Of a stretch of 64,000 bases of DNA, positions 1 through 64,000 are shown piece by piece. The stretch is taken from contig CBDHDG010000007.1 of assembly GCA_965261595.1 (NCBI GenBank), positions 128,001 through 192,000 on the forward strand, read 5' to 3'. Origin of the DNA: a bacterium (GTDB taxonomy: Bacteria; UBA8248; JACPRG01; G963555815). Both the position numbers and the translations under genes were made by a program. The notes under the pieces are model-generated. The model worked only from the letters and a program-made list of their open reading frames with translations. It ran no database searches and was not told the origin of the DNA. Position 1 is the stretch's first letter. Every line of letters begins with the position of its first letter.

Positions 1-1
1 C

Positions 2-799
2 CATGAGCTGCGCATCCCCATGACATCGGTCCGGGAGGCCCATCAACTCATGCTCGACGGCATTCCGGGCCCGCTGACCGCCGAGCAGTCCAAACTCCTG
101 CGGATCGCCCGGGAGGGAAACGACAAGATCCTTCGCCTCATCGACGACCTGCTGAAGCTGGCGAAGCTCGAGGCCGACATGATGAAGCTCAACCTGAGCC
201 CCTGGCGGATGGAGGCGCTGATCGACGCCGCGGTCGAGGAGATCCGGCCCATCGCCCTCCAAGCCTCCGTCAGTCTCCGGAAGGATCTGGATGGGAACCT
301 CCCCCTCATGAAGGTGGACGGCGTCAAGATCCAGGGGGTCCTGACGAACCTGCTCAGCAACGCCGTCAAGTTCACCCCGCCGGGCGGCGAGGTCCGCGTC
401 CGCGCGGGCTTGCGCCGAGCCCCGGCTTCGGCGGACGAGGTGCTGCGGGTCTCGGTCTCGGACACCGGAACGGGGATCGCCGGGGAAAACCTGGAACGGA
501 TCTTCGACAAATTCTACCGGGCGGAGGACGCGGCCAGCCGACAGGGCTCCGGCCTGGGACTGCCCATCGCCAAGCGGATGGTCGAAAACCACGGAGGCCG
601 CATCTGGGCCGAATCGCGGACGGCGGACACGGACGGGCCGGAAGGCGGCGGCCGGCGGCCCGGCAGCACGCTCCATTTCGAGATCCCCGTCGAGGAATCG
701 CCCGCTTCGGGAGAAAACGGCCGCCCCGGGACGAAACCCCTGAGCGCGTCGGGAGCGGCCCGGCATCATGGGGGCGGAGGCGACCCCTCTCCAGGTTGA
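2..799 (+). CDS. Sensor histidine kinase, C-terminal part (5' truncated by window edge)
   Basis: H-box HELRIPMT at window start; N-box NLLSNAVKF; G1 DTGTGI; F-box IFDKFY; G2 GSGLGL. Confidence 0.93.
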   Translation, partial: HELRIPMTSVREAHQLMLDGIPGPLTAEQSKLLRIAREGNDKILRLIDDLLKLAKLEADMMKLNLSPWRMEALIDAAVEEIRPIALQASVSLRKDLDGNLPLMKVDGVKIQGVLTNLLSNAVKFTPPGGEVRVRAGLRRAPASADEVLRVSVSDTGTGIAGENLERIFDKFYRAEDAASRQGSGLGLPIAKRMVENHGGRIWAESRTADTDGPEGGGRRPGSTLHFEIPVEESPASGENGRPGTKPLSASGAARHHGGGGDPSPG

Positions 800-821
800 T
801 CGCCCGCCGGCCGTCTGCGCC

Positions 822-851
822 TTGACATCCTCAAGACCCGAAACTTAGAAT
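822..851 (+). promoter_or_regulatory. Putative sigma70 promoter for the folD operon
   Basis: TTGACA-18 bp-TAGAAT, about 50 nt upstream of the folD ATG. Confidence 0.55.
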
Positions 852-898
852 TTCAATCCTGACCGCGCCGTTGCTCGCTTCAATTTCCAAGGAAAATC

Positions 899-1771
899 AT
901 GTCTGCGCAAATCCTGAGCGGGAAAGAAATCGGCCAGTCCATCCGCGACCGGCTCAAGGTCGAGATTGACGAGATCCTTGATACGGGCGCGCCCAAACCC
1001 CGGCTGACCGTCGTCCTCGTCGGCGACGATCCCGCCTCGCACGTCTACGTCCGGAACAAGCAGAGGGCCTGCGAAAATGCGGGGATCGACACGGAGGATG
1101 AAAGGCCCTCCGCCGACATCTCCCCCGACGCGCTCATCGCCCTGGTCGACCGGCTCAACGAAGACCCGGCCGTCAACGGCGTCCTCGTCCAACTCCCCCT
1201 GCCCGATCACATCGACGAGGCGGCCGTCCTCGAACAAATCCGGCCGGAGAAGGACGTGGACGGTTTTCACCCGATCAATCTGGGAAAGCTGCTTCTGGGA
1301 GAAGACGCCCTCGCCCCGGCGACGCCCTCGGGCGTCATCGCCATGCTGGACCACGCCGGACTCGGGATCCAGGGGAAGAACGTCGCCATGGTGGGCCGAA
1401 GCCGGATCGTCGGCAAGCCCTTGGCGGCGATGTTCGTCAACCGCTCGGCCACCGTCACCGTCTGCCACAGCAAGACGCGCGACCTGAAGGAAGAGTGCCG
1501 CCGTGCGGACATCGTCGTCGCCGCGATCGGCCGGGCCCGGATGATCGGCGCCGACTACATCCGCGACGGCGCCGTCGTCATCGACGTGGGCATCAACCGC
1601 GTGGACGACAAACTGGTCGGCGACGTGGACTTCGACGCGGTCGTGGACAAGGCGGGCGCCATCACGCCCGTCCCCGGCGGCGTCGGACCGATGACGATCA
1701 CCATGCTTTTGCACAACACCCTGAAGGCCTACCGATTCCAGACGCGGGGAACCGGCGCCCGCGCCCTCTGA
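899..1771 (+). CDS. folD: Bifunctional methylenetetrahydrofolate dehydrogenase/cyclohydrolase
   Basis: GDDPASHVYVRNK, VQLPLP, KDVDGFHP, TPVPGGVGPMT motifs. Confidence 0.97.
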   Translation: MSAQILSGKEIGQSIRDRLKVEIDEILDTGAPKPRLTVVLVGDDPASHVYVRNKQRACENAGIDTEDERPSADISPDALIALVDRLNEDPAVNGVLVQLPLPDHIDEAAVLEQIRPEKDVDGFHPINLGKLLLGEDALAPATPSGVIAMLDHAGLGIQGKNVAMVGRSRIVGKPLAAMFVNRSATVTVCHSKTRDLKEECRRADIVVAAIGRARMIGADYIRDGAVVIDVGINRVDDKLVGDVDFDAVVDKAGAITPVPGGVGPMTITMLLHNTLKAYRFQTRGTGARAL

Positions 1772-1785
1772 CGGACCCCATCGCG

Positions 1786-3177
1786 ATGACCTCGCCCGAC
1801 CTGTTGGAATCCGCCAAGCGGCAGGTCTACACCGTCTCGGCCCTCACCCGGGAGATCCGCGAGCACCTGGAGACGGGCTACCCCGACGTGTGGGTGGAAG
1901 GGGAGATCTCCAACCTCCGCCGCCCCGCTTCCGGCCATCTCTACCTCACCCTGAAGGACGAAAAGGCCCAGCTTCGCACGGTCCTGTTCCGCATGGTCGC
2001 CTCGCGGCTGCGCTTCGATCTCGAGGACGGCCTCAAGGTCCTCGCGCGGGGCCGGCTCACGGTCTACGAGCCCCGGGGCGAGTACCAGCTCACGGCGGAC
2101 CACATCGAGCCGATGGGCGTCGGCCCGCTCGAGCTGGCCTTTCAGCAAACCTGCGAGCGGCTCCGGAGGGAGGGCCTGTTCGACGAAGACCGAAAGCGGC
2201 CCCTGCCCTTCTTCCCGAAACGGGTGGGGATCGTGACCTCGCCCTCGGGGGCCGCCGTGCGGGACATTCTCCGGATCCTCCACGATCGGGCGCCCGGCGT
2301 TCAGGTCCTCATCGCGCCCGTCCGCGTCCAGGGGACGGGGGCGGCGGCGGAGATCGCCGGGGCCATCGCCGACCTCAACCGGCAGGACGACGTGGACGTC
2401 ATCATCGCCGGACGCGGGGGCGGGTCCATCGAGGATCTCTGGGCCTTCAATGAAGAGGGGGTGGCGCGGGCCATCTTCGCCTCGCGAATCCCGATCATCA
2501 GCGCGGTCGGACACGAGGTCGATTTCACCGTGGCCGATTTCGTCGCGGACGCCCGCGCCCCGACGCCGACGGCGGCGGCCGAGATGGCCGTCCCGAGGAC
2601 CGCGGAGCTGAGCGCGCGCCTCAGGGAGATCGAGGGGCGGATGGCGTCCAGGGTCGGAGCCCGGGCGGAGACCCTGCGCGGGGAGCTGGATTCCCTGATG
2701 GAACGGAGGCCGTTTCGGCGGCCCCTGGACGTGTTTCACGAAAAACAACAGGAGGTGGACTTCCTGGAGGAGCGGCTCCGGGTCGCGGTCTCCCGGGAGC
2801 TGAGGGCGCGGCGCGGGGCCGTGGAGTCGGCGGGCCGGTGGCTGTGGACGGCGGCCCCGAAGGGAACCGTGGCCCGGCTCCGCCTGAGAACGGAGGGCCT
2901 CGAAGAGGCGCTCTTCCGCTCGGTGGCGCACCGGCGCCGGTGGCTCCGCGAGCGGTTCGCCTCCCTGGCCCGCCGCCTTGAGACGTCGAGCCCCCTCTCC
3001 GTCCTGGGGCGGGGATACGGAATTTGCCGCCTCCTTCCGGACCTGCGGATCTTGAAGGAGGCGTCGGCCGCTTCGGTGGGCGACAAAATCCGCGTAGACT
3101 TGGGCGCGGGGCGCCTGGTGTGCGGCGTGCGGGAGGTCCATCCGGAGGAGGGGATCGGTGAAAGAGCCAAGCTTTGA
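1786..3177 (+). CDS. xseA: Exodeoxyribonuclease VII large subunit
   Basis: WVEGEISN, SGHLYLTLKD, RGGGSIEDLWAFN, SAVGHEVD, APTPTAAAE; start set at ATG 1786. Confidence 0.96.
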   Translation: MTSPDLLESAKRQVYTVSALTREIREHLETGYPDVWVEGEISNLRRPASGHLYLTLKDEKAQLRTVLFRMVASRLRFDLEDGLKVLARGRLTVYEPRGEYQLTADHIEPMGVGPLELAFQQTCERLRREGLFDEDRKRPLPFFPKRVGIVTSPSGAAVRDILRILHDRAPGVQVLIAPVRVQGTGAAAEIAGAIADLNRQDDVDVIIAGRGGGSIEDLWAFNEEGVARAIFASRIPIISAVGHEVDFTVADFVADARAPTPTAAAEMAVPRTAELSARLREIEGRMASRVGARAETLRGELDSLMERRPFRRPLDVFHEKQQEVDFLEERLRVAVSRELRARRGAVESAGRWLWTAAPKGTVARLRLRTEGLEEALFRSVAHRRRWLRERFASLARRLETSSPLSVLGRGYGICRLLPDLRILKEASAASVGDKIRVDLGAGRLVCGVREVHPEEGIGERAKL

Positions 3178-3424
3178 GGAGGCGTTGTCGCGCCTGGAGG
3201 AGATCGTCCGGGCGCTCGAGGACGGGGATGCGGAGCTGGACCGGACCCTTTCGCTGTTCGAGGAGGGGGTGAAACTCTCCAAGCTCTGTCACAAGCGCCT
3301 GGAGTCCGCCGAGAAGAAGATCGAGCTTCTGGTCAAGAAAGAGGGCAAAAAACCGGAGCGCCGCCGGGTCGACGAACCCGGGGGAAACGGGGAGACGCTC
3401 TCCCTCCTCGACGAGGCCGAATAG
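3158..3424 (+). CDS. xseB: Exodeoxyribonuclease VII small subunit
   Basis: SFEEALSRLEEIV...LFEEGVKLSKLC; follows xseA. Confidence 0.95.
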   Translation: MKEPSFEEALSRLEEIVRALEDGDAELDRTLSLFEEGVKLSKLCHKRLESAEKKIELLVKKEGKKPERRRVDEPGGNGETLSLLDEAE

Positions 3425-3468
3425 CCCGCGCGCTCAAGCGGAGCGGGGGGGGCTTCACGGGAGAATCG

Positions 3469-4365
3469 ATGACCGCGTTTGATCTGGACGCCTACATGCG
3501 GGAGAAAGCCGGCCGGGTGAACCGCCGGATCGAGGCCTTCCTCGACGCACCGGCCGATGAGAACGGCCTCTACGCCGCCATGCGCCACAGCCTGATGGCC
3601 GCGGGAAAGCGGCTTCGGCCCATTCTGGCGATCGCCGGGGCCGAGGCCGTGGGAGGGGACGGGGACGCCGCCCTCCCCCTCGCCGCCGCCCTGGAGCTTA
3701 TTCACACGTATTCCCTCGTCCACGACGACCTGCCGGCGATGGATGACAGCGACACCCGGCGCGGGCGTCCGACGAGCCACAAGCAGTTCGGCGAGGCGAC
3801 GGCCATCCTCACGGGCGACGCCCTCCTGACCCACGCCTTCGAAATCCTGACCGACCCCGAAAGGACGGACGGCCTGGACCCCCGGCTGATTCCAAAGGTC
3901 GTGTGCGAGGTGTCCCGCGCCATCGGGGTGGAGGGGATGATCGGCGGGCAGGCCGCTGATCTGAGATTCATGGGGGTTCAACCCGGTCCGGAAGACGTGC
4001 GGTACATCCACCACCGCAAGACCGCCGCGTTGATCCGGGTCTCCGTCTGGAGCGGGGCCGTCCTGGGCGGGGCGGACGACGAACAGGCCGGGGCCGTCAG
4101 CCGGTACGGACAGAACGTCGGCTTGGCTTTTCAGATCGTGGATGATATATTGGATGAAATGGGAGGCTCCCAACGGCTTGGAAAAACAGCGGGAAGCGAC
4201 CGGGAAGCCGGAAAGGCCACCTATCCCAAGGTCTTCGGAATCGGCGAATCCCGGAAGCTCGCGCGCGATCTCGTGGATTCAGCGCTTTCGGAGCTGGCCG
4301 CATTCGGGCAAGGGGCCGAGCCGCTTCGAAGCGTCGCGCGGTTTATTGTGGCCAGGGATTTCTGA
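3469..4365 (+). CDS. ispA: Farnesyl/geranylgeranyl diphosphate synthase
   Basis: GKRLRP, HDDLPAMDD..RRG, FQIVDDILD motifs; xseB-ispA-dxs synteny. Confidence 0.95.
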   Translation: MTAFDLDAYMREKAGRVNRRIEAFLDAPADENGLYAAMRHSLMAAGKRLRPILAIAGAEAVGGDGDAALPLAAALELIHTYSLVHDDLPAMDDSDTRRGRPTSHKQFGEATAILTGDALLTHAFEILTDPERTDGLDPRLIPKVVCEVSRAIGVEGMIGGQAADLRFMGVQPGPEDVRYIHHRKTAALIRVSVWSGAVLGGADDEQAGAVSRYGQNVGLAFQIVDDILDEMGGSQRLGKTAGSDREAGKATYPKVFGIGESRKLARDLVDSALSELAAFGQGAEPLRSVARFIVARDF

Positions 4366-4511
4366 TCGCCATGGACCTTTTCCCTTGTGCGGATAAAACG
4401 GGCGAATCGGAGAACGAAGGCTCCCGTCTCCGCCCTTATCTCCCCCAAGTTTCTCCGGCTCGGTGTTCAGCCCTTTTCGTTCCGCATGGCTGCCAGGAGC
4501 GCTAACCGGAA

Positions 4512-6482
4512 ATGTCCGAAATCCTCAACACCATCGACAGCCCCAAAGACCTGCGCCGCCTGACGATTCCGCAGTTGGAGCAGCTGGCCGCCGAGGCCCG
4601 GGACGAGATCGTCCGCGTCACCACCACCGTCACCGGCGGGCACCTGGGCGCCAACCTTGGCTCGGTCGAGCTCACCCTGGCGCTGCACTTCGTCTTCAAC
4701 ACCCCCGAGGACCAGTTGGTCTGGGACGTCGGGCACCAGGTGTACACCCACAAGCTCGTCACCGGCCGGCGGGAGCGGTTCGAAACCATTCGCCAGTACA
4801 AGGGGCTTTACGGGTTCACCAAGCGCGGAGAAAGCCCGTACGACATCTTTACGACCGCGCACGCGGGAACGTCGATCTCCACCGCCTTCGGCCTCGCCGA
4901 AGCCCAGGACATGCGGGGGAAGGACCACCAAGTCATCGCGGTCATCGGGGACGGGGCGCTGACCTCCGGAATCGCCATGGAGGGATTGAACAACGCCGGG
5001 GCCTCGGACACGAACTTCATTCTGATCCTCAACGACAACAACATGTCCATCGCCCCCAACGTGGGCGCCTTCTCCACCTACCTGAGCCGGCTCCTCACCG
5101 GACACATCTTCGTCAGTCTTCGCAGGGAGTTCATCAAGCTCCTGAAGCAGATCCCGGCCATCGGCAACACGGCGGTCAAGGTGGCCCGGAAGCTGGAAGA
5201 GGCGGTCAAGTCCCTCGTCTCTCCGGGCATCATTTTCGAGGAGCTCGGATACAAGTACATCGGTCCGATTCGGGGCCATAACCTGGGCGCCCTGATCCAG
5301 ACCTTCGAGAACATCAAACAGTTCGAAGGCCCCCTGCTGGTTCACGTTCTGACGGAAAAGGGAAAGGGATACCGGCCGGCCGAAGAGAACCGCGTGAAGT
5401 ACCACGGGGTGTCGGCGAAGAAACCCCAGCCCCCGGGCGGGAAAAACGGCAAGGCCGCGAAGCCCGCCCCTCCCGCGCCCCCCTCCTACACCGGGGTTTT
5501 CGCAAAGACCCTGATCCGCCTCGCCGAGCGCGACGAGCGGATCATCGGCGTGACCGCCGCCATGCCCGACGGCACGGGCCTCGACAAGTTTCAAGAGGTT
5601 TACCCCGACCGCTTCTACGACGTGGGCATCGCTGAGCAGCACGGCGTGGCCTTCTGCGCGGGGCTCGCTTCAGAGGGAATGAAACCCGTCGCCGCCATCT
5701 ATTCCTCGTTCCTCCAGCGGGCCTACGATCAGATCTTTCACAACGTCTGCCTCCAGAACCTGCCCGTCACGTTCGTTCTGGACCGCGGAGGCGTTGTCGG
5801 CGAGGACGGTCCGACGCACCACGGCGTCTACGACATGACGTACCTTCGGGCCTTTCCCAACATGGTCATCATGTCCCCGATGGATGAAAACGAGCTTCAG
5901 CACATGCTGCACACGGCCATCGAGCATCCGGGTCCGGCCGCTGTCCGCTATCCCCGGGGAGGGGGCGTGGGCGTCCCGCTCGACGAGACGTTCCGCCGGC
6001 TCGATATCGGCAAGGGGGAGATCCTCCGCGACGGCGGGCACGTCGCCCTGCTGGCCATCGGCAAGACCGTCCATCCATCCTTGGAGGCGGCGGCGGTCCT
6101 GGCCGAGAAGGGAATCGAGGCGACGGTGGTCAACATGCGATTCGCCAAGCCGGTGGACGCGGAGATCATCCAGCGTCTGGCCCGCGGCGTCCGACGGCTC
6201 ATCACCCTCGAAGACCACACCCTGCCCGGCGGGTTCGGCGGCGCCGTCCTGGAGTCCCTGGCGGACCAGGGCCTGTTGCGCAACACCCGGGTCCTTCGCC
6301 TGGGGATCCCCGACACGTTCGTGCCGCACGGCGCGCCGAAGATCCTCCACAGGCTCATCGGCATCGACACCGAGAGCATCGTGGAATCGACCCGGAAATT
6401 CATCGACAACTCCCGGTTCAGCCAGCATCAACCCGAGCTTCTTAGGACGGCGCCGGATGGGGAGAAGGCGGCGGCTCGATAG
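4512..6482 (+). CDS. dxs: 1-deoxy-D-xylulose-5-phosphate synthase
   Basis: WDVGHQ, GDGALTSG..NDN TPP motif, IAEQH, DGPTHHG. Confidence 0.97.
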   Translation: MSEILNTIDSPKDLRRLTIPQLEQLAAEARDEIVRVTTTVTGGHLGANLGSVELTLALHFVFNTPEDQLVWDVGHQVYTHKLVTGRRERFETIRQYKGLYGFTKRGESPYDIFTTAHAGTSISTAFGLAEAQDMRGKDHQVIAVIGDGALTSGIAMEGLNNAGASDTNFILILNDNNMSIAPNVGAFSTYLSRLLTGHIFVSLRREFIKLLKQIPAIGNTAVKVARKLEEAVKSLVSPGIIFEELGYKYIGPIRGHNLGALIQTFENIKQFEGPLLVHVLTEKGKGYRPAEENRVKYHGVSAKKPQPPGGKNGKAAKPAPPAPPSYTGVFAKTLIRLAERDERIIGVTAAMPDGTGLDKFQEVYPDRFYDVGIAEQHGVAFCAGLASEGMKPVAAIYSSFLQRAYDQIFHNVCLQNLPVTFVLDRGGVVGEDGPTHHGVYDMTYLRAFPNMVIMSPMDENELQHMLHTAIEHPGPAAVRYPRGGGVGVPLDETFRRLDIGKGEILRDGGHVALLAIGKTVHPSLEAAAVLAEKGIEATVVNMRFAKPVDAEIIQRLARGVRRLITLEDHTLPGGFGGAVLESLADQGLLRNTRVLRLGIPDTFVPHGAPKILHRLIGIDTESIVESTRKFIDNSRFSQHQPELLRTAPDGEKAAAR

Positions 6483-7263
6483 CCTCCTCGTGGAGAGGGG
6501 TTTGGCGGCGACCCGGGAGCGCGCCCGGGCGCTTATCCTCGCCGGCGTGGTCGAGGCGGGGGGCCGCCGCGATCTCAAGCCCGGCTCCAGCCTCGACGCC
6601 GAAACCTCCATCCAAGTCACCCGCGATCCGAACCCTTACGTCAGCCGCGGCGGCCTCAAGCTGGCCCACGCCCTCGATCGGTTCGGCCTCGACGCGTCGG
6701 ACCGCGTCTGGCTGGACGTGGGGGCTTCCACCGGCGGTTTTACGCACTGTCTGCTCGAAGCCGGGGCCCGGCGGGTCATCGCACTGGATGTCGGACGGGG
6801 CCAGCTCGATTGGAGGCTCCGGACCGATCCCCGCGTCGCCCTCCTCGAAGGCGTGAACGCGCGGCGGCTCCGCGGCGAGGACCTGCCCGAATCCCCCGAC
6901 GCGGCCACGGTGGACGTCTCTTTCATCTCCCTGCGTCTGGTCGTCCCCCCCATCGCCGCCGTCCTGAAGCCGGCCGGACGCATCGTCGCCCTCGTCAAGC
7001 CGCAGTTCGAAGTCGAGAAGGGGGAGGTCGGAAAGGGGGGCGTGGTCCGCGACCCGGCAAAACACGTTGCGGTCCTGCGCGGATTGATCCGGTTTTTCCG
7101 GGAAAGGGAATTCCCCGTGACCGGTCTGACCCCCTCGCCCATCACCGGGGCCAAGGGGAACGTGGAGCACCTGATCCTGATCGATTTGGGCGCGGAGGCG
7201 CGAGGGATTTATCCGGACGAGGAGGCGATCGGCCGCACGGTCGCCGAAGCGATGGAGGCGTAA
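6457..7263 (+). CDS. tlyA: TlyA-family rRNA 2'-O-methyltransferase
   Basis: S4-like RLDSLLVERGL, YVSRGGLKL, DVGASTGGFT, LVKPQFE, SPITGAKGN. Confidence 0.94.
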   Translation: MGRRRRLDSLLVERGLAATRERARALILAGVVEAGGRRDLKPGSSLDAETSIQVTRDPNPYVSRGGLKLAHALDRFGLDASDRVWLDVGASTGGFTHCLLEAGARRVIALDVGRGQLDWRLRTDPRVALLEGVNARRLRGEDLPESPDAATVDVSFISLRLVVPPIAAVLKPAGRIVALVKPQFEVEKGEVGKGGVVRDPAKHVAVLRGLIRFFREREFPVTGLTPSPITGAKGNVEHLILIDLGAEARGIYPDEEAIGRTVAEAMEA

Positions 7264-7268
7264 ACCGC

Positions 7269-7874
7269 ATGACCGGATTCAGCGACCTGACGGAGCAAAC
7301 AGGGGAAACGGCCCCGGCCGGGCCGGGGGAGACGGAAGAAGGGGCGGAGAAAAGCGCCCGCGGGGTCGTCCGCCGGGCGGCCCTGGCGGCGGCCCTGGCC
7401 GGAATCTCCCCCATCCCGCTGGGGGGGATCGCCGGCGTTCCGGCGCTCCAGGCGAAGATGCTCGTGCGTTTGGCGAAGACGTTCGGCCGGACCCTGCATT
7501 GGAAAGAAGCCCGGAACCTGGCCGGTCTCCTCGGCGGAGCCACGGCCCTTCAAACGCTCTGCCGCCTGTTCACCCGGACGGCGGCCCGGGCGATTCCGGC
7601 CGCCGGCCTCGCGGCGGGAGCGGCGTCGGCCTTCGGTTCGACGTTTGCGCTCGGACAGGTGGCCATCCGGTATTTCCGCCCGGCGCCGTCCGGTTCCACC
7701 ACCTCCCCCCCCTCCCCCTCCCCCCCCGGGTCCGACGCTGAAGGATTCGAGCGGGAGGCCCGGACCTTGCGGCTCGAATGGGAAGCCGGGGCGATCTCCG
7801 AAGAAACCTACCGCCGGGACCTCGAAACCCTCCGGAAGGGACTCGACTCCGCCCGGAAAGATGCCGAGGGATGA
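7269..7874 (+). CDS. DUF697/YcjF-like membrane-associated protein
   Basis: SPIP...LQAKMLVRLAKTFG and IPAAGLAAGAASAFGSTFALG pattern; in operon. Confidence 0.65.
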   Translation: MTGFSDLTEQTGETAPAGPGETEEGAEKSARGVVRRAALAAALAGISPIPLGGIAGVPALQAKMLVRLAKTFGRTLHWKEARNLAGLLGGATALQTLCRLFTRTAARAIPAAGLAAGAASAFGSTFALGQVAIRYFRPAPSGSTTSPPSPSPPGSDAEGFEREARTLRLEWEAGAISEETYRRDLETLRKGLDSARKDAEG

Positions 7875-8473
7875 TCCTCGAAGCACTCGGGGGCGTCGGC
7901 TTCTGGCTGCCTCCCGTGGCCGGTGCGGCCATCGGCTACGGGACCAACCTCCTGGCCATCCGGATGCTGTTCCATCCCTACCGCGAGCTTCGGCTCCTCG
8001 GCCGGGCCGTCCCGTTCACACCGGGGCTGATTCCGCGCGAGCGCGGGAAGATCGCCGAGACCATCGCCGAATCCATCGAGCGGGAGTTCCTTTCGGGCGA
8101 AGAGCTGGTCGGTCTGCTGAAGGATTCCTCCATCAAACGGCAGGCCGTGCGCACCATCGGGGACATGGTGGACGACAAGTTGAAGCCGTTCCCCTTGCCC
8201 GAGGCGCTGCGGCATTCGATCAAGCTCATCCTGTCGCGCGAGGTGGTGAAACAAATCGACGCCTTCTTCGAGGAGCGGGCGCACCACGTGGCCGAAAGCC
8301 TGGATGTGAAAGGGACCATCGTGAGCAAGCTCGACCGGATGGACCTGGCCGAGCTGGAAAAGCTGGTGTACGGCGTGGCCGGCAGCCAACTCCGGCGAAT
8401 CACGGTCTTCGGCGGGCTTCTGGGGTTTCTGATCGGCTGCGCGCAGGCCCTTGCGTTCCGGCTCGCGGGATGA
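7871..8473 (+). CDS. DUF445-family membrane protein
   Basis: GAAIGYGTNLLAIRMLFHP...GLIP; C-terminal QLRRITVFGGLLGFLIG. Confidence 0.85.
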   Translation: MILEALGGVGFWLPPVAGAAIGYGTNLLAIRMLFHPYRELRLLGRAVPFTPGLIPRERGKIAETIAESIEREFLSGEELVGLLKDSSIKRQAVRTIGDMVDDKLKPFPLPEALRHSIKLILSREVVKQIDAFFEERAHHVAESLDVKGTIVSKLDRMDLAELEKLVYGVAGSQLRRITVFGGLLGFLIGCAQALAFRLAG

Positions 8474-8477
8474 CGCC

Positions 8478-11400
8478 ATGACAAAGACCGGGACCCGGCC
8501 CCTATCGATCCTCACGGGCCCGTTTCATCCCGACATCGAGTCGGCCCTGAAAGACCGCCTGAACGAGTGGGCCGCCGCCAACCGGGCGCGGGGGTCTCTG
8601 ACGCCGTGCGCCCTGGTCGCTCCCTCCGGGGAGATGCGCCGTTACCTGAAACACCTCATCACGCTTCGGTGGGGGATGACGCTCGCCGGGGCGCACTTGC
8701 TGGACGTCCAGGGCCTGAGCCGGAAAATCGTCTCCACCGCCGGCGGGGATCCGCCGCCCGGTCAGGCGGACGATCTGGTCTTGGATGATCTCATCCGGGA
8801 CATCGTCCGAAACGAGAAATTTCCGGCCGACTGGAAGGCGCTCGTCCGGACAACCGGCGGGGCCGCGGCCCTCCGCCGCAGTCTCCGGGATCTCGAAGAG
8901 GCCCGCGTCCCGGCCCGCGTAAAGAACCGGGAGCCCGTCCTGCGTCTTCACGCCCTTTTTCAGGAGAGAAGAAAAAGACTGGGGCTGGGCACGACCAGCG
9001 ACCCGGTGGAGGCGGCCATCCGGGTCTCAGGGGATTCTGGGTTTCTCCAGTCCATGGACCGCGTCTTGTATTACGGCTTCTACGACATGACGCAACTCCA
9101 GATGGACCTCCTGGGGGCGGTGTCCTCCCACTCTCCGACGACGATGTTTCTCCCCTGCGCTCCGGGCCGCCGGGCTTTCGAATTCGCCGAGGGGTTTCTG
9201 GGGACGCTGGAGGCCCGGTTCGCCGGAGCGGACGCCCGACCCGCGGCGGACGCGGGGCAAGGCGAGGCGGCGGGGAAAAGCCCTCCAGCCGGGGAAGGGG
9301 ATCCGCCGCTCTTGCGGCCCGCGCTCGATGGGCTCTTCTCGGAAGAGGCGATCGGCCGACCGCCGCATATCGAGGAAGGGGCCCTGCGGTCCTTCACGGC
9401 CGCCGGTCCCACGGGCGAGCTTGAGATCGCCGCGAAGGAGATCCTTCGGTGGATTGAAGAAGAGGGCGCGGCCTTCGACGGAATCGGCGTCATCGCCCGG
9501 AACCTCGACGCTTATCTCCCCCATCTTCCGGCCGTTTTCGACGCCCATGCGGTCCCCTTCCGCACGCCGGAAAAGCGGCCCGTCTTCCGATCCCCTTGGG
9601 CGATGACGCTTCTCGCCCTGAACCGGGTCCTGGCCGGGGGCTATTCGAAGACCGACATCCTCGATGTCCTCGCCTCCCCGTATTTCCAGGCCGGAGAGGG
9701 CGGGGTCTCCGTCGGCGAGATCGCCCGCGGACGGGTGCGGCGGTTCGGCGTCATCCGGGGCGTCGAAGACTGGCGGAAACTCGCGCGAGGGGAACGAGCA
9801 ACCGGCGCTTCGGATTCGGACCCGATTGCGGAGGAGGAGATCGGCAGGTTCCAGGATGGGCTCGGCCGGCTGCTCGACGCCGCCGCGAGGCTCCCCCGCC
9901 GGGGCCCCTGGGGGGTCATGATCGATAAGTACGGACAACTGATCCGGGACGTGCTCGGTGGGTCGATGTTTGAACAGGAAGACCAAGACCGGCCGGAGGA
10001 GATTCCCCGCGAATCGCCCGAGGAGTCGTTGACGGCCATCTTCGCCGCCCTCGCGGACCGGGCGAAGATCCGGCCCGAGACCGACGCCGAAAGCTTTCTC
10101 GCCCGTGTGGGAGAGCACCTTCGGACGCATGAGGTTTCCCCGCGCGAGCCGGGCCACGCCGGGGTCGAGGTCCTGAACGCCATGGACGCCCGGGGGAAAC
10201 GATTCGACCGCATCGTCGTCATGGGTCTACAAGAGGGCGTTTGGCCCCGCACAGAAAACGAGGACCCCTTTTTAAACAACAAAATCAGGAGAGGTCTTTC
10301 CGATTCCTTCAGTGTCCACCTGCCGCAAAAATCGGCAGGCGGCGCGGAGGAGCGGCTTTTGTTCACCCTGGCGCTCGCCTCCGGGCGGCGGCGGGTCACG
10401 CTGACCCGGCAGCGGTCGGGGGAGGACGGACGGCCGCTGGTGCGCTCCTGGTATCTTCACGAGCTCGCGCGCGCCCTGGGCCGGACCGACGGAAACCTCC
10501 CGGGAACCGCACCGGTCCCCCGCAGGCTCGAAGATCGGATGGATCAGAGAATCTTTTCCGATTCCCTCTGGACCCCGGCGGAGTGGACGGCCCGGCTTCT
10601 GATCCACGGACACAATCCAGAGGCGCTGCACTCGATCCGGGGCCTCGAAGCGGGTGTTCTGGAGGGTTGTTTTGACGCCGGCTCGCGGCTTTCACGCCTC
10701 GGGTCCGATCTGACGGATCGGGACGGCATGATCGACAAACGGCCCGAACGGTGGAATGACCTGAAGGAAAAAGGGTTTTCCCCCACGGCCCTGGAGACTT
10801 ACGCCCGGTGTCCGTTCCGGTTCTTCGCGAAGCATATCCTCCGGCTGGAAGAACTGGACGATTTCGAGGAAATCGCCGAGCTGGAATCCCGGGACATCGG
10901 CGACCTGCTCCATGAGATATTCGAGCGGTTCTTTTCCAGCCGGGCGCACGACGCCCCCGCCGACGCCTCCGCGCCGCTCTCCCGCGCCATCGAAACGACG
11001 CTGAACGGTTATGAGAAAAAAGCGCCGGTGGGCCACCCGTTTCTTTGGCGGAGGACGCGGCGGACGCTGAGTGCGCTGGCCGAAGGCTATATCGGCCGGG
11101 GTCTTGAATTCCTTCGGGAGAGCGGGTTTCAACCGGTGGCTTACGAGAAACGGTCGGATGCCACCCTGCCCGATGACCCGGCCTTTCCCTCGATTCTGAG
11201 GAGGATGAAGATCCACGGACGCCTGGACCGAATCGACCGCAGGGAGAGCGAAACGGGGGTGGAGCTCCGCGTGGTCGATTACAAATACACCGCCGGCAAG
11301 GGCGTGCCCAAACGGAACCTGGAAGAGGAGACCATCCAGGGGCGAAGTCTTCAGCCCGCCTTTTACGCCCTGCTCGCCCGGGCGGACGAGCCCGACGCCA

Positions 11401-11717
11401 AGGTGAGCGCGGAGCTTCACTACGTCGCCCCCAACTGGCCGGAAAAAACACCCCGCCGATACGCGCTCCCCTCCGACGCGTGGGAGTCCGGTTGGACGAT
11501 GGAAATGGGGAAGACCCTCTCGGAGATTCTCACGGGCATCCGCGACGGGCAGTTCCACATCATCCCCCAAGACGGCGAAGGGAGCCATTGCCGGACGTGC
11601 CCCTATCAGGTCCTCTGCCGCCGGAACCACAGGCCGACCCGCTACCGCCGGACGGCGGACCCGCGGACCCGCGGGATCGAAAGCCTGCCGGAGAAAAAAT
11701 GGCCTCCCCGGACATGA
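8478..11717 (+). CDS. addB: AddB/RexB-like nuclease subunit (PD-(D/E)XK) with putative Fe-S cluster
   Basis: SPTALETYARCPFRFF, GRLDRID...VVDYK, C-terminal CRTCPYQVLC; upstream of addA. Confidence 0.85.
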   Translation: MTKTGTRPLSILTGPFHPDIESALKDRLNEWAAANRARGSLTPCALVAPSGEMRRYLKHLITLRWGMTLAGAHLLDVQGLSRKIVSTAGGDPPPGQADDLVLDDLIRDIVRNEKFPADWKALVRTTGGAAALRRSLRDLEEARVPARVKNREPVLRLHALFQERRKRLGLGTTSDPVEAAIRVSGDSGFLQSMDRVLYYGFYDMTQLQMDLLGAVSSHSPTTMFLPCAPGRRAFEFAEGFLGTLEARFAGADARPAADAGQGEAAGKSPPAGEGDPPLLRPALDGLFSEEAIGRPPHIEEGALRSFTAAGPTGELEIAAKEILRWIEEEGAAFDGIGVIARNLDAYLPHLPAVFDAHAVPFRTPEKRPVFRSPWAMTLLALNRVLAGGYSKTDILDVLASPYFQAGEGGVSVGEIARGRVRRFGVIRGVEDWRKLARGERATGASDSDPIAEEEIGRFQDGLGRLLDAAARLPRRGPWGVMIDKYGQLIRDVLGGSMFEQEDQDRPEEIPRESPEESLTAIFAALADRAKIRPETDAESFLARVGEHLRTHEVSPREPGHAGVEVLNAMDARGKRFDRIVVMGLQEGVWPRTENEDPFLNNKIRRGLSDSFSVHLPQKSAGGAEERLLFTLALASGRRRVTLTRQRSGEDGRPLVRSWYLHELARALGRTDGNLPGTAPVPRRLEDRMDQRIFSDSLWTPAEWTARLLIHGHNPEALHSIRGLEAGVLEGCFDAGSRLSRLGSDLTDRDGMIDKRPERWNDLKEKGFSPTALETYARCPFRFFAKHILRLEELDDFEEIAELESRDIGDLLHEIFERFFSSRAHDAPADASAPLSRAIETTLNGYEKKAPVGHPFLWRRTRRTLSALAEGYIGRGLEFLRESGFQPVAYEKRSDATLPDDPAFPSILRRMKIHGRLDRIDRRESETGVELRVVDYKYTAGKGVPKRNLEEETIQGRSLQPAFYALLARADEPDAKVSAELHYVAPNWPEKTPRRYALPSDAWESGWTMEMGKTLSEILTGIRDGQFHIIPQDGEGSHCRTCPYQVLCRRNHRPTRYRRTADPRTRGIESLPEKKWPPRT

Positions 11718-14700
11718 ATCCAACGGCCGCCGAGACGCCCCTCGCCGACGCGAAGGACCGCCTTCGGGCCGTCACGACGTTCGACCGCAACGTGGTGGTC
11801 ACGGCGGGCGCCGGGACCGGCAAAACGTCCCTGCTCACCGAGCGACTCCTGAACCTCTTTTTCCGCCGGCTGGAGCCGGCCCGTCCGTCGGAATGCGCGG
11901 CCCTCACTTTCACGAGAAAGGCCGCCGGTGAAATGGCCGGGCGGCTGCGTGAGCACCTGGAACGGTTCGTCGCGTGGTCGGCCGGGGAAGGTCCGCCCGG
12001 GGAGTCCGGGGAGGTCGCGGCCGGGATCTACCGCAGTCTCGGCGCGCGATATGAACGGACGCACGAAGAGCTGGGCCGGATCGCGCGTGAGACCCTCCGG
12101 GACCTCGAGATGCTCCCCATCTCCACGTACCACAGCTTTGCCGCCCGGCTCCTGCGGCTCTACCCCCTCGAGGCGGGCGTGGACCCGAATTTCATCGATG
12201 ACGACGGGACGGTGTTCGCGGAGCGGTTCGATCGGCAGTGGCATGATTGGCTCGCCGGGGAGCTCGGAGAGAAGGCCCCTCGCGGGCCGCTGTGGGAGAA
12301 GGCGCTGGATGAATTCGACCTCTCCGTCCTGGAGGCGCTGGCCGAACAACTGTGCTCGGAATTGTTCCCCCTGGACGAACTCGAAGGCGCGCTGGCCGAC
12401 GGGACATTATTCACAGCCCCGGCCGGCTGGCTGGAGGGAGTCGCCGCGGAAGCCGGAATCCTCGCGTCGAAATACCCGGGGGACAGAAAGGTCGAGGTCT
12501 CAATCCGGAAATCGGTCGAGCTTTTGGAGGCCTTTCAGGAAGGCATCCCGGAGGAGAGGCTGTCGGGGATTCGGGAGGATATCGACGCGCGGCCGGGCAA
12601 GCTCAAGGCGATGACCGAGGAGGATTATCGGGCCTGCCTCCGGGTGATCAAGATCGCCCGCGACATCGGGTCCTTGAAGCGCAGCGCGATCTCGAATTCC
12701 CTGCAACTGGTCCTCCCCTTCGCCCGAAAGTTCCGGAGGGACTTTGTCCTTGCCGGCCATCTGCACTTCGATTCCCAACTCGCCCGGGCTCGGGACCTGC
12801 TCCGGGACCGGCCGAAGATCCGCCGCGCGCTGAAGGACCGCATCCGACACCTCCTGGTCGATGAGTTCCAGGACACCGACCCGATCCAGTACGAAATCGT
12901 CCTCTTCCTGGCGGAGGAGAGGGAAGGCGAGGCGACGAGCTGGCGGGACGTCCGGCTGGAGCCGGGAAAGCTCTTCATCGTCGGCGACCCCAAGCAGTCC
13001 ATCTACAAGTTCAGGGGCGCCGACATCGGGGCCTATCAGGTGCTCCTGAACGACGTGCTCCGTGAGAGAACACTGGAGTTGATCGTTAATTTCCGGAGCC
13101 ACGACCGGATCGTGGACGTTCTGAACGGCCTGTTCGAAAAGCTGATTGTCGCGCGCGAGAATATCCAACCCGTCTATCAGGCCGCGCGGCCCCGCCCCGG
13201 CGGGCCGGCGACCCTCGAATCCCAGGGCATGGAGGTGCGGGTGACGCGGCCCGAAGGCGATGAGACCTGGAACGCCGAGGAGGGCGCCCGCCGGGAGGCC
13301 CGGGAGATCGCCCGGATGATTCACGAAGACTGGGTCGGAGCGGGGGGGGAGGGAAGGAAGGCCGGGATTCCCGGCCCGGAGAATGGCGCCCGTCCGGTCG
13401 AGTATGGAGACATCGCCCTCCTGTTCCGGAAGATGACCTACGTCGGCGCCTACATCGACGCGCTGCGCGAGAACGGCATCCCCTATGTTTCCGAATTCGC
13501 GCGGGGGTTCTTCGAGACGCAGGAAGTGACCGACTTTCTGAACCTGCTCGCCTGTCTCGTCTATCCCGAGGACCGGCTCGCCCTGGCCGGCGTCCTGCGC
13601 TCGCCCATCGGCGGCCTGACCGACAAAGAGCTGGTTGCCTGGCGCCGAGAAGCCGAAATCCCCCCATGGGCTTCGGCGATGGAGGAGAGGCTGCGCGCTG
13701 TCCGCCGGGCGATCCGCCCCCTGCCCGTCTCGGAAGCGTTGGATCGGGTCCTCGCGGGTTTTCCGGTCCTGGAATCCGCCATCCTCCTGGCCGGAGAACA
13801 GGGGAGGAGCAACGTTCTGAAGATCCGCTCCCTGGCGCTCGATCGGGAAAGGAACCTGGACGTGGGATTATCCGGTCTGGTGGACTGGTTGAGGGCGCAG
13901 GGGCGCGAGACCCGGGACGAAGGCGAAAGCCCGCTGGCCGAGGAGAACATCAACGCCGTCAAGCTGCTCACCGTGCACAAGGCGAAGGGGCTGGAGTTCC
14001 CCATCGTCATTCTGGCGGGTTTGCAGGCAGGCTCGCGTCCAATGACAAGTCCCGTCCGCGTCGGGCGCGATTGGACGACGGGCCGTTGGGCGTTACAGAT
14101 CGGCGCCGTCCAGACCCCGCAGATGGCGTGGGCGAATGAACGGGACATCCGGCTGGAGGAGGCCGAGGAGCGGCGTCTTTTCTATGTGGCGGCCACCCGC
14201 GCGAGAGAGCGCCTGGTCCTCTCCGCCGCCGTGCGGCACGAGCGGGGAAAGCCAACGAAAGCGGAGGGGATGCTCGCCCGTCTCAACGAAGCCCTGGAGA
14301 TCGACGTCCGGGAGGCGGAAGCGGGCGCGCTCCCCATCGGGGATGGACGGATCTCTCTGGCTCACGTGACTTCAGGGGCGGAGGGCGGGCCAATCCCCGC
14401 GTCAATGGACGAAGCGCCGATGCCGCAAGACTTGGAGCAAACCTGGACCCGCCGGAGGGCCGAGGCGGAACGGGTCCGGAAACAACTGTTGGACATCCGA
14501 CCGTCCCATTTGAACGACGAAGAAGGCGAGGCCGGGTGGGCGAAGTCGGAGGGCGAAGGGATCCCACGCGACAGGAGGCTCCTGGTTGGGAGCGTCGCCC
14601 ACGGTGTGCTGGAGAGGATCGACCTGAAAGAGCCGGATAGGGGTCTCGACGATGCCGTCCGGCTTGCGCTGGATGAGTGCCTGCCCGAGGCCCCGAAGGA

Positions 14701-15079
14701 TGAGCGGAAGGAGATTTACGAAAAAGTAAAGGCGATGGTCAGCGGTTTTGTCGGCTCAAGCGACTTCACGGACCGGATCCAGCCCTTCGAGGTCCTTGGC
14801 CGGGAGGTCCCGTGTTTCTTGCCTGACGTTGAAAAGAACGGGTTTGCCGGGTCGGTGGAGGGAAAAATTGACCTGGTTCTCAGAGATGCGGAGGGCATCC
14901 TGGTCATCGACTACAAGACCGACAGGATTGATGCTTTAAAAACCAGGGAGGGCGCCGAGAAATACAGGCGGCAGGGAGAGCTATACTGCCGGGCGCTTTC
15001 GGATGCCCTTGGTGTGGAGATCAAACGATTCGCTGTGGCCTTCCTCAGACCGGCGGTTCTGGAGATGGTTTCTTTCTAA
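11714..15079 (+). CDS. addA: AddA/RexA UvrD-type helicase-nuclease
   Basis: AGAGTGKT Walker A, VDEFQDTD, VGDPKQSIYKFRGAD, TVHKAKGLEF, YVAATRA, GKIDL..IDYKT. Confidence 0.9.
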   Translation: MNPTAAETPLADAKDRLRAVTTFDRNVVVTAGAGTGKTSLLTERLLNLFFRRLEPARPSECAALTFTRKAAGEMAGRLREHLERFVAWSAGEGPPGESGEVAAGIYRSLGARYERTHEELGRIARETLRDLEMLPISTYHSFAARLLRLYPLEAGVDPNFIDDDGTVFAERFDRQWHDWLAGELGEKAPRGPLWEKALDEFDLSVLEALAEQLCSELFPLDELEGALADGTLFTAPAGWLEGVAAEAGILASKYPGDRKVEVSIRKSVELLEAFQEGIPEERLSGIREDIDARPGKLKAMTEEDYRACLRVIKIARDIGSLKRSAISNSLQLVLPFARKFRRDFVLAGHLHFDSQLARARDLLRDRPKIRRALKDRIRHLLVDEFQDTDPIQYEIVLFLAEEREGEATSWRDVRLEPGKLFIVGDPKQSIYKFRGADIGAYQVLLNDVLRERTLELIVNFRSHDRIVDVLNGLFEKLIVARENIQPVYQAARPRPGGPATLESQGMEVRVTRPEGDETWNAEEGARREAREIARMIHEDWVGAGGEGRKAGIPGPENGARPVEYGDIALLFRKMTYVGAYIDALRENGIPYVSEFARGFFETQEVTDFLNLLACLVYPEDRLALAGVLRSPIGGLTDKELVAWRREAEIPPWASAMEERLRAVRRAIRPLPVSEALDRVLAGFPVLESAILLAGEQGRSNVLKIRSLALDRERNLDVGLSGLVDWLRAQGRETRDEGESPLAEENINAVKLLTVHKAKGLEFPIVILAGLQAGSRPMTSPVRVGRDWTTGRWALQIGAVQTPQMAWANERDIRLEEAEERRLFYVAATRARERLVLSAAVRHERGKPTKAEGMLARLNEALEIDVREAEAGALPIGDGRISLAHVTSGAEGGPIPASMDEAPMPQDLEQTWTRRRAEAERVRKQLLDIRPSHLNDEEGEAGWAKSEGEGIPRDRRLLVGSVAHGVLERIDLKEPDRGLDDAVRLALDECLPEAPKDERKEIYEKVKAMVSGFVGSSDFTDRIQPFEVLGREVPCFLPDVEKNGFAGSVEGKIDLVLRDAEGILVIDYKTDRIDALKTREGAEKYRRQGELYCRALSDALGVEIKRFAVAFLRPAVLEMVSF

Positions 15080-15130
15080 GGGTCGCGGAGCGGCATCCCG
15101 CCCTCTCCCCCCCCATCCCCCGAACGGGGA

Positions 15131-15862
15131 CTACAACGTGAATTCTTTTTTCAGCTTGTGATACCGGGCCATGACCTTCCGGATGTATTTCCGCGTTTCT
15201 CGGTATGGGGGAATTCCCCGATACCTGCGGACCTTCCTGGGACCGGCATTGTACGCCGCCAGGGCGATCTCGAGTTTTTTCGGGTAACGCCGGTAGCGAT
15301 GCAGGAGCTTCTTGAAGTAGCGGACGGCGCCGTCGATGTTCTGGTGAACGTCATAAGGATCTTCAACGCCCATTTCGGCCGCCGTTCCGGGCATGAGCTA
15401 CATCACCCCCATCGCCCCCTTGTGGGATCGGGCGAGCGGGTCGAAGCCGGATTCCACGGCAATCATGGAGCGAATCAGAATCGGGTCCACGCCGTGGCGT
15501 TGGGCGGCTTTCCGGGCGATCTTCCGGATATCTTCCTTCGTGAGGGGACCATCCTCGGCAGTCTCAGGTTCGATGAACGGCTGGAACACAGAAGCGGGGT
15601 TCGGGCTGAACCCGGAGCCGGGGAAGAAAACGCTCCCCCGCTCATAGGCCACGGTGAGGAAGGTTTTCGCCCGATTCATCATCGAGGAAACCGGGAGATC
15701 CCCGATACGCCCAACCCCGAAAAGCGTCATCGACAACAGGACAAGCGGCACGATGACGGCCTTGCGCACGGAGTGGCGGGCCCTCAGCCGAGCGTACCTT
15801 GAACCCGCGGCCACAACCGCGGACAAAACCATTCTCAGGTATGCATAAACCGGGTGCAACAT
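15131..15862 (-). pseudogene. Soluble lytic transglycosylase (SLT) interrupted by in-frame TAG at 15398-15400
   Basis: IAVESGFDP, GAMGVM*LMPGTA (normally GxMQLMP), ALAAYNAGP, PPYRETRKY, all in one frame. Confidence 0.85.
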
Positions 15863-16182
15863 CCCCGCGACCCTTATGGCTTTTCCTTGCAGGTCAGCAA
15901 AAATTGGAATGACCCCTCCTTGTGTTGGCACAGCAATCGGGGGGTTTGTTCCCCTTTGGGACCCCTGAATACCCCTATGTGCCTGTGCAGGCGCTTTCCC
16001 GGATCTTTGCCCGTTCAACTGATGGCCGGAAAATCCGGAAAGTCCCCTGACCCTTTTGTCGAGAATTCGGTGAAACCATCTACCCAATTGCGAAAGAATA
16101 CAAAACTTTAGCATTGTAAATAAAATTTGTCGAATCCGTTGGCCAAAAAGATTCCTGTCCATTTTTTCGATTCGAAAGGTGA

Positions 16183-16211
16183 TTGACCGCCCTTCTTTGC
16201 CGTTATAGATT
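16183..16211 (+). promoter_or_regulatory. Putative sigma70 promoter upstream of rlmN
   Basis: TTGACC-17 bp-TAGATT in an AT-rich intergenic region. Confidence 0.45.
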
Positions 16212-16418
16212 AGAGTCAGATATGCGGCAACAAGTTCTCGGGGTGCCGTCGACCGGCGTTACATTCAGACTGAATCAGTGTAATATATTGATATAAAATC
16301 ATTTAGCTAAACACGAAACCCCGTGTGATTCGAGGTTTCGGGAATACAAAAAAATAGAGGGTGAAATCGCGTCCACGAACAATCGTTCCTGGTGACCATT
16401 TTTATGTAGAAATAACCG

Positions 16419-17564
16419 ATGGAGATCTTCTTGGGTCCGGATTCCAAGAAAAACCTCAAAGATTTCGGGGAGGCCGATTTCAAGGCCCTGGCCGACGGGC
16501 TGAGCCTGCCGGCGTATCGGGGGCGGCAAATCGCCAAGTGGATCTTCGGAAAAAGGGTCTTCACCTTTGACGAGATGACCGACCTGCCGCTGGACCTGCG
16601 CCGGACTTTGGAAGATGGATTCTTCATCGGCCGCCTGGCCCTGGAATCGGCCGAAACCTCCCGGGACGCCACGCGGAAATTCCTGTTCCGGTCTTCCCGG
16701 GGCGCCCCGGTGGAATCCGTCCTCATCCCCGACGGGGCCCGCCGGACCCTTTGCGTCTCCACCCAGGCGGGGTGCCGAATGGGGTGCGGCTTTTGCGTCA
16801 CGGGCGCCCTCGGCCTCCTGGACCAGTTGTCGGCCGGGGACATCGCGGGCCAATTCATCGAGGTGGCCCGCGAAACCGGAGAGCGAATCACGCACGTCGT
16901 CCTGATGGGCATGGGGGAGCCGCTGGACAACTACGAGAACGTCGCCCGCGCCGTCCGGACGCTTGTCCACCCGGATTGGATCGGCCTGTCCCCCCGAAGG
17001 GTTACGCTGTCCACCTGCGGGCTGATTCCTCCATTGATTCGCTTCAAGACTGAATTCCCCCGCGTCCGCCTCGCCGTCTCGTTGGGGGCGCCGGATGATG
17101 AGCGGCGCAACCGGCTGATCCCCGTGAACCGCCGCTATCCCCTGGCCGCGCTGATGGAAGCATGCCGCGATCTGCCCCTTCAACCCCGGGAGCGCGTCAC
17201 GTTCGAGTACACGCTGCTGCGGGGCGTCAATGACTCGGTGGAGGACGCCCGCGCGTTGGCCCGGCTGATTCGGGGGGTCCGGTGCAAGGTGAACCTGCTC
17301 CCCTTCAACGCCTCGCCGGTCCTGCCGTACGAGCGCCCCGATGAGGCGGCCGTGGACCGGTTCGCCCGCGTCCTCGCGGCCAAGGGGGTCACCGTAACGG
17401 TCCGGAAAAGCAGAGGGCGGGACATCGAGGCCGCTTGCGGCCTCCTGGCGGCGGGCCTTCCGAAAAGGGCGCCGCAAACCGCGGACGCCGAGGCGGGCGG
17501 CGCGGCCGAACCCACGCCGGAAAGGACGCCGAAAACCGCTTCTCACCCGAGCCCCCCCGCCTGA
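16419..17564 (+). CDS. rlmN: Dual-specificity RNA methyltransferase RlmN (radical SAM)
   Basis: CVSTQAGCRMGCGFC, MGMGEPL, GRDIEAACGLL. Confidence 0.95.
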   Translation: MEIFLGPDSKKNLKDFGEADFKALADGLSLPAYRGRQIAKWIFGKRVFTFDEMTDLPLDLRRTLEDGFFIGRLALESAETSRDATRKFLFRSSRGAPVESVLIPDGARRTLCVSTQAGCRMGCGFCVTGALGLLDQLSAGDIAGQFIEVARETGERITHVVLMGMGEPLDNYENVARAVRTLVHPDWIGLSPRRVTLSTCGLIPPLIRFKTEFPRVRLAVSLGAPDDERRNRLIPVNRRYPLAALMEACRDLPLQPRERVTFEYTLLRGVNDSVEDARALARLIRGVRCKVNLLPFNASPVLPYERPDEAAVDRFARVLAAKGVTVTVRKSRGRDIEAACGLLAAGLPKRAPQTADAEAGGAAEPTPERTPKTASHPSPPA

Positions 17565-17576
17565 TCGGCCGGGCGT

Positions 17577-17605
17577 TTGACACGAACCGGGGCGTAAGAT
17601 AAGTT
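17577..17605 (+). promoter_or_regulatory. Putative sigma70 promoter for coaD
   Basis: TTGACA-17 bp-TAAGTT, about 30 nt upstream of the coaD ATG. Confidence 0.55.
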
Positions 17606-17637
17606 GATCCGCCTTTTCGGCCAGAACGAGGGACTTC

Positions 17638-18129
17638 ATGAACAGGATCGCCATTTATCCCGGAACGTTCGATCCCTTTACGAACGGCCATCTCGATATT
17701 GTCGCCCGCGTCCGCGACCTGTTCGATCACGTGGTGGTGGCGGTGACGAACAATCCCTCCAAGACGCCCTTGTTCACGACAAAAGAGCGGGTCGCGCTGA
17801 TTCGGGAGGCCGTGTCCGACTTCCCCTCGGTCGAAGTCGACGCCTTCGACGGTCTGCTCGTCGATTACGCGAAGAAAAAGTCGGCCAAGGTGATCCTTCG
17901 GGGGCTTCGCGCGGTGTCGGATTTTGAATACGAGCTCCAGATGGCCCTGATGAACCGCTGGCTGAACGCGGGAATCGAAACCTTCTTCATGGCGCCCAAC
18001 GCGGAATACTCTTTCCTGAGCAGCGGTCTGGTCAAAGAAGTGGCCTCTTACGGGGGAGATGTGCACAAGCTGGTCCCCGAATGTGTGCAGACCGCCCTGA
18101 GCGGAAAGATTTCCAAATCCTCCGGTTGA
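17638..18129 (+). CDS. coaD: Phosphopantetheine adenylyltransferase
   Basis: YPGTFDPFTNGH, RGLRAVSDFEYE. Confidence 0.97.
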   Translation: MNRIAIYPGTFDPFTNGHLDIVARVRDLFDHVVVAVTNNPSKTPLFTTKERVALIREAVSDFPSVEVDAFDGLLVDYAKKKSAKVILRGLRAVSDFEYELQMALMNRWLNAGIETFFMAPNAEYSFLSSGLVKEVASYGGDVHKLVPECVQTALSGKISKSSG

Positions 18130-18152
18130 CGCCGGTCATCGAAGGGAATCGG

Positions 18153-19388
18153 ATGAAAGCGAAACCGGCGCCGGGCCGGACCGCGGCGCGGCCTGTTCAG
18201 CTCTCCGGGCGAATCGCCGCCTTGAGACCTTCTCCCACGTTGGCGATCACCGCCCAGGCCCGGGATTTGCGCGCCCAAGGGGTGGACATCATCAGCTTCG
18301 GGGCCGGTGAGCCGGATTTCAACACGCCGGAGCCCATTGTCCGCGAAGCGAAGCTGGCCCTGGACGAGGGCTTCACGCAATACACGGCCGTGGGCGGCAT
18401 CCCGGAGCTGAAGGAGGGGATCGCCCGAAAGCTCCTGCGCGACAACGGCTGCGAATACCGGCCGGATGAAATCATCATCACCGTGGGCGCCAAACAGGCC
18501 TTCCACTCGGTTTGCCAAGTCCTGCTGGACCCGGGCTCGGAGCTCATCATCCCATCGCCCTACTGGGTCTCCTACTCGGACATCGTTTCGCTCGCCGGAG
18601 GAACCCCGGTCCTCTGCCCGCTCGGCGAAGAGAACGGGTTCGACCTGGACCCCGACGCGATCGAGCGATGCGTGACGTCCGCCACCCGGGCCGTGTTGAT
18701 TAACTCTCCGTCCAATCCGACCGGGGCCGTCTACTCCAGGGCGTCCATCGAGGCGGTTGTCCAACTGGCGCTGCGGCGCGGCCTCCTGGTCATCACCGAC
18801 GAGATTTACGAGAAGATCATCTACGATGAGGCGGTTCACGTGTGCCCGGCCGGGCTCGGCGAGGAGGCCCGCGACCGGACCATTGTGATCAACGGCTTCT
18901 CCAAAGCCTACGCCATGACGGGCTGGCGGCTGGGATACGTGGCCGGGCCGAGGCCGATCGTCACCGCCCTGGACACCTTTCAGGGCCAGGGCACGAACAA
19001 CCCCACCTCCTTCGTTCAAAAGGCCGCCGTCGTGGCCATCGACAGCGATGACTCGGTCTTCGAGCCGATGGTCCGGGAATTCAAAAAGCGGCGGGACGTG
19101 ATCGTCTCCGGGCTGAACGCCATCGAGGGCGTGCGGTGCACCCTGCCCCGAGGCGCCTTCTACGCCTTCCCCCGTGTGGACGGCCTGTTCGGAAAGACGG
19201 GCTCCGCGGGGAAGATCACAACCTCGGAAGGGCTCTGCCGACACCTGCTGGAAGAAGGCCGGATCGCCGCCGTGCCCGGCAGCGCATTCGGCGCCGAAGG
19301 ATACCTCCGACTGTCCTACGCGACCTCGTTGGAGAACATCCAAACGGGGCTTGACCGCATGGCCGAGGCCGTCGCGCGGCTGTCCTGA
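18153..19388 (+). CDS. aspC: Class I/II PLP aminotransferase (aspartate aminotransferase-like)
   Basis: GAGEPDF, NSPSNPTG, DEIY, FSKAYAMTGWRLG. Confidence 0.9.
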   Translation: MKAKPAPGRTAARPVQLSGRIAALRPSPTLAITAQARDLRAQGVDIISFGAGEPDFNTPEPIVREAKLALDEGFTQYTAVGGIPELKEGIARKLLRDNGCEYRPDEIIITVGAKQAFHSVCQVLLDPGSELIIPSPYWVSYSDIVSLAGGTPVLCPLGEENGFDLDPDAIERCVTSATRAVLINSPSNPTGAVYSRASIEAVVQLALRRGLLVITDEIYEKIIYDEAVHVCPAGLGEEARDRTIVINGFSKAYAMTGWRLGYVAGPRPIVTALDTFQGQGTNNPTSFVQKAAVVAIDSDDSVFEPMVREFKKRRDVIVSGLNAIEGVRCTLPRGAFYAFPRVDGLFGKTGSAGKITTSEGLCRHLLEEGRIAAVPGSAFGAEGYLRLSYATSLENIQTGLDRMAEAVARLS

Positions 19389-19421
19389 GACGCGCGGCCT
19401 CCCACCGGCAGGTGATCCGTT

Positions 19422-19610
19422 GTGACAACGTTCCTGTACATCATCGGGCGAATGTTGCAGCTCCTGGGGATGATCTACCTCGGGTGGGCGCTCTACCAGG
19501 GGATCAGCTTGAAACACGGCGGGATGGCTGAAGAATACAAGTGGCTCGGGATCGGCGTCGTCATCTTCCTCATCGGGCGCTTGATGGAGCGGCGATGGGG
19601 TTCCAAGTAA
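19422..19610 (+). CDS. Small two-TM membrane protein
   Basis: 62 aa, two hydrophobic segments, AGGTGA SD-like site before GTG. Confidence 0.65.
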   Translation: MTTFLYIIGRMLQLLGMIYLGWALYQGISLKHGGMAEEYKWLGIGVVIFLIGRLMERRWGSK

Positions 19611-19841
19611 CGGGCCGAGGCCGACGGAACGACTCGCCGCCGCCGGCCGGAAAATCCCGCCGAACGACTTCCACGCCTCATCCATCCCGCCTTCCTGCCG
19701 CAAGCACTTGACCACCCGGGGTCCCCGGATGTACACCAAAGTCCTGATTCATCTCTCAAGGGCCAACGGCTCGGAACGGATCCTTCACCCGTCCGCCTGA
19801 GCGGCCGGCGGGATGCGGCGCAACCGGGGAAGTGAAGAGCG

Positions 19842-20633
19842 ATGAAGGGAGCCGCGTCCACCGATAAGAAATACTCCGGCGCGAAATGGTCGGTCCTGTT
19901 CTTTGCGGGCATCATCATTCTCTGGCAGCTCCTGATTCCCATGTTCGGCGTTCCCGACTACCTGATGCCCACGCCCTGGCGGGTGGTCGAGGAGTTTGGC
20001 AAGCGCGGCTCCGTCATCCTCGCCAACCTGGTGCCGACGTTCGAGGTTACAATTCTTGGATTTCTGATCGGGGCGGTGGTCGGCATCTCCTCGGGCATCG
20101 GGATTGTATACTCGCGCTTCCTGTGGCTGACCGTCTATCCCGCGCTCGTTCTCGTCAGCTCTGTTCCCCGCATCGCCATCGCCCCGTTGATCCTGATCTG
20201 GTTCGGCATCGACAGCCTCTTGTCCAAGGTGATCATCTCTTTCCTCGTCGCCTTCTTTCCGATGCTCATCAATTCCGTCGTGGGGCTGTCCCAGGTGAGT
20301 CCGGACATGATCGACCTCGGGAAAACGATGGGCATGAGCCGTATAGATGAATTCAAGAAGATCCGCCTGCCCAATTCGGTTCCGTTCCTGTTCGCCGGGT
20401 TCAAAGCTTCTATCGCCTTAGCGGTGATCGGCGCGGTGGTCGCGGAGTTTGTCTCGGGCGAGCGCGGGCTGGGCTTCCTGATCATCGTCGGCTTCGACGA
20501 CATGAATTCCAGCATTGTCTTCGCCTCCATCATCGTTCTCGCGGCGATGTCGCTGGGGATGTTCGGAATCCTGGTGTGGCTGGAGAAGGTCCTCATGCCG
20601 TGGCGTCAAGGGATTCAAATCACGGAAATGTGA
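19842..20633 (+). CDS. NitT/TauT-family ABC transporter permease
   Basis: VPRIAIAPLILIWFG, GAVVAEFV...GLG. Confidence 0.93.
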   Translation: MKGAASTDKKYSGAKWSVLFFAGIIILWQLLIPMFGVPDYLMPTPWRVVEEFGKRGSVILANLVPTFEVTILGFLIGAVVGISSGIGIVYSRFLWLTVYPALVLVSSVPRIAIAPLILIWFGIDSLLSKVIISFLVAFFPMLINSVVGLSQVSPDMIDLGKTMGMSRIDEFKKIRLPNSVPFLFAGFKASIALAVIGAVVAEFVSGERGLGFLIIVGFDDMNSSIVFASIIVLAAMSLGMFGILVWLEKVLMPWRQGIQITEM

Positions 20634-20670
20634 AGTGTTCCCGCCTGAAATCAACGAAAGGAGAAAGCTT

Positions 20671-21684
20671 ATGAGGGGCAAAATCGGATCGGTCTGGGTC
20701 GCGGCGCTCGCGGCCGTCGTATTTTCGTGGGGGTGGACGCCCCAGCCGGCGGCGGCGAAAGAGCTCAAGATCATCCTGGACTGGATTTACGGCGGAAAGC
20801 ACGCCCCGTTTTTCGTCGCCCGGGATAAGGGCTTCTGGAAAAAGGCCGGCGTGGACGTGAAGATCCTCCAGGGGCGGGGCTCGGGAAAAGCCGCCTTCTG
20901 GGTCGATACCAAGAAGGTCGACTACAGTTACGGGGACTTCGCCACGATGCTCAAGGTCGTCCAGAAGGGCGGGAAGAACATGGCCGTCGGCGCGGTGCAC
21001 GTTTACCAGACGGGATGCTACATCTTCTTCGCGAAAACCGGAATCAAGACGCCCAAAGACCTGGAGGGGAAACGGTACGGGGGGCCTCCGGCGGACTTCG
21101 GACGGACCCTGATGCCCGCCATGGCCGGCGCCATGGGCTTTGACATGAAGAAGGTCATCTTCAAAACCATGAAGCCGGCGGTCAGGACCCCCGCGCTGTT
21201 CGAGAGCAAGATCGACTTCATGTCGGGAACGCGCGGGTCGAGCTGTCCGCGGATGCGCATCCAAGCCGAGCGCAGGGGCAGGAAGATCTCGTTCCTCTAC
21301 TTCAAGGACATGGGCCTCGAATCCTACGGGCACGTGATCCAGGTCCACCGGGATCGGATCAAGAACAACCCCAAAGAAATCCAGGGCGTCGTGGGCGGGT
21401 TCTTCGACGCCTTTGCCTGGACGGTCAAGAACCTCGACGGGGGCTATAACGTCTACATCAAGGCCAATCCCACCAAGGATAAGGAGATCTCGAAGATTCA
21501 ATTGGCTGAGGCGATCGAAGACGTCCAGGACGCCGAAGTGATGGCAAAGGGCCTCGGTTACATGAAGGAATCGATGGTGAAGAAGTCGGTGGCGACGGCC
21601 AACAAGTACTTCAAGCTCTCGCCGCCCGTCGATTACACGAAAACCTACACCAACCGGTTCATCCGGCCGAATCCGGGATTGTAG
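20671..21684 (+). CDS. NitT/TauT (THI5-like) ABC substrate-binding protein
   Basis: Signal peptide; LDWIYGGKHAPFFVARDKGF; GIKTPKDLEGK. Confidence 0.9.
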   Translation: MRGKIGSVWVAALAAVVFSWGWTPQPAAAKELKIILDWIYGGKHAPFFVARDKGFWKKAGVDVKILQGRGSGKAAFWVDTKKVDYSYGDFATMLKVVQKGGKNMAVGAVHVYQTGCYIFFAKTGIKTPKDLEGKRYGGPPADFGRTLMPAMAGAMGFDMKKVIFKTMKPAVRTPALFESKIDFMSGTRGSSCPRMRIQAERRGRKISFLYFKDMGLESYGHVIQVHRDRIKNNPKEIQGVVGGFFDAFAWTVKNLDGGYNVYIKANPTKDKEISKIQLAEAIEDVQDAEVMAKGLGYMKESMVKKSVATANKYFKLSPPVDYTKTYTNRFIRPNPGL

Positions 21685-21694
21685 AGGAGCACCA

Positions 21695-22453
21695 TTGCCG
21701 AGCGTCATCGAATATCGAAACCTCCGGAAGGTCTACAACCCGGACAGCGGCGAGGTCGTTGCCCTGGAGGAGGTCAGCCTCGAAGTGGGGGACGGGGAGC
21801 TCCTCACCGTCATCGGCCGGAGCGGGTGCGGAAAGACCACGCTTCTCAAGCTGACAGCCGGCCTGCTGGCGCCGACGGCGGGGACGGTTCATGTGGCGGG
21901 GGCGCCGGTCCTCGGCCCCCTGACCAACGTGGGGATTGTCTTCCAGGCCCCGGTGCTGCTCGACTGGCGGAAGACCCTCGACAATGTCCTGCTGCAAATC
22001 GAGGCCCGCAAGCTCAACGTCGAGGAATACCGTGAAAAGGCCCTCAAGCTTCTGGATCTCGTCGGCCTCAAGGGCTTCGAGGACAAGTACCCCAGCGAGC
22101 TTTCGGGCGGGATGCAGCAGCGCGCCTCGATCACCCGGGCGCTCATCCATGACCCGCCCCTGCTCCTGATGGATGAGCCTTTCGGGGCGCTGGACGCCAT
22201 CACGCGGGACGAGATGAACCTGGAGCTGCTGCGCATCTGGCGGGAGGCCCGGAAAACCATCCTGTTCATCACCCACAGCATTCCCGAGGCTGTGTTTCTG
22301 GGGGATCGGGTGATCGTGATGACGCCGCGACCCGGCCGGATTGCGGAGATCATTCCCATCGATCTCCCCCGTCCCCGGAAAACAGCCCTGCGGGATGAGC
22401 CGAAGTTCATCAAATACGTCAAACACATCCGCGGAAGCCTGGGCGTGGCGTAG
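21695..22453 (+). CDS. NitT/TauT ABC transporter ATPase
   Basis: GRSGCGKT, LSGGMQQR, LLMDEPFGALD. Confidence 0.95.
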   Translation: MPSVIEYRNLRKVYNPDSGEVVALEEVSLEVGDGELLTVIGRSGCGKTTLLKLTAGLLAPTAGTVHVAGAPVLGPLTNVGIVFQAPVLLDWRKTLDNVLLQIEARKLNVEEYREKALKLLDLVGLKGFEDKYPSELSGGMQQRASITRALIHDPPLLLMDEPFGALDAITRDEMNLELLRIWREARKTILFITHSIPEAVFLGDRVIVMTPRPGRIAEIIPIDLPRPRKTALRDEPKFIKYVKHIRGSLGVA

Positions 22454-22663
22454 CCTTTGCGTCCTGGCTCCCGAACCAATCGACCCAAGGGGCGGCGCGG
22501 GAGAAGAGGCGGTCCCAGCCGGTTTTCGATTCCGCATGGAATCCGCGCGGAAGCTCCGCGTCAACCAACCCATGTCGACTCGATGCGCCGGGATCTTCCA
22601 CCGGCAGGGTTCGCGTCCGAGAGCGAAACCCCCCGGATCCAAGATTCCGGTGGAAACTCCGAC

Positions 22664-23266
22664 TCAGTACTTTCTCAAGATTCCCACCACGATGCCCTGA
22701 ATCTTGAACTCGCCGTCCCGGACGATGATGGGCTCCATCGTGGGGTTGGCGGGTTGCAGGCGCACATGGCCGTTCTCGCGGTAATAACGCTTGAGGGTCG
22801 CCTCGTTTCCATCCAGGAGGGCGACGACGGTTTCTCCGTTGTTGGCGGTTTTGCGCTCTTCGATGATGACGAAGTCGCCGTCCTCGATGTGGTCGTCGAT
22901 CATCGACTGGCCCTTCACCTGGAGGACGTAAAGATTTCTGGCCCCGGCCTCCGTCCACGGGAGGGCGATGGTGGTCGGATCCAGGACGGCTTCCAGGGGG
23001 GTCCCGGCGGCGATGTAGCCCATCAGGGGCAGCTCCCGCACAGGCTCCGGCTCCCTCCCCTCCAGGACCTCGATGGAACGGCTGCGGTTCCAGCCCCGCT
23101 TCATGAGTCCCTTCTCGATGAGGTTGAGGATGTGCTTGTGCACTGTGGCGGGGGAGGCCAACCCGAAGCCCGCCCCGATCTCCTCCAGGCTCGGAGAATA
23201 ACCTTTTTCCTCGATGAACTCTTTCACAAAATCCAGTATCTGGCGTTGTCGTTTTGTCAGGTACAT
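22664..23266 (-). CDS. lexA: SOS repressor LexA
   Basis: N-terminal wHTH LTKRQRQIL..PSLEEI; AAG cleavage site, GQSM catalytic Ser, TLK catalytic Lys. Confidence 0.96.
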   Translation of the reverse strand: MYLTKRQRQILDFVKEFIEEKGYSPSLEEIGAGFGLASPATVHKHILNLIEKGLMKRGWNRSRSIEVLEGREPEPVRELPLMGYIAAGTPLEAVLDPTTIALPWTEAGARNLYVLQVKGQSMIDDHIEDGDFVIIEERKTANNGETVVALLDGNEATLKRYYRENGHVRLQPANPTMEPIIVRDGEFKIQGIVVGILRKY

Positions 23267-23400
23267 CGTTCAATCCTCTCTTTCGGTAAAACCCGAACCG
23301 CTTTGAAAATCCAACGACGGCCATCCATCCAGCGACTTTTTTTCAGCTTGTCCCCATCTTCGCTCAATATACGACGAAATGGCCACGAAAGTAAAGCCCC

Positions 23401-23453
23401 AAAAAAAATCCCCGGCGAAGGAATCGAGAAGTCCGCGCCTTGCCGGGGATTTT
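23401..23453 (-). terminator. Intrinsic terminator (possibly bidirectional)
   Basis: AAAATCCCCGGC(G)AAGG...CCTTGCCGGGGATTTT stem; A8 on + gives a U-tract on -. Confidence 0.75.
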
Positions 23454-23510
23454 CGGTGGTGCCGACGAGATTAGCCTGGGCGCCTGCCCGGCCAACACCA
23501 GGTCAGGTCG

Positions 23511-23555
23511 TCAGACCTCGGCCACCTCGCGATCACTACATGAAGATTTCTTCAA
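23511..23555 (-). CDS. Candidate 14-aa small ORF MKKSSCSDREVAEV within a short transcript
   Basis: TTG start 2 nt after AAAGGAGGTGATC; own promoter and terminator; not in the ORF track. Confidence 0.5.
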   Translation of the reverse strand: MKKSSCSDREVAEV

Positions 23556-23584
23556 ATGATCACCTCCTTTCCCGCGTTACCGGA

Positions 23585-23614
23585 AACTTAAGGGGTGCGG
23601 ACCCGTTCTGTCAA
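23585..23614 (-). promoter_or_regulatory. Sigma70 promoter driving the small transcript
   Basis: Minus strand TTGACA (23609-23614)-18 bp-TAAGTT (23585-23590). Confidence 0.6.
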
Positions 23615-23814
23615 GCCTAAATATGGAAACGTCCAGATGCTTGAGAAAACTATTCGCTTTGAAATCAGATAGATCGCATTAAAAACTTAGAGCCCCTCTT
23701 GACCTTTTACATGAGCCTTTGTTACCTTTCAGACGAAGATGGTTTGTTTCTTGCTGTTCGTAGTACGGAGAACGCATGTACGATCGCCGCTCGGATGATT
23801 CTCAGAGGGGAAAA

Positions 23815-25839
23815 ATGAATCCCATGCGACTCCGATCAAAGAGGGCGCTCCTGTCCTTCTTCGCGCTGTTTTTCTTTTTCATGTTGGGGCGTCCGAGCCT
23901 CGCGCATGAGCCTTTCCAAACCCCCAAGGGGCTGGAAAGCAGCGTCGATTTCTGGATCAAGGTGTTCACGCGGTACAAACGAAATCAGGCCGTCGTTCAT
24001 GACACGGAAGATCCAAGCCTGATCTACGATGTCGTCAACCTGGACGGCGCCGGAGGCCCAAGCAGCTCCCGCGTACGGTGGCGGAGGGCCAGACGCGCCC
24101 GGGAGCGTTATGCCCGCCTGTTCCGCGCTTGGTCCGTTTCCCCTCCCCGGCCGCGGGACCTGTCGCGGAAGGAACGCCGGATCATCCGGGCCCTCCGGAA
24201 GCGCCGATACAATTTATCCAAAGCGTCCCGAAACGTTCGCGCCCAGCAGGGTGTGCAGGAAAAGTTCCGCGATGGGATCATCCGATCCGGGCGCTATCTC
24301 AGCCGTATGCGGCGCGTTTTTCTCGACTATGGTCTTCCGCCGGACTTGACGTATCTTCCCCACGTCGAATCCTCTTTCAACTACGAGGCCTATTCCAAAT
24401 TCGGGGCGTCGGGGGTCTGGCAGTTCACCCGGTCGACGGGGCGGCTTTTCCTGAAGATCAACTACGATATCGATGAGCGCCGGGACCCCATGCTCGCCAC
24501 GCACGCGGCGGCCAAGCTCCTGCGCCGGAACCACAAAGAGCTTGGAACCTGGCCCCTGGCGGTCACGGCCTATAACCACGGACGCGCGGGGATGGCGCGC
24601 GCGGTCCGCCTCCACCAAACCCGACACCTCCCGACATTGATCCGGAAATACAGGAGCCGGACGTTCAAGTTCGCGTCGAAAAACTTCTACGCCGAATTTC
24701 TGGCGGCGCGAATCGTCGCCAAGAACGCGCGGCGGTACTTCGGGCCCCTGCGGGAGAGAAAACACTCGCGGGATCGGGTCTTCCGGCTCCCGGCCTACGT
24801 TTCCGTGGAGACGCTGACCAAAATTTCACCCGTCACCCTTGAGGAGATCCAACGTTATAATCCGGCGCTCAGGGGTCCGGTTCTTCGGGGAGAGCGCCGA
24901 ATCCCGAAGGGTTATCTTCTGCGTTTGCCCGCGCGGAAAACGAAGGACTTCCGCCGGCGCTACGCCTCCATGTCCGCCTCGCTCAAGCACGCCGATCAAA
25001 AACGCATTCGGTGGTATCGCGTCAGGCGGGGAGAGACCCTCGGGGCGATTGCCCGGCGTTTTCGCATGTCGGTTCGGACGCTGGCGTCCGTCAACAACAT
25101 CCGAAACACCTCCCGGGTCCGCGCGGGCATGATCATCTCGATTCCGGGCTCGCGGCGGACCGCCGCCGCCAGGCCGGCTCAACGGAAACGCCGGATAACG
25201 AACGCCCGGCTCCGGGCCGCCGCCGCACCGGCCGTGAAACGGCCCGAGGCCAAACCCGCGCGGGCCGTCAAAGCCCTTGAGCCCGCGCCCCGGGTGATCA
25301 GCCCGGCCGTCTCATCGCGGTCCGCCCGGACGAACGGGACGGAGAATGGGAATCAGACGCGGCCGGAGTGGAGGGAAAGGGATCTCTCCCCGGTCCACGT
25401 AACCGGTAAGTCCGGCAAGCAAGGCTGGACGCGCGTGGAGGCGGAGGAAACCCTGAGCCATTTCGCCAAATGGCTGGATGCCTCGAAGCGCGTCCTGCGC
25501 CGGCTGAACCGGATGGGGCGAAAGCAATCCATCCGGATGGGGCAAAAGCTGAAACTCACGTTCCGCAGGGTCAACCCGGAGGAATTCGAACAAAGCCGGC
25601 TGGAGTATCACAAGAGCCTGGAGGATGATTTCTTCGAGACCTACCGGATTGTCAGGACCTTCCACCACACCATTCGGAAGGGGGAGAGCCTTTGGGGCCT
25701 CGCCCGCGAAGTTTATGAAGTTCCATTCTGGATCATGGCCCACTATAATCCGGGGTTATTCAACTCGAGCGTGGCCGTAGGGGTCAAGGTCACGTTTCCC
25801 GTGGTGGTTCCCAAAGGGCGAAAGACATCCGGAAACTGA
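23815..25839 (+). CDS. MltD-like lytic murein transglycosylase with LysM domains
   Basis: LPHVESSF catalytic Glu, GASGVWQF, TAYNHG; LysM YRVRRGETL and HTIRKGESLW; start 23776 or 23815. Confidence 0.9.
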   Translation: MNPMRLRSKRALLSFFALFFFFMLGRPSLAHEPFQTPKGLESSVDFWIKVFTRYKRNQAVVHDTEDPSLIYDVVNLDGAGGPSSSRVRWRRARRARERYARLFRAWSVSPPRPRDLSRKERRIIRALRKRRYNLSKASRNVRAQQGVQEKFRDGIIRSGRYLSRMRRVFLDYGLPPDLTYLPHVESSFNYEAYSKFGASGVWQFTRSTGRLFLKINYDIDERRDPMLATHAAAKLLRRNHKELGTWPLAVTAYNHGRAGMARAVRLHQTRHLPTLIRKYRSRTFKFASKNFYAEFLAARIVAKNARRYFGPLRERKHSRDRVFRLPAYVSVETLTKISPVTLEEIQRYNPALRGPVLRGERRIPKGYLLRLPARKTKDFRRRYASMSASLKHADQKRIRWYRVRRGETLGAIARRFRMSVRTLASVNNIRNTSRVRAGMIISIPGSRRTAAARPAQRKRRITNARLRAAAAPAVKRPEAKPARAVKALEPAPRVISPAVSSRSARTNGTENGNQTRPEWRERDLSPVHVTGKSGKQGWTRVEAEETLSHFAKWLDASKRVLRRLNRMGRKQSIRMGQKLKLTFRRVNPEEFEQSRLEYHKSLEDDFFETYRIVRTFHHTIRKGESLWGLAREVYEVPFWIMAHYNPGLFNSSVAVGVKVTFPVVVPKGRKTSGN

Positions 25840-25919
25840 GCGCAGCGCACTCCTGATTTCGGGATGACCTCGTTCCCAGGGAAAGGTTCCGGGGGCAGCG
25901 GCCCTCCGCCGGAGGAGTC

Positions 25920-27020
25920 ATGGACGTTACGATTGGAAAGGCTGAATTTCAAAAAGCGCTTTCCCGTGTGCAGGGGATCGCCGAAAGCCGGAGCAGCGCC
26001 ATGCCGATCCTCCAGCACATCCTGCTGGAGACCGAAGAGGGCGGCGTTCGAATATCGGCCACGGACCTGGACATCAGCCTGCGGGCCGGCTACGAAGCGA
26101 GCGTCAAAACCCCGGGCCGCGTCACCCTCCCCGCACGCAAGCTTTTCGACGTCGTCCGGGAGCTCCCGGATTCGGACGTCCACCTGGAAGCGGAAGAAGG
26201 GCAGTGGGTCCGGCTGACGTGCGCCCGCTCGAATTTCCGATTCCCCGGTCTCGAGACGGACGATTTTCCGAACATCCCCGCGTTCGGCGATGGGCCTTCT
26301 TTCCCCCTGCCGGCGTCGGATTTGGTGGGGATGATCCGCAAGACCCAGTTCGCGATCTCCACCGACGAGACGCGCACCGCCCTCAACGGCATCTATCTCG
26401 AGTCCAAGAGCGGAACCCTGAACCTCGTGGCCACCGACGGGCATCGGCTGGCCTGGGTTTCCCGGCCTGTCGAGACCTTGACCGAAGACATGGGCATCAT
26501 CATCCACCGAAAAGCCATCCAGGAACTTCTCAAAATCGTCTCGGATGGAGACAAGAGCGTCCAGTTCCAGCGTCAGGACAACCACGTCCTGTTTCAGATC
26601 GACTCCGTGACGCTCGTTTCCCGGCTCATCGAAGGCCAATTCCCCAACTACCAGCAGGTCGTCCCCATGGGAAACGACCAGCGGGCGACCGTCTCCCTCG
26701 AAGCGCTCGGAGGGGGACTGAGGCGGGTCTCCCTGATGGCCAACGAAAAGTCCAGGATGGTCAAGCTTCGCTTTAAAGAGGGCATTCTCTCCTTGTTCAG
26801 CGATACCTCCGAGGTGGGAGAAGCCAGCGAGGAGATCGAAATCGACTACGGAGGGCCCGAGATTCTGATCGGCTTCAATTCCCGCTACATCTTGGATTTC
26901 CTCTCCGTCGTCGAGGACGATACGCTGCGGATCGATCTCAAGGATTCATTGAGCTCCATGCTCCTGGCGCCCCGTGAAGACAAAAACTACTACTGCGTCG
27001 TCATGCCCATGAGGGTCTGA
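25920..27020 (+). CDS. dnaN: DNA polymerase III beta sliding clamp
   Basis: SATDLD, FAISTDETR, VATDGHRL, SRLIEGQFPNY, C-terminal VMPMRV. Confidence 0.96.
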   Translation: MDVTIGKAEFQKALSRVQGIAESRSSAMPILQHILLETEEGGVRISATDLDISLRAGYEASVKTPGRVTLPARKLFDVVRELPDSDVHLEAEEGQWVRLTCARSNFRFPGLETDDFPNIPAFGDGPSFPLPASDLVGMIRKTQFAISTDETRTALNGIYLESKSGTLNLVATDGHRLAWVSRPVETLTEDMGIIIHRKAIQELLKIVSDGDKSVQFQRQDNHVLFQIDSVTLVSRLIEGQFPNYQQVVPMGNDQRATVSLEALGGGLRRVSLMANEKSRMVKLRFKEGILSLFSDTSEVGEASEEIEIDYGGPEILIGFNSRYILDFLSVVEDDTLRIDLKDSLSSMLLAPREDKNYYCVVMPMRV

Positions 27021-27229
27021 GAGCGCCATCCGGCGGCCGGAGATCCTATTCCGGCGACGGGGGCCGCCCCGGGGGCCGGGACTTCCGTCCGGCCGTCCGA
27101 AAGCCGCGTCTCGGGGGTCCCCCCGTCAGGCGCTGCTCGCGGATCCCCCTCTTGGGCGTCCCCGAAGGGAAGCGCGCCTCCTGAATCCCGACGGCTGAAT
27201 CTTTCCCGAATTACACAAGCGAGACAAGC

Positions 27230-28537
27230 TTGAGCGAACCACGCCCCGCTTCGCCGAAGTCGGGATTTTTCTATGGTTGGTTCGTTGTGGGGATCTCCTT
27301 CCTCACACTGGCCGTGGGGGGGTCCTCCAACGGGTCCTTCTCCGTCTTCTACGTGGCCATCCTGGAAGAGTTCAACTGGAGCCGGGCCGATACGGCCGGG
27401 GCTTTTTCCCTCAGCATGCTGATCTTCGGCGCTTGCAGCCCGCTGGTCGGATGGCTGTTGGACCGATTCGGCGCGCGCAGGGTGATGCCGTTCGGCGTCA
27501 TCGTTCTCTCGGCGGGGCTGTTGGTTTCGAGTCTCGTTTCCTCCCTGTGGCAGCTCTACATTTTCTACGGCGTCCTGGTGGCCGTGGGCGTCACGCACAT
27601 CGGCTTCATCCCCAATGTCATCATCATCTGCAACTGGTTTTTCCGCCACCGGGCCCTCGCGCTCGGAATCGCCAACGCCGGCCGCGGCGTCGGGGCGCTG
27701 ATCCTCATCCCCCTGATCCAGTACGGCATTCAGACGGTGGGGTGGCGAAACACCTACATCCTCTTGGGAACCTTCGTCTTCATCCTTCTCTTTCCTTTCC
27801 TCGCCATCTTTTTGCGCGGACGCCCCGAGGACAAGGGCCTGAGACGGCTGGGCGATCCGGAGGACGCCTCCCGGGAAGGCGAGCCGGCCCGGGAGGCGCC
27901 GCGCGGCCCCTCCTTGCGGGATGCGATGCGTTCTTACCGATTCTGGGCGTTGGCCGTCGTCGGGATCATCAACGGGCTGGCGTTCTCCGGCCTACTGGTG
28001 CATGTGGTCGCCTACATCGGCGACGTAGGCTACCCGACGCTGTTCGCCGCCACCATCTTCGGCCTGTCCGCGGTCTTCCGCTCCGGGGGCGGGATTATCG
28101 GCGGACACACCTCGGACCGGATCGGCCGCGAGTCGGCCTTCGCCCTCTTCAGTCTCCTGACCTTTTCCGGCACGGTGGCCCTGATTTTCGCCCGGCCAGA
28201 AGCGCCCTGGATCATTTACGCCTTCGCGATCCTTCACGGCCTGGGATCGGGGGCCACGGGGACGATCAACTCTTCGCTCAAAGCGGATATATTTCAGGGC
28301 CGAAGTTTCGGTCTGATCTTCGGCTTCAATCAGGCGGCCACCGGGATCGGGGCCGCCCTGGGACCGTGGCTGATGGGCCTCGTTTACGACCGGATGGGGA
28401 CCTACGTCCCCGCGCTCCAGGCCATGCTCCTGATCTACGTCCTGACGGTCGTGGGAATCTGGATCGTGGCCCCGCGGAAAGTCCGCCCCATCGGCCGCAG
28501 GGCCAAAGAGACCTTTATCGAAACCCGGACGCCCTGA
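27230..28537 (+). CDS. MFS transporter (OFA/MCT-like)
   Basis: FFYGWFVV, GWLLDRFGAR motif A, SDRIGR, about 12 hydrophobic segments. Confidence 0.92.
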   Translation: MSEPRPASPKSGFFYGWFVVGISFLTLAVGGSSNGSFSVFYVAILEEFNWSRADTAGAFSLSMLIFGACSPLVGWLLDRFGARRVMPFGVIVLSAGLLVSSLVSSLWQLYIFYGVLVAVGVTHIGFIPNVIIICNWFFRHRALALGIANAGRGVGALILIPLIQYGIQTVGWRNTYILLGTFVFILLFPFLAIFLRGRPEDKGLRRLGDPEDASREGEPAREAPRGPSLRDAMRSYRFWALAVVGIINGLAFSGLLVHVVAYIGDVGYPTLFAATIFGLSAVFRSGGGIIGGHTSDRIGRESAFALFSLLTFSGTVALIFARPEAPWIIYAFAILHGLGSGATGTINSSLKADIFQGRSFGLIFGFNQAATGIGAALGPWLMGLVYDRMGTYVPALQAMLLIYVLTVVGIWIVAPRKVRPIGRRAKETFIETRTP

Positions 28538-28637
28538 GTCGGGGTCCTCTCAAAAGAGACAGGGTCTGAGATGATCGGAACGTGGATCAACGTCGCGCCG
28601 GCTCCGGCGTCCCTGTTCTCATCCGAAGAATCTTCTC

Positions 28638-29348
28638 ATGCGGATTCCGGCAAACGCCATCGAAGGGATTTTCGTCCGGCGCGTGAACCGCTTCCGGGAG
28701 GAGGTCCGGATCGGGCGCGGAAACTTGGCTGTCCATGTGGCGCACTCGGGGAGACTGGGGGAGCTGCTCGTCCCCGGAGGCCGGGCACTCCTCGTCCCGG
28801 CCGCGGGCGCGCATCGGAAGACCTCCCACGACTTGCTCCTGGCGGGCCGGCCCGACGGCCGGGGGTGGGTCTGCGTGGACGCGCGGGTTCCGAACAAGCT
28901 GGTGAAGGAAGCCCTCGAAGCGGGCCGCCTGCCGGGATTCGAGGGTTTTTCGCGGATATCGCCGGAGCCCCGCGTGCCGGGAGGACGGCTGGATTTCTGT
29001 CTGACGGGTGAAGGCGTCCGGCCGTGTTGGGTCGAGACAAAGTGCGTCACGCTTGTCGAGGAAGGGGTCGCGAGATTTCCCGACGCCCCGACGGTTCGCG
29101 GCGCTCGACACCTGCGGCGCCTGATCGCGCTCGCCCGGGCGGGCGACCGATCGGCCGTCCTGTTCATCATCCTACGATCGGACACAAAATCCTTTTCGCC
29201 CAACGAAAAGAACGACCCGCTTTTCGCCGAAACCCTCCGCGAAGCCATCTCCGCCGGCGTGACGGCAAGGGCGCTGAAATGCGACGTCAACAAAGAGAGA
29301 ATCCGGATCCACGGTGAGATCCCGATGGGGATCGCGCCGCTCCCGTGA
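28638..29348 (+). CDS. sfsA: DNA/RNA nuclease SfsA
   Basis: RRVNRF, HSGRLGELL, RLDF, VETKCVTL, FPDAPTVRGARHL. Confidence 0.92.
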   Translation: MRIPANAIEGIFVRRVNRFREEVRIGRGNLAVHVAHSGRLGELLVPGGRALLVPAAGAHRKTSHDLLLAGRPDGRGWVCVDARVPNKLVKEALEAGRLPGFEGFSRISPEPRVPGGRLDFCLTGEGVRPCWVETKCVTLVEEGVARFPDAPTVRGARHLRRLIALARAGDRSAVLFIILRSDTKSFSPNEKNDPLFAETLREAISAGVTARALKCDVNKERIRIHGEIPMGIAPLP

Positions 29349-29354
29349 TGACCC

Positions 29355-30347
29355 TCAGACCTTAAAAGCCTCCCGCGTATTCGGGGGAAAAAGCTCCTCG
29401 ACGAGAACATCCCGCTCGGCCAGGTCCTGTTCCATCGAGAAGCGCAGGAGGGCTTCGAGCGTCTTGCGATTTTCCTCCACGCCGTAGGGCCAGAGGTCTT
29501 TGCCCAGAACCGCCTCTTCCTCTTCGATCTCCGTCAGCAGCCAGGGCAGCGTGTACCGGATGGCCTGGGTGTCACGGAGCCACGCCTCAGCCATGGTCTT
29601 GGCCTCGCAGAACGCCTTGAAGAGGTTCTGCGTGATCCAGGGGTGCTCCCGGACAATCTCCTCTTTGATGACGACGGTGTGCATGATGGGGAAGACCCCT
29701 GTCCGCCGGTAATAGTCCATTTCGACCCGCTTGTGGTCCTTGAAGAGCCGCCGGACGTTGGGCGATCCCTCGCGGAAGCAGCGGGGAATGCGGGAGGTGA
29801 ACAGGGCGTCGATCCCCCCCTCGTCCAACTCCTCGCTGAGGGTCCGGCCGTCCGGGATGAGGGACAGCTTGACGCCCTCCGGTAGGCCGATGTCGATGCG
29901 CTCCTTCCGTCCCGGATTCTCCAGGCCGCCCACGCGAAACTCCACGTCCTCGGGCCGGACGCCGTAATCTTCCTGGAAGATCCCCTTGAGCCAGACGATG
30001 GCGGTCATGGCCCACTCCGGGATGCCGACGCGCTTGCCCTTGAGGTCCTCGGGCCGCTCGATGCCCGAATGGACGTTGATGAAGACGAAGGCGTGGCGGA
30101 ACATCCGGGACGGGAAGACGGGGATGGCGATGAAGGGCGGGTTGGGCCGGGTCCTGTAGAGCAGATAAGCCGACAGGCTCATCTCCGAGGCGTCGAACTC
30201 CTCGAACTGACACATCCGCCAGAAGATCTCTTCCACGGGGAGGGCGAGGTAGTTGAGGTCCACGCCGTCCACCCGGACGGTCCCGTCGCGCAAGGGGCGG
30301 GTGCGGTCGTAATCCCAACAAGCCAGCGTCAACGGAACCCGCGACAT
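29355..30347 (-). CDS. 4,5-dihydroxyphthalate decarboxylase (PhtD)-like / periplasmic-binding-fold protein
   Basis: LTLACWDYDRTRPL, FDASEMSLS, PVFPSRMFRH, FPIMHTVVI, WPYGVEENR. Confidence 0.85.
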   Translation of the reverse strand: MSRVPLTLACWDYDRTRPLRDGTVRVDGVDLNYLALPVEEIFWRMCQFEEFDASEMSLSAYLLYRTRPNPPFIAIPVFPSRMFRHAFVFINVHSGIERPEDLKGKRVGIPEWAMTAIVWLKGIFQEDYGVRPEDVEFRVGGLENPGRKERIDIGLPEGVKLSLIPDGRTLSEELDEGGIDALFTSRIPRCFREGSPNVRRLFKDHKRVEMDYYRRTGVFPIMHTVVIKEEIVREHPWITQNLFKAFCEAKTMAEAWLRDTQAIRYTLPWLLTEIEEEEAVLGKDLWPYGVEENRKTLEALLRFSMEQDLAERDVLVEELFPPNTREAFKV

Positions 30348-30379
30348 GGGAAAACCTCTAGATGATTAGAGAAAAGGAA

Positions 30380-30700
30380 AAACCTTGGGGGGACATTTTG
30401 AAAACGTCACCCGGTGGGGTGTGTCCCCCCAATCCCCCCTCGAAAACTTTCGTTTCTTGCGATAGAGGCAAGCGCCTTACGGCGCTTGCCTCTATCGCAA
30501 GAAACTGGCACATTGGCCGGATGCTGCGGCTTGCGTAGCCAGACGGGCATCCGGCCAAAGAACAAAACCATCAGGAGGCCGAGAACAACCGTCCCAGCCA
30601 ACCCCACCCCAACCCAGCAGGCCAAGCGTCAAGCTTGGCCGTCGAAAGTCCTAAGGGCTAAGGGAGTCTGGGGGGCGTCTTACAAGAAGCCCCCCAGGGT
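30380..30700. repeat. Composite palindromic intergenic repeat, copy A (with inverted end unit at 30380-30450)
   Basis: Shares core GGCACATTGGCCGGATGC...AGCCAGACGGGYATCCGGCCAAA...CCCAGCAGGCC...GGCCGTC with copies B and C; perfect 25-bp hairpin at 30452-30505. Confidence 0.9.
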
Positions 30701-30710
30701 CTTCCCGCCT

Positions 30711-31463
30711 CTACCCGAATACAATTCCGCCATCGACCAGGATCGTCTGGCCGCTGACAAAGTCGCTATCGGCCGAGGAGAGATAGATCACCGTTCCCAC
30801 CACATCTTCCGGGTATTCCGAGCGCTTGATGGCTCGCCGCTCGATGTTGGCCTCAACGACCGCCTTGGGGGCGGCCTGATTCGAGGGGGAGAGGATAAAT
30901 CCGGGCATGACCGCGTTGACGGTGATTCCGTGGGGTCCGAGCTCCCGGGCGACGGCGCGGGTCATCCCGACGACCCCGGCCTTGGAGGTCGAGTAATGGA
31001 GGAAATCGGGGATCCCCGTGTCGACGACGGCGGAGGAGATGTTGACGATCTTCCCGGCGCCTTGCTCCTTCATCCGCCCCCCGAAGGCCCGGGTGGGGAC
31101 ATACGTGCCGGTGATGTTGACGTGGATGACCTTGTTCCACTCTTCCATCGAGATATCGAAGAACGACTGCCTCTTGAGGCCGGCGAAAACGGCCGCGTTG
31201 TTGACGAGGATATCCACGCTTCCGAAGGCGTCCACCGTCTGTTGGACGGCGTCCTCCATGGCGGAAAGGTCCGTGACATCGGCCTGGATGCCGATGGCTT
31301 CCGCCCCCGAGTCGCGGAGTTTCCCGGCGGGTCCCTCGCAATCGAGGATGTCGTTGATGACGATCTTCGCCCCTTCCTTCGCCATGGCCTCGGCGTACAC
31401 CCAGCCGATCCCCTGCGCGGAGCCCGTGATCACAGCCACCTTTCCGTCGAGTCTGCCCGCCAT
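30711..31463 (-). CDS. Short-chain dehydrogenase/reductase (paralog 2)
   Basis: TGSAQGIG, NNAA, YSTSK; 250 aa. Confidence 0.93.
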   Translation of the reverse strand: MAGRLDGKVAVITGSAQGIGWVYAEAMAKEGAKIVINDILDCEGPAGKLRDSGAEAIGIQADVTDLSAMEDAVQQTVDAFGSVDILVNNAAVFAGLKRQSFFDISMEEWNKVIHVNITGTYVPTRAFGGRMKEQGAGKIVNISSAVVDTGIPDFLHYSTSKAGVVGMTRAVARELGPHGITVNAVMPGFILSPSNQAAPKAVVEANIERRAIKRSEYPEDVVGTVIYLSSADSDFVSGQTILVDGGIVFG

Positions 31464-31526
31464 GTGTATACTCCTCTTCTTGCGGGGGGCGGGTGCATGT
31501 CGGTGACCCTCGGGTCGGGTGACCCT

Positions 31527-31795
31527 CCAGCCCGCTGTCGGAAGGCGGGCTGGAAGCCCGCCCTACCTTTCATTAGGCGATAGTGTGCTTTGCAAACTAT
31601 CGCAAAAACCGGCACATTGGCCGGATGCCGCAGCTGGCGAAGCCAGACGGGCATCCGGCCAAAGAACAAAGCCGCCAGGAGGCCGAGAACAACCGCCTCC
31701 GCCACCCCACACCCAGCAGGCCAAGCCTACGGCTTGGCCGTCAAAAGTTTTCGAGGGGGTCTGGGGGACAGTTTTCAAAATGTCCCCCAGGGTTT
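31527..31795. repeat. Composite palindromic intergenic repeat, copy B (with GTAG-type REP at 31544-31566)
   Basis: Same core as copy A; reverse complement GTAGGGCGGGCTTCCAGCCCGCC. Confidence 0.9.
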
Positions 31796-31805
31796 ATCCC
31801 ACCAT

Positions 31806-32558
31806 TCACCCCATCGCGATCCCGCCGTCGACGATGATGTTCTGCCCCGTCACGAAATCGCTATCCGAGGACGCCAGATAGATCATCGTCCCGACCAGGT
31901 CCTCGGGATACTGGTTGCGCTTGATGCAGCGCACCTTCACGTTGTCCTCATGACGCGACGCGGGGAGTCCATCGTTCGACGTGATATCCACATAACCGGG
32001 CGAGATGGAATTCACCGTAATCCCGTCCGGGCCGAGCTCGCGGGCCATGGCGCGGGTCATGCCGATCACCGCCGACTTGGACGCCGTGTAGTGGATGAAC
32101 GCCGGAATGCCCGTGTCATGGACAGCGGAGGCGATGTTGACGATCTTTCCCGACTTTTGTTCCTTCATCCGCCGGGCCGCGGCCTTGGTGACAACGACCT
32201 GGCCGAGGATGTTCACCTTCAGGACCCGGTCCCAGTCCTCGAGGGAGATGTCGAACATCGAGCCCCGCTCGATGGTCGCGTACAGGGCCGCGTTGTTCAA
32301 AAGGATATCCAGGCTTCCGAAGGCGTCCACCGTCTTCTTCACGGCGGCCTCCATCGCCGAGGGGTCCGTGATATCGCCTTCGATCCCGATGGCCTCCGCC
32401 CCGTCTTCCTTGAGCTGGTTGGCCGGCCCCTGGCAATCCAGGACGTCGTTGATGACCAACTTCGCGCCCTCCTTGGCCAGGCCCTGGGCGTACACCCAAC
32501 CGATGCCCTGGGCCCCGCCCGTAACGAAGGCGACTTTCCCTTCCACTCTTCCCGCCAT
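31806..32558 (-). CDS. Short-chain dehydrogenase/reductase (paralog 1)
   Basis: TGGAQGIG, NNAA, YTASK; 250 aa from ATG 32558 with GAGGAG SD. Confidence 0.93.
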   Translation of the reverse strand: MAGRVEGKVAFVTGGAQGIGWVYAQGLAKEGAKLVINDVLDCQGPANQLKEDGAEAIGIEGDITDPSAMEAAVKKTVDAFGSLDILLNNAALYATIERGSMFDISLEDWDRVLKVNILGQVVVTKAAARRMKEQKSGKIVNIASAVHDTGIPAFIHYTASKSAVIGMTRAMARELGPDGITVNSISPGYVDITSNDGLPASRHEDNVKVRCIKRNQYPEDLVGTMIYLASSDSDFVTGQNIIVDGGIAMG

Positions 32559-32661
32559 TTGCGTCATCTCCTCGCGATCAAAAAGAAAAAAAACCAAGCC
32601 GATCTCCCCGGCAACCCCGGCGACGTACAAACACGGGGGGGAGGGGGCGGCGAATCCCGTC

Positions 32662-33654
32662 TCAGCCGTACTTCTTTTTCAGGTGAGGCATGCACTCTAC
32701 AGCGAACAACTCCATGGAGTCCAGGACGGCCCGTTGGGGCATGTCGTGGAAGTGCATGCGGAAGATCAGGTGATTGACGCCCAGCGCGTCGACGAACTTT
32801 TCCAGGCCCTCGATGCACGTCTCGGGCGGGCCGATGATGAAGCGGTCCTTCATCAGCCCCTCGAACGTGACCTCGGCCTCGCCGGTGGGGGTCGTCGTAT
32901 GTCCCCACTGGATGTAATCATCTTTGTAGTTGTGATACAGGCGCTCTCGGGCGGCCGCTTCGGCCTCCTTGTCCACGGAGCAGAAACATTCCCGGATGAT
33001 GGGAAACTCCCGCCCCCGGAGCTCCTCGTCCCCCCCTCCGAGGGCGGTCTTGTAAAACCCGTAGGCCCGCTGGACTTTTTCCAGGTCGGCCGACGGGCCG
33101 GGGAACCAGGCGTCCGCCCACCGGGCCGCTCGGGCGCAGGCGGGCTCGGTCCAGCCGCCCATCCAGATGGGGGGCCGGGGCCGCTGGATGGGCTTCGGCA
33201 GAAGCCGCGCGTCTTGGAGCGAGAAATATTTCCCGTCATACGTCACCCGGTCCTCAGCCCAAAGCGCCCGGAGGATCCGCACCGACTCCTCCGTCCGCCC
33301 GCCCCGCTCCTTGATCGGGACATTGAACAGGCGGAACTCCTCCTCCCGGTAACCCACGCCCAGACCCACGACGCACCGGCCGCCGGAAATCACGTCCAGC
33401 ATCGTCGCGTCCTCGGCGATGTGAAATGGGTGGTAGAAAGGCGCGAGCAGAACGGCCGTCCCGAGCGTGACCGAATGGGTGTGCGCGGCCAACCCGGCCA
33501 AGGCCAGCCAGGGGGAGGGGTAGTATCCCGCCTCCACGCTGTGATGCTCGGAGATCCAGAGGGAGTCGTACCCCCATTCCTCCGCCTTCACCGATTGCTC
33601 GACGGTATCGGACCACCGGGCTTTTTCCTGACAGGGGACCAGACCGAATTTCAT
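32662..33654 (-). CDS. Luciferase-like (LLM) flavin- or F420-dependent oxidoreductase (paralog 2)
   Basis: GYDSLWISEHH, HPFHIAEDATMLDVISGGR, PKPIQRPRPPIWMGG. Confidence 0.92.
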   Translation of the reverse strand: MKFGLVPCQEKARWSDTVEQSVKAEEWGYDSLWISEHHSVEAGYYPSPWLALAGLAAHTHSVTLGTAVLLAPFYHPFHIAEDATMLDVISGGRCVVGLGVGYREEEFRLFNVPIKERGGRTEESVRILRALWAEDRVTYDGKYFSLQDARLLPKPIQRPRPPIWMGGWTEPACARAARWADAWFPGPSADLEKVQRAYGFYKTALGGGDEELRGREFPIIRECFCSVDKEAEAAARERLYHNYKDDYIQWGHTTTPTGEAEVTFEGLMKDRFIIGPPETCIEGLEKFVDALGVNHLIFRMHFHDMPQRAVLDSMELFAVECMPHLKKKYG

Positions 33655-33723
33655 CGCGTTCGGATTTCCTCCGGGAGAGCGCTTGGCCTCAAATTCTCAC
33701 AAACATTCAAATTGCTGATTAGA

Positions 33724-33776
33724 CTGGGGGGACATTTTGAAAACTTCACCGCGGTGGGGTGTGTCCCCCCAGGGTT
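33724..33776. repeat. Short palindromic end unit of the repeat family
   Basis: CTGGGGGGACATTTTGAAAAC...GTCCCCCCAGGGTT, near-identical to 30385-30430. Confidence 0.8.
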
Positions 33777-33790
33777 CTCGCCTCCCGTCC

Positions 33791-34783
33791 TCAGCCGTAC
33801 TTCTGATTCAGTTGGGGGATGCACTCCGCGGCGAACAGCTTCATCGAGTCCAGGACAGCTTGCTGGCGGATGTTGTGAAAGTGCATCCGGAAGATCAGGT
33901 GATTGACGCCCAGGGCGTCGATGAAGGTCTCAAGCCCCTCGATGCATTTCTCGGGCGGGCCGACGATGAAGCGGTCCTTCATCAGTCCTTCGAACGTGAC
34001 GTTCTTCTCGCCGGTCGAAGTCGTCTTGTGTCCCCAGCGAACATAGTCTTCCATGTACATGTGCCGGAGATGTTCGAGGGCCTCCTCTTCGGCGGCCTTG
34101 TCCTTACAGCAGAAAAGCTCCCGCATGATGGGGAACTCTTTGGAGCGGATCTCCTCGTCGGTCTCGCCGAGGGCGTTCTTGTAAAACCCGTAGGCCGCCT
34201 TCACCTTTTCCAGATCGGCCGTGGGGCCTGGGAACCAGGCGTCCGCCAGCCGGGCCGCGCGGTCGCAGGCCGGCTCCAGCCAGCCGCCGATCCAGAGAGG
34301 GGGGCGGGGCTTCTGGATGGGTTTCGGGAGAAGCCGCGCGTCGTTCACCTGGTAATGCTTCCCCTGAAAATTCACAGTGTCCTCGGCCCAGAGCGCCCGG
34401 ATGATCCGGGTGCTTTCCTCCATCCTCGCCCCGCGCTGCTTGACCGGGACGTTGAACAGATCGAATTCGGCCGCCCGGTAACCCACGCCCAGCCCCAGGA
34501 TGCACCGGCCGTTCGATATCACGTCCAGCATGGTGGCGTCTTCGGCGATGTGGAACGGGTGATGGAACGGGGCGATGAGAACGCTGGTCCCGAGCATGAC
34601 CGTCTTCGTGTGCGGGGCGATCCCCGCGAGGGCGAGCCAGGGAGAGGGATAATATCCCTCCTCCACGCTGTGGTGCTCCTGGAGCCAGAGGGAGTCGTAC
34701 CCCCATTCCTCCGCCTTCACGCATTGCTCGACGGTGTCGTCCCAGCGAACCATCTCCTGGCACGGCGAAAGACCGAATTTCAT
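33791..34783 (-). CDS. Luciferase-like (LLM) oxidoreductase (paralog 1)
   Basis: Same motifs and same length (330 aa) as its neighbour. Confidence 0.92.
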   Translation of the reverse strand: MKFGLSPCQEMVRWDDTVEQCVKAEEWGYDSLWLQEHHSVEEGYYPSPWLALAGIAPHTKTVMLGTSVLIAPFHHPFHIAEDATMLDVISNGRCILGLGVGYRAAEFDLFNVPVKQRGARMEESTRIIRALWAEDTVNFQGKHYQVNDARLLPKPIQKPRPPLWIGGWLEPACDRAARLADAWFPGPTADLEKVKAAYGFYKNALGETDEEIRSKEFPIMRELFCCKDKAAEEEALEHLRHMYMEDYVRWGHKTTSTGEKNVTFEGLMKDRFIVGPPEKCIEGLETFIDALGVNHLIFRMHFHNIRQQAVLDSMKLFAAECIPQLNQKYG

Positions 34784-34900
34784 GTCTCCAAGACTCCCGA
34801 CAGGAGGGTGAAGGGAACCGGGCCGGTTCGGAATTCTTCCGCGTCAGGGCGAGGCCGGCCCATGAGGTGCGTCCTCGGAGATGACGGATTTCCGTCCGCC

Positions 34901-35836
34901 TCACGTCCGGGCGGGAAGAAGCTCCATCGTTTCCAGGGCTTGACGAATGGCCTCCCGCTCCGCGTCGGAGACAGCCATCAGCGGCGGGCGCACCGTGGCG
35001 CGCTCGATGATGCCCTGCATGGCCAGGACCTCTTTCAGCCGGGCCCGGTAGTTCCGCACGGGCGGCCCGAAGGTGGCGTCCACAAGCGGCTGGATCTTCC
35101 GGCCGATCTCTTTGACCGTATTGAAGTCGTTCTCCATCGCGGCGTGGAAGGCTTCGACCTGAAGAGCGGTCGCCACCGTCCCGAATCCGATGAGGGCCCC
35201 CTTGGCGCCCAGGATGAAGGACTCGCAGATGAAGTTGTCGTTCCCCGTCAGGATAACGGGCGCCCTCGGGGCCGCGCCCAGGGCCGCCACCGTCCGGACG
35301 AACTTGAGGGCGTCGAAGGAGGCCTCCTTGACCGCCACAACGTTCTCGATCTCGCAGAGGCGCAGCAGGGTCTCGTCCTCGAACTCGACGCCGCCCAGGG
35401 CGTCCTGGAGCTGAAAGAGAATCATGGGCAGGTCCACGGCATCGGCGATGGCCGCGTGGTAGGCGTAGATCTGTTCTTTGTCCTGGGGCTTCCCCCGGAA
35501 GGCGGGGATGGGGAACATGAGCAAACCGTCCGCCCCAACGGCCTCGGCCTCCCGGGCCTGCTCGATGGCCGCCTCGGTGAACATGGCCGTGAGGCCGACG
35601 ATGACGGAAACGCGGCCGTCCACAATTTCGACGACCCTTTCCAGCACCCGGCGCTTCTCTTCGGGATAGAGGTGGGGGCCTTCCCCCGTATCCGCGTTGA
35701 CGGCGACGGCGCACACCCCCTGGCCGATGAGCCAGTCGTAGTAGCTCTTCATGGAGGCGGGGTCCATCTTGCAATCATCGGTCATGGGCAGGACCGTCGC
35801 CGGGATGATGCCGCGAACGTTCACCGGTTTCACCAT
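34901..35836 (-). CDS. DapA/NAL-family class I aldolase/dehydratase
   Basis: GIIPATVLP, NADTGEG, Schiff-base Lys in VAVKEAS. Confidence 0.88.
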   Translation of the reverse strand: MVKPVNVRGIIPATVLPMTDDCKMDPASMKSYYDWLIGQGVCAVAVNADTGEGPHLYPEEKRRVLERVVEIVDGRVSVIVGLTAMFTEAAIEQAREAEAVGADGLLMFPIPAFRGKPQDKEQIYAYHAAIADAVDLPMILFQLQDALGGVEFEDETLLRLCEIENVVAVKEASFDALKFVRTVAALGAAPRAPVILTGNDNFICESFILGAKGALIGFGTVATALQVEAFHAAMENDFNTVKEIGRKIQPLVDATFGPPVRNYRARLKEVLAMQGIIERATVRPPLMAVSDAEREAIRQALETMELLPART

Positions 35837-36146
35837 GCCTCACCTTCCTTCTCTTCGCCGACCCGCGCCTTCTTCACGGAGCAGGCCTCCAAGCCGGCGG
35901 ATTCATCCCAATCTTTTGATCAGCGTCATTTTACGTGAACGGTTCAGGGGGAAGCAACGATGGAGGCGGCGGGCCGTTCAAAACGGGGCCATCGGCAGCC
36001 GCCCGCCGAGCCGCTTCAGGCGTTCGCGGTGCGGCGCCCCCCTCCCCCTCCCCCTCACCCCCCGGCGCGCTTCCATCCCGTCCGGAGGACATTGAGGCCT
36101 CTCCCATGAGCCGGAGGCGGACGGACGCCGAAACCGGACCGGCCGG

Positions 36147-36545
36147 CTATTCTTCCGGATCCAATTCCAGGGACGCGGAATTGATGCAATACCTGAGTCC
36201 CGTCGGCTGGGGACCGTCCGGGAAGATGTGACCCAGGTGGGCGTCGCAGTTGTCGCACATCACCTCCACCCGCCGCATGCCGTAGCTGACGTCTTCCTCC
36301 TCCTTGACGATCTCATCGTTCACGGGCTGCCAAAAGCTCGGCCAGCCGGTGCCCGAATCGAACTTGTGATCGGTGTGAAAGAGCTTCGCCCCGCAGCACA
36401 CACACCGGTACGTCCCCTTGTCCTTGGCGTCCCAATACTTGCCGGAGAAAGCCGGCTCCGTGCCCTTTTCGCGTGTGACGTGATACTGCTCGGGCGTGAG
36501 CTGCGCCTGCCACTCGGCTTCGGTCTTCCGCGTCTTCTCGGCCAT
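36147..36545 (-). CDS. msrB: Peptide methionine-R-sulfoxide reductase
   Basis: [30 protein letters not shown], two CxxC. Confidence 0.97.
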
Positions 36546-36796
36546 TTCGGAAATTCCCTTTCCATTCAGTATGGATACTCATTCACTTTAGGGCTTCAGA
36601 ATAAGACAAAAACAATTTTCAAAAAAGTGCGCCGCTGGCGGCTGGTCCACCCCAAAACGGCCTTCCATCATCGGGCCGAGGGCCGTCGGGGTTGAGATCC
36701 TCCCCCGCTCCAAGTAAAAGGGGTGGGACGTAGCCGAACGCCCGGAACCCCGCGAACCACCGGCCCCCCATCCCACCGATCCGCCGAGGAAAGACC

Positions 36797-38464
36797 GTGA
36801 CGACCGACGAGCTGACCTACCTGAGCGTAACCGAGCTGGCCTCCCGCATCCGCAAAGGGGAGCTTTCCCCCGTGGAGATCACCGAGGCCTGCCTGGCCCG
36901 GATCGAGGCCCACGATGACAAGCTGAACGCTTTCATCACCGTGACCGCGGACAAAGCCCGCGAGGCCGCGAAACGGGCGGAGAAGGAAATCCGCGAGGGC
37001 CGCGGCCGGGGGACGTTTCACGGCATCCCCATCGCCCTGAAGGACCTCATCGAAGTCGAGGGCGTCCGGATGACGGCGGGATCGAAGATCCTGGAGAACC
37101 ACGTCGCACGGCGCACGGCGACCGTGGCCCGGCGGCTCGAAGAAGCGGGGGCCGTGCTCCTCGGCAAGACCAACTTGCAGGAGTTCGCCCGGGGGCCGAC
37201 GGGCGTGGACTCGCATTTCGGCGCCTCGTCCAACCCCTGGGACGTGACGCGCATCACGGGAGGGTCGAGCAGCGGCTCGGGCGGGGCCGTCGCGGGCGGG
37301 CTGGCCCCCGCGGCGCTGGGCTCCGACACGGGGGGCTCGGTCCGCATGCCGGCGGCCCTATGCGGGATCGTCGGCATCCGCCCGACCTACGGCCGGGTCA
37401 GCCGGTGGGGCGCGGTCCCCCTGGGGACGACGTACGACACGATCGGCCCCATGACCCGGTCCGTCGAGGACGCGGCCCGGATGCTCTCGGTCATCTCCGG
37501 CCGCGACCCCCTGGACCCCTCCACGGAAAACGAGCCGGTTCCGGACTATGCGGAATCCGTCGAAACCGGCCGGAACCGGGACCTGAAGGGCCTCCGCCTC
37601 GGCGTGCCCGTGAACTATTTCTTTCCGGGATTCGACGCCGAGGTGGAAGGGCTGGTCCGGGAGGCGATCCGGGTCCTGGAAGGACTCGGGGCGGAGGTGC
37701 GCGAGGTGGAGGTCCCCTTCGCCGAATACAGCGCCTCGACCTATCTGGGCGTGAACGGACCCGACGCGGGCCTTTATCATCTGCCCACCCTGAAGTCACG
37801 CAAGAAAGACTACATGAGACTGACGGCGGAGTTCTTCGAGCTGGGCCTGTTCGTTCCCGGCTGGCGGCATCTCCAAGGACAAAAGGCGCGGACCCTGTTC
37901 ATGCGGCAGACGGCGGAGTTGTTCCAACAGGTGGACGCCGTCGTGACGCCGGCGGTCCCCGTTCCCGCCCCCCCCATCGAGGACTCGGACGACTGGCGGA
38001 CCGTCATCCACTGCACCCTGCCGAATGGCGGGGTGGGGATTCCGGCCCTGTCGACGCCTTGCGGATTCACGCGGGCCGGGCTCCCGGCGGGTTTGCAGAT
38101 CGCCGGCCGGTGGTGGGAGGAGGGGATCCTGTTCCGGATCGCCGCGGCCTATGAAGCCGCGACCGATTGGGGCGCCCGCAGACCCGACTTCGAGAGATCC
38201 CCGAAACCGAATCACTTCGTGAACCCGAAAACCCCGCAGACGGCCAAACCGACCGAACCGGCGGATGCGGCCATGGGCCGGGAATCCGTCCGGGAATGGG
38301 CGGAGTCGATGGGACTGTCGGCGCCGGAAGACGAGCTGGACGCCCTGACGGGCCGGGTCGGCCGGATGTTCCGCTCCCTCCGCCGCCTGGATGAGCTTCC
38401 GCTGGATGACGTGGAGCCCGGCGTCATCTTCCGCGCGCCCGCCCGGGGCGAAGACCCGGTTTGA
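36797..38464 (+). CDS. Amidase-signature (GatA/AtzE-like) enzyme with C-terminal extension
   Basis: LKD, GKTNLQEF, GGSSSGS, GSDTGGSVRMPA Ser-cisSer-Lys triad. Confidence 0.9.
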   Translation: MTTDELTYLSVTELASRIRKGELSPVEITEACLARIEAHDDKLNAFITVTADKAREAAKRAEKEIREGRGRGTFHGIPIALKDLIEVEGVRMTAGSKILENHVARRTATVARRLEEAGAVLLGKTNLQEFARGPTGVDSHFGASSNPWDVTRITGGSSSGSGGAVAGGLAPAALGSDTGGSVRMPAALCGIVGIRPTYGRVSRWGAVPLGTTYDTIGPMTRSVEDAARMLSVISGRDPLDPSTENEPVPDYAESVETGRNRDLKGLRLGVPVNYFFPGFDAEVEGLVREAIRVLEGLGAEVREVEVPFAEYSASTYLGVNGPDAGLYHLPTLKSRKKDYMRLTAEFFELGLFVPGWRHLQGQKARTLFMRQTAELFQQVDAVVTPAVPVPAPPIEDSDDWRTVIHCTLPNGGVGIPALSTPCGFTRAGLPAGLQIAGRWWEEGILFRIAAAYEAATDWGARRPDFERSPKPNHFVNPKTPQTAKPTEPADAAMGRESVREWAESMGLSAPEDELDALTGRVGRMFRSLRRLDELPLDDVEPGVIFRAPARGEDPV

Positions 38465-38637
38465 AGTGAACCTTGGCGGGGGCGCTTGCGCGCCGGCCAA
38501 GCTGCGGTTGGAGGGGGGTGTGCTTATGACAACCCTCCCGGCGCGCGGATCTCCGATGGGCTAACGGGTAGGGGCGCGAATACGGAAAACCGACACCGAA
38601 TGTCCGCTCCCCTTCCCCCCGCTTGAACTTTCCCTCC

Positions 38638-39228
38638 TCACCGGAAGACCCTGCCCACGAACCGCGCCAAGGCCTCGGCGGCGCGATAGGGGATCTCCTC
38701 GGCGGCGGTCGGGGAAACGACGCCGGCCCCTCCGGTGGCCACGGCAAGCACCCGGACCCCGCCCAGAACCGCCCCCGTCCGGCCTTCCTCCAGCCGCCCT
38801 TCCACTTCAAGCAGGGACCCGCTCATCCCCTCGGTGGGCGCGACACCCACGACCACGATCCGGAAAATCAGGTCACCGGGTTGAACCGTCCGGACCTCCC
38901 GGAAGATTTTTTGCGAGGCGAGGATCTCGCGCAGCCTCCTCCACGCGGCCAAAGAGAACTTCCGCTCGTCCCAAACGGGGGCCGGGTTGAGGAACTGAAA
39001 CCGGGGAGCTTGAAGCGTGAGATTGCGATTCGCGGGGATCTTCCGGCGAATGGACTCGAAGACTTCGGCCGAAGGATCTTCGACGGGCTTCAGCACGCCG
39101 AAACCGCCAAGGAGGCGGCCTTCAGACGTCTGGGCGGCCGGGGGTGGACCGAGGAACGCGGAAGCCGCCATCCATCCCGCGAGCGCCATCCACGTCGGCC
39201 GGGGTTTCATTCCGGATTCTCCAGTCAT
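38638..39228 (-). CDS. Hypothetical exported protein
   Basis: N-terminal signal-like segment; fills the gap between genes. Confidence 0.55.
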   Translation of the reverse strand: MTGESGMKPRPTWMALAGWMAASAFLGPPPAAQTSEGRLLGGFGVLKPVEDPSAEVFESIRRKIPANRNLTLQAPRFQFLNPAPVWDERKFSLAAWRRLREILASQKIFREVRTVQPGDLIFRIVVVGVAPTEGMSGSLLEVEGRLEEGRTGAVLGGVRVLAVATGGAGVVSPTAAEEIPYRAAEALARFVGRVFR

Positions 39229-39296
39229 GGGGAAAGCGGGAACACCCGCTCCCGAACGAGATACGTTACACTATAAAATCGGTGGCGGGAGGAGCA

Positions 39297-39980
39297 ATGC
39301 GCATGCGTTATCACATCTCCGGACGCATCCGGCCGGAGGAGGAAGAGGCGCTCCTGGAAGATGTCCGGGACGGGACCGTCGGAGCGGGAACGATCTTCCA
39401 CGGCGGGATGATGGCCGGCCTGCGGGACGCCACGGTGGAGGAAGAGGATCGGGTGCATTTCGTCGAGGTGTGCTACTGCCTCGAATCCGGCCTGGACCCC
39501 ATGGCCATGGAGCTCCCTTATCTGGAGAGATGTCTCGACGCGATTGAGGTCCGGGACGCCAGAAGACGCAAGGCCTGCACGATGGAGTGCGAGGCGTGCG
39601 ACTGCACCCGGACCCTCCGGCTCCCGGGAGCCCCGCTGGCGGACCGGCTCGGGCTGGACGGAGACGGCCCGGAGGAGGACTACATCGACCCGGGCCGCAT
39701 TCCCCTGAACCGGAAGAAACAGAAAACCGGCCTCGCCGCCCTGCGGGAAGCCCTGGATGGCGGCGCGGAGGCCTTCGACGGGGGCGCGGCGGTGAAGGGC
39801 TTCTACGTCATCTTGTCGGATGGGGACGAATATTTCCGCGTGAAGGGGATTCCCGACACGCGGGAGGCCCACGCGCTGCTCCGCGCATGCGGCCTGAATG
39901 GTCTCGGGTCCGTGGAGGGCGCGCGCCGGTCGGCCCGGGGCTCTATCGCCGCGCGCGACGACAAGTCCAACGTGGTCTAG
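39297..39980 (+). CDS. Hypothetical Cys-rich protein
   Basis: GGAGGAG SD; CYC and CTMECEACDC motifs. Confidence 0.7.
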   Translation: MRMRYHISGRIRPEEEEALLEDVRDGTVGAGTIFHGGMMAGLRDATVEEEDRVHFVEVCYCLESGLDPMAMELPYLERCLDAIEVRDARRRKACTMECEACDCTRTLRLPGAPLADRLGLDGDGPEEDYIDPGRIPLNRKKQKTGLAALREALDGGAEAFDGGAAVKGFYVILSDGDEYFRVKGIPDTREAHALLRACGLNGLGSVEGARRSARGSIAARDDKSNVV

Positions 39981-40088
39981 GTATGAAAGGTTCGTTCAAT
40001 CAGAATATGGAGGCGTTGGCAAAGCCCCCGACACCGTTCCTCGGCCGGTTCTCTTATTTCCGGAGATTCCCTTGAAAACATCGATTCA

Positions 40089-41966
40089 TTGCGGGTCCGG
40101 CGCGCTTTTCGGGGGCCTCCTCCTGGGATTGGCCGAAGGGACCTGGTTTATCTTTCGAGCTCCGACCCGATGGCGGGGCGGGTGTTTCCCTACGCGGCGG
40201 CGCTCTACGGGCTGACGGGGCTGGTGTTCGGAGTCCTCTTGGGGATTCCGATTTCCCTGTCGCGCCGCATCTTCTTGCGCCCCACCCTCGAAGGGGCGCG
40301 GGCGTTCAGCTTTACGTTCTTTCTGTGGGCGGGGGCCTTCTACATCGGCCGGGTCCGCGTCCTCCGGGATCTCCTCGAAGAGGGGGCCCGCGACTTCGGC
40401 GGGATCACACCGTTGATCGCAACCATCATCCTGGCGGTGACGGCCGCCGTCCTGGGGCTCCTGACGTTGAGACGGCTTTTGAGCGCGCGCCACAGGGTGC
40501 TCTCCCCGATTCCGGCCGCGGGAAGCCTCATCCTCGTCGTGGCGATCGGCGGTGTCCTCACGCGAGAAGGACAGCCGGAGGTGACGCCGCCCCAGGCCAA
40601 AATCGAGCGGGAGGCCCCGGGCGACAAACCGAACGTCATCCTGATCGCCGTGGACACCCTTCGCTCGGACCACGTCTCGGCCTACGCCCGCCTCCTTGGC
40701 CGAAAACCCGCGCCCGCCGAAACCCCGGCCATGGACCGTCTCGCCGCCGACGGCACGGTGTTTCTGAACGCGATCTCCCAATCCTCCTGGACCAAGCCCT
40801 CGTTCGCGTCGCTCCTGACGGGTCTCTACCCCTCGACGCACAACGCCGTCCACAAGCTGGACCGTCTGCCGGACAAGGTGGAAACCCTGGCGGAGGTCCT
40901 CTCTTCCGGCGGATACTTGACAGCGGCCCTGGCCAACAACGCGAACATCGCCCCGACGTTCAATTTTCAGCAGGGGTTTGCGCACTACCGATACCTGGAG
41001 CCCGACGCGCTGTTATGGGCACCCGAGGCCGGGTTCCATCTCGTCTTCCACCGGACTTTTCGGGCGATTCATGGACGCCTCCTCGGCGGAGGGAAGAGGC
41101 CCCGCGACTACTACTGGCCCGCCGAAGACGTGAACCGCGAGGCCTTCGACCGGATCGAGGAAATAGCGAACCGGCGCTTTTTCCTCATGATCCATTACAT
41201 GGACCCCCACGACCCGTACTTCTCCCGGCCCCTGGACGGCCGGTTCTACGCCCGCATCCAAAATCCCCGGCCCGATCCCTCTCTGGCCAACCCATACGCC
41301 GACCTCTACGCCCGAGAGGTGCGATACCTCGACACCCAAATCGGGAAGCTCATCGAATATCTCAAGGTCCTGGGTCTCTACGACAATTCCCTCATCATTC
41401 TCACCTCGGACCACGGGGAAGAGTTCTTCGAGCACAAGGGCTGGTGGCACGGGACGAGTCTGTTCGAGGAGCAAATCCGGGTTCCGCTGATCATCAAGTT
41501 TCCCAAGGGCAAGAACGCCGGGAAGGTCCGCCGGGGAGTCGTCCGGCTCCTGGATGTCCCCCAAACGATCCTGGAGGTGACGCGCACGCCCGGGGGCGGG
41601 AAAATGCAGGGGCGGAGTCTGGTGAAGGCGGCGCTGAACGGCGCCGGGAAGGAAGGAACTTCCGCCCTCTCGGAGCTGAACCCGGAAGGCCACGTCCTGT
41701 CATCCCTGCGGACAAGCCGGTGGAAGTGGATCGAGGCCAATCCCGGAAATCCCCGAAACCTGCCGGCGAAAACCCTCTCTGACTTAAAAAATGACCCGGG
41801 CGAGTTCGAGAATCTGGTGGTGAAAAAAGAGCCGGTCAGCCAGGAGCTGGACAGGAAGCTGCGCGGTCTGATCGACATGGCCCGCAAAGGCGCGGTCCCC
41901 CGCGAGGCTGTCACTCTGGACCCGGCCGAGGAAGAACGCCTGAGGGCGCTGGGATACATCGATTAG
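40089..41966 (+). CDS. Membrane-anchored sulfatase-family protein (Ser-type); 5' end uncertain
   Basis: PNVILIAVDTLRSDH, SSWTKPSFASLLTG, HYMDPHDPY, TSDHGEEF, LRALGY. Confidence 0.88.
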   Translation: MRVRRAFRGPPPGIGRRDLVYLSSSDPMAGRVFPYAAALYGLTGLVFGVLLGIPISLSRRIFLRPTLEGARAFSFTFFLWAGAFYIGRVRVLRDLLEEGARDFGGITPLIATIILAVTAAVLGLLTLRRLLSARHRVLSPIPAAGSLILVVAIGGVLTREGQPEVTPPQAKIEREAPGDKPNVILIAVDTLRSDHVSAYARLLGRKPAPAETPAMDRLAADGTVFLNAISQSSWTKPSFASLLTGLYPSTHNAVHKLDRLPDKVETLAEVLSSGGYLTAALANNANIAPTFNFQQGFAHYRYLEPDALLWAPEAGFHLVFHRTFRAIHGRLLGGGKRPRDYYWPAEDVNREAFDRIEEIANRRFFLMIHYMDPHDPYFSRPLDGRFYARIQNPRPDPSLANPYADLYAREVRYLDTQIGKLIEYLKVLGLYDNSLIILTSDHGEEFFEHKGWWHGTSLFEEQIRVPLIIKFPKGKNAGKVRRGVVRLLDVPQTILEVTRTPGGGKMQGRSLVKAALNGAGKEGTSALSELNPEGHVLSSLRTSRWKWIEANPGNPRNLPAKTLSDLKNDPGEFENLVVKKEPVSQELDRKLRGLIDMARKGAVPREAVTLDPAEEERLRALGYID

Positions 41967-42079
41967 AAGCAAGAACCTTTGGGGGGGCGCTTCCGTGCCG
42001 GCCGAACTGCGGTTGAAGCACCTTACCCCCATCACTCCGTCTCTGGCGCACGGCCCCGCGATTGTCTAACGGGCGGGCA

Positions 42080-42363
42080 TCCAGCCCGTCTTCGGAAGGC
42101 GGCCAGGATGGCCGCCCTACCTGCACGATAGCGGGCGGCCCTTTCAGGGCCGCCCGCTATCGCTAAAAACTGGCACATTGGCCGGATGCCGCGGCTGGCG
42201 CAGCCAGACGGGTATCCGGCCAAAAAGAGAAGCCACCGGCAGGCCGAAGACAACCGTCCCAGCCAACCCCATACCCAACCCCAGCAGGCCGAGCAAAGCT
42301 CGGCCGTCAAAAGTTTCTAAGGGGGCTCTGGGGGGCGTCTTACAAGAAGCCCCCCAGGGTTTT
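42080..42363. repeat. Composite palindromic intergenic repeat, copy C (with GTAG-type REP at 42098-42120)
   Basis: Same core; 17-bp perfect hairpin at 42126-42162; end hairpin identical to copy A. Confidence 0.9.
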
Positions 42364-43137
42364 CTACAGCATCCACACAACACTCATCATCCGGCCCACG
42401 CCGGGGCCGTCGCGGCGGTAGGAGAAAAACTCCTTCGGATTGCCCTTCGTGCAGAGGTCGAGCGTGAAGACCTGATCGGACGGCACGCCCGCCCACTCGA
42501 GCGCGCTTCGGTTCATCCCCCAGAGGTCCAAGAGCGTCTTGCCTCCGCCGAGGGGCGTCGTGAAACTCCGCCAATCGGGGACATTCGAGCGGACCTCCTC
42601 CAGGGCGTCTTCCCCCACTTCGTAGGCATCCGGGCCGATGCCGGAACCGATGAACGCTTGGACGTCCGAAGGATTCGAGCCGTACCGGCCGGCCATCTTC
42701 TTCAAGACCGCCACCGCCACGCCCCCGACCGTTCCCAGCCGCCCGGCGTGCGCGACCCCGGCGCATCCCGCCCTCTGATCCCAGAGCGCGACGGGGACGC
42801 AATCGGCCGTGAGAACCCCCAGGGGCCGGCCGGTCGCGGCTGTCACCATCGCGTCCGCCTCCTGAATATCGGGCGCCTCCTCCGAGGGCACGTCGATGAC
42901 GCGCGCTCCGTGAACCTGCCGCAGGAGCTTCGGTCCTTCGAACCCCGCCGCCTCGGAGAAGATCGCGCGGTTCCGGGCGACGTTCTCTCGGTCGTCCTTC
43001 TTCGTCCAGCCCAGGTTGAGGGATTCGCAAACGCCCCGGCTGACTCCCCCGATCCGCGTGCTGAAGGCGCACCGGAAGCCGTCCATCGCCGCCTGGTAAT
43101 AGACAACGCCGTTCCGCTCGATCCGTTCGAAAACCAA
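42364..43137 (-). CDS. pgeF: YfiH/PgeF-family purine nucleoside phosphorylase / peptidoglycan editing factor
   Basis: STRIGGVS, QVHG, TADCVPV, HAG, FFSYRR. Confidence 0.92.
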   Translation of the reverse strand: MVFERIERNGVVYYQAAMDGFRCAFSTRIGGVSRGVCESLNLGWTKKDDRENVARNRAIFSEAAGFEGPKLLRQVHGARVIDVPSEEAPDIQEADAMVTAATGRPLGVLTADCVPVALWDQRAGCAGVAHAGRLGTVGGVAVAVLKKMAGRYGSNPSDVQAFIGSGIGPDAYEVGEDALEEVRSNVPDWRSFTTPLGGGKTLLDLWGMNRSALEWAGVPSDQVFTLDLCTKGNPKEFFSYRRDGPGVGRMMSVVWML

Positions 43138-43198
43138 AGGACGAAAACCCTTTTCTGGGGGAACATTTTGAAAACTGTTCCCCAGGGTTTTACAGCCT

Positions 43199-44953
43199 CT
43201 AAGCCGGGAGGAGTGAGATCCACTTCTTCCGAGACTTGATTGGGGACGCGCTTTCCGCCGTCTCCCAGTAGCGCCGGCTTTCGCGAACCATAAAATCCTT
43301 CGGCAGATTCTGGTTGATCACATCCCACGGGAGCGGCTCATCGTAGCCCCACTTCCGCGTCACATAGAAATCGGGGTCCACCGGAGATTCACGGAGCGCC
43401 GCCCCCCAGTCCCCGCGCAGCCGGTGGACCGTCTCGAGAAGACCGCCCACGCGCCGGTCGCCGCGCGAAAGGAGTGCCTGGATATAGGCCCATTTGGGGA
43501 CCTCGTGATTCATCCGGACATTCGGCTCGGACCGAATGAGGCCCGCGAGCAGCTTCAGCCTGCGCCTGACCTCTTTGAGCGGCGCCATCCCCTCCCACTG
43601 CATGGGCGTGTGGGGTTTGGGGATAAAGGGATTGACGCTGAGCGTCAGCGTCCCGAGGCGTTTCCGGTCGCGTCCGATCTTCAGCATGATTTGCTTGATT
43701 TTCCGGGCCATGTGGGCGATGGCGGCCACGTCCTCATCGGTTTCACCGGGGAGGCCCACGAGGAAGTACAATTTCAGGTTCACGATCCCGCTCCGGAAAA
43801 CCCGCTCGATCTGGTGGTAGATGAGGGCGTCGGAGAGCTCCTTGCGCACGGCCGCGCGCAGGCGCTCGGTCCCGGTCTCGGGGGCCAGCGTGAGGGAGCG
43901 CTCCCCGCTTCCGACCAGGACATCGAGCAGGTCATCGTCGAGGGCGTCGATCCGGAGCGAGGCGGGAGAGACGCGCCCGCCCATCTCTACGATATCCCGG
44001 CAGATGCCGGTGAGCTCGGGGTGGTTGGAAACCATCGTCCCGACCAGTCCGATCTGTTTGCGGTGCTGAAGCCCCACGCGGATGTCGGCCCGAAGAGATT
44101 CCCGGGACCGGTTCCGCAGGGGCCGAAAGGTGAAATCGGCGGCGCAGAACCGGCATCCCCAGCCGCAGCTTCGTCCGATCTCGACGAGGAACAACTTCCC
44201 GAACTCGGTGTCCTCGGTCAAGATCCACGAGAGCGCGGGGGTCTTTTCCAGGTCGCGGACCTTTCGCTTATCGACCCGATCGGGAAACCCCGGCAAAGGC
44301 CGAAGCGCGGCCAGGCTGTTGATCCCATGCCGGCTGTCCGCGGGGGGGGGGGGGGGGGAATCGATTTCGTAGCCGGATGGGACATAGACCCCCGGGACCC
44401 GGGCCAGGTCCGCCAGGACCGTTTCCCGGGCGCGCCCTTTGCCCTCGACGAGGACGGCCATGATCTCCGCCAGGACCTCCTCCGCCTCCCCCACCACGGC
44501 CGCGTCCACGAACGGCGCCAGAGGCTCCGGATTGTACGAGGGGCAAATCCCTCCCATGATGATGATCGGGTGTCGGCCCGTTCGGTCGACCGAGCGCAGG
44601 GGGATTCCGCCCTCGTCCAGCACTTCGAGAATCGCCGGGTAGTCGGTCTCGTAGGGCGAAGAGAAAGCCACCAGGTCAAAACCGCCGAGGGGCGATCCGG
44701 TCTCAAGCGTCCGGACGCCCTTGCCCCGCCCGTCCGGGGAAAACACTCGCTCGCAAACGACCCCGTCCATCTCGTTCAGCATGCGATAGACCTGCTGAAA
44801 ACCCAGATTGGACATGGCCACGTGATACGTATTGGCATAGACGAGGGCGACCCGGTAGCCCGCGCGCGATGGGTCGAAAAGCGGCCCGAAGGGATAAACT
44901 TCCCGGGCGAGGATTTCTCGGGGCGTGAGGGATTTTGATGAAGCCCTGGGCAT
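43199..44953 (-). CDS. B12-binding-domain-type radical SAM protein
   Basis: AMSNLGFQ, EIGRSCGWGCRFC (CxxxCxxC), TLAPETG, LKLYFLVGLP, PFIPKPHTP. Confidence 0.88.
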   Translation of the reverse strand: MPRASSKSLTPREILAREVYPFGPLFDPSRAGYRVALVYANTYHVAMSNLGFQQVYRMLNEMDGVVCERVFSPDGRGKGVRTLETGSPLGGFDLVAFSSPYETDYPAILEVLDEGGIPLRSVDRTGRHPIIIMGGICPSYNPEPLAPFVDAAVVGEAEEVLAEIMAVLVEGKGRARETVLADLARVPGVYVPSGYEIDSPPPPPADSRHGINSLAALRPLPGFPDRVDKRKVRDLEKTPALSWILTEDTEFGKLFLVEIGRSCGWGCRFCAADFTFRPLRNRSRESLRADIRVGLQHRKQIGLVGTMVSNHPELTGICRDIVEMGGRVSPASLRIDALDDDLLDVLVGSGERSLTLAPETGTERLRAAVRKELSDALIYHQIERVFRSGIVNLKLYFLVGLPGETDEDVAAIAHMARKIKQIMLKIGRDRKRLGTLTLSVNPFIPKPHTPMQWEGMAPLKEVRRRLKLLAGLIRSEPNVRMNHEVPKWAYIQALLSRGDRRVGGLLETVHRLRGDWGAALRESPVDPDFYVTRKWGYDEPLPWDVINQNLPKDFMVRESRRYWETAESASPIKSRKKWISLLPA

Positions 44954-45330
44954 GGAAACGTGAATCCTTCCGGCCGGAACGCTCCATCTCTCCGGGATCG
45001 GCGTCAGAAAGCCTATGATTCCTATAGATGATTATAGGTCCAGCGGGGGGGCGCGGCAACCAAGGGCCAAGTCACGATGGTGCGTGTCCGTCACTTTTTC
45101 CGGGATTTTCCGGGGACGCGGACGAAACCCACGGCCGTGCCTTTGTCGGCGAATCGGATGGTGATCCGGAAGATCCGCCCCGGCTTGAAATAACCGCCAG
45201 CGGCGGCGCAAACCTCATATTGGACGATCCCGTTCGCGGTGTCGGAAATCCCCCACCCCCCCGGCCCGAAGGATTGAGCCGCTTCCGGCCCCGGCAGACC
45301 CCAAGGATCCAGTTGCCGCCCGGGGCCGTC

Positions 45331-46506
45331 TCACAGCATCGGCGCGGTCCGCAAACGAATCACTTGGTTCTGGCCGTCCGAATGGTGGAAGGACAGGGCG
45401 TCGCGAATGTATTTTTCCACCGGGTGGTCCTTCATGTATCCGTGGCCCCCCATCACGTCCAACGCCGACAGGCAAACGCGCGTGGCCGCCTCTGAGGCGA
45501 ACACCTTGCACATGTTACTCAATTTCGGTTTGAAATCCGGATCGTGCTGGGCCGCCCAGGCCGTCCGCCAAATGAAGCTCCGGGCCGCTTCGAGGTCCTT
45601 GTACATGTCCGACGCCACGCAAGCGATATTGGGGTGCTCGATGATGGGCCTTCCGCCTTGGATCCGGGTCTTCGCCCAGTCGAGCGCGTACTCGTAGGCG
45701 GCCACCGCGCATCCCAGGACAGTGGCCGCCGCCTGGGTGTTGCTGCCCAGCAGCCAGTGTCGCCGCATGAACATGGCCCGGTTCTCTTCCCCCAGCCGAT
45801 CCTCGACCGGGACGCGGACGTTTTCCAGGACCAGCTCGGCGTTCTGGACCAGACGCTGCCCCATCTTGTCGTGAACCCTGGCCACGGAGAATCCCGGGGT
45901 GTCCGCGGGAAGAAGGAACGCCGTCAGGCCCTGGGAGACGCCGACGGTATTGTCCGTCCGCGCGTAGAGGACGTAGAAGCTCGCCAGCCCCCCGTTCGAG
46001 ATGAAGTGCTTTCGGCCGTTGATGACGTAGTGGTCCCCTTCGCGGACCGCCGAGGTCTGCGTCCCGACGCCCGGCGCGTCGTAAGGGAGGATGTTGTCCG
46101 AGCCGGAGAGCGGCTCGCTGTTGGCCGTGGCCAGCAGGGCGCGGGGATTGTTGATGAGTCCGGGCAAGTGGCGCTCGCGCTGGTCATCGGTCATGCTTCC
46201 GGTCATCAGGCTGAACATCTTCCAGGTCTGATCGAAGGCCACGGCGAGGCCCAGATCGCCCCGGGCCAGCTCTTCGCCGACGAGACATAGCGTGAGGATA
46301 TCGGCTTCGCCGCCCCCATACGCCTTGGGCAGGGAGAGGAGACGCAGGCCGAGCTTGTCCCCTTCTTCGATCACTTCCCAGGGGAAGGCCTCGGCGGGGT
46401 CCGGGATCCGGTCCCGCTCCATGGCAATCGGCGTGATGTGCTTATCCACAAAATCGCGGGCGGTCTGCCGAAGCGCTTTCTGCTCCGGGGTTAGTGAGAG
46501 ATCCAT
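45331..46506 (-). CDS. Acyl-CoA dehydrogenase family protein
   Basis: SEPLSGSD, INGRKHFISNG, KMGQR, GGHGYMKDHPVEKYIRD. Confidence 0.92.
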   Translation of the reverse strand: MDLSLTPEQKALRQTARDFVDKHITPIAMERDRIPDPAEAFPWEVIEEGDKLGLRLLSLPKAYGGGEADILTLCLVGEELARGDLGLAVAFDQTWKMFSLMTGSMTDDQRERHLPGLINNPRALLATANSEPLSGSDNILPYDAPGVGTQTSAVREGDHYVINGRKHFISNGGLASFYVLYARTDNTVGVSQGLTAFLLPADTPGFSVARVHDKMGQRLVQNAELVLENVRVPVEDRLGEENRAMFMRRHWLLGSNTQAAATVLGCAVAAYEYALDWAKTRIQGGRPIIEHPNIACVASDMYKDLEAARSFIWRTAWAAQHDPDFKPKLSNMCKVFASEAATRVCLSALDVMGGHGYMKDHPVEKYIRDALSFHHSDGQNQVIRLRTAPML

Positions 46507-46567
46507 ATCCTTTGCGAACTCCCGATGGCGGTTATCACTTACGGAAGCAACCAAAAATAGCGGGGCT

Positions 46568-47335
46568 TTAAACGACTTCCGTCAGCGTTTCCGGCTTTGA
46601 AACCAGAGGCTGAAATTGCTCCCCCGACATTGGACACCAATCCGCGGGCCAGGGCGCCTCCAAGCGGCAAAGCAAGCGCTGCTGGACCGGGCCGGGCTCC
46701 GGATTCACCCTCTCCACGGTAACCCTGACTCCGTTACGATCACGCTCAATCAACTGGTGGATATCCTCAAGGAAATACCGAGGAATCCAACCGACCAGGC
46801 ATCCGGCCTCACTCCGCAAGAGAATGGCTTTCTCGTCAGCGGAATTTTGGAGATCCGCGCAAAGCAAGAGTCGCGTCCCTTTCGTCATACCCGGCACAAA
46901 CGTCTGACTCTCGGAGGGAAGATGGCGCAGCCCGTGTGCAAAAAAATGAATCCGATAACAACTGAACTCATCGGGCTTCGGATGCGGAAAGACCTCCAGC
47001 GAGTCTGTTGTGCGGCGTCCACCGGAACGCGTGAGGATCGCCACAGGGTCGTAAGGAGATTGCGGAAGACCCAACCGCTCGACCATCTCGCCATAATCGG
47101 GTCGGGATTGGCGCGGCACTCGATTGTCGAACAAGGGAAACAGGACCTTGGATTCATAGGCATACTTCAATTCCGGGAAAGAACTCAGCCGATCAAAACC
47201 CGCCTCTTCGTTCGCCTGAAGAACTCCTCTCGTGTATTGAAAGGTGTACGTTTCATCGCTTGAATCCAAACGGCCGATCACAAACCATCCCCGGGTCTTC
47301 ACCCTATCCTGCCAAGCGAGATACAAGCGTCTCAC
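46568..47335 (-). CDS. HipS-like/HIRAN-domain protein (putative partner of the kinase)
   Basis: LYLAWQD..VIGRL..YTFQY, LFPLFDNR, FFAHGLRH, NSADEKAI..VGWIPRY (HIRAN-like). Confidence 0.75.
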   Translation of the reverse strand: MRRLYLAWQDRVKTRGWFVIGRLDSSDETYTFQYTRGVLQANEEAGFDRLSSFPELKYAYESKVLFPLFDNRVPRQSRPDYGEMVERLGLPQSPYDPVAILTRSGGRRTTDSLEVFPHPKPDEFSCYRIHFFAHGLRHLPSESQTFVPGMTKGTRLLLCADLQNSADEKAILLRSEAGCLVGWIPRYFLEDIHQLIERDRNGVRVTVERVNPEPGPVQQRLLCRLEAPWPADWCPMSGEQFQPLVSKPETLTEVV

Positions 47336-48264
47336 GGAAGCGCCTCCCGAATTTCTTTCAGTTTCTTCCGTGTATTACGAAGAAGTTCCATGGCAAACTT
47401 CACAGAGACTTCGGAAATCCATCCCGTCGGCATTCTTCCAAAAATTCCTTCGAAGGCGGAGTCAGGCAACCTGATGGCGTTTTCCAGCCAGGGTTGAAAC
47501 GCACCGGGTTGAATTCTGGCGGCCCTTCGCACGAGCTCAATTGGGGAAAGACCATGTTTGTCATTGGAATCCCAGTAAATCGGTGAACGGGGTCTTTCCA
47601 CGTAATTCGGGAGATTGTCTTCTCGCAACATCTCCATTCTCTTCTCGTCTCTGAGTTCTCGGCCCAGCGACGAAGCGTGGTCATACGTGGGGGATAGAGT
47701 GAGCTGACGACCTGATGCTGATGCTTCAACCCTTCTGAGTAGGATACCCCAATTCTCATGGTGCCGGTCGGTGTTCCCAATCAACGCATCAAGTGTTAAA
47801 TAACCGGCAAAAACATCAGTCGCGCTCATTTCAATTGTAGGATGAGACCAATCTATCGGGACAGAGGTCTCTTTCAAGGTTTCCATAATTCTGTCATACG
47901 TATGATCCGACTGATGATATTTCTTCTCTTTCTCATAATCGGTCACAATGATAGGAAGGCGTTCATTTCCATGAACAAGCTCCAACCCGTTTTCCGGATC
48001 CGCAAATGAGAGAGACACCGTTCCAAATTCACCTTCGTAAGTTGCCAATTCGATACGTGCACAAGGAAGGCCCATCAATTCCCCGACTTCGGCCGCAATT
48101 TTCTCCGCCCACGCTTCCCCAGTATCCGGTCTCGGTTTCTTAAAAAGCCACAACTTATCTTCTCGATCGATCCACCAAAATTTCTCTTTTGATCCAAGCG
48201 CCTCGTCGTCATACGACGAGGTAATTTCGATTACGTCAAAAGTCGCTGGTTCTTGGCTTGCCAA
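47332..48264 (-). CDS. HipA/CtkA-like Ser/Thr kinase
   Basis: GSKEKFW, LFK, GEAWAEKIA, DALIGNTDRHHENWG, PTYDHASSLG. Confidence 0.85.
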   Translation of the reverse strand: MASQEPATFDVIEITSSYDDEALGSKEKFWWIDREDKLWLFKKPRPDTGEAWAEKIAAEVGELMGLPCARIELATYEGEFGTVSLSFADPENGLELVHGNERLPIIVTDYEKEKKYHQSDHTYDRIMETLKETSVPIDWSHPTIEMSATDVFAGYLTLDALIGNTDRHHENWGILLRRVEASASGRQLTLSPTYDHASSLGRELRDEKRMEMLREDNLPNYVERPRSPIYWDSNDKHGLSPIELVRRAARIQPGAFQPWLENAIRLPDSAFEGIFGRMPTGWISEVSVKFAMELLRNTRKKLKEIREALP

Positions 48265-48294
48265 TGAATCGGATATCCAATGTGAAGAGGGTGC

Positions 48295-49509
48295 TCATTG
48301 ACTCTGGAGCGACTGGATAATCTCCCGGAACTCCTCGTCGTCGATGAGGGCCTTGCGCTCGATCGAGCGGCGCTTGATCTCGGCCAGGGCCGCCTGCACC
48401 TTTTCCTCGTCCTCCAGCTTCAGTCCGCTCTCCTCGAGCTTGACCCGAATCGAGGTCGCCCCGCTCTTTTTGCCCAGGACCACGCGGGGCCGGTTGCCCA
48501 CAAACTTAGGCGCGATCGAGAACATGGCCAGGGGGCGCTCGTAAAGCATGTCGATGCCGATGCCCGATTCGCGCGTGAAGGTGTTCAGGCCGGTCAGCGC
48601 CTTGCCGGGCGCCAATGGATAGCCCGAAAGACGCTGCACGAGGCCGCTCACCTTCTCCAGCTTGTCGAAATGGACGTTCGTCGAGATCCCGTACAGCGTC
48701 CGCAGGCTCACCACCACCTCGTCCAGGGAAGCGTTGCCGCTTCGCTCGCCCAGGGCGTTGACGCTCACATGCGTCACCTTCGCCCCGGCCCCAACAGCCG
48801 AGAGCGTCGTCGCGATGCCCATCCCCAGATCGTTGTGGGTGTGAACCTCGACCGGGATTCCGGTCAGGCCGCGGACCCGGCGAACCAGGACCTCCATGGC
48901 CCGGGGCAGGAGGCACCCGGTGGTGTCGACCACGCCCACCGAATCGGGATTCCCCCGGTCCATCACCTCACCCAGAAGTCGATCCAGGAACCCGAGGTCC
49001 GCCCGGGTCGTGTCATACGGGAAATAAACCGTGTGCAGACCGGCGGCCTTGGCGTGCGCGATGGTCTCCACACTTCGCTCGATGACGTCCTCCTCGCTCC
49101 ACTTCGGGAACTGATACTTGAGCTTCGGAATGCTGCACGGGATTTCGATGACCACGCCGTCCGCGCCGCACTTGAGGGACAGATCGACGTCCGCCGGCGT
49201 CGCGCGGCAGAAGGTCATCAGTTTCGCGCGCATCCCGAGCTGCGCCATCTCTTCGATGGCCTTTGCGTCATCGGCCGAGACGGCGGGCATGCCGCCCTCG
49301 ATCCGGTCCACACCGAGGTCGTCGAGGGCCCGGGCGATCTCGATCTTTTCCTCGATGCGGAAGACCACGCCGGGCGTCTGCTCCCCGTCCCGGAGGGTGA
49401 CGTCGTGAATTTCCACCCTCTCGGGGAGGTCGAGGGAATCCCTCACTTCATCGGAGTAGTTCAGCGGACCGACCCAGAAGTCATCACAGGCCCAGGGGGT
49501 GTCGCTCAT
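48295..49509 (-). CDS. DRE-TIM metallolyase (homocitrate/isopropylmalate synthase-like, no regulatory domain)
   Basis: DVTLRDGEQ, HTHNDLG, LGERSGNA, VLGKKSG. Confidence 0.88.
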   Translation of the reverse strand: MSDTPWACDDFWVGPLNYSDEVRDSLDLPERVEIHDVTLRDGEQTPGVVFRIEEKIEIARALDDLGVDRIEGGMPAVSADDAKAIEEMAQLGMRAKLMTFCRATPADVDLSLKCGADGVVIEIPCSIPKLKYQFPKWSEEDVIERSVETIAHAKAAGLHTVYFPYDTTRADLGFLDRLLGEVMDRGNPDSVGVVDTTGCLLPRAMEVLVRRVRGLTGIPVEVHTHNDLGMGIATTLSAVGAGAKVTHVSVNALGERSGNASLDEVVVSLRTLYGISTNVHFDKLEKVSGLVQRLSGYPLAPGKALTGLNTFTRESGIGIDMLYERPLAMFSIAPKFVGNRPRVVLGKKSGATSIRVKLEESGLKLEDEEKVQAALAEIKRRSIERKALIDDEEFREIIQSLQSQ

Positions 49510-49597
49510 GGCTTCATCCTCGCGTTTTTGTCAGGCGCACCGGCCCGCCGGAGAGAGCAGGCGCCTACAAATCCATTTGTCGGAGAGACCCGGGGCG

Positions 49598-50641
49598 CTA
49601 GTCTCCGGCCGGCTTACGCCCCACTTTTTTGCGTTCGCGAATCTGTTTGTTCAGATCGGCCAGTGCTTTGATGTACAAGTCTTTGGCCGCAAGCCGAAGG
49701 GCCCGCCGGTAGGCCGTTCACGCCCGCTCAAGCTGTCCCAACGCCTCATAGGCGACGCCGAGGTTGTAAAGGGCTTCATTGCTTTTGGGGCGTGTCCGGA
49801 CATGCTCGGTCCAGATGCGGATGGCCTCTTTCAGGCTCCCGGCCTTTGCGAATTTGACGCCCGTATCCACCGCGCCCTCCGCGGATTCGAGGGTCCGTTT
49901 GATGGTCACGTACCGGGGAGAGACGTACTCGAAATATCGGGTGGACACCGCCTCCACAAGGTCCCGGCGCGTGGCCTCCGAAGGCGGAATCTCCCGCTTC
50001 ACCTTGGAAAAGAGCGCGGACAGCGCGTCCAATCCCGTGTCGTACTTCAGGGCGTGATCCACCGTGCGGCTCGCGAGGATGCGGCCCGTGGCCACTTCCA
50101 CCACCCGCAGAGAGACGGAGAGGACCCCTTCACGCCGCGTGTGCTTCTCGGTGACCAGGACCTCTTTCATGATCTCTTCCTTCCGGGCCCTTCGGCCGGA
50201 GCCGATCGTCCGGAACCGGCCGGTCCCGACCCGTTTCCTGACTTGCTTGGTGTACGGCGTGTCCACGATTCGATAGGCCACGACCTGTCCGACCACGACA
50301 GCCTTGACACCCAACAACCTTCCGGCCTCCGCCGCGGTCTTGGGATCGACGAGGTCGCTCAGACCGCGCCGGATCTCCCCCACCACCTGATCCAGCCGGG
50401 ATCGCTTGACGACCTTGAAGAACTCACTCTCCCCGAGCTTCGTCGTCAGGGACTCGGTGACGTGACCCGCCACCTCCGGATCGCCGCCTAACTTCATGAC
50501 CCCGAGGGAATCGATGTCGCGGGAGAGCAAATCGACTTCCGCGGGGACCAGCGCGCGGACCTGAATCGTCGGTCCCTCGCATCCCAGAAGGAAGATCAGC
50601 GCCCCGGAAACCGCCCCCGCGCCGGCAAGTCGAGCTTTCAC
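49598..50641 (-). pseudogene. CsgG-like lipoprotein with TPR, interrupted by in-frame TGA at 49718-49720
   Basis: Lipobox LLGC; FKVVKRSRLDQV..AAEAGRLLGV; TPR YNLGVAYEALGQLERA*TAYRRALRL continues in frame to TAG 49598. Confidence 0.7.
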
Positions 50642-50818
50642 TCATCGGCCCTCCACGGCCAACTTGTAAGCATCTCTTCCCACGAGAACCGTTATTTTCC
50701 ATGACGGGACTCGAGGTCTTTTCAATCACTCATGGAGTGGAAACTTCAGTGTAGCACGGTTCCCGATTCGAGGCGCCGCCCACCGGGGGGGGGGGAGGGA
50801 TGAACGCGGCCGTCCCCT

Positions 50819-52204
50819 TCAGGGCAGAAACCCGATAAACCTCCAGTAGAGGATGGTCAGCGGGATCACCAGAATCACGCTCAGGACGGCGAAGGGGATC
50901 AACACGCGCAGAACCTGCCGCCCCGTAAAAGCCCCATATCCCTGGGCGTTGACCAGCGGCGGCGTCTGGTACGGAAAGAAGCAGATACCGATGCCGAGGA
51001 CCTGGGCCATCACGAGACGGGTGACGTCGAGGCCATGATCCATCGCATACGCGACGATGATGGGCGTCAAGACCGCGGGGACGGCCGGCTGGGTCGTCAG
51101 GATCGCCAGGGATAATGTGATCAAGGCCACCACGGCGACCTGCTCGTTGCTCCCCATCTCCGCCAAAGGGATGACCCGGATGATGTACTCTCCCACCCAC
51201 CGGCTGACGCCGGTTGCCGCAAGGACCCTCCCCAGCGCCAGAATGCTCGCGAGATAAACGAGTAGCGGGAGGTTGACGCACCGGACCACATCCTTCTTCT
51301 CCAGGACGCCGACGCCCGGCAGCAGGGTCGCCATCGCGGCCCCGAGCCCCACCCAGACGGGTTTTACGCCATGAATGAAATCCGTCATCCACAGGCCGAT
51401 GGCGATGCCGATCCAGGCAATCATCTTCCACTCGTCCCGACTCAGGGGCCCGGCGTCTCCGGCTCTCAGAGATTCTCCCTTGAGAACCGGAACCTCCTTC
51501 GGCCAGAGGAAAAGCCGGATGACCACGTAGATCATCGCCACCCGCGCCATCCCCAGCACCGGCAGGTGCAGGGCCGCCCACAGGCCATAGGAGATGGTCG
51601 GACCGCCGACCGATTCAATCACCCCCGCGTGTACGAGGTTGGGGACATTCGAGGGGAGCAAGGCGAATCCCGGGAAGAAGGCCGACATGGCAACCGCCAG
51701 GGCCAGGCCGGCTCAACCGCGAGACTTGAGAGGCAAGCCGAACGCGGCCGCAATCTCCAGGGCGATGGGGATGAGCAGGGCCACCCGCGCGTTGCCCGAA
51801 GGGACCCCGAACGACAACGGGAAGCCGAGGACGCAGAATCCCATCACGACCCGGCCGTACCGGTTTCCCAACACCCGGATGAAGGCGAACGCCATCCGGC
51901 GCGCCAATCCGGTCCGGAGCATCCCTCCGCCCAGGAGAAAAGAGGCGAACACCAGCTAGAATGCGGCAGAGGTGAACCCGGAGAACGCCACAGAGGACGG
52001 GACCACCCCCAACAAGACAAACAAGAGGAGGAGGATGAACCCTGTCCACGCAAGGGGAATCGTCTCCGTCACAAAGAACGAGATGGCGAAAACCGCCAGG
52101 GCCAGGGCCTTGAGGCCTTCGGGGCCCAACCCCTGGGGCGGGCTCATGGCGAAAAGGCCAAGCGGAAGGAGAACGCCGATGGCGGCAATCAGGCGACGGA
52201 TCAT
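50819..52204 (-). pseudogene. SLC13/DASS-family anion transporter with two in-frame stops
   Basis: FSGFTSAAF*LVFASFLLG (TAG 51956-51958) and LKSRG*AGLALAVA (TGA 51713-51715); PSGNARV, FFPYQTPP. Confidence 0.85.
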
Positions 52205-52402
52205 GGTTTTGCCATGGCTTTCCGCATCAATTCTTTCCTGAGAATAGGATTCAACATCGAGGCGAAGGGATGCGCCGGGTGAGGAGATGACATCCGGGAG
52301 ACGCTAAGGCCGGGCGCCCTCCCGCACGGCGGGGTCTAGGACCGCGAACCCAGAAACGGAGGAGAGCTCATGCGCCCTCCATTTCCATCATCGAACCCCG
52401 TG

Positions 52403-53030
52403 TCATCCATCGTCCCATCCAAATCGCCGCCAAAACGCGAGAAGGTAACACACCCACCCGGCCCAGAACGACGCCGATATTCCGGCCCCTAAAGAGATGA
52501 TCACGGCCACCACCGAAGCACAAACCGATGTGGCGCCATTGATTCCCCACAGCCACGGCGTTAAGGAGGGCGATCTCGCGGCTGCCGCCCTCATGCCCAG
52601 CGGAAAGGCCGTCCCCATAAACACCCCAATCGGGAAAAGAATCCCCGCCGCCAACGCACAAAGCAGTACGAACAGACATCCCACCGCTTGGCTCGCCCAA
52701 CGCTCATCACGGATTCTCCGACTCCAATAACTCCCAAGGCCGCCGAATAAGAGCAAATATTTGAACTTGAGCTTCAGCTTCTCCCCCACCAAGGCCGCAA
52801 CTTGATTGTTGGAACCCATGGCCATCACAATTCCGTCATTCATTTCATCCCGATATATGCTTCGGTCGTTGAACTTTTTCGGATCGCAATCGATTCCGAG
52901 CAGATCAAGGATGGTCGGCATCAGGTCTACGTGACTGGTGAGTTGATCGACGTAGGCGGTCTTCGAAACGAGCCATTTATTGTAAAATGAACAGCGGAAC
53001 CTTGATATTCACTTCATTATATTCCTGAAC
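52403..53030 (-). pseudogene. Mosaic of gene remnants: sulfatase/LtaS-like fragment plus C-terminal fragment of a membrane protein (spermidine synthase-like membrane domain)
   Basis: NIKVPLFI / LTSHVDLMPTILDLLG (frameshifted) joined to PIGVFMGTAFPLGM...WLWGINGATSVCAS. Confidence 0.55.
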
Positions 53031-53367
53031 GTCTTTATCCTCCAGGAGTTTCTCCCGAATCTCCGGAAAGATCCCCCGCACACCATGATCGGAAAATATG
53101 ATGTTGAGGGTTTTTTCGACAATCTTCAGCCTTTCCACACGCCGAATGAGCTCTCGAATCAGGCGATCTTGGCAGCGGATTGCGTTCCGGCATCTCCCAT
53201 ACAGGCCCGATTCCGGAAATCTCTGTCGATCCCCGATGCGTCACCGGCGAACCGGCATCTTGAAAAGATATCCCGGACGGCCCACCTCCGGAAGAGGCGA
53301 AGCCGAACGCCACGGACTGTCACGCCCGACCCGGCTCGAAGCCGGAGGCCGCCTTCACGGAAGCCGG

Positions 53368-53415
53368 TTGCGGCGGGGTCAGGCCCAACCTATGATGAAA
53401 TGATAACCCTTATCA
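53368..53415 (+). promoter_or_regulatory. Promoter plus Fur-box-like operator upstream of the GlnR-like gene
   Basis: TTGCGG-17 bp-TATGAT, then palindrome TGATAAcccTTATCA at 53401-53415. Confidence 0.55.
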
Positions 53416-53418
53416 CCA

Positions 53419-54201
53419 ATGGATCCCCGGACTTTGCCGATGGCCAAGCGCAGAATGGAAGCCCTTCTTCTCAGCCGGGACGCCGCGCTCGCGGACGAGC
53501 TGGATGGACTGTTGAATTCTTTGGGTTTCAGCGTTGTCCGGAACGCGCCCCCGCACCGGGCGGGAGGGAAACCGCCCCGGATGCCCAGGGCCGACGCCGG
53601 GCCCCCGCTCCTTATTGTGGACGGGCGGGATTATCTGGGCGTCTGTCTATCCGATTCATCGGTCGAGGCGCCGGCCCCTCCCCTTTCCTCCCTCCCTCCT
53701 CTCCCCCCCACGCTTCTTCTGTTGGACGCCGGGGACCTCGATATCCCGGCCGGCCCGCTCATGGCGGACGAGGTGGCGTGTCTTCCCCTCCGGGCGAAAG
53801 AGGTCCGCCTCCGCGTCCGGAATCTTTTGGGGCCCCGGGTGTACGGCCGGCCGGATTCGCCCGGACCCGCCCGTCCCGTGGCGCCGTCCCGCGGTTCGGC
53901 AAAAGCGGAGGTCGCCGCCGCTTCGGGCCTCCGGTTGGATGAAGAGCGGTACGAGATCACGTTGGGCGGCAAACCCCTCGACCTGGCTTTCCGGGAGTAC
54001 GAGCTGCTCAAACACCTGATGACGCATCCGGGCAGGACCTTCACGCGCGAGCACCTGCTTGCCCGGGTCTGGGGGGAGGATTACTTGGGGGGAACGCGCA
54101 CGATCGACGTCCACATCCGGCGTCTGCGCATCAAGTTGGAGGCGGGCGGGCGCGAGCTCATCAAGACGGTCCGCAGCGTGGGATACAAATTCACCGGTTG
54201 A
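53419..54201 (+). CDS. GlnR-like OmpR/PhoB winged-helix regulator with degenerate receiver domain
   Basis: LDLAFREYELLKHL..PGRTFTRE.LL..VWG.DYLGGTRTIDVHIRRLR; adjacent to glnA; start may be 53440. Confidence 0.85.
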   Translation: MDPRTLPMAKRRMEALLLSRDAALADELDGLLNSLGFSVVRNAPPHRAGGKPPRMPRADAGPPLLIVDGRDYLGVCLSDSSVEAPAPPLSSLPPLPPTLLLLDAGDLDIPAGPLMADEVACLPLRAKEVRLRVRNLLGPRVYGRPDSPGPARPVAPSRGSAKAEVAAASGLRLDEERYEITLGGKPLDLAFREYELLKHLMTHPGRTFTREHLLARVWGEDYLGGTRTIDVHIRRLRIKLEAGGRELIKTVRSVGYKFTG

Positions 54202-54211
54202 ATCAGTGCGG

Positions 54212-54260
54212 CTCACAACGAATTAACACGGAATTCATCCTGCCGTAACTTTCCTGAAAT
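54212..54260 (+). promoter_or_regulatory. Array of five GlnR-box-like half-sites with 11-bp period upstream of glnA
   Basis: CTCAC-n6-TTAAC-n6-TTCAT-n6-GTAAC-n6-GAAAT. Confidence 0.65.
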
Positions 54261-54469
54261 ATTCCTCGGTTATATAGAACGGGTCTCTTCGAGATCTCCG
54301 GCTCGCCCGGGCATGCCTCGGATGAGGTCGGAAGACAGGGTCCGTGAAGGTTTTCCGTTCAAAAGGCCGGTCCGTCGCGGCGGGTAAGGTTTGCTTCTCC
54401 ACCCTGGCGGGGATCTTGCAGTCCCATCGGCCCGTACATCCATTGTCAGCGTTACATAAGGAGGACCGA

Positions 54470-55861
54470 ATGGCCAAGACCACGAAACGCGCGTCATCCG
54501 CCGCCAAAGGCGCCGGGAAGGCCGCCCCGGCCAAATCCAAAGACCGGGAGTACATCCTTCGTCTTGCGAAGGAGAACAACGTCAAGTTCATCCGGATGTG
54601 GTTCTCGGACGTTCTGGGCAACCTCAAGAACTTCGCCATCACGTATGAGGAGCTGGCGACCACCCTCTACGAGGGCCAGGGCTTCGACGGCTCCTCCATT
54701 CAGGGTTTCGCACGCATCGACGAAAGCGACATTGTCGCGATGCCCGACACCTCCACGTTTCAACTGCTCCCGTGGCGAAGCGGCCCGCAGGGGCGCGTCG
54801 GCCGGATGTTCTGCAACATTCTCAATCCCGACGGCACCCCTTATGAGGGCGACCCCCGGTATATCCTGACGCGGAACCTGAAAGAGGCCGCCGACTTGGG
54901 ATACACGTTCTACATCGGACCGGAGCTGGAGTTTTTCCTCTTCAAGAATTCCGGCGGAACGGAGATCCTCGATCACGGCGGGTACTTCGACATGACCTCG
55001 CTGGACGCGGCCAGCAACTTCCGGCGCGACGCCGTCCTGACCCTTCAGGCCATGGGGATCGACGTCGAGTACAGCCACCACGAGGTCGGACCCAGCCAGC
55101 ACGAGATCGACCTGCGCTACACCGACGCCCTCACCATGGCGGACAACTGCATGACCTACCGGCTGGTCGTGAAGGAAACGGCCATGGCCCATGACATGTA
55201 CGCCACCTTCATGCCGAAGCCGCTGTTCGGCGAAAACGGCAGCGGAATGCACACCCATCAGTCGCTCTTCAAAGGGACCAAAAACACCTTCTTCGACCCG
55301 AAAGACAAAAACTCCCTGTCCGACGTGGCGAAGAGATACATCGCGGGCCTGTTGCGGCACATCCCCGAGATCAACGTCGTCCTGAACCAGTGGGTCAACT
55401 CCTACAAGCGGCTGGTCCCCGGTTACGAGGCGCCCGTCTACCTCACCTGGGCCATCCGCAACCGCTCGGTCCTGGTCCGCGTGCCGGTCTACAAGCCCGG
55501 CCATGAGCAGGCCACCCGGGTGGAGCTTCGCTCTCCGGACCCGGCCTGCAACCCCTACCTCGCCTTTTCGGCCATGCTGGCCGCCGGTCTCGCCGGAATC
55601 AAAGGGAAATACAAGCTGGCCGCTCCGGTCGAGAGCAACGTTTACGAGATGGACGCGCAAGAGCGGGAGAAGCTGGGGATCCGGGAGCTGCCCTCCGACC
55701 TGAACGAGGCCATCAAGGCGGCCGAGGACAGCGAGCTCCTGCGGAAGTGTCTGGGCGACCACGTATTCACCAAGCTGCTCGAAAACAAGCGAATGGAGTG
55801 GCACGAGTACCGCGCCCACGTCTCGCAGTTCGAGCTGGAAAAGTACCTGCCGATCTTGTAG
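54470..55861 (+). CDS. glnA: Glutamine synthetase type I (GSI-alpha-like)
   Basis: FDGSSIQGF, GPELEFF, HHEVGPSQHEI, FMPKP..NGSGMHTH, NSYKRLVPGYEAP, ELRSPDP; TAAGGAGG SD. Confidence 0.96.
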   Translation: MAKTTKRASSAAKGAGKAAPAKSKDREYILRLAKENNVKFIRMWFSDVLGNLKNFAITYEELATTLYEGQGFDGSSIQGFARIDESDIVAMPDTSTFQLLPWRSGPQGRVGRMFCNILNPDGTPYEGDPRYILTRNLKEAADLGYTFYIGPELEFFLFKNSGGTEILDHGGYFDMTSLDAASNFRRDAVLTLQAMGIDVEYSHHEVGPSQHEIDLRYTDALTMADNCMTYRLVVKETAMAHDMYATFMPKPLFGENGSGMHTHQSLFKGTKNTFFDPKDKNSLSDVAKRYIAGLLRHIPEINVVLNQWVNSYKRLVPGYEAPVYLTWAIRNRSVLVRVPVYKPGHEQATRVELRSPDPACNPYLAFSAMLAAGLAGIKGKYKLAAPVESNVYEMDAQEREKLGIRELPSDLNEAIKAAEDSELLRKCLGDHVFTKLLENKRMEWHEYRAHVSQFELEKYLPIL

Positions 55862-56143
55862 CCGACATGTTTCGGCCCGGATCGGCTCGGGACGCCCGCG
55901 AGTCCGGGAGGGGGGTGAAAGGTCGGTTGTCCTGATGGGCAACCGGTTCTCCTCCCCTCCCCCTCCTCCCGTGTCTATTGTGATCCCTCAAGCTTGCCCG
56001 CACGACCCAAATAACGTAATTAAAGGTTCTTCAGCGGAAGGGCATGCGGAGCTCGGGTGCTTCAAGACCCCTGATCCGTGAAAGGACGTGCTGGAATTCC
56101 TCCATGCCCAAATCATCACGGGGGGGGGGAGGGGGGCGGGCTC

Positions 56144-56545
56144 ATGTACAGGGTGACCAAGAAGATCCATTTCTGCTACGGCCATCGTCTCCTCGATTAC
56201 GGCGGCAAGTCCAAAGCCGTTCACGGCCACAACGGAAGGCTGGAGGTCACCCTGGAGAGCGAAACCCTGGACGGGATCGGGTTCGTCGTGGAGTTCGGCG
56301 ACGTGAAGCGGATCATCCAGGGGTGGGTGGACGAGCGTTTCGATCACACGATGATCCTCCGCAAAGACGACCCCTTGCTTCCCTTTCTCAAAGAGCACGG
56401 CGATCCATACTTCGAGATGGACGGGAACCCAACATCGGAGAACATCGCCAAATTGATTTTCGACTACGGGGTCTCCCAAGGGCTTCCCGTCATAGAGGTC
56501 AAATTGTGGGAAACCCCGACTTCCTGCGCCACTTACCGGAAATAG
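56144..56545 (+). CDS. 6-pyruvoyl/6-carboxy-tetrahydropterin synthase family protein (QueD/PTPS-like)
   Basis: GHRL, HGHN, DH, NPTSENIA, LWETP. Confidence 0.88.
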   Translation: MYRVTKKIHFCYGHRLLDYGGKSKAVHGHNGRLEVTLESETLDGIGFVVEFGDVKRIIQGWVDERFDHTMILRKDDPLLPFLKEHGDPYFEMDGNPTSENIAKLIFDYGVSQGLPVIEVKLWETPTSCATYRK

Positions 56546-56558
56546 CCAGAGGCCCCCT

Positions 56559-57293
56559 TTGGATCTGAAGGGAAAGCGCGCCCTCGTCACCGGGTCCGCC
56601 GTCCGGGTGGGCCGCGTCATCGCGCTCAAAATCGCGGAGCGCGGGGCGGACGTCGCCGTCCACTACAACCGGTCCGCGGAACAGGCCGAGTCGGCCGCGG
56701 AGGAGATCCGCGCCTTCGGCGTGAAGGCCGTCACCGTTCAGGGCGACATCACCCGGGCCGGAGAGGTGGACCGCATCGTGGACGAGATCGAGGCCGGTCT
56801 CGGTCCCCTGGACGTCCTGGTCAACAGCGCCTCCATCTATTACCCGAAACCCTTCGAGGAGCTGACCGAGGAGGATTGGGACCGGAACCTGGCCGTCAAC
56901 GCGAAGGCCCCCTTCCTCCTCACCCGGCGAATCGCCCCCGGCATGAAGTCGCGGGGGCGGGGAAAGATCGTCAACATCGTGGACTGGGCGGCGGACCGGC
57001 CGTACAAGGGATACATGCCCTATTGCGCCGCCAAGGCGGCGCTTGTGAACCTGACCAAGTCGCTGGCCCTGGCGCTTTCTCCGGAGGTCCAGGTCAACGG
57101 CGTGGCGCCGGGTCCGGTTCTGCTGCCCGAGGACTTCACGGCCGAAGAGGTCGAGGCCGTCAAGCGCGCTGTCCCGCTCAAGCGGGTGGGCTCGCCCGAA
57201 GACATCGCCGCGACCGTCCTGTTCCTCATCGAGGGGACGGACTTCATGACGGGATCGATCGTCACGGTGGACGGGGGCAGGATGATCGCGTAA
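56559..57293 (+). CDS. Pteridine reductase-like SDR (FolM/PTR1 type)
   Basis: TGSAVRVG (Arg-containing variant), VHYNRS, YCAAK, VNGVAPG. Confidence 0.82.
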   Translation: MDLKGKRALVTGSAVRVGRVIALKIAERGADVAVHYNRSAEQAESAAEEIRAFGVKAVTVQGDITRAGEVDRIVDEIEAGLGPLDVLVNSASIYYPKPFEELTEEDWDRNLAVNAKAPFLLTRRIAPGMKSRGRGKIVNIVDWAADRPYKGYMPYCAAKAALVNLTKSLALALSPEVQVNGVAPGPVLLPEDFTAEEVEAVKRAVPLKRVGSPEDIAATVLFLIEGTDFMTGSIVTVDGGRMIA

Positions 57294-57398
57294 CGGGGCG
57301 TCCGCCGACCCGCGCCCGCGCGGCTGTCGTCCAACCGGAGAGCGAAAGGCGGAATCGCCAAGGGGTTTTTTGGGGAGAAGGGGGGGGGAACCGTATCC

Positions 57399-58148
57399 GT
57401 GTCCGACTGGACAAAGAAATTCTTCGGCGAGGATTACGCCCGGGCTTACCCCCGCGACGACCTGACCGAATCCCAGGTAAAAGGGGCGATGGAGCTTCTG
57501 GGGATCGCGCCCCCCCCCCCCCTGCGCGTTTTAGACTTGGCCTGCGGGTACGGCCGCCACACGCTCTCCCTCCACAAGCAGGGTTTTCACGCCTTCGGCC
57601 TGGACAACGCCTGGAACCTTCTGGAGCGCGCGGGCCGGGACACCCAATCGGCCGGCCTGGGGATCGCCCCCCCGTTCACGTGCGCGGACATGCGGGTCCT
57701 GCCCTACGCCTCGGAAGCCTTCGACGCGGTGGTCTCGCTCTTCACGTCTTTCGGCTACTTCGACGACGAGGCGGACGACCAGGCGGTCTTGAAGGAAATC
57801 GCGCGCGTCCTGAAGCCGGGCGGACGGTTCTTCCTCGACGTCCTCAACAAAGAGTGGCTGATGGCCCACTTCGACGAGCGGTTCTGGGAGGAGGGCGAGG
57901 GGGCGAAGCTCCTGAACGAGATGGTGTTCGATTACGAGCGGGGACGCCTCAACACAAAGCGCACAATCATCCCCGACGAGGGCGAGCGGTCCGAGCTATA
58001 CAGCAGCATCCGCCTCTACACCCTGGCCGAGATGACCCGGATGCTCCGCACGGCGGGCCTCACGCACCGGAAGACCTACGGCGACTATGCCGGGAAACGG
58101 TACGACATGGAGGGGTTTCGGATGATTGTGGTGGCGGAGAAGGGGTAA
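57399..58148 (+). CDS. Class I SAM-dependent methyltransferase
   Basis: VLDLACGYGRH, ADMR, FTSFGYF, LKPGGRF. Confidence 0.92.
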   Translation: MSDWTKKFFGEDYARAYPRDDLTESQVKGAMELLGIAPPPPLRVLDLACGYGRHTLSLHKQGFHAFGLDNAWNLLERAGRDTQSAGLGIAPPFTCADMRVLPYASEAFDAVVSLFTSFGYFDDEADDQAVLKEIARVLKPGGRFFLDVLNKEWLMAHFDERFWEEGEGAKLLNEMVFDYERGRLNTKRTIIPDEGERSELYSSIRLYTLAEMTRMLRTAGLTHRKTYGDYAGKRYDMEGFRMIVVAEKG

Positions 58149-58200
58149 GGTCCTGGCAGGGCGCTGAAAAAAAATTCCAGGCTTTCAGAGCAGCAGTTGA

Positions 58201-58312
58201 TGTCATTCCGAGCGTAGCGAGGAATCTCGCCTCGATTCAATCGTTTCTCTGAACTCACCCGATAAAAGGGGTTTCAAGCTTGAGCAGATTTCTCACTCGT
58301 TTCAGAATGACA
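58201..58312. repeat. Paired palindromic REP-like element (TGTCATTC...GAATGACA)
   Basis: TGTCATTCCGAGCGTAGCGAGGAATCT at the left and AGATTTCTCACTCGTTTCAGAATGACA at the right form imperfect inverted ends. Confidence 0.65.
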
Positions 58313-58338
58313 GGTTGGGGACGATTTACAGCATCCAG

Positions 58339-58557
58339 CTAGGCAAGCCGGGCCTGCAGATCCTTCAAATCGATAACCGGGGCCTCGGGCTTTTCGAACA
58401 GCCTGCTTGCACCCAAGACCTCGATGCCCACGAGCTTCTCCCCGACCGTGAAATCAAGGGCGATGTCGTCCGTCAGGCGCACGACGCGGCACTGATGGTC
58501 TCCCTCCAGCAAGCGGATATAGAGGGCATCGGCGTCCTTGTCGTAAGTGATCTTCAT
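58339..58557 (-). CDS. DUF2283-family protein (putative antitoxin)
   Basis: MKITYDKDADALYIRL...LVGIEVL. Confidence 0.88.
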   Translation of the reverse strand: MKITYDKDADALYIRLLEGDHQCRVVRLTDDIALDFTVGEKLVGIEVLGASRLFEKPEAPVIDLKDLQARLA

Positions 58558-58847
58558 CGTTTCGCCGCTTCCTGAAAGTAAAAGGTGTATACGGTCACAA
58601 CGACCAGCCGATCCTCCTCCTCCGCAACGATCGGGACTACCTGCTGGACATTATAGAAGCGGTTGTCCCATTCTCGTTTGAATTCCAAGTTGAGTCGGTA
58701 GAGGAATAACCCGCGCTGGGCCGGCTCCCGCTCTCCGATCCGTATGGCCTCCCTCACGTCTTCCTCGCGGGCGCCCCGTTCCCCCATCCTCTGCAAGGCA
58801 TGGGCAGTGAAGACAATCGGCTTGGAAGGCCGCTCCTCCCGCCTCAT
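58554..58847 (-). CDS. DUF4258-family protein (RelE-like putative toxin)
   Basis: FTAHALQRMGERG...VVVTVY; 4-nt overlap with the DUF2283 gene. Confidence 0.8.
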   Translation of the reverse strand: MRREERPSKPIVFTAHALQRMGERGAREEDVREAIRIGEREPAQRGLFLYRLNLEFKREWDNRFYNVQQVVPIVAEEEDRLVVVTVYTFYFQEAAKR

Positions 58848-59350
58848 TTGGACGTCGTCTGCACGATTGTCTCACGGCAGCATTTTTCCTCACCGCCTCG
58901 AGGGTAGCGCGCCAAGAGGCCGTTGCCAGGGGTGGTGGGGTCAGGTTTTGAATCGTGAATTCGCAGTATCCCGTCACGAAGCAAGTCAGGACGAATGTGG
59001 TCCTTCTCTTCCGAGTCACGTCCCCTTTCTCGACCTTCCCATCCCGCCCATGTCGACTTAGAACGCTCATCGGGGATTGTCCAGGAAATTCAGTCCTATA
59101 ACGGCAATTTCTCACAAATTGGAAGTCCGGGCATCCCTTCGTCTTCGCTCAGGCGAGCTCTTTCGAGCTCCTGGATTGGCTCCTATGGGCCTGCGACGGA
59201 CCCGCACGTCGGCGGGCGGCGACTCTCCCCTACATCGAAAAAAACCCGGTCATAAGCGACTGTGTTTTTATTGGGCTTTCGTGTTATTTACATCTATATT
59301 GGTAGAACAATTTTCGATTCAATCCAGCGAGGGGGCGGGGGAGAAGGGTC

Positions 59351-59887
59351 ATGGAAGTCACAGCGAGCAAGCTCAGGGCCAACCGGCAAAACGCGCTGAA
59401 ATCCACCGGGCCAAGGACGGCGGACGGGAAGGCGGTGGTCCGCTACAACGGCCTCAAGCACGGAATCCTGGCCCGCGAGGTGGTCATCCCGGCCGGGAAG
59501 GGAGAGGAATCCCAAGGGGATTTCGACGACCTTCTTGCGAACCTCCGGGGATGCTATGAGCCGGAGGGCTTCGTGGAAGAGGTGCTGGTCGAGAAAATCG
59601 GCGTCTGCCACTGGAGGCTAGCCCGCGTTCTGCGTTTCGAGACGGGCGCGATCCGCTCGCGGATGGATCGGATCGGCTCTTTCATGGACCCCGATGAGGA
59701 CGAAATTCCGGGGATCGAGGCGGAGATCGCCGCGCAATCCCTCCCCGACCGCGACAAAAGCGAGATCCTTGTCCGCTACGAACGGATGATCGAGCGCGAG
59801 CTCTACCGGGCGATGCGGCAGCTCGAAAGGCTGCAAAGACAAAGGCGCGGCGAGGCCGTTCCGCCGCCGATCATCGTCGGCGCATGA
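59351..59887 (+). CDS. Conserved hypothetical protein (ANRxNAxKSTGPRT type)
   Basis: ANRQNALKSTGPRTADGK..NGLKHG; RYERMIERELYRA. Confidence 0.8.
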   Translation: MEVTASKLRANRQNALKSTGPRTADGKAVVRYNGLKHGILAREVVIPAGKGEESQGDFDDLLANLRGCYEPEGFVEEVLVEKIGVCHWRLARVLRFETGAIRSRMDRIGSFMDPDEDEIPGIEAEIAAQSLPDRDKSEILVRYERMIERELYRAMRQLERLQRQRRGEAVPPPIIVGA

Positions 59888-60185
59888 AAAAGTATGATTC
59901 AAACCCAAAGGAGGAAAGGAATAAGAATCAATGGGTTTTGGATTTCGTGGGAGCAAAAACAGGAAAGATCACTTAGACGGGCCGGAACCGGGGAAAAGCG
60001 CTTCTTCCCGGTCCCTGGATTGAATGACAAGTCGAGATTCCTCTGTCGGGGCTTAACTCAGATTTCTCACCCATCCCCCCCTGAGCCAATTCCACCTTGC
60101 ATGAGCCCGCGCTCTCTGGCACCTTGGTGTGAAGACCCGCCGCGAAAGGCGTGGCGACGGCCGCCCCGGAAAAGGAGAATCCTTC

Positions 60186-61556
60186 ATGCCGTTCGATGAC
60201 CCCCGGGATTTCCTGGAATATCTCGAAGAACGGAACGACCTCCTCCGCATCTCCGAAGAGGTGGATCCGAAGTTCGGAATCTCCGCCTACATCCGAAAGA
60301 CCTCGGACCAGCAGGGGCCCGCCCTCCTCTTCGAGAATGTCAAAGGACACGACACGGCGGTCGTCGGGGGAATCTTCGCCTCCCGGCGCCGGGTCCTCAT
60401 GGCCCTGGAAGCCAATCCCGAGAACATTTACGAACGGTTCGACCACGGGGTGTGCAACCCCATCCCCACACGCCTCGTCGAGACGGGTCCCTGCAAGGAA
60501 GTGATCTGGAAGGGGGACGAGGTGGACCTCACCCGCCTGCCCATCCCCACCTACGCCGAAAAGGACGGGGGTGCCTTCATCACGCACGGAATCCAGATCA
60601 GCAAGGACCCGGAGGACGGCTCCAAGAACGCCTCGATCTACCGGATGCAGCTCCACGGAAAACGCGAGCTGGGCGTCTACCCCTCGGGATACCAGGACCT
60701 TTCCCGCCAATACGTCAAGGCGGAGGCCATGGACAAGCCCCTGGAAATCGCCGTGGCTTTGGGATGCGACCCGGCGGTGATGCTTGCCACGCAGGTGGCG
60801 GCCGCTTACGGGGAGGATGAATTGGCGATCGCCGGCGGGCTGAAGGGCAAGCCCGTGGACGTGGTGAAGTGCGAGACCGTGGACCTGGAGGCGCCCGCGA
60901 CGACGGAGATCGTCATCGAGGGCGTGATCCCGCCCCATCGCAGGGAGCACGAAGGCCCCTTCGCCGAATACTCCGGCTATTACGGCCCGGCGTCGATGCA
61001 GCCGGTGGTCGAGGTGACGGCCGTCACCCACCGGCGGAACCCGATCTTCCACGCCGGCCTGACCGGACGCCCCATGACCGAGAACCACTTCCTTCAGCAG
61101 ATCCCCGGCGAGACCACGATGCACCGGCAATTGAAATCGAATTTCCCGGGCCTGAAGGACGTTCACGTCACCGGTGCCGGATGCGCTACATTCATGGTCT
61201 TCATCAGCGTGGAGCAGACCTTTGCGGGAGAGGGCCGAAAGCTCCTGATGGCCGCCATCGCGGGCAAGAGACCCCTGAAGTGCGTCGTCGTGTGCGATGA
61301 AGACATCGATGTCTTCGACGATTCCCAGGTCCTGTGGGCCATCGCCACCCGGGCCCGGCCGGCGGAGGACATCGTCATCCTTCCCAAATTTCCCACGGCC
61401 AACCTGGACCCGTCCGTGCCAGAGGGAGAGCTGGGATCGGCGCTTGGGATCGACGCCACCCAGCCCTTCGGGGAGCCGTTCCCGGAGGTCCCCTTCCACC
61501 CGGGCCTGGACCGCGTTCCCGATCTTCTCGAGATGATGCGGCGGGTAGCGGGCTGA
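60186..61556 (+). CDS. UbiD-family prFMN-dependent (de)carboxylase
   Basis: PALLFENV, NASIYR, EIVIEG, EGPFAEYSGYY, DEDIDV, VLWAIATR. Confidence 0.93.
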   Translation: MPFDDPRDFLEYLEERNDLLRISEEVDPKFGISAYIRKTSDQQGPALLFENVKGHDTAVVGGIFASRRRVLMALEANPENIYERFDHGVCNPIPTRLVETGPCKEVIWKGDEVDLTRLPIPTYAEKDGGAFITHGIQISKDPEDGSKNASIYRMQLHGKRELGVYPSGYQDLSRQYVKAEAMDKPLEIAVALGCDPAVMLATQVAAAYGEDELAIAGGLKGKPVDVVKCETVDLEAPATTEIVIEGVIPPHRREHEGPFAEYSGYYGPASMQPVVEVTAVTHRRNPIFHAGLTGRPMTENHFLQQIPGETTMHRQLKSNFPGLKDVHVTGAGCATFMVFISVEQTFAGEGRKLLMAAIAGKRPLKCVVVCDEDIDVFDDSQVLWAIATRARPAEDIVILPKFPTANLDPSVPEGELGSALGIDATQPFGEPFPEVPFHPGLDRVPDLLEMMRRVAG

Positions 61557-61623
61557 CCCGGGAAGCGTTTCCGCCCGCTCCGGCCCGCCTCCCGGCCCCT
61601 CGCCGAGCCTTTAAGCGCCTGTC

Positions 61624-63681
61624 ATGAACCCAAAAGACCTCGAACGCATCCGGAACATCGGGATCATTTCCCACATCGACGCGGGAAAGACGACCGTCAC
61701 CGAGCGGATTCTGTTTTACACCGGCGCCATTCACCGGATGGGAGAGGTCCACGACGGGCTGGCCACGACCGACTGGATGCCCCAGGAGCGGGAGCGCGGG
61801 ATCACCATCACCGCCGCTTCCATCTCCACCCGCTGGCGGGAGCACACCATCAACATCATCGACACCCCGGGTCACGTCGATTTCACCATCGAGGTGGAGC
61901 GCAGCCTGCGCGTCCTGGACGGGGCCGTGGCGATCTTCAGCGCCGTGGACGGCGTGGAGCCGCAATCCGAGGTGGTCTGGCGGCAGGCGGATCGGCACGG
62001 CGTCCCCCGCATCGCCTTCGTCAACAAGATGGACCGCATCGGGGCCGACTTTGAAAACGTCTTGAAGGAAATCCGCGAAAAGCTGGGCGCGAAAGAGCTG
62101 GTTCTTCAACTTCCCTGGGGCGAGGAGGAGAATTTTCACGGCGTGATTGACCTGGTGGAGGAGCGCGCCCTCTCATGGGCCGCGGATGACCAGGGCGTCC
62201 ATTACGAAACGGTTGAAATTCCCGAAGAGCTCCGAAGCGCCGCGGCCTCTTCGCGCGAGGTCCTGCTCGAGGCGGTGGCCGAGGCGGACGAAGTCTTTTT
62301 GGAGAAATACCTGGCGGAAGGCGAGGGAGAGATCGAGCCGGAGGAGATCCGGCAGGCCATCAGGCGGATCACGATATCGGGCCGGGCGGTTCCCGTCCTG
62401 TGCGGCTCGGGCTTTCGAAACGTGGGTGTCCAGCCCCTGCTCGACGCGGTGGTGGACGCCCTGCCCTCCCCCGGCGACCTTCCGCCCGTTTCGGGCGTCA
62501 CTCCGGAGAGCGGATCCCCGGACTCCCGGGACAACACCCCCAACGCCCCTTTCTCCGCGTTGGCCTTCAAGATCATGACCGTCGAGGGCCGGCGCCTGAC
62601 GTATCTGCGGATCTACTCGGGCCGGTTGGCCGTCGGGGAGAAGGTCTACAACCCCGGCCGGGAGAAGGAGGAGCGCGCCGCGCGGATTTTTCAGATGTTT
62701 GCGGACAAGCGCTCCAGACTGGACGCCGCGGGCGCGGGAAGTATCGTCGCCGTCGCCGGGCTCAAGGAAACATTCACGGAGGACACCCTGTGCGACCCGA
62801 AGGACCCCATCCGGTACGGGTCGCTCGAATTTCCGGAGCCGGTGATCTACCTGGCGGTGGAGCTGCGCTCGGCGGCCGACGAAAAGAAACTCAACGAGTC
62901 TCTTCAGAAGCTCCGGGCGGAGGACCCGACGTTTCATGTCCGGGAAGACCCGGAAACCGGCCAAACCGTCTTGTCGGGAATGGGCGAGCTGCACCTGGAC
63001 GTGATCCTGCGGCGATTGAAAGAAGAGTTCAGCGTGGACTTGAGGGCGGGAACGCCCCGGGTGGTGTATCGAGAAACCCTGACGGTCCCGGCGGCCGGCG
63101 AGGGCGTGTTCGACCGGGAAGTGGGCGGCAAGTCCCTCTTCGCCCGGGTGGTGGTGCGCCTCGAGCCCAGGGAGCGGGGGGATGGGCTCGAGGTGGACGC
63201 CGCGCATCCGAACCTTCCGGCGGAAATCCGGCCGGCGGTCGAGCGGACGCTCTCGCAGGCGGCGGGGAGTGGTCCCATCGGGGGATACAAGCTGGTGGAT
63301 ATCGCCGCCCGGGTCGTTGACGCAACGTACGATGAAACACGGGCCTCGGAGACGGCCTTCTAAGCCGCGGCGGGGATGGGGTTCCAGTCGGCGGCGGCGG
63401 AGGCCTCCCCGGTGCTTCTGGATCCCTGGATGGGCGTCGAGATGGTCACCCCGGAAGAGTTCCTGGGCGGGATCATCAATGACATGAACGCTCGGAAGGG
63501 ACGGGTAAAAGGTGTATCCCTGCGGGGGAACGCGAAGGTCCTCCAGGCCCGCGTCCCGCTGGCGGACATGTTCGGTTACAGCACCGAGCTGCGCTCAGCC
63601 TCCGAGGGCCGGGCGACGTATTCGATGGAGTTTTCCCATTATGACGTGGTCGAACGAAGCCCGGCGTGGGAGCGGGGATAG
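61624..63681 (+). pseudogene. fusA: Elongation factor G paralog interrupted by in-frame TAA at 63361-63363
   Basis: [29 protein letters not shown]; frame continues after the stop as AAAGMGF...MFGYSTELRS..GRATYSMEFSHY. Confidence 0.85.
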
Positions 63682-64000
63682 GGAGGGGATTTATTTCAGA
63701 CAAGGGAATCACAGGGGTTTGAGATGAATCGGAAAAACGGTCGGAAGCGGGGTCCGCCGGTTGCCACCGGGCAGATGAGGCTGATACAATCTCGTCGATT
63801 CACCCTGGGAGCGCATCTTCATCCGGGTCGGACCCGGAAATGAAGACTTTGACTCACCCTATCCGTGGGAGGTTCATCTCCGATGGCCGCAAGCCGCTCT
63901 AAAACCCGGGCGCCCGTTGGTTCGGGCGAGACGCCGTTGCGCGATAACGGGCGCGAACCCTCTTCGGGTTTAGGGGAGACGCTTTCCCCGTCATCGATTG

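Follow-up and report, generated by a model that had tools for sequence, protein, structure and literature searches.

The element analysed here lies at positions 23401–23614, on the minus strand, of the window, i.e., the whole stretch of 64,000 nucleotides of bacterial DNA that was examined. The first-pass annotation had described a promoter, an anti-16S site, a short open reading frame (ORF), a hairpin and a terminator at this place, and all of the features that it listed were found on this strand, within these limits and where it had put them. The features of the element, with helices P1 to P3 and the neighbouring gene, were as follows.

23609–23614, minus strand: -35 box TTGACA of the element's own promoter, read from the sequence
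23585–23590, minus strand: -10 box TAAGTT, after an 18-nt spacer
23401–23577, minus strand: predicted transcript of ~177 nt, its start placed at the A residues 23578/23577 and its end at the U-tract
23573–23576, minus strand: 5' strand of P1, CGCG, pairing with 23528–23531
23558–23571, minus strand: Shine-Dalgarno site GAAAGGAGGUGAUC, 14-nt complement of the 3' end of the genome's own 16S rRNA
23570–23558, minus strand: the 13-nt anti-16S site AAAGGAGGTGATC, read from the sequence
23511–23555, minus strand: ORF of 14 codons plus stop, MKKSSCSDREVAEV, from TTG (23555–23553) to TGA (23513–23511)
23528–23531, minus strand: 3' strand of P1, CGCG, made up of codon 8 with the initial G of codon 9, by covariation
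23518–23526, minus strand: 5' strand of P2, GGUGGCCGA, within the ORF (codons 9–12) and holding a second Shine-Dalgarno-like box, GAGGUG, by covariation
23512–23517 with 23473–23478, minus strand: P3, GGUCUG (which holds the first two bases of the stop codon) with CAGGCU, by minimum-energy and consensus folds
23466–23472, minus strand: unpaired conserved stretch AAUCUCG, from alignments A3 and A5, part of the Rfam Ms_IGR-5 consensus
23455–23465, minus strand: 3' strand of P2, UCGG-CA-CCACC, by duplex search and covariation
23401–23453, minus strand: intrinsic terminator, a long GC-rich hairpin followed by U8 (T8 in the DNA), from sequence and fold
23366–23395, minus strand: promoter-like site of lexA, TTTACT-18-TATATT, with the direct repeat TTTCG-N6-TTTCG, by scan
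22664–23266, minus strand: lexA, a neighbour outside the element (Pfam LexA_DNA_bind, 2.6e-18; Peptidase_S24, 3.3e-29)

Between genera, conservation was restricted to the promoter (its -35 box and some of its -10 box) and to the region that runs from about 23577 to just past the T-run. Alignment A1 showed that CTTGACA was invariant in the five same-family genomes and that the TAA of the -10 box was retained in all five, while the upstream flanks were unconserved; homologues from other families also carried TTGAC(A/G) at an equal distance. The letters of the promoter and terminator proposed earlier were present, but a simple promoter/terminator scan called neither of them for the element, only three of the six letters of TAAGTT agreed with the -10 consensus, and the stem of the terminator was irregular with a long loop. 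One pair of that stem had changed from GC to AU with compensation within the family. The predicted fold energy of the ~177-nt RNA was -79.4 kcal/mol, and a 190-nt version folded with z = -4.41 relative to shuffles.

Metatranscriptome contigs from three studies covered 23413–23574, 23411–23562 and 23435–23563, that is, only the element, with flanks bare in those runs; there were no differences from the window and one contig was flanked by sequencing adapters on both sides. Contigs of this kind reveal neither transcript ends nor strand, and DNA may occur in RNA libraries; equally, none lay over 23578–23800 or across the terminator, which proves nothing either way. One copy of the element is present in the genome. 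With the contigs taken as coverage that shows neither ends nor strand, it appears to be a small RNA gene that stands alone, is expressed and has a promoter and a terminator of its own. The initial description of a stand-alone transcript with a maximal Shine-Dalgarno site, short ORF and terminator was supported.

The 13-mer AAAGGAGGTGATC occurred once in the window, against 0.04 expected matches, and any match at one mismatch or fewer arose in 4 of 100 shuffles. Its complementarity is real, and 14 nt long (GAAAGGAGGUGAUC), because the genome's own 16S rRNA ends ...GGAUCACCUCCUUUCU; the match first proposed from a typical 16S 3' end was therefore borne out by the resident sequence. Only three copies of the 13-mer exist in the 6.17-Mb genome, located in the element, on the antisense strand of the 16S gene and inside one long open reading frame, the element's copy being the sole intergenic one. 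Among homologues, the core AAGGAGGUG (in a few cases AGAGGAGGUG) was kept in 47 of 48 distinct sequences, the exception being L181 with AGGGAGGUG, and the complement of the 16S 3' end, at 13–16 nt, was essentially invariant and the most invariant part of the RNA. In the fold of the window RNA, AAAGGAGG had a mean predicted unpaired probability of 0.83.

Homologues were sought with two models, whose E-values are rough. Of the 51 genomes searched in the window's class, 41 contained exactly one full-length match to model R1, built from five same-family sequences (the search of the phylum covered the same 51 genomes). R1 also reached the sister family at E-values from 1e-13 to 5e-3, with one match per genome, and two Acidimicrobiia-type copies (E = 5.6e-5 and 5.8e-4). 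Model R2 was built from all groups, so that its matches within those groups are partly by construction; it matched 44 of 51 genomes of the window's phylum, one of them weakly. Altogether the family occurred, with a single copy in most of the genomes searched, in at least three phyla: the window's phylum, Actinomycetota, where 57 of 121 sampled genomes held a single copy (six unpublished genomes included), and two genomes of Acidobacteriota. R2 found no match in single genomes of Synechococcus, Oscillospiraceae, Saprospiraceae, Desulfobacterales, Burkholderiales and Dormibacteraeota, which is no argument that the family is missing from those groups.

Several other matches were set aside. An R2 match in a Planctomycetaceae genome (E = 7e-4) was counted as false because the open frame runs on, and 29-nt BLAST matches in many genomes of genus g7 lay inside a long coding frame (..SEREVAEVW..) and were taken as chance likeness; the weak R2 match in genome G013 fell in the same false coding place. 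A loose first scan by sequence pattern gave at least 80 listed loci, most of which were coding-sequence coincidences, while at least about eight true homologues were among the matches listed (L014, L017, L019, L026, L037, L057, L069 and L088). A further true homologue of that scan, L049, belongs to genome G004.

The first-pass annotation could assign the element to no named RNA family, and at the Rfam gathering threshold there were indeed no matches in the whole window. A permissive search (E ≤ 10) of 23200–23850 returned only hairpin look-alikes on the terminator stem. RF02471 ('Actinobacteria sRNA Ms_IGR-5', after IGR-5 of Mycobacterium smegmatis; gathering cut-off 45 bits) was unlisted for the window's copy (locus L130) both at E ≤ 10 and at E ≤ 1, and its best matches in the window's genome were elsewhere, at 12.2 and 11.2 bits. 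Within the window's phylum, the same model nevertheless matched the element's coordinates in 14 of 18 loci, two of them above the cut-off (55.1 and 47.5 bits); others scored 43.4 bits, 42 bits or less, among them the same-family genome G003 (29.1 bits). An Acidimicrobiaceae copy scored 27.8 bits, and one match above the cut-off was obtained in each of five actinomycetotal genomes, every one with a 12-codon ORF. Since the window's copy is undetected by the Rfam model, its membership rests on the chain of homologues and on shared architecture; and since 45 bits is an operational threshold, it is called a divergent homologue rather than a member at the level of the model. By comparison of sequences, the element is a divergent relative of Ms_IGR-5, traced by independent models through intermediates. 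A family name is therefore available, and by the refuting condition that the first-pass annotation itself had set, the claim of a wholly new RNA falls.

The order of parts common to Ms_IGR-5 is 5' end, P1, GGAGGUG(A/G)UCC, start codon, short ORF, GAGGUG-P2, stop, a variable tip, GCGAAU(U)CC, the 3' strand of P2 (..CACC) and a terminal hairpin. Ms_IGR-5 and the element are both single-copy; Ms_IGR-5 is a stand-alone transcript, as the element probably is, and the 12 codons of the Ms_IGR-5 ORF equal the length in the window's sister family. The window's copy differs in its ORF, which has 14 codons, starts with UUG and stops with UGA, in reading GGCUAAUC where the family motif is GGCGAAUCC, in its plain intrinsic terminator where Ms_IGR-5 has a nested hairpin with a GUCC loop, and in adjoining lexA. 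Its phylum (51 genomes) is also not the phylum that gave Ms_IGR-5 its name, and the phylum of the Nocardia genome is larger.

Excerpts of published work provide some context. MS_IGR-5 homologues were said to have 'significant ribosomal reads' in Ribo-seq of M. abscessus and M. smegmatis (PMC4974804), IGR-5 was described as a 'validated but yet uncharacterized' NAD-capped sRNA (bioRxiv 10.1101/2021.12.14.472595), and Ms_IGR-5 was validated by RNA-seq in S. lividans (PMC8079986). Within these excerpts of the Ms_IGR-5 literature no mention of an anti-16S site or ORF was found, the original 2013 description lying outside the comparison; a literature search yielded no usable name for a counterpart in M. 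tuberculosis.

The wider family also bears on the proposal that the element is a cis-acting leader, with translation of the ORF controlling terminator read-through into lexA. In all five same-family loci the element immediately precedes lexA and has the same orientation; its short ORF, overlapping hairpins and terminator resemble classical attenuators, and one metatranscriptome contig over lexA extends as far as 23396, a position just beyond the U-tract and ahead of the predicted -10 box of lexA. However, of 30 homologous loci only five had lexA downstream, and all five came from the window's own family; in the other 25 the downstream gene was variable (YtoQ, a glyoxalase, an amidase, URO-D or an HTH-cupin protein). 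Because the neighbours differ outside the window's family, the attenuator reading fails. In other phyla, moreover, the family is a stand-alone sRNA, and the promoter-like site of lexA, conserved in all five same-family genomes (alignment A1), separates the terminator from lexA. The ORF has no run of regulatory codons either, MKKSSCSDREVAEV repeating only KK and SS, which are unconserved in the sister family; nor did any contig cross the terminator, although that absence alone is neutral. An attenuator is accordingly considered extremely improbable, and the element is not a leader or regulator of lexA. The repeat TTTCGT-N5-TTTCGT of the lexA promoter was considered separately as a mark of an SOS regulon; there were 11 similar promoter-embedded sites, and the identifiable downstream genes (for an MFS transporter, a CoA-transferase and transposase HTH proteins) were not SOS genes, so that no such role is claimed for it.

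The helices were evaluated in alignment A5, which comprised 33 sequences from four groups and omitted L017 because its P2 partner was uncertain. P1 and P2 were 92–100% paired, with compensatory changes. For P1, 93.9% of cells were paired across the 33 sequences and the pair types compensated one another (GC/AU/CG, UA/CG/AU/GC and CG/GC). The minimum-energy fold failed to give the P2 partner for several sequences, and a duplex search was used instead; by this means the partner strand was located in all sequences tested, with compensatory changes at three positions. When the 11 pairs of P1 and P2 were combined, 95.0% of cells paired, against 77.0% in shuffles; 70 cells had changed on both sides, against 23.9 in shuffles, and the observed covariation score was reached by none of 500 shuffles. 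Slid controls for the two helices paired in only 25–40% of cells. For the window's sequence itself, the minimum-energy fold (-79.4 kcal/mol) has a local hairpin in preference to P1; enforcing P1 and P2 gives -76.3 kcal/mol.

The sister-family equivalent of P3 is CGUC/GGCG, and by our reading of alignment A5 its register is different in Actinomycetota. The unpaired AAUCUCG lies in the family motif GGCGAAUCC. The architecture shared by the four groups of A5 consists of a Shine-Dalgarno-like GGAGGUGRUC at the 5' side, P1 closing the loop, GAGGUG-P2, GCGAAUYCC before the 3' strand of P2, and a terminal hairpin, from which the window's family deviates by reading GGCUAAUC. The stem proposed from the single sequence (GACGA..CCTGG...CCAGG..TCGTC) has its letters at 23512–08, 23502–498, 23479–75 and 23468–64 but is not the conserved pairing; covariation instead joins GGUGGCCGA (23526–18) with UCGG..CCACC (23465–55), and GGUCUG (23517–12) with CAGGCU (23478–73).

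An in-frame ORF of 12–14 codons was present in all 48 distinct homologues, and in each the start codon (ATG or TTG) stood 7–12 nt past GGAGG and the stop exactly 15 nt beyond GAGGUG. The spacer between Shine-Dalgarno site and start varied by single nucleotides, whereas the distance from start to GAGGUG was only ever 21, 24 or 27 nt. Shuffled loops yielded such an ORF in 5–18% of trials, while it was observed in 16 of 16 representative lineages. In our reading, the actinomycetotal copy L191 keeps a 14-codon ORF one base out of frame relative to GAGGUG. The ORF thus appears, from comparison of sequences, to be under selection. Three-base periodicity in the variability of the ORF was looked for and none was found, so that there is no classical signature of protein-coding selection.

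These observations have to be weighed against the possibility that the RNA binds ribosomes and is never translated, the site capturing a 30S subunit as a 5' stabiliser, or for ribosome titration or parking, with the ORF incidental. Complementarity over 13–16 nt is far beyond what translation needs and belongs to the most invariant part of the RNA, and it begins no more than about 10 nt from the predicted 5' end; the missing codon periodicity and the difference of the peptide among phyla would also be expected of an incidental frame, and P2 accounts for many of the conserved 'codons', GAG GUG included. Against this, all 48 homologues have a start codon at a distance that suits initiation, a frame that stays open and a stop at a set place in the structure, even where the loops of the groups are unalignable and shuffles so seldom provide them; lengths from start to GAGGUG change by multiples of three while the spacer does not; and in L191 start and stop have shifted jointly to another frame. 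We regard the non-translated reading as unlikely.

That the peptide itself is the product, with a structured RNA serving only stability and very high translation, was judged by the same alignments. Most copies of the window's phylum encode M-K-x-x-C-(R/S)-D-E-V, and genome G006 differs from the window's copy at three places in the ORF, all synonymous as read from the alignment; a very strong Shine-Dalgarno site would suit a peptide needed in many copies. Between phyla, however, only E-V survived, in codons that form P2, as seen in MKKSSCSDREVAEV, MKIHCRDEVTGA, MSNSDGTLEVAER, MYVHRTREVAVR and VSLDRHGLPEVASS. Several non-synonymous changes were, on the alignment, compensatory for RNA pairing, L191 uses another frame for the same region, no conserved maturation or export genes were found nearby, and the product of 12–14 residues would be very short and hydrophilic. 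A functional micropeptide therefore seems quite improbable. Since the ORF appears to be under selection, the earlier suggestion of a dual-function or ribosome-binding sRNA may still hold.

The reading that we favour, with moderate confidence, is that the window holds its copy of a widespread, single-copy Ms_IGR-5 sRNA gene that works as a translation-gated 'mini-mRNA' riboregulator. The RNA would start ~7 nt before the perfect 14-nt complement of the 16S tail, which would be exposed in a loop closed by P1. A 30S subunit could dock at this site and open a small hairpin in which the UUG start codon is hidden, after which a ribosome would translate the 14 codons. The last six codons and the stop would make up the 5' strands of P2 and P3, so that each round of translation would unzip the long middle hairpin; this would free the conserved 3' strand (GGCUAAUCUCG UCGGCACCACC) until translation terminated and the hairpin formed again. 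As the 5' strand of P2, GAGGUGGCC, nearly repeats the Shine-Dalgarno site, the strand that pairs with it is similar to the 16S tail and might alternatively pair with the real Shine-Dalgarno site. The output would lie at the level of RNA, the element acting either as a switch that depends on translation or as a sensor of free ribosomes; the peptide is not taken as the product because it is unconserved between phyla, and the act of translation probably matters more than what is made. From this arrangement we infer the switching step, the alternative Shine-Dalgarno pairing and any target in trans.

A more general form of the proposal is that of a housekeeping-like, ribosome-read 'mini-mRNA' riboswitch, with one copy per genome in at least three phyla, whose anti-16S site loads one ribosome and whose ORF, fixed at 12–14 codons but arbitrary in its peptide, opens a helix that mimics the pairing of Shine-Dalgarno and anti-Shine-Dalgarno sequences, and so reports or buffers free translational capacity or exposes a trans-acting strand. 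This general form we hold as doubtful, and put forward tentatively. If true, it would be a class of regulator that has translation itself as the input, and neither a peptide nor a small ligand.

The element was also compared with established classes of RNA. The genome's 6S RNA is located elsewhere (C7:230542-230723, 85.6 bits) and the window has no 6S match. ARAGORN reported no tRNA or tmRNA at locus L130, there was no Rfam tmRNA match, and the ORF, unlike the tag reading frame of tmRNA, is preceded by a Shine-Dalgarno site and opens with a start codon. The mRNA of a type I toxin was rejected since the peptide is charged and hydrophilic, not hydrophobic and membrane-active. Dual-function sRNAs, e.g., SR1/SR1P of Bacillus subtilis, are likewise small stand-alone transcripts that combine a structured RNA with a short ORF; known examples encode peptides of ~26–50 residues with their own function and have a separate base-pairing region. 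The element, by contrast, has 12–14 codons, a peptide unconserved between phyla, and an ORF that is itself half of the conserved helices. Reviews of the dual-function class are PMC12612679 and PMC12310071.

Leader-peptide attenuators of the trpL type have a Shine-Dalgarno site, an ORF of ~14 codons, an ORF end that overlaps a hairpin, and a terminator with a U-tract. The element shares all of these, but it has no conserved downstream operon and no tandem regulatory codons, and is its own gene in several phyla. The STAB-SD of the Bacillus cryIIIA mRNA stabilises RNA, belongs to the leader of a long mRNA and is not known to be followed by a start codon. The likeness here is a GAAAGGAGG-type sequence near the 5' end whose complementarity to the 3' tail of 16S rRNA is extended, and ribosome binding could protect the RNA in a similar manner; the element differs in its conserved start codon and ORF, and in the lack of a downstream cistron.

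For the organism, the annotation gains an RNA gene at 23401–23577 on the minus strand, and a false link of the element to SOS regulation is removed. The Ms_IGR-5 family, previously one of many uncharacterised "actinobacterial" sRNAs, is now seen well outside that phylum. What it conserves most is the full-length complement of the 16S tail together with a frame-preserved ORF of 12–14 codons that forms half of the conserved helices. For an RNA with ribosome footprints in mycobacteria this offers a concrete, testable idea, with M. smegmatis and Streptomyces as tractable hosts.

The element proved to be a conserved gene in its own right. The promoter, anti-16S site, TTG start, ORF, TGA stop and terminator proposed by the first-pass annotation were all located on the minus strand as it had claimed, and the locus comprised the following features:

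from 23776, divergent to the element: LysM/SLT gene
23614–23609, minus strand: -35 box TTGACA, read in the sequence
23590–23585, minus strand: -10 box TAAGTT, 18-nt spacer from the -35 box, 3 of 6 consensus positions matched
23576–23573 with 23531–23528, minus strand: helix P1 (alignment columns 9–12 with 57–60)
23570–23558, minus strand: anti-16S (Shine-Dalgarno) 13-mer AAAGGAGGTGATC
23555–23553, minus strand: start codon TTG of the mini-ORF MKKSSCSDREVAEV
23513–23511, minus strand: its stop codon TGA
23526–23518 with 23465–23455, minus strand: helix P2
23517–23512 (GGUCUG) with 23478–23473 (CAGGCU), minus strand: helix P3, from folds
23453–23401, minus strand: GC-rich hairpin, then T8 (terminator)
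23366–23395, minus strand: promoter-like site TTTACT-18-TATATT, between terminator and lexA, conserved in the window's family
23266–22664, minus strand: lexA (Pfam LexA_DNA_bind and Peptidase_S24)

A simple scanner called neither the element's own promoter nor its terminator; the -10 box is the 3/6 match noted above, and the terminator stem is irregular. BLASTN found a single copy in the window's genome and strong matches in four relatives (94, 85, 83 and 80% identity), which spanned from about 23577 to just beyond the T-run. In the five-sequence alignment, CTTGACA was invariant and ACGCGGG onwards almost so, while sequence ahead of the -35 box showed no conservation. Of 51 species genomes in the window's class, 41 each gave exactly one full-length match to a covariance model (R1) constructed on these same-family sequences; the phylum-level search covered the same 51 genomes. 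The broader model (R2, all groups) matched 44 of the 51 at E <= 0.001, one of them weakly, and one further match was false. No copy turned up in two 2.1-Mb genomes of f1 (the window's own family), in the single genome of family f3, in that of family f4, or in three genomes of the sister family f2 (completeness 87–99%). A 29-nt stretch 90% identical to window 23537–23509 recurred in many genomes of genus g7 (e.g., 1501–1529 of both L007 and L008), within a long coding frame (..SEREVAEVW..); the mini-ORF ends in the same residues, REVAEV, and the resemblance was put down to chance within GC-rich coding DNA.

It had also been suggested that the element attenuates lexA through read-through. However, lexA lay downstream in only 5 of 30 homologous loci, all f1 (tblastn with the window's LexA), and the conserved promoter-like site separates the terminator from lexA. 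The genes downstream in f2 were YtoQ-like, glyoxalase, amidase, uroporphyrinogen decarboxylase, an HTH-cupin protein and others. A cis-acting attenuator is therefore very improbable, and the element is not a lexA leader. The -35/-10 spacer of the lexA promoter-like site contained the direct repeat TTTCGT-N5-TTTCGT, kept in all five same-family genomes. TTTCG-N6-TTTCG occurred 32 times genome-wide against 4.9 expected, and 11 of these matches (10 besides the window, e.g., C6:1149931, C7:1179743 and C7:738600) had the promoter-embedded layout TTGA..TTTCGT..TTTCGT..TATAT. They were not obviously an SOS set, the identifiable downstream genes being an MFS transporter, a CoA-transferase and transposase HTH proteins. 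Separately, the genome carried 17 near-identical copies of GAGAGTTAGGATTTTCGCACGGCTTTCGGG... outside the window (e.g., C7:339395 and C5:498789), 16 of them followed by a 93-codon ORF; from the likeness to Pfam HTH_Tnp_1 matches of similar ORFs, this looks like a multicopy insertion sequence.

Upstream, a divergent tRNA gene was present at all 15 f2 loci examined, tRNA-Ser(GGA) in 11 and tRNA-Cys(GCA) in 4, situated 90–550 nt from the element (L132–L153); at L145 an SRP RNA gene and dnaX also adjoined it. A Cys codon was kept in the ORFs of the window's phylum, and Ser codons too in the window's own family. The f2 linkage may reflect no more than clustering of RNA genes.

Seven RNA-library runs contained part of the stretch, and contigs from four were placed:

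23411–23562: run X1, first study, single contig, 0 differences
23413–23574: run X2, second study, single contig, 0 differences
23435–23563: run X3, third study, adapter sequence on both sides, 0 differences
23200–23396: run X4, same study as X2, metatranscriptome contig over the lexA start

Contigs X1–X3 left the flanks uncovered, and no contig of the four runs bridged the terminator. Because contigs indicate presence rather than ends or strand, and DNA may occur in RNA libraries, they were taken as support for expression and as a mere hint on boundaries. The X4 contig ended at 23396, stopping 5 nt short of the U-tract and some 25 nt upstream of where the -10 box of lexA is predicted; it could represent terminator read-through, another start site or library DNA.

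The first-pass annotation had assigned the element to no named RNA family. The Rfam model RF02471 (Ms_IGR-5, 'Actinobacteria sRNA') nevertheless matched at the element's coordinates in 14 of 18 loci of the window's phylum, although the window's own copy was not listed. Two loci, at 55.1 and 47.5 bits, passed the cut-off of 45 bits; others scored 43.4, 42, 37.4 and lower, and the same-family genome G003 scored 29.1 bits. The RF02471 consensus includes GGAAGGAGGUGGUCC, GAGGUGGCUG, GGCGAAUUCC, CAGUCACC and a 12-codon frame. Five actinomycetotal genomes (Streptomyces, Nocardia, Micromonospora, a Mycobacteriales MAG and Actinacidiphila) each had one match above the cut-off, every copy with a 12-codon ORF (e.g., MYVHRTREVAVR and MVSFRIREVTAG). 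Conversely, R1 matched two Acidimicrobiia-type copies; among the matches listed by a loose pattern, such copies with the same order of parts were L014 (27.8 bits with RF02471, over the full model length), L026, L037, L057, L069 and L088. R2 found a single copy in each of five further Actinomycetota and in one genome each of Terriglobia and Thermoanaerobaculia, the last of these copies having a 14-codon ORF and a terminator. Among 121 genomes sampled from the phylum to which the Nocardia genome G052 belongs, it matched 57, 56 of them singly (six unpublished genomes included); that phylum differs from the window's, since it is a larger group. Two Acidimicrobiia-like copies also lay on short contigs of a 1.4-Mb 'Verrucomicrobiales' MAG, which is possibly a mixed bin. 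The element is not a new kind of RNA but belongs, as a divergent member from another phylum, to a family already known though uncharacterised; there is little doubt that it is an RNA gene standing on its own and a homologue of Ms_IGR-5.

The original Ms_IGR-5 paper is reportedly that of Li et al. 2013. In the parts of the literature consulted, IGR-5 of Mycobacterium smegmatis lies between MSMEG_5794 and MSMEG_5795 and is described as NAD-capped at +1A and 'validated but yet uncharacterized' (bioRxiv 10.1101/2021.12.14.472595); Ribo-seq of M. abscessus and M. smegmatis gave 'significant ribosomal reads' for homologues (PMC4974804). The RNA was validated by RNA-seq in S. lividans (PMC8079986), made up one of the two sRNA transcription units with an Rfam match in S. 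avermitilis (PMC8780764), and was detected again in M. smegmatis under the name ncMSMEG15794c (PMC10454040). These passages mention neither the anti-16S site nor the ORF, which may be in print elsewhere.

The perfect 13-nt anti-16S site was borne out by the genome's own 16S rRNA: its 3' end is GGAUCACCUCCUUUCU, so the complementarity is real and reaches 14 nt. The 13-mer occurred once in the window (0.04 expected) and three times in the 6.17-Mb genome: in the element, antisense to the 16S gene, and within a long open frame (C6:977987, ..LKEVIFAYPTHASDV..), the last being the sole other sense-strand copy and not intergenic. In the predicted fold of the 177-nt RNA, the core AAAGGAGG had a mean unpaired probability of 0.83, while the tail UGAUC and the start codon were paired within a local hairpin.

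Folding of a 190-nt version gave -85.9 kcal/mol (z = -4.41). Covariation was assessed in 33 sequences from four groups, counting 11 unambiguously aligned pairs of P1 and P2. These were paired in 95.0% of cells versus 77.0% in shuffles, with both-side changes in 70 cells versus 23.9; none of 500 shuffles reached the observed score, and sliding the partner strand left only 25–40% pairing. Six of the 11 pairs showed compensatory change, and a manual count over 48 distinct cores gave the same picture. P3 was given little weight because its register differs in Actinomycetota. The stem proposed earlier (GACGA/TCGTC, CCTGG/CCAGG) clashes with P2 and is absent from G003. For the 177-nt RNA, the local-hairpin fold (-79.4 kcal/mol) competes with P1 (-76.3 kcal/mol with P1 and P2 enforced). 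A conserved unpaired motif, GGCGAAUCC (GGCUAAUC in the window's copy), lies beside the P2 3' strand, and the Shine-Dalgarno core recurs in the P2 5' strand, GAGGUGGCC. Five Acidimicrobiia-type copies (L014, L026, L037, L057 and L088) had an extra hairpin some 20–60 nt past the P2 3' strand; its loop, YYGGUCCY, is complementary to GGACC of that strand (CUCGGACCACC) and also to GGGAC/AGGAC just ahead of the P1 3' strand, which suggests a pseudoknot or alternative pairing. A GUCC loop occupies this position in the Rfam consensus, and the hairpin is missing in the window's family.

The ORF was kept in all 30 homologues of the window's phylum, with 14 codons (TTG or ATG to TGA) in f1 and 12 (ATG to TAG) in f2. 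All 48 distinct cores, from all groups, had an in-frame start 7–12 nt past GGAGG, a length of 12, 13 or 14 codons and a stop 15 nt past GAGGUG. The GGAGG-start spacer shifted by single nucleotides (7, 9, 10, 11 or 12); start and GAGGUG, by contrast, were always 21, 24 or 27 nt apart. Shuffled loops yielded such an ORF in 5–18% of trials, against 16 of 16 representative sequences observed; these are related to one another, and the loops of the four deep groups are mutually unalignable. By manual reading, the actinomycetotal copy L191 (G068:C18:128171–128363) has a 14-codon ORF, its TTG start at the usual distance, with the frame one base off relative to the GAGGUG box and the stop shifted to match. 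Ribosome binding and translation of the element are judged likely, and a non-translated ribosome-binding or stabiliser RNA unlikely.

A functional micropeptide is more doubtful still. Three observations count against classical coding selection: variability in the ORF had no three-base periodicity, the peptides shared only E-V across phyla, where GAG GUG is the P2 strand, and several f1 residue changes, read manually, compensate RNA pairing. From these comparisons it was concluded that the reading frame is under selection and the peptide sequence largely not; the element's output is probably at the RNA level.

An invariant, full-length anti-16S site, predicted to be exposed, close to the 5' end, and covarying helices with 5' strands made up of the final codons of a frame-preserved 12–14-codon ORF are consistent with a switch, offered here tentatively. 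A 30S subunit would dock at the anti-16S site and open the start hairpin; translation of the ORF would then unzip P2 and P3, freeing the conserved 3' strand. Because the P2 5' strand repeats the Shine-Dalgarno core, the freed, 16S-tail-like P2 3' strand could pair with the true Shine-Dalgarno site and so limit re-initiation.

The original observation was real and well described. What is added here is the cross-phylum reach of the Ms_IGR-5 family, its single-copy pattern, and the recognition that its core features are the anti-16S site and an ORF of fixed length that interlocks with the helices.
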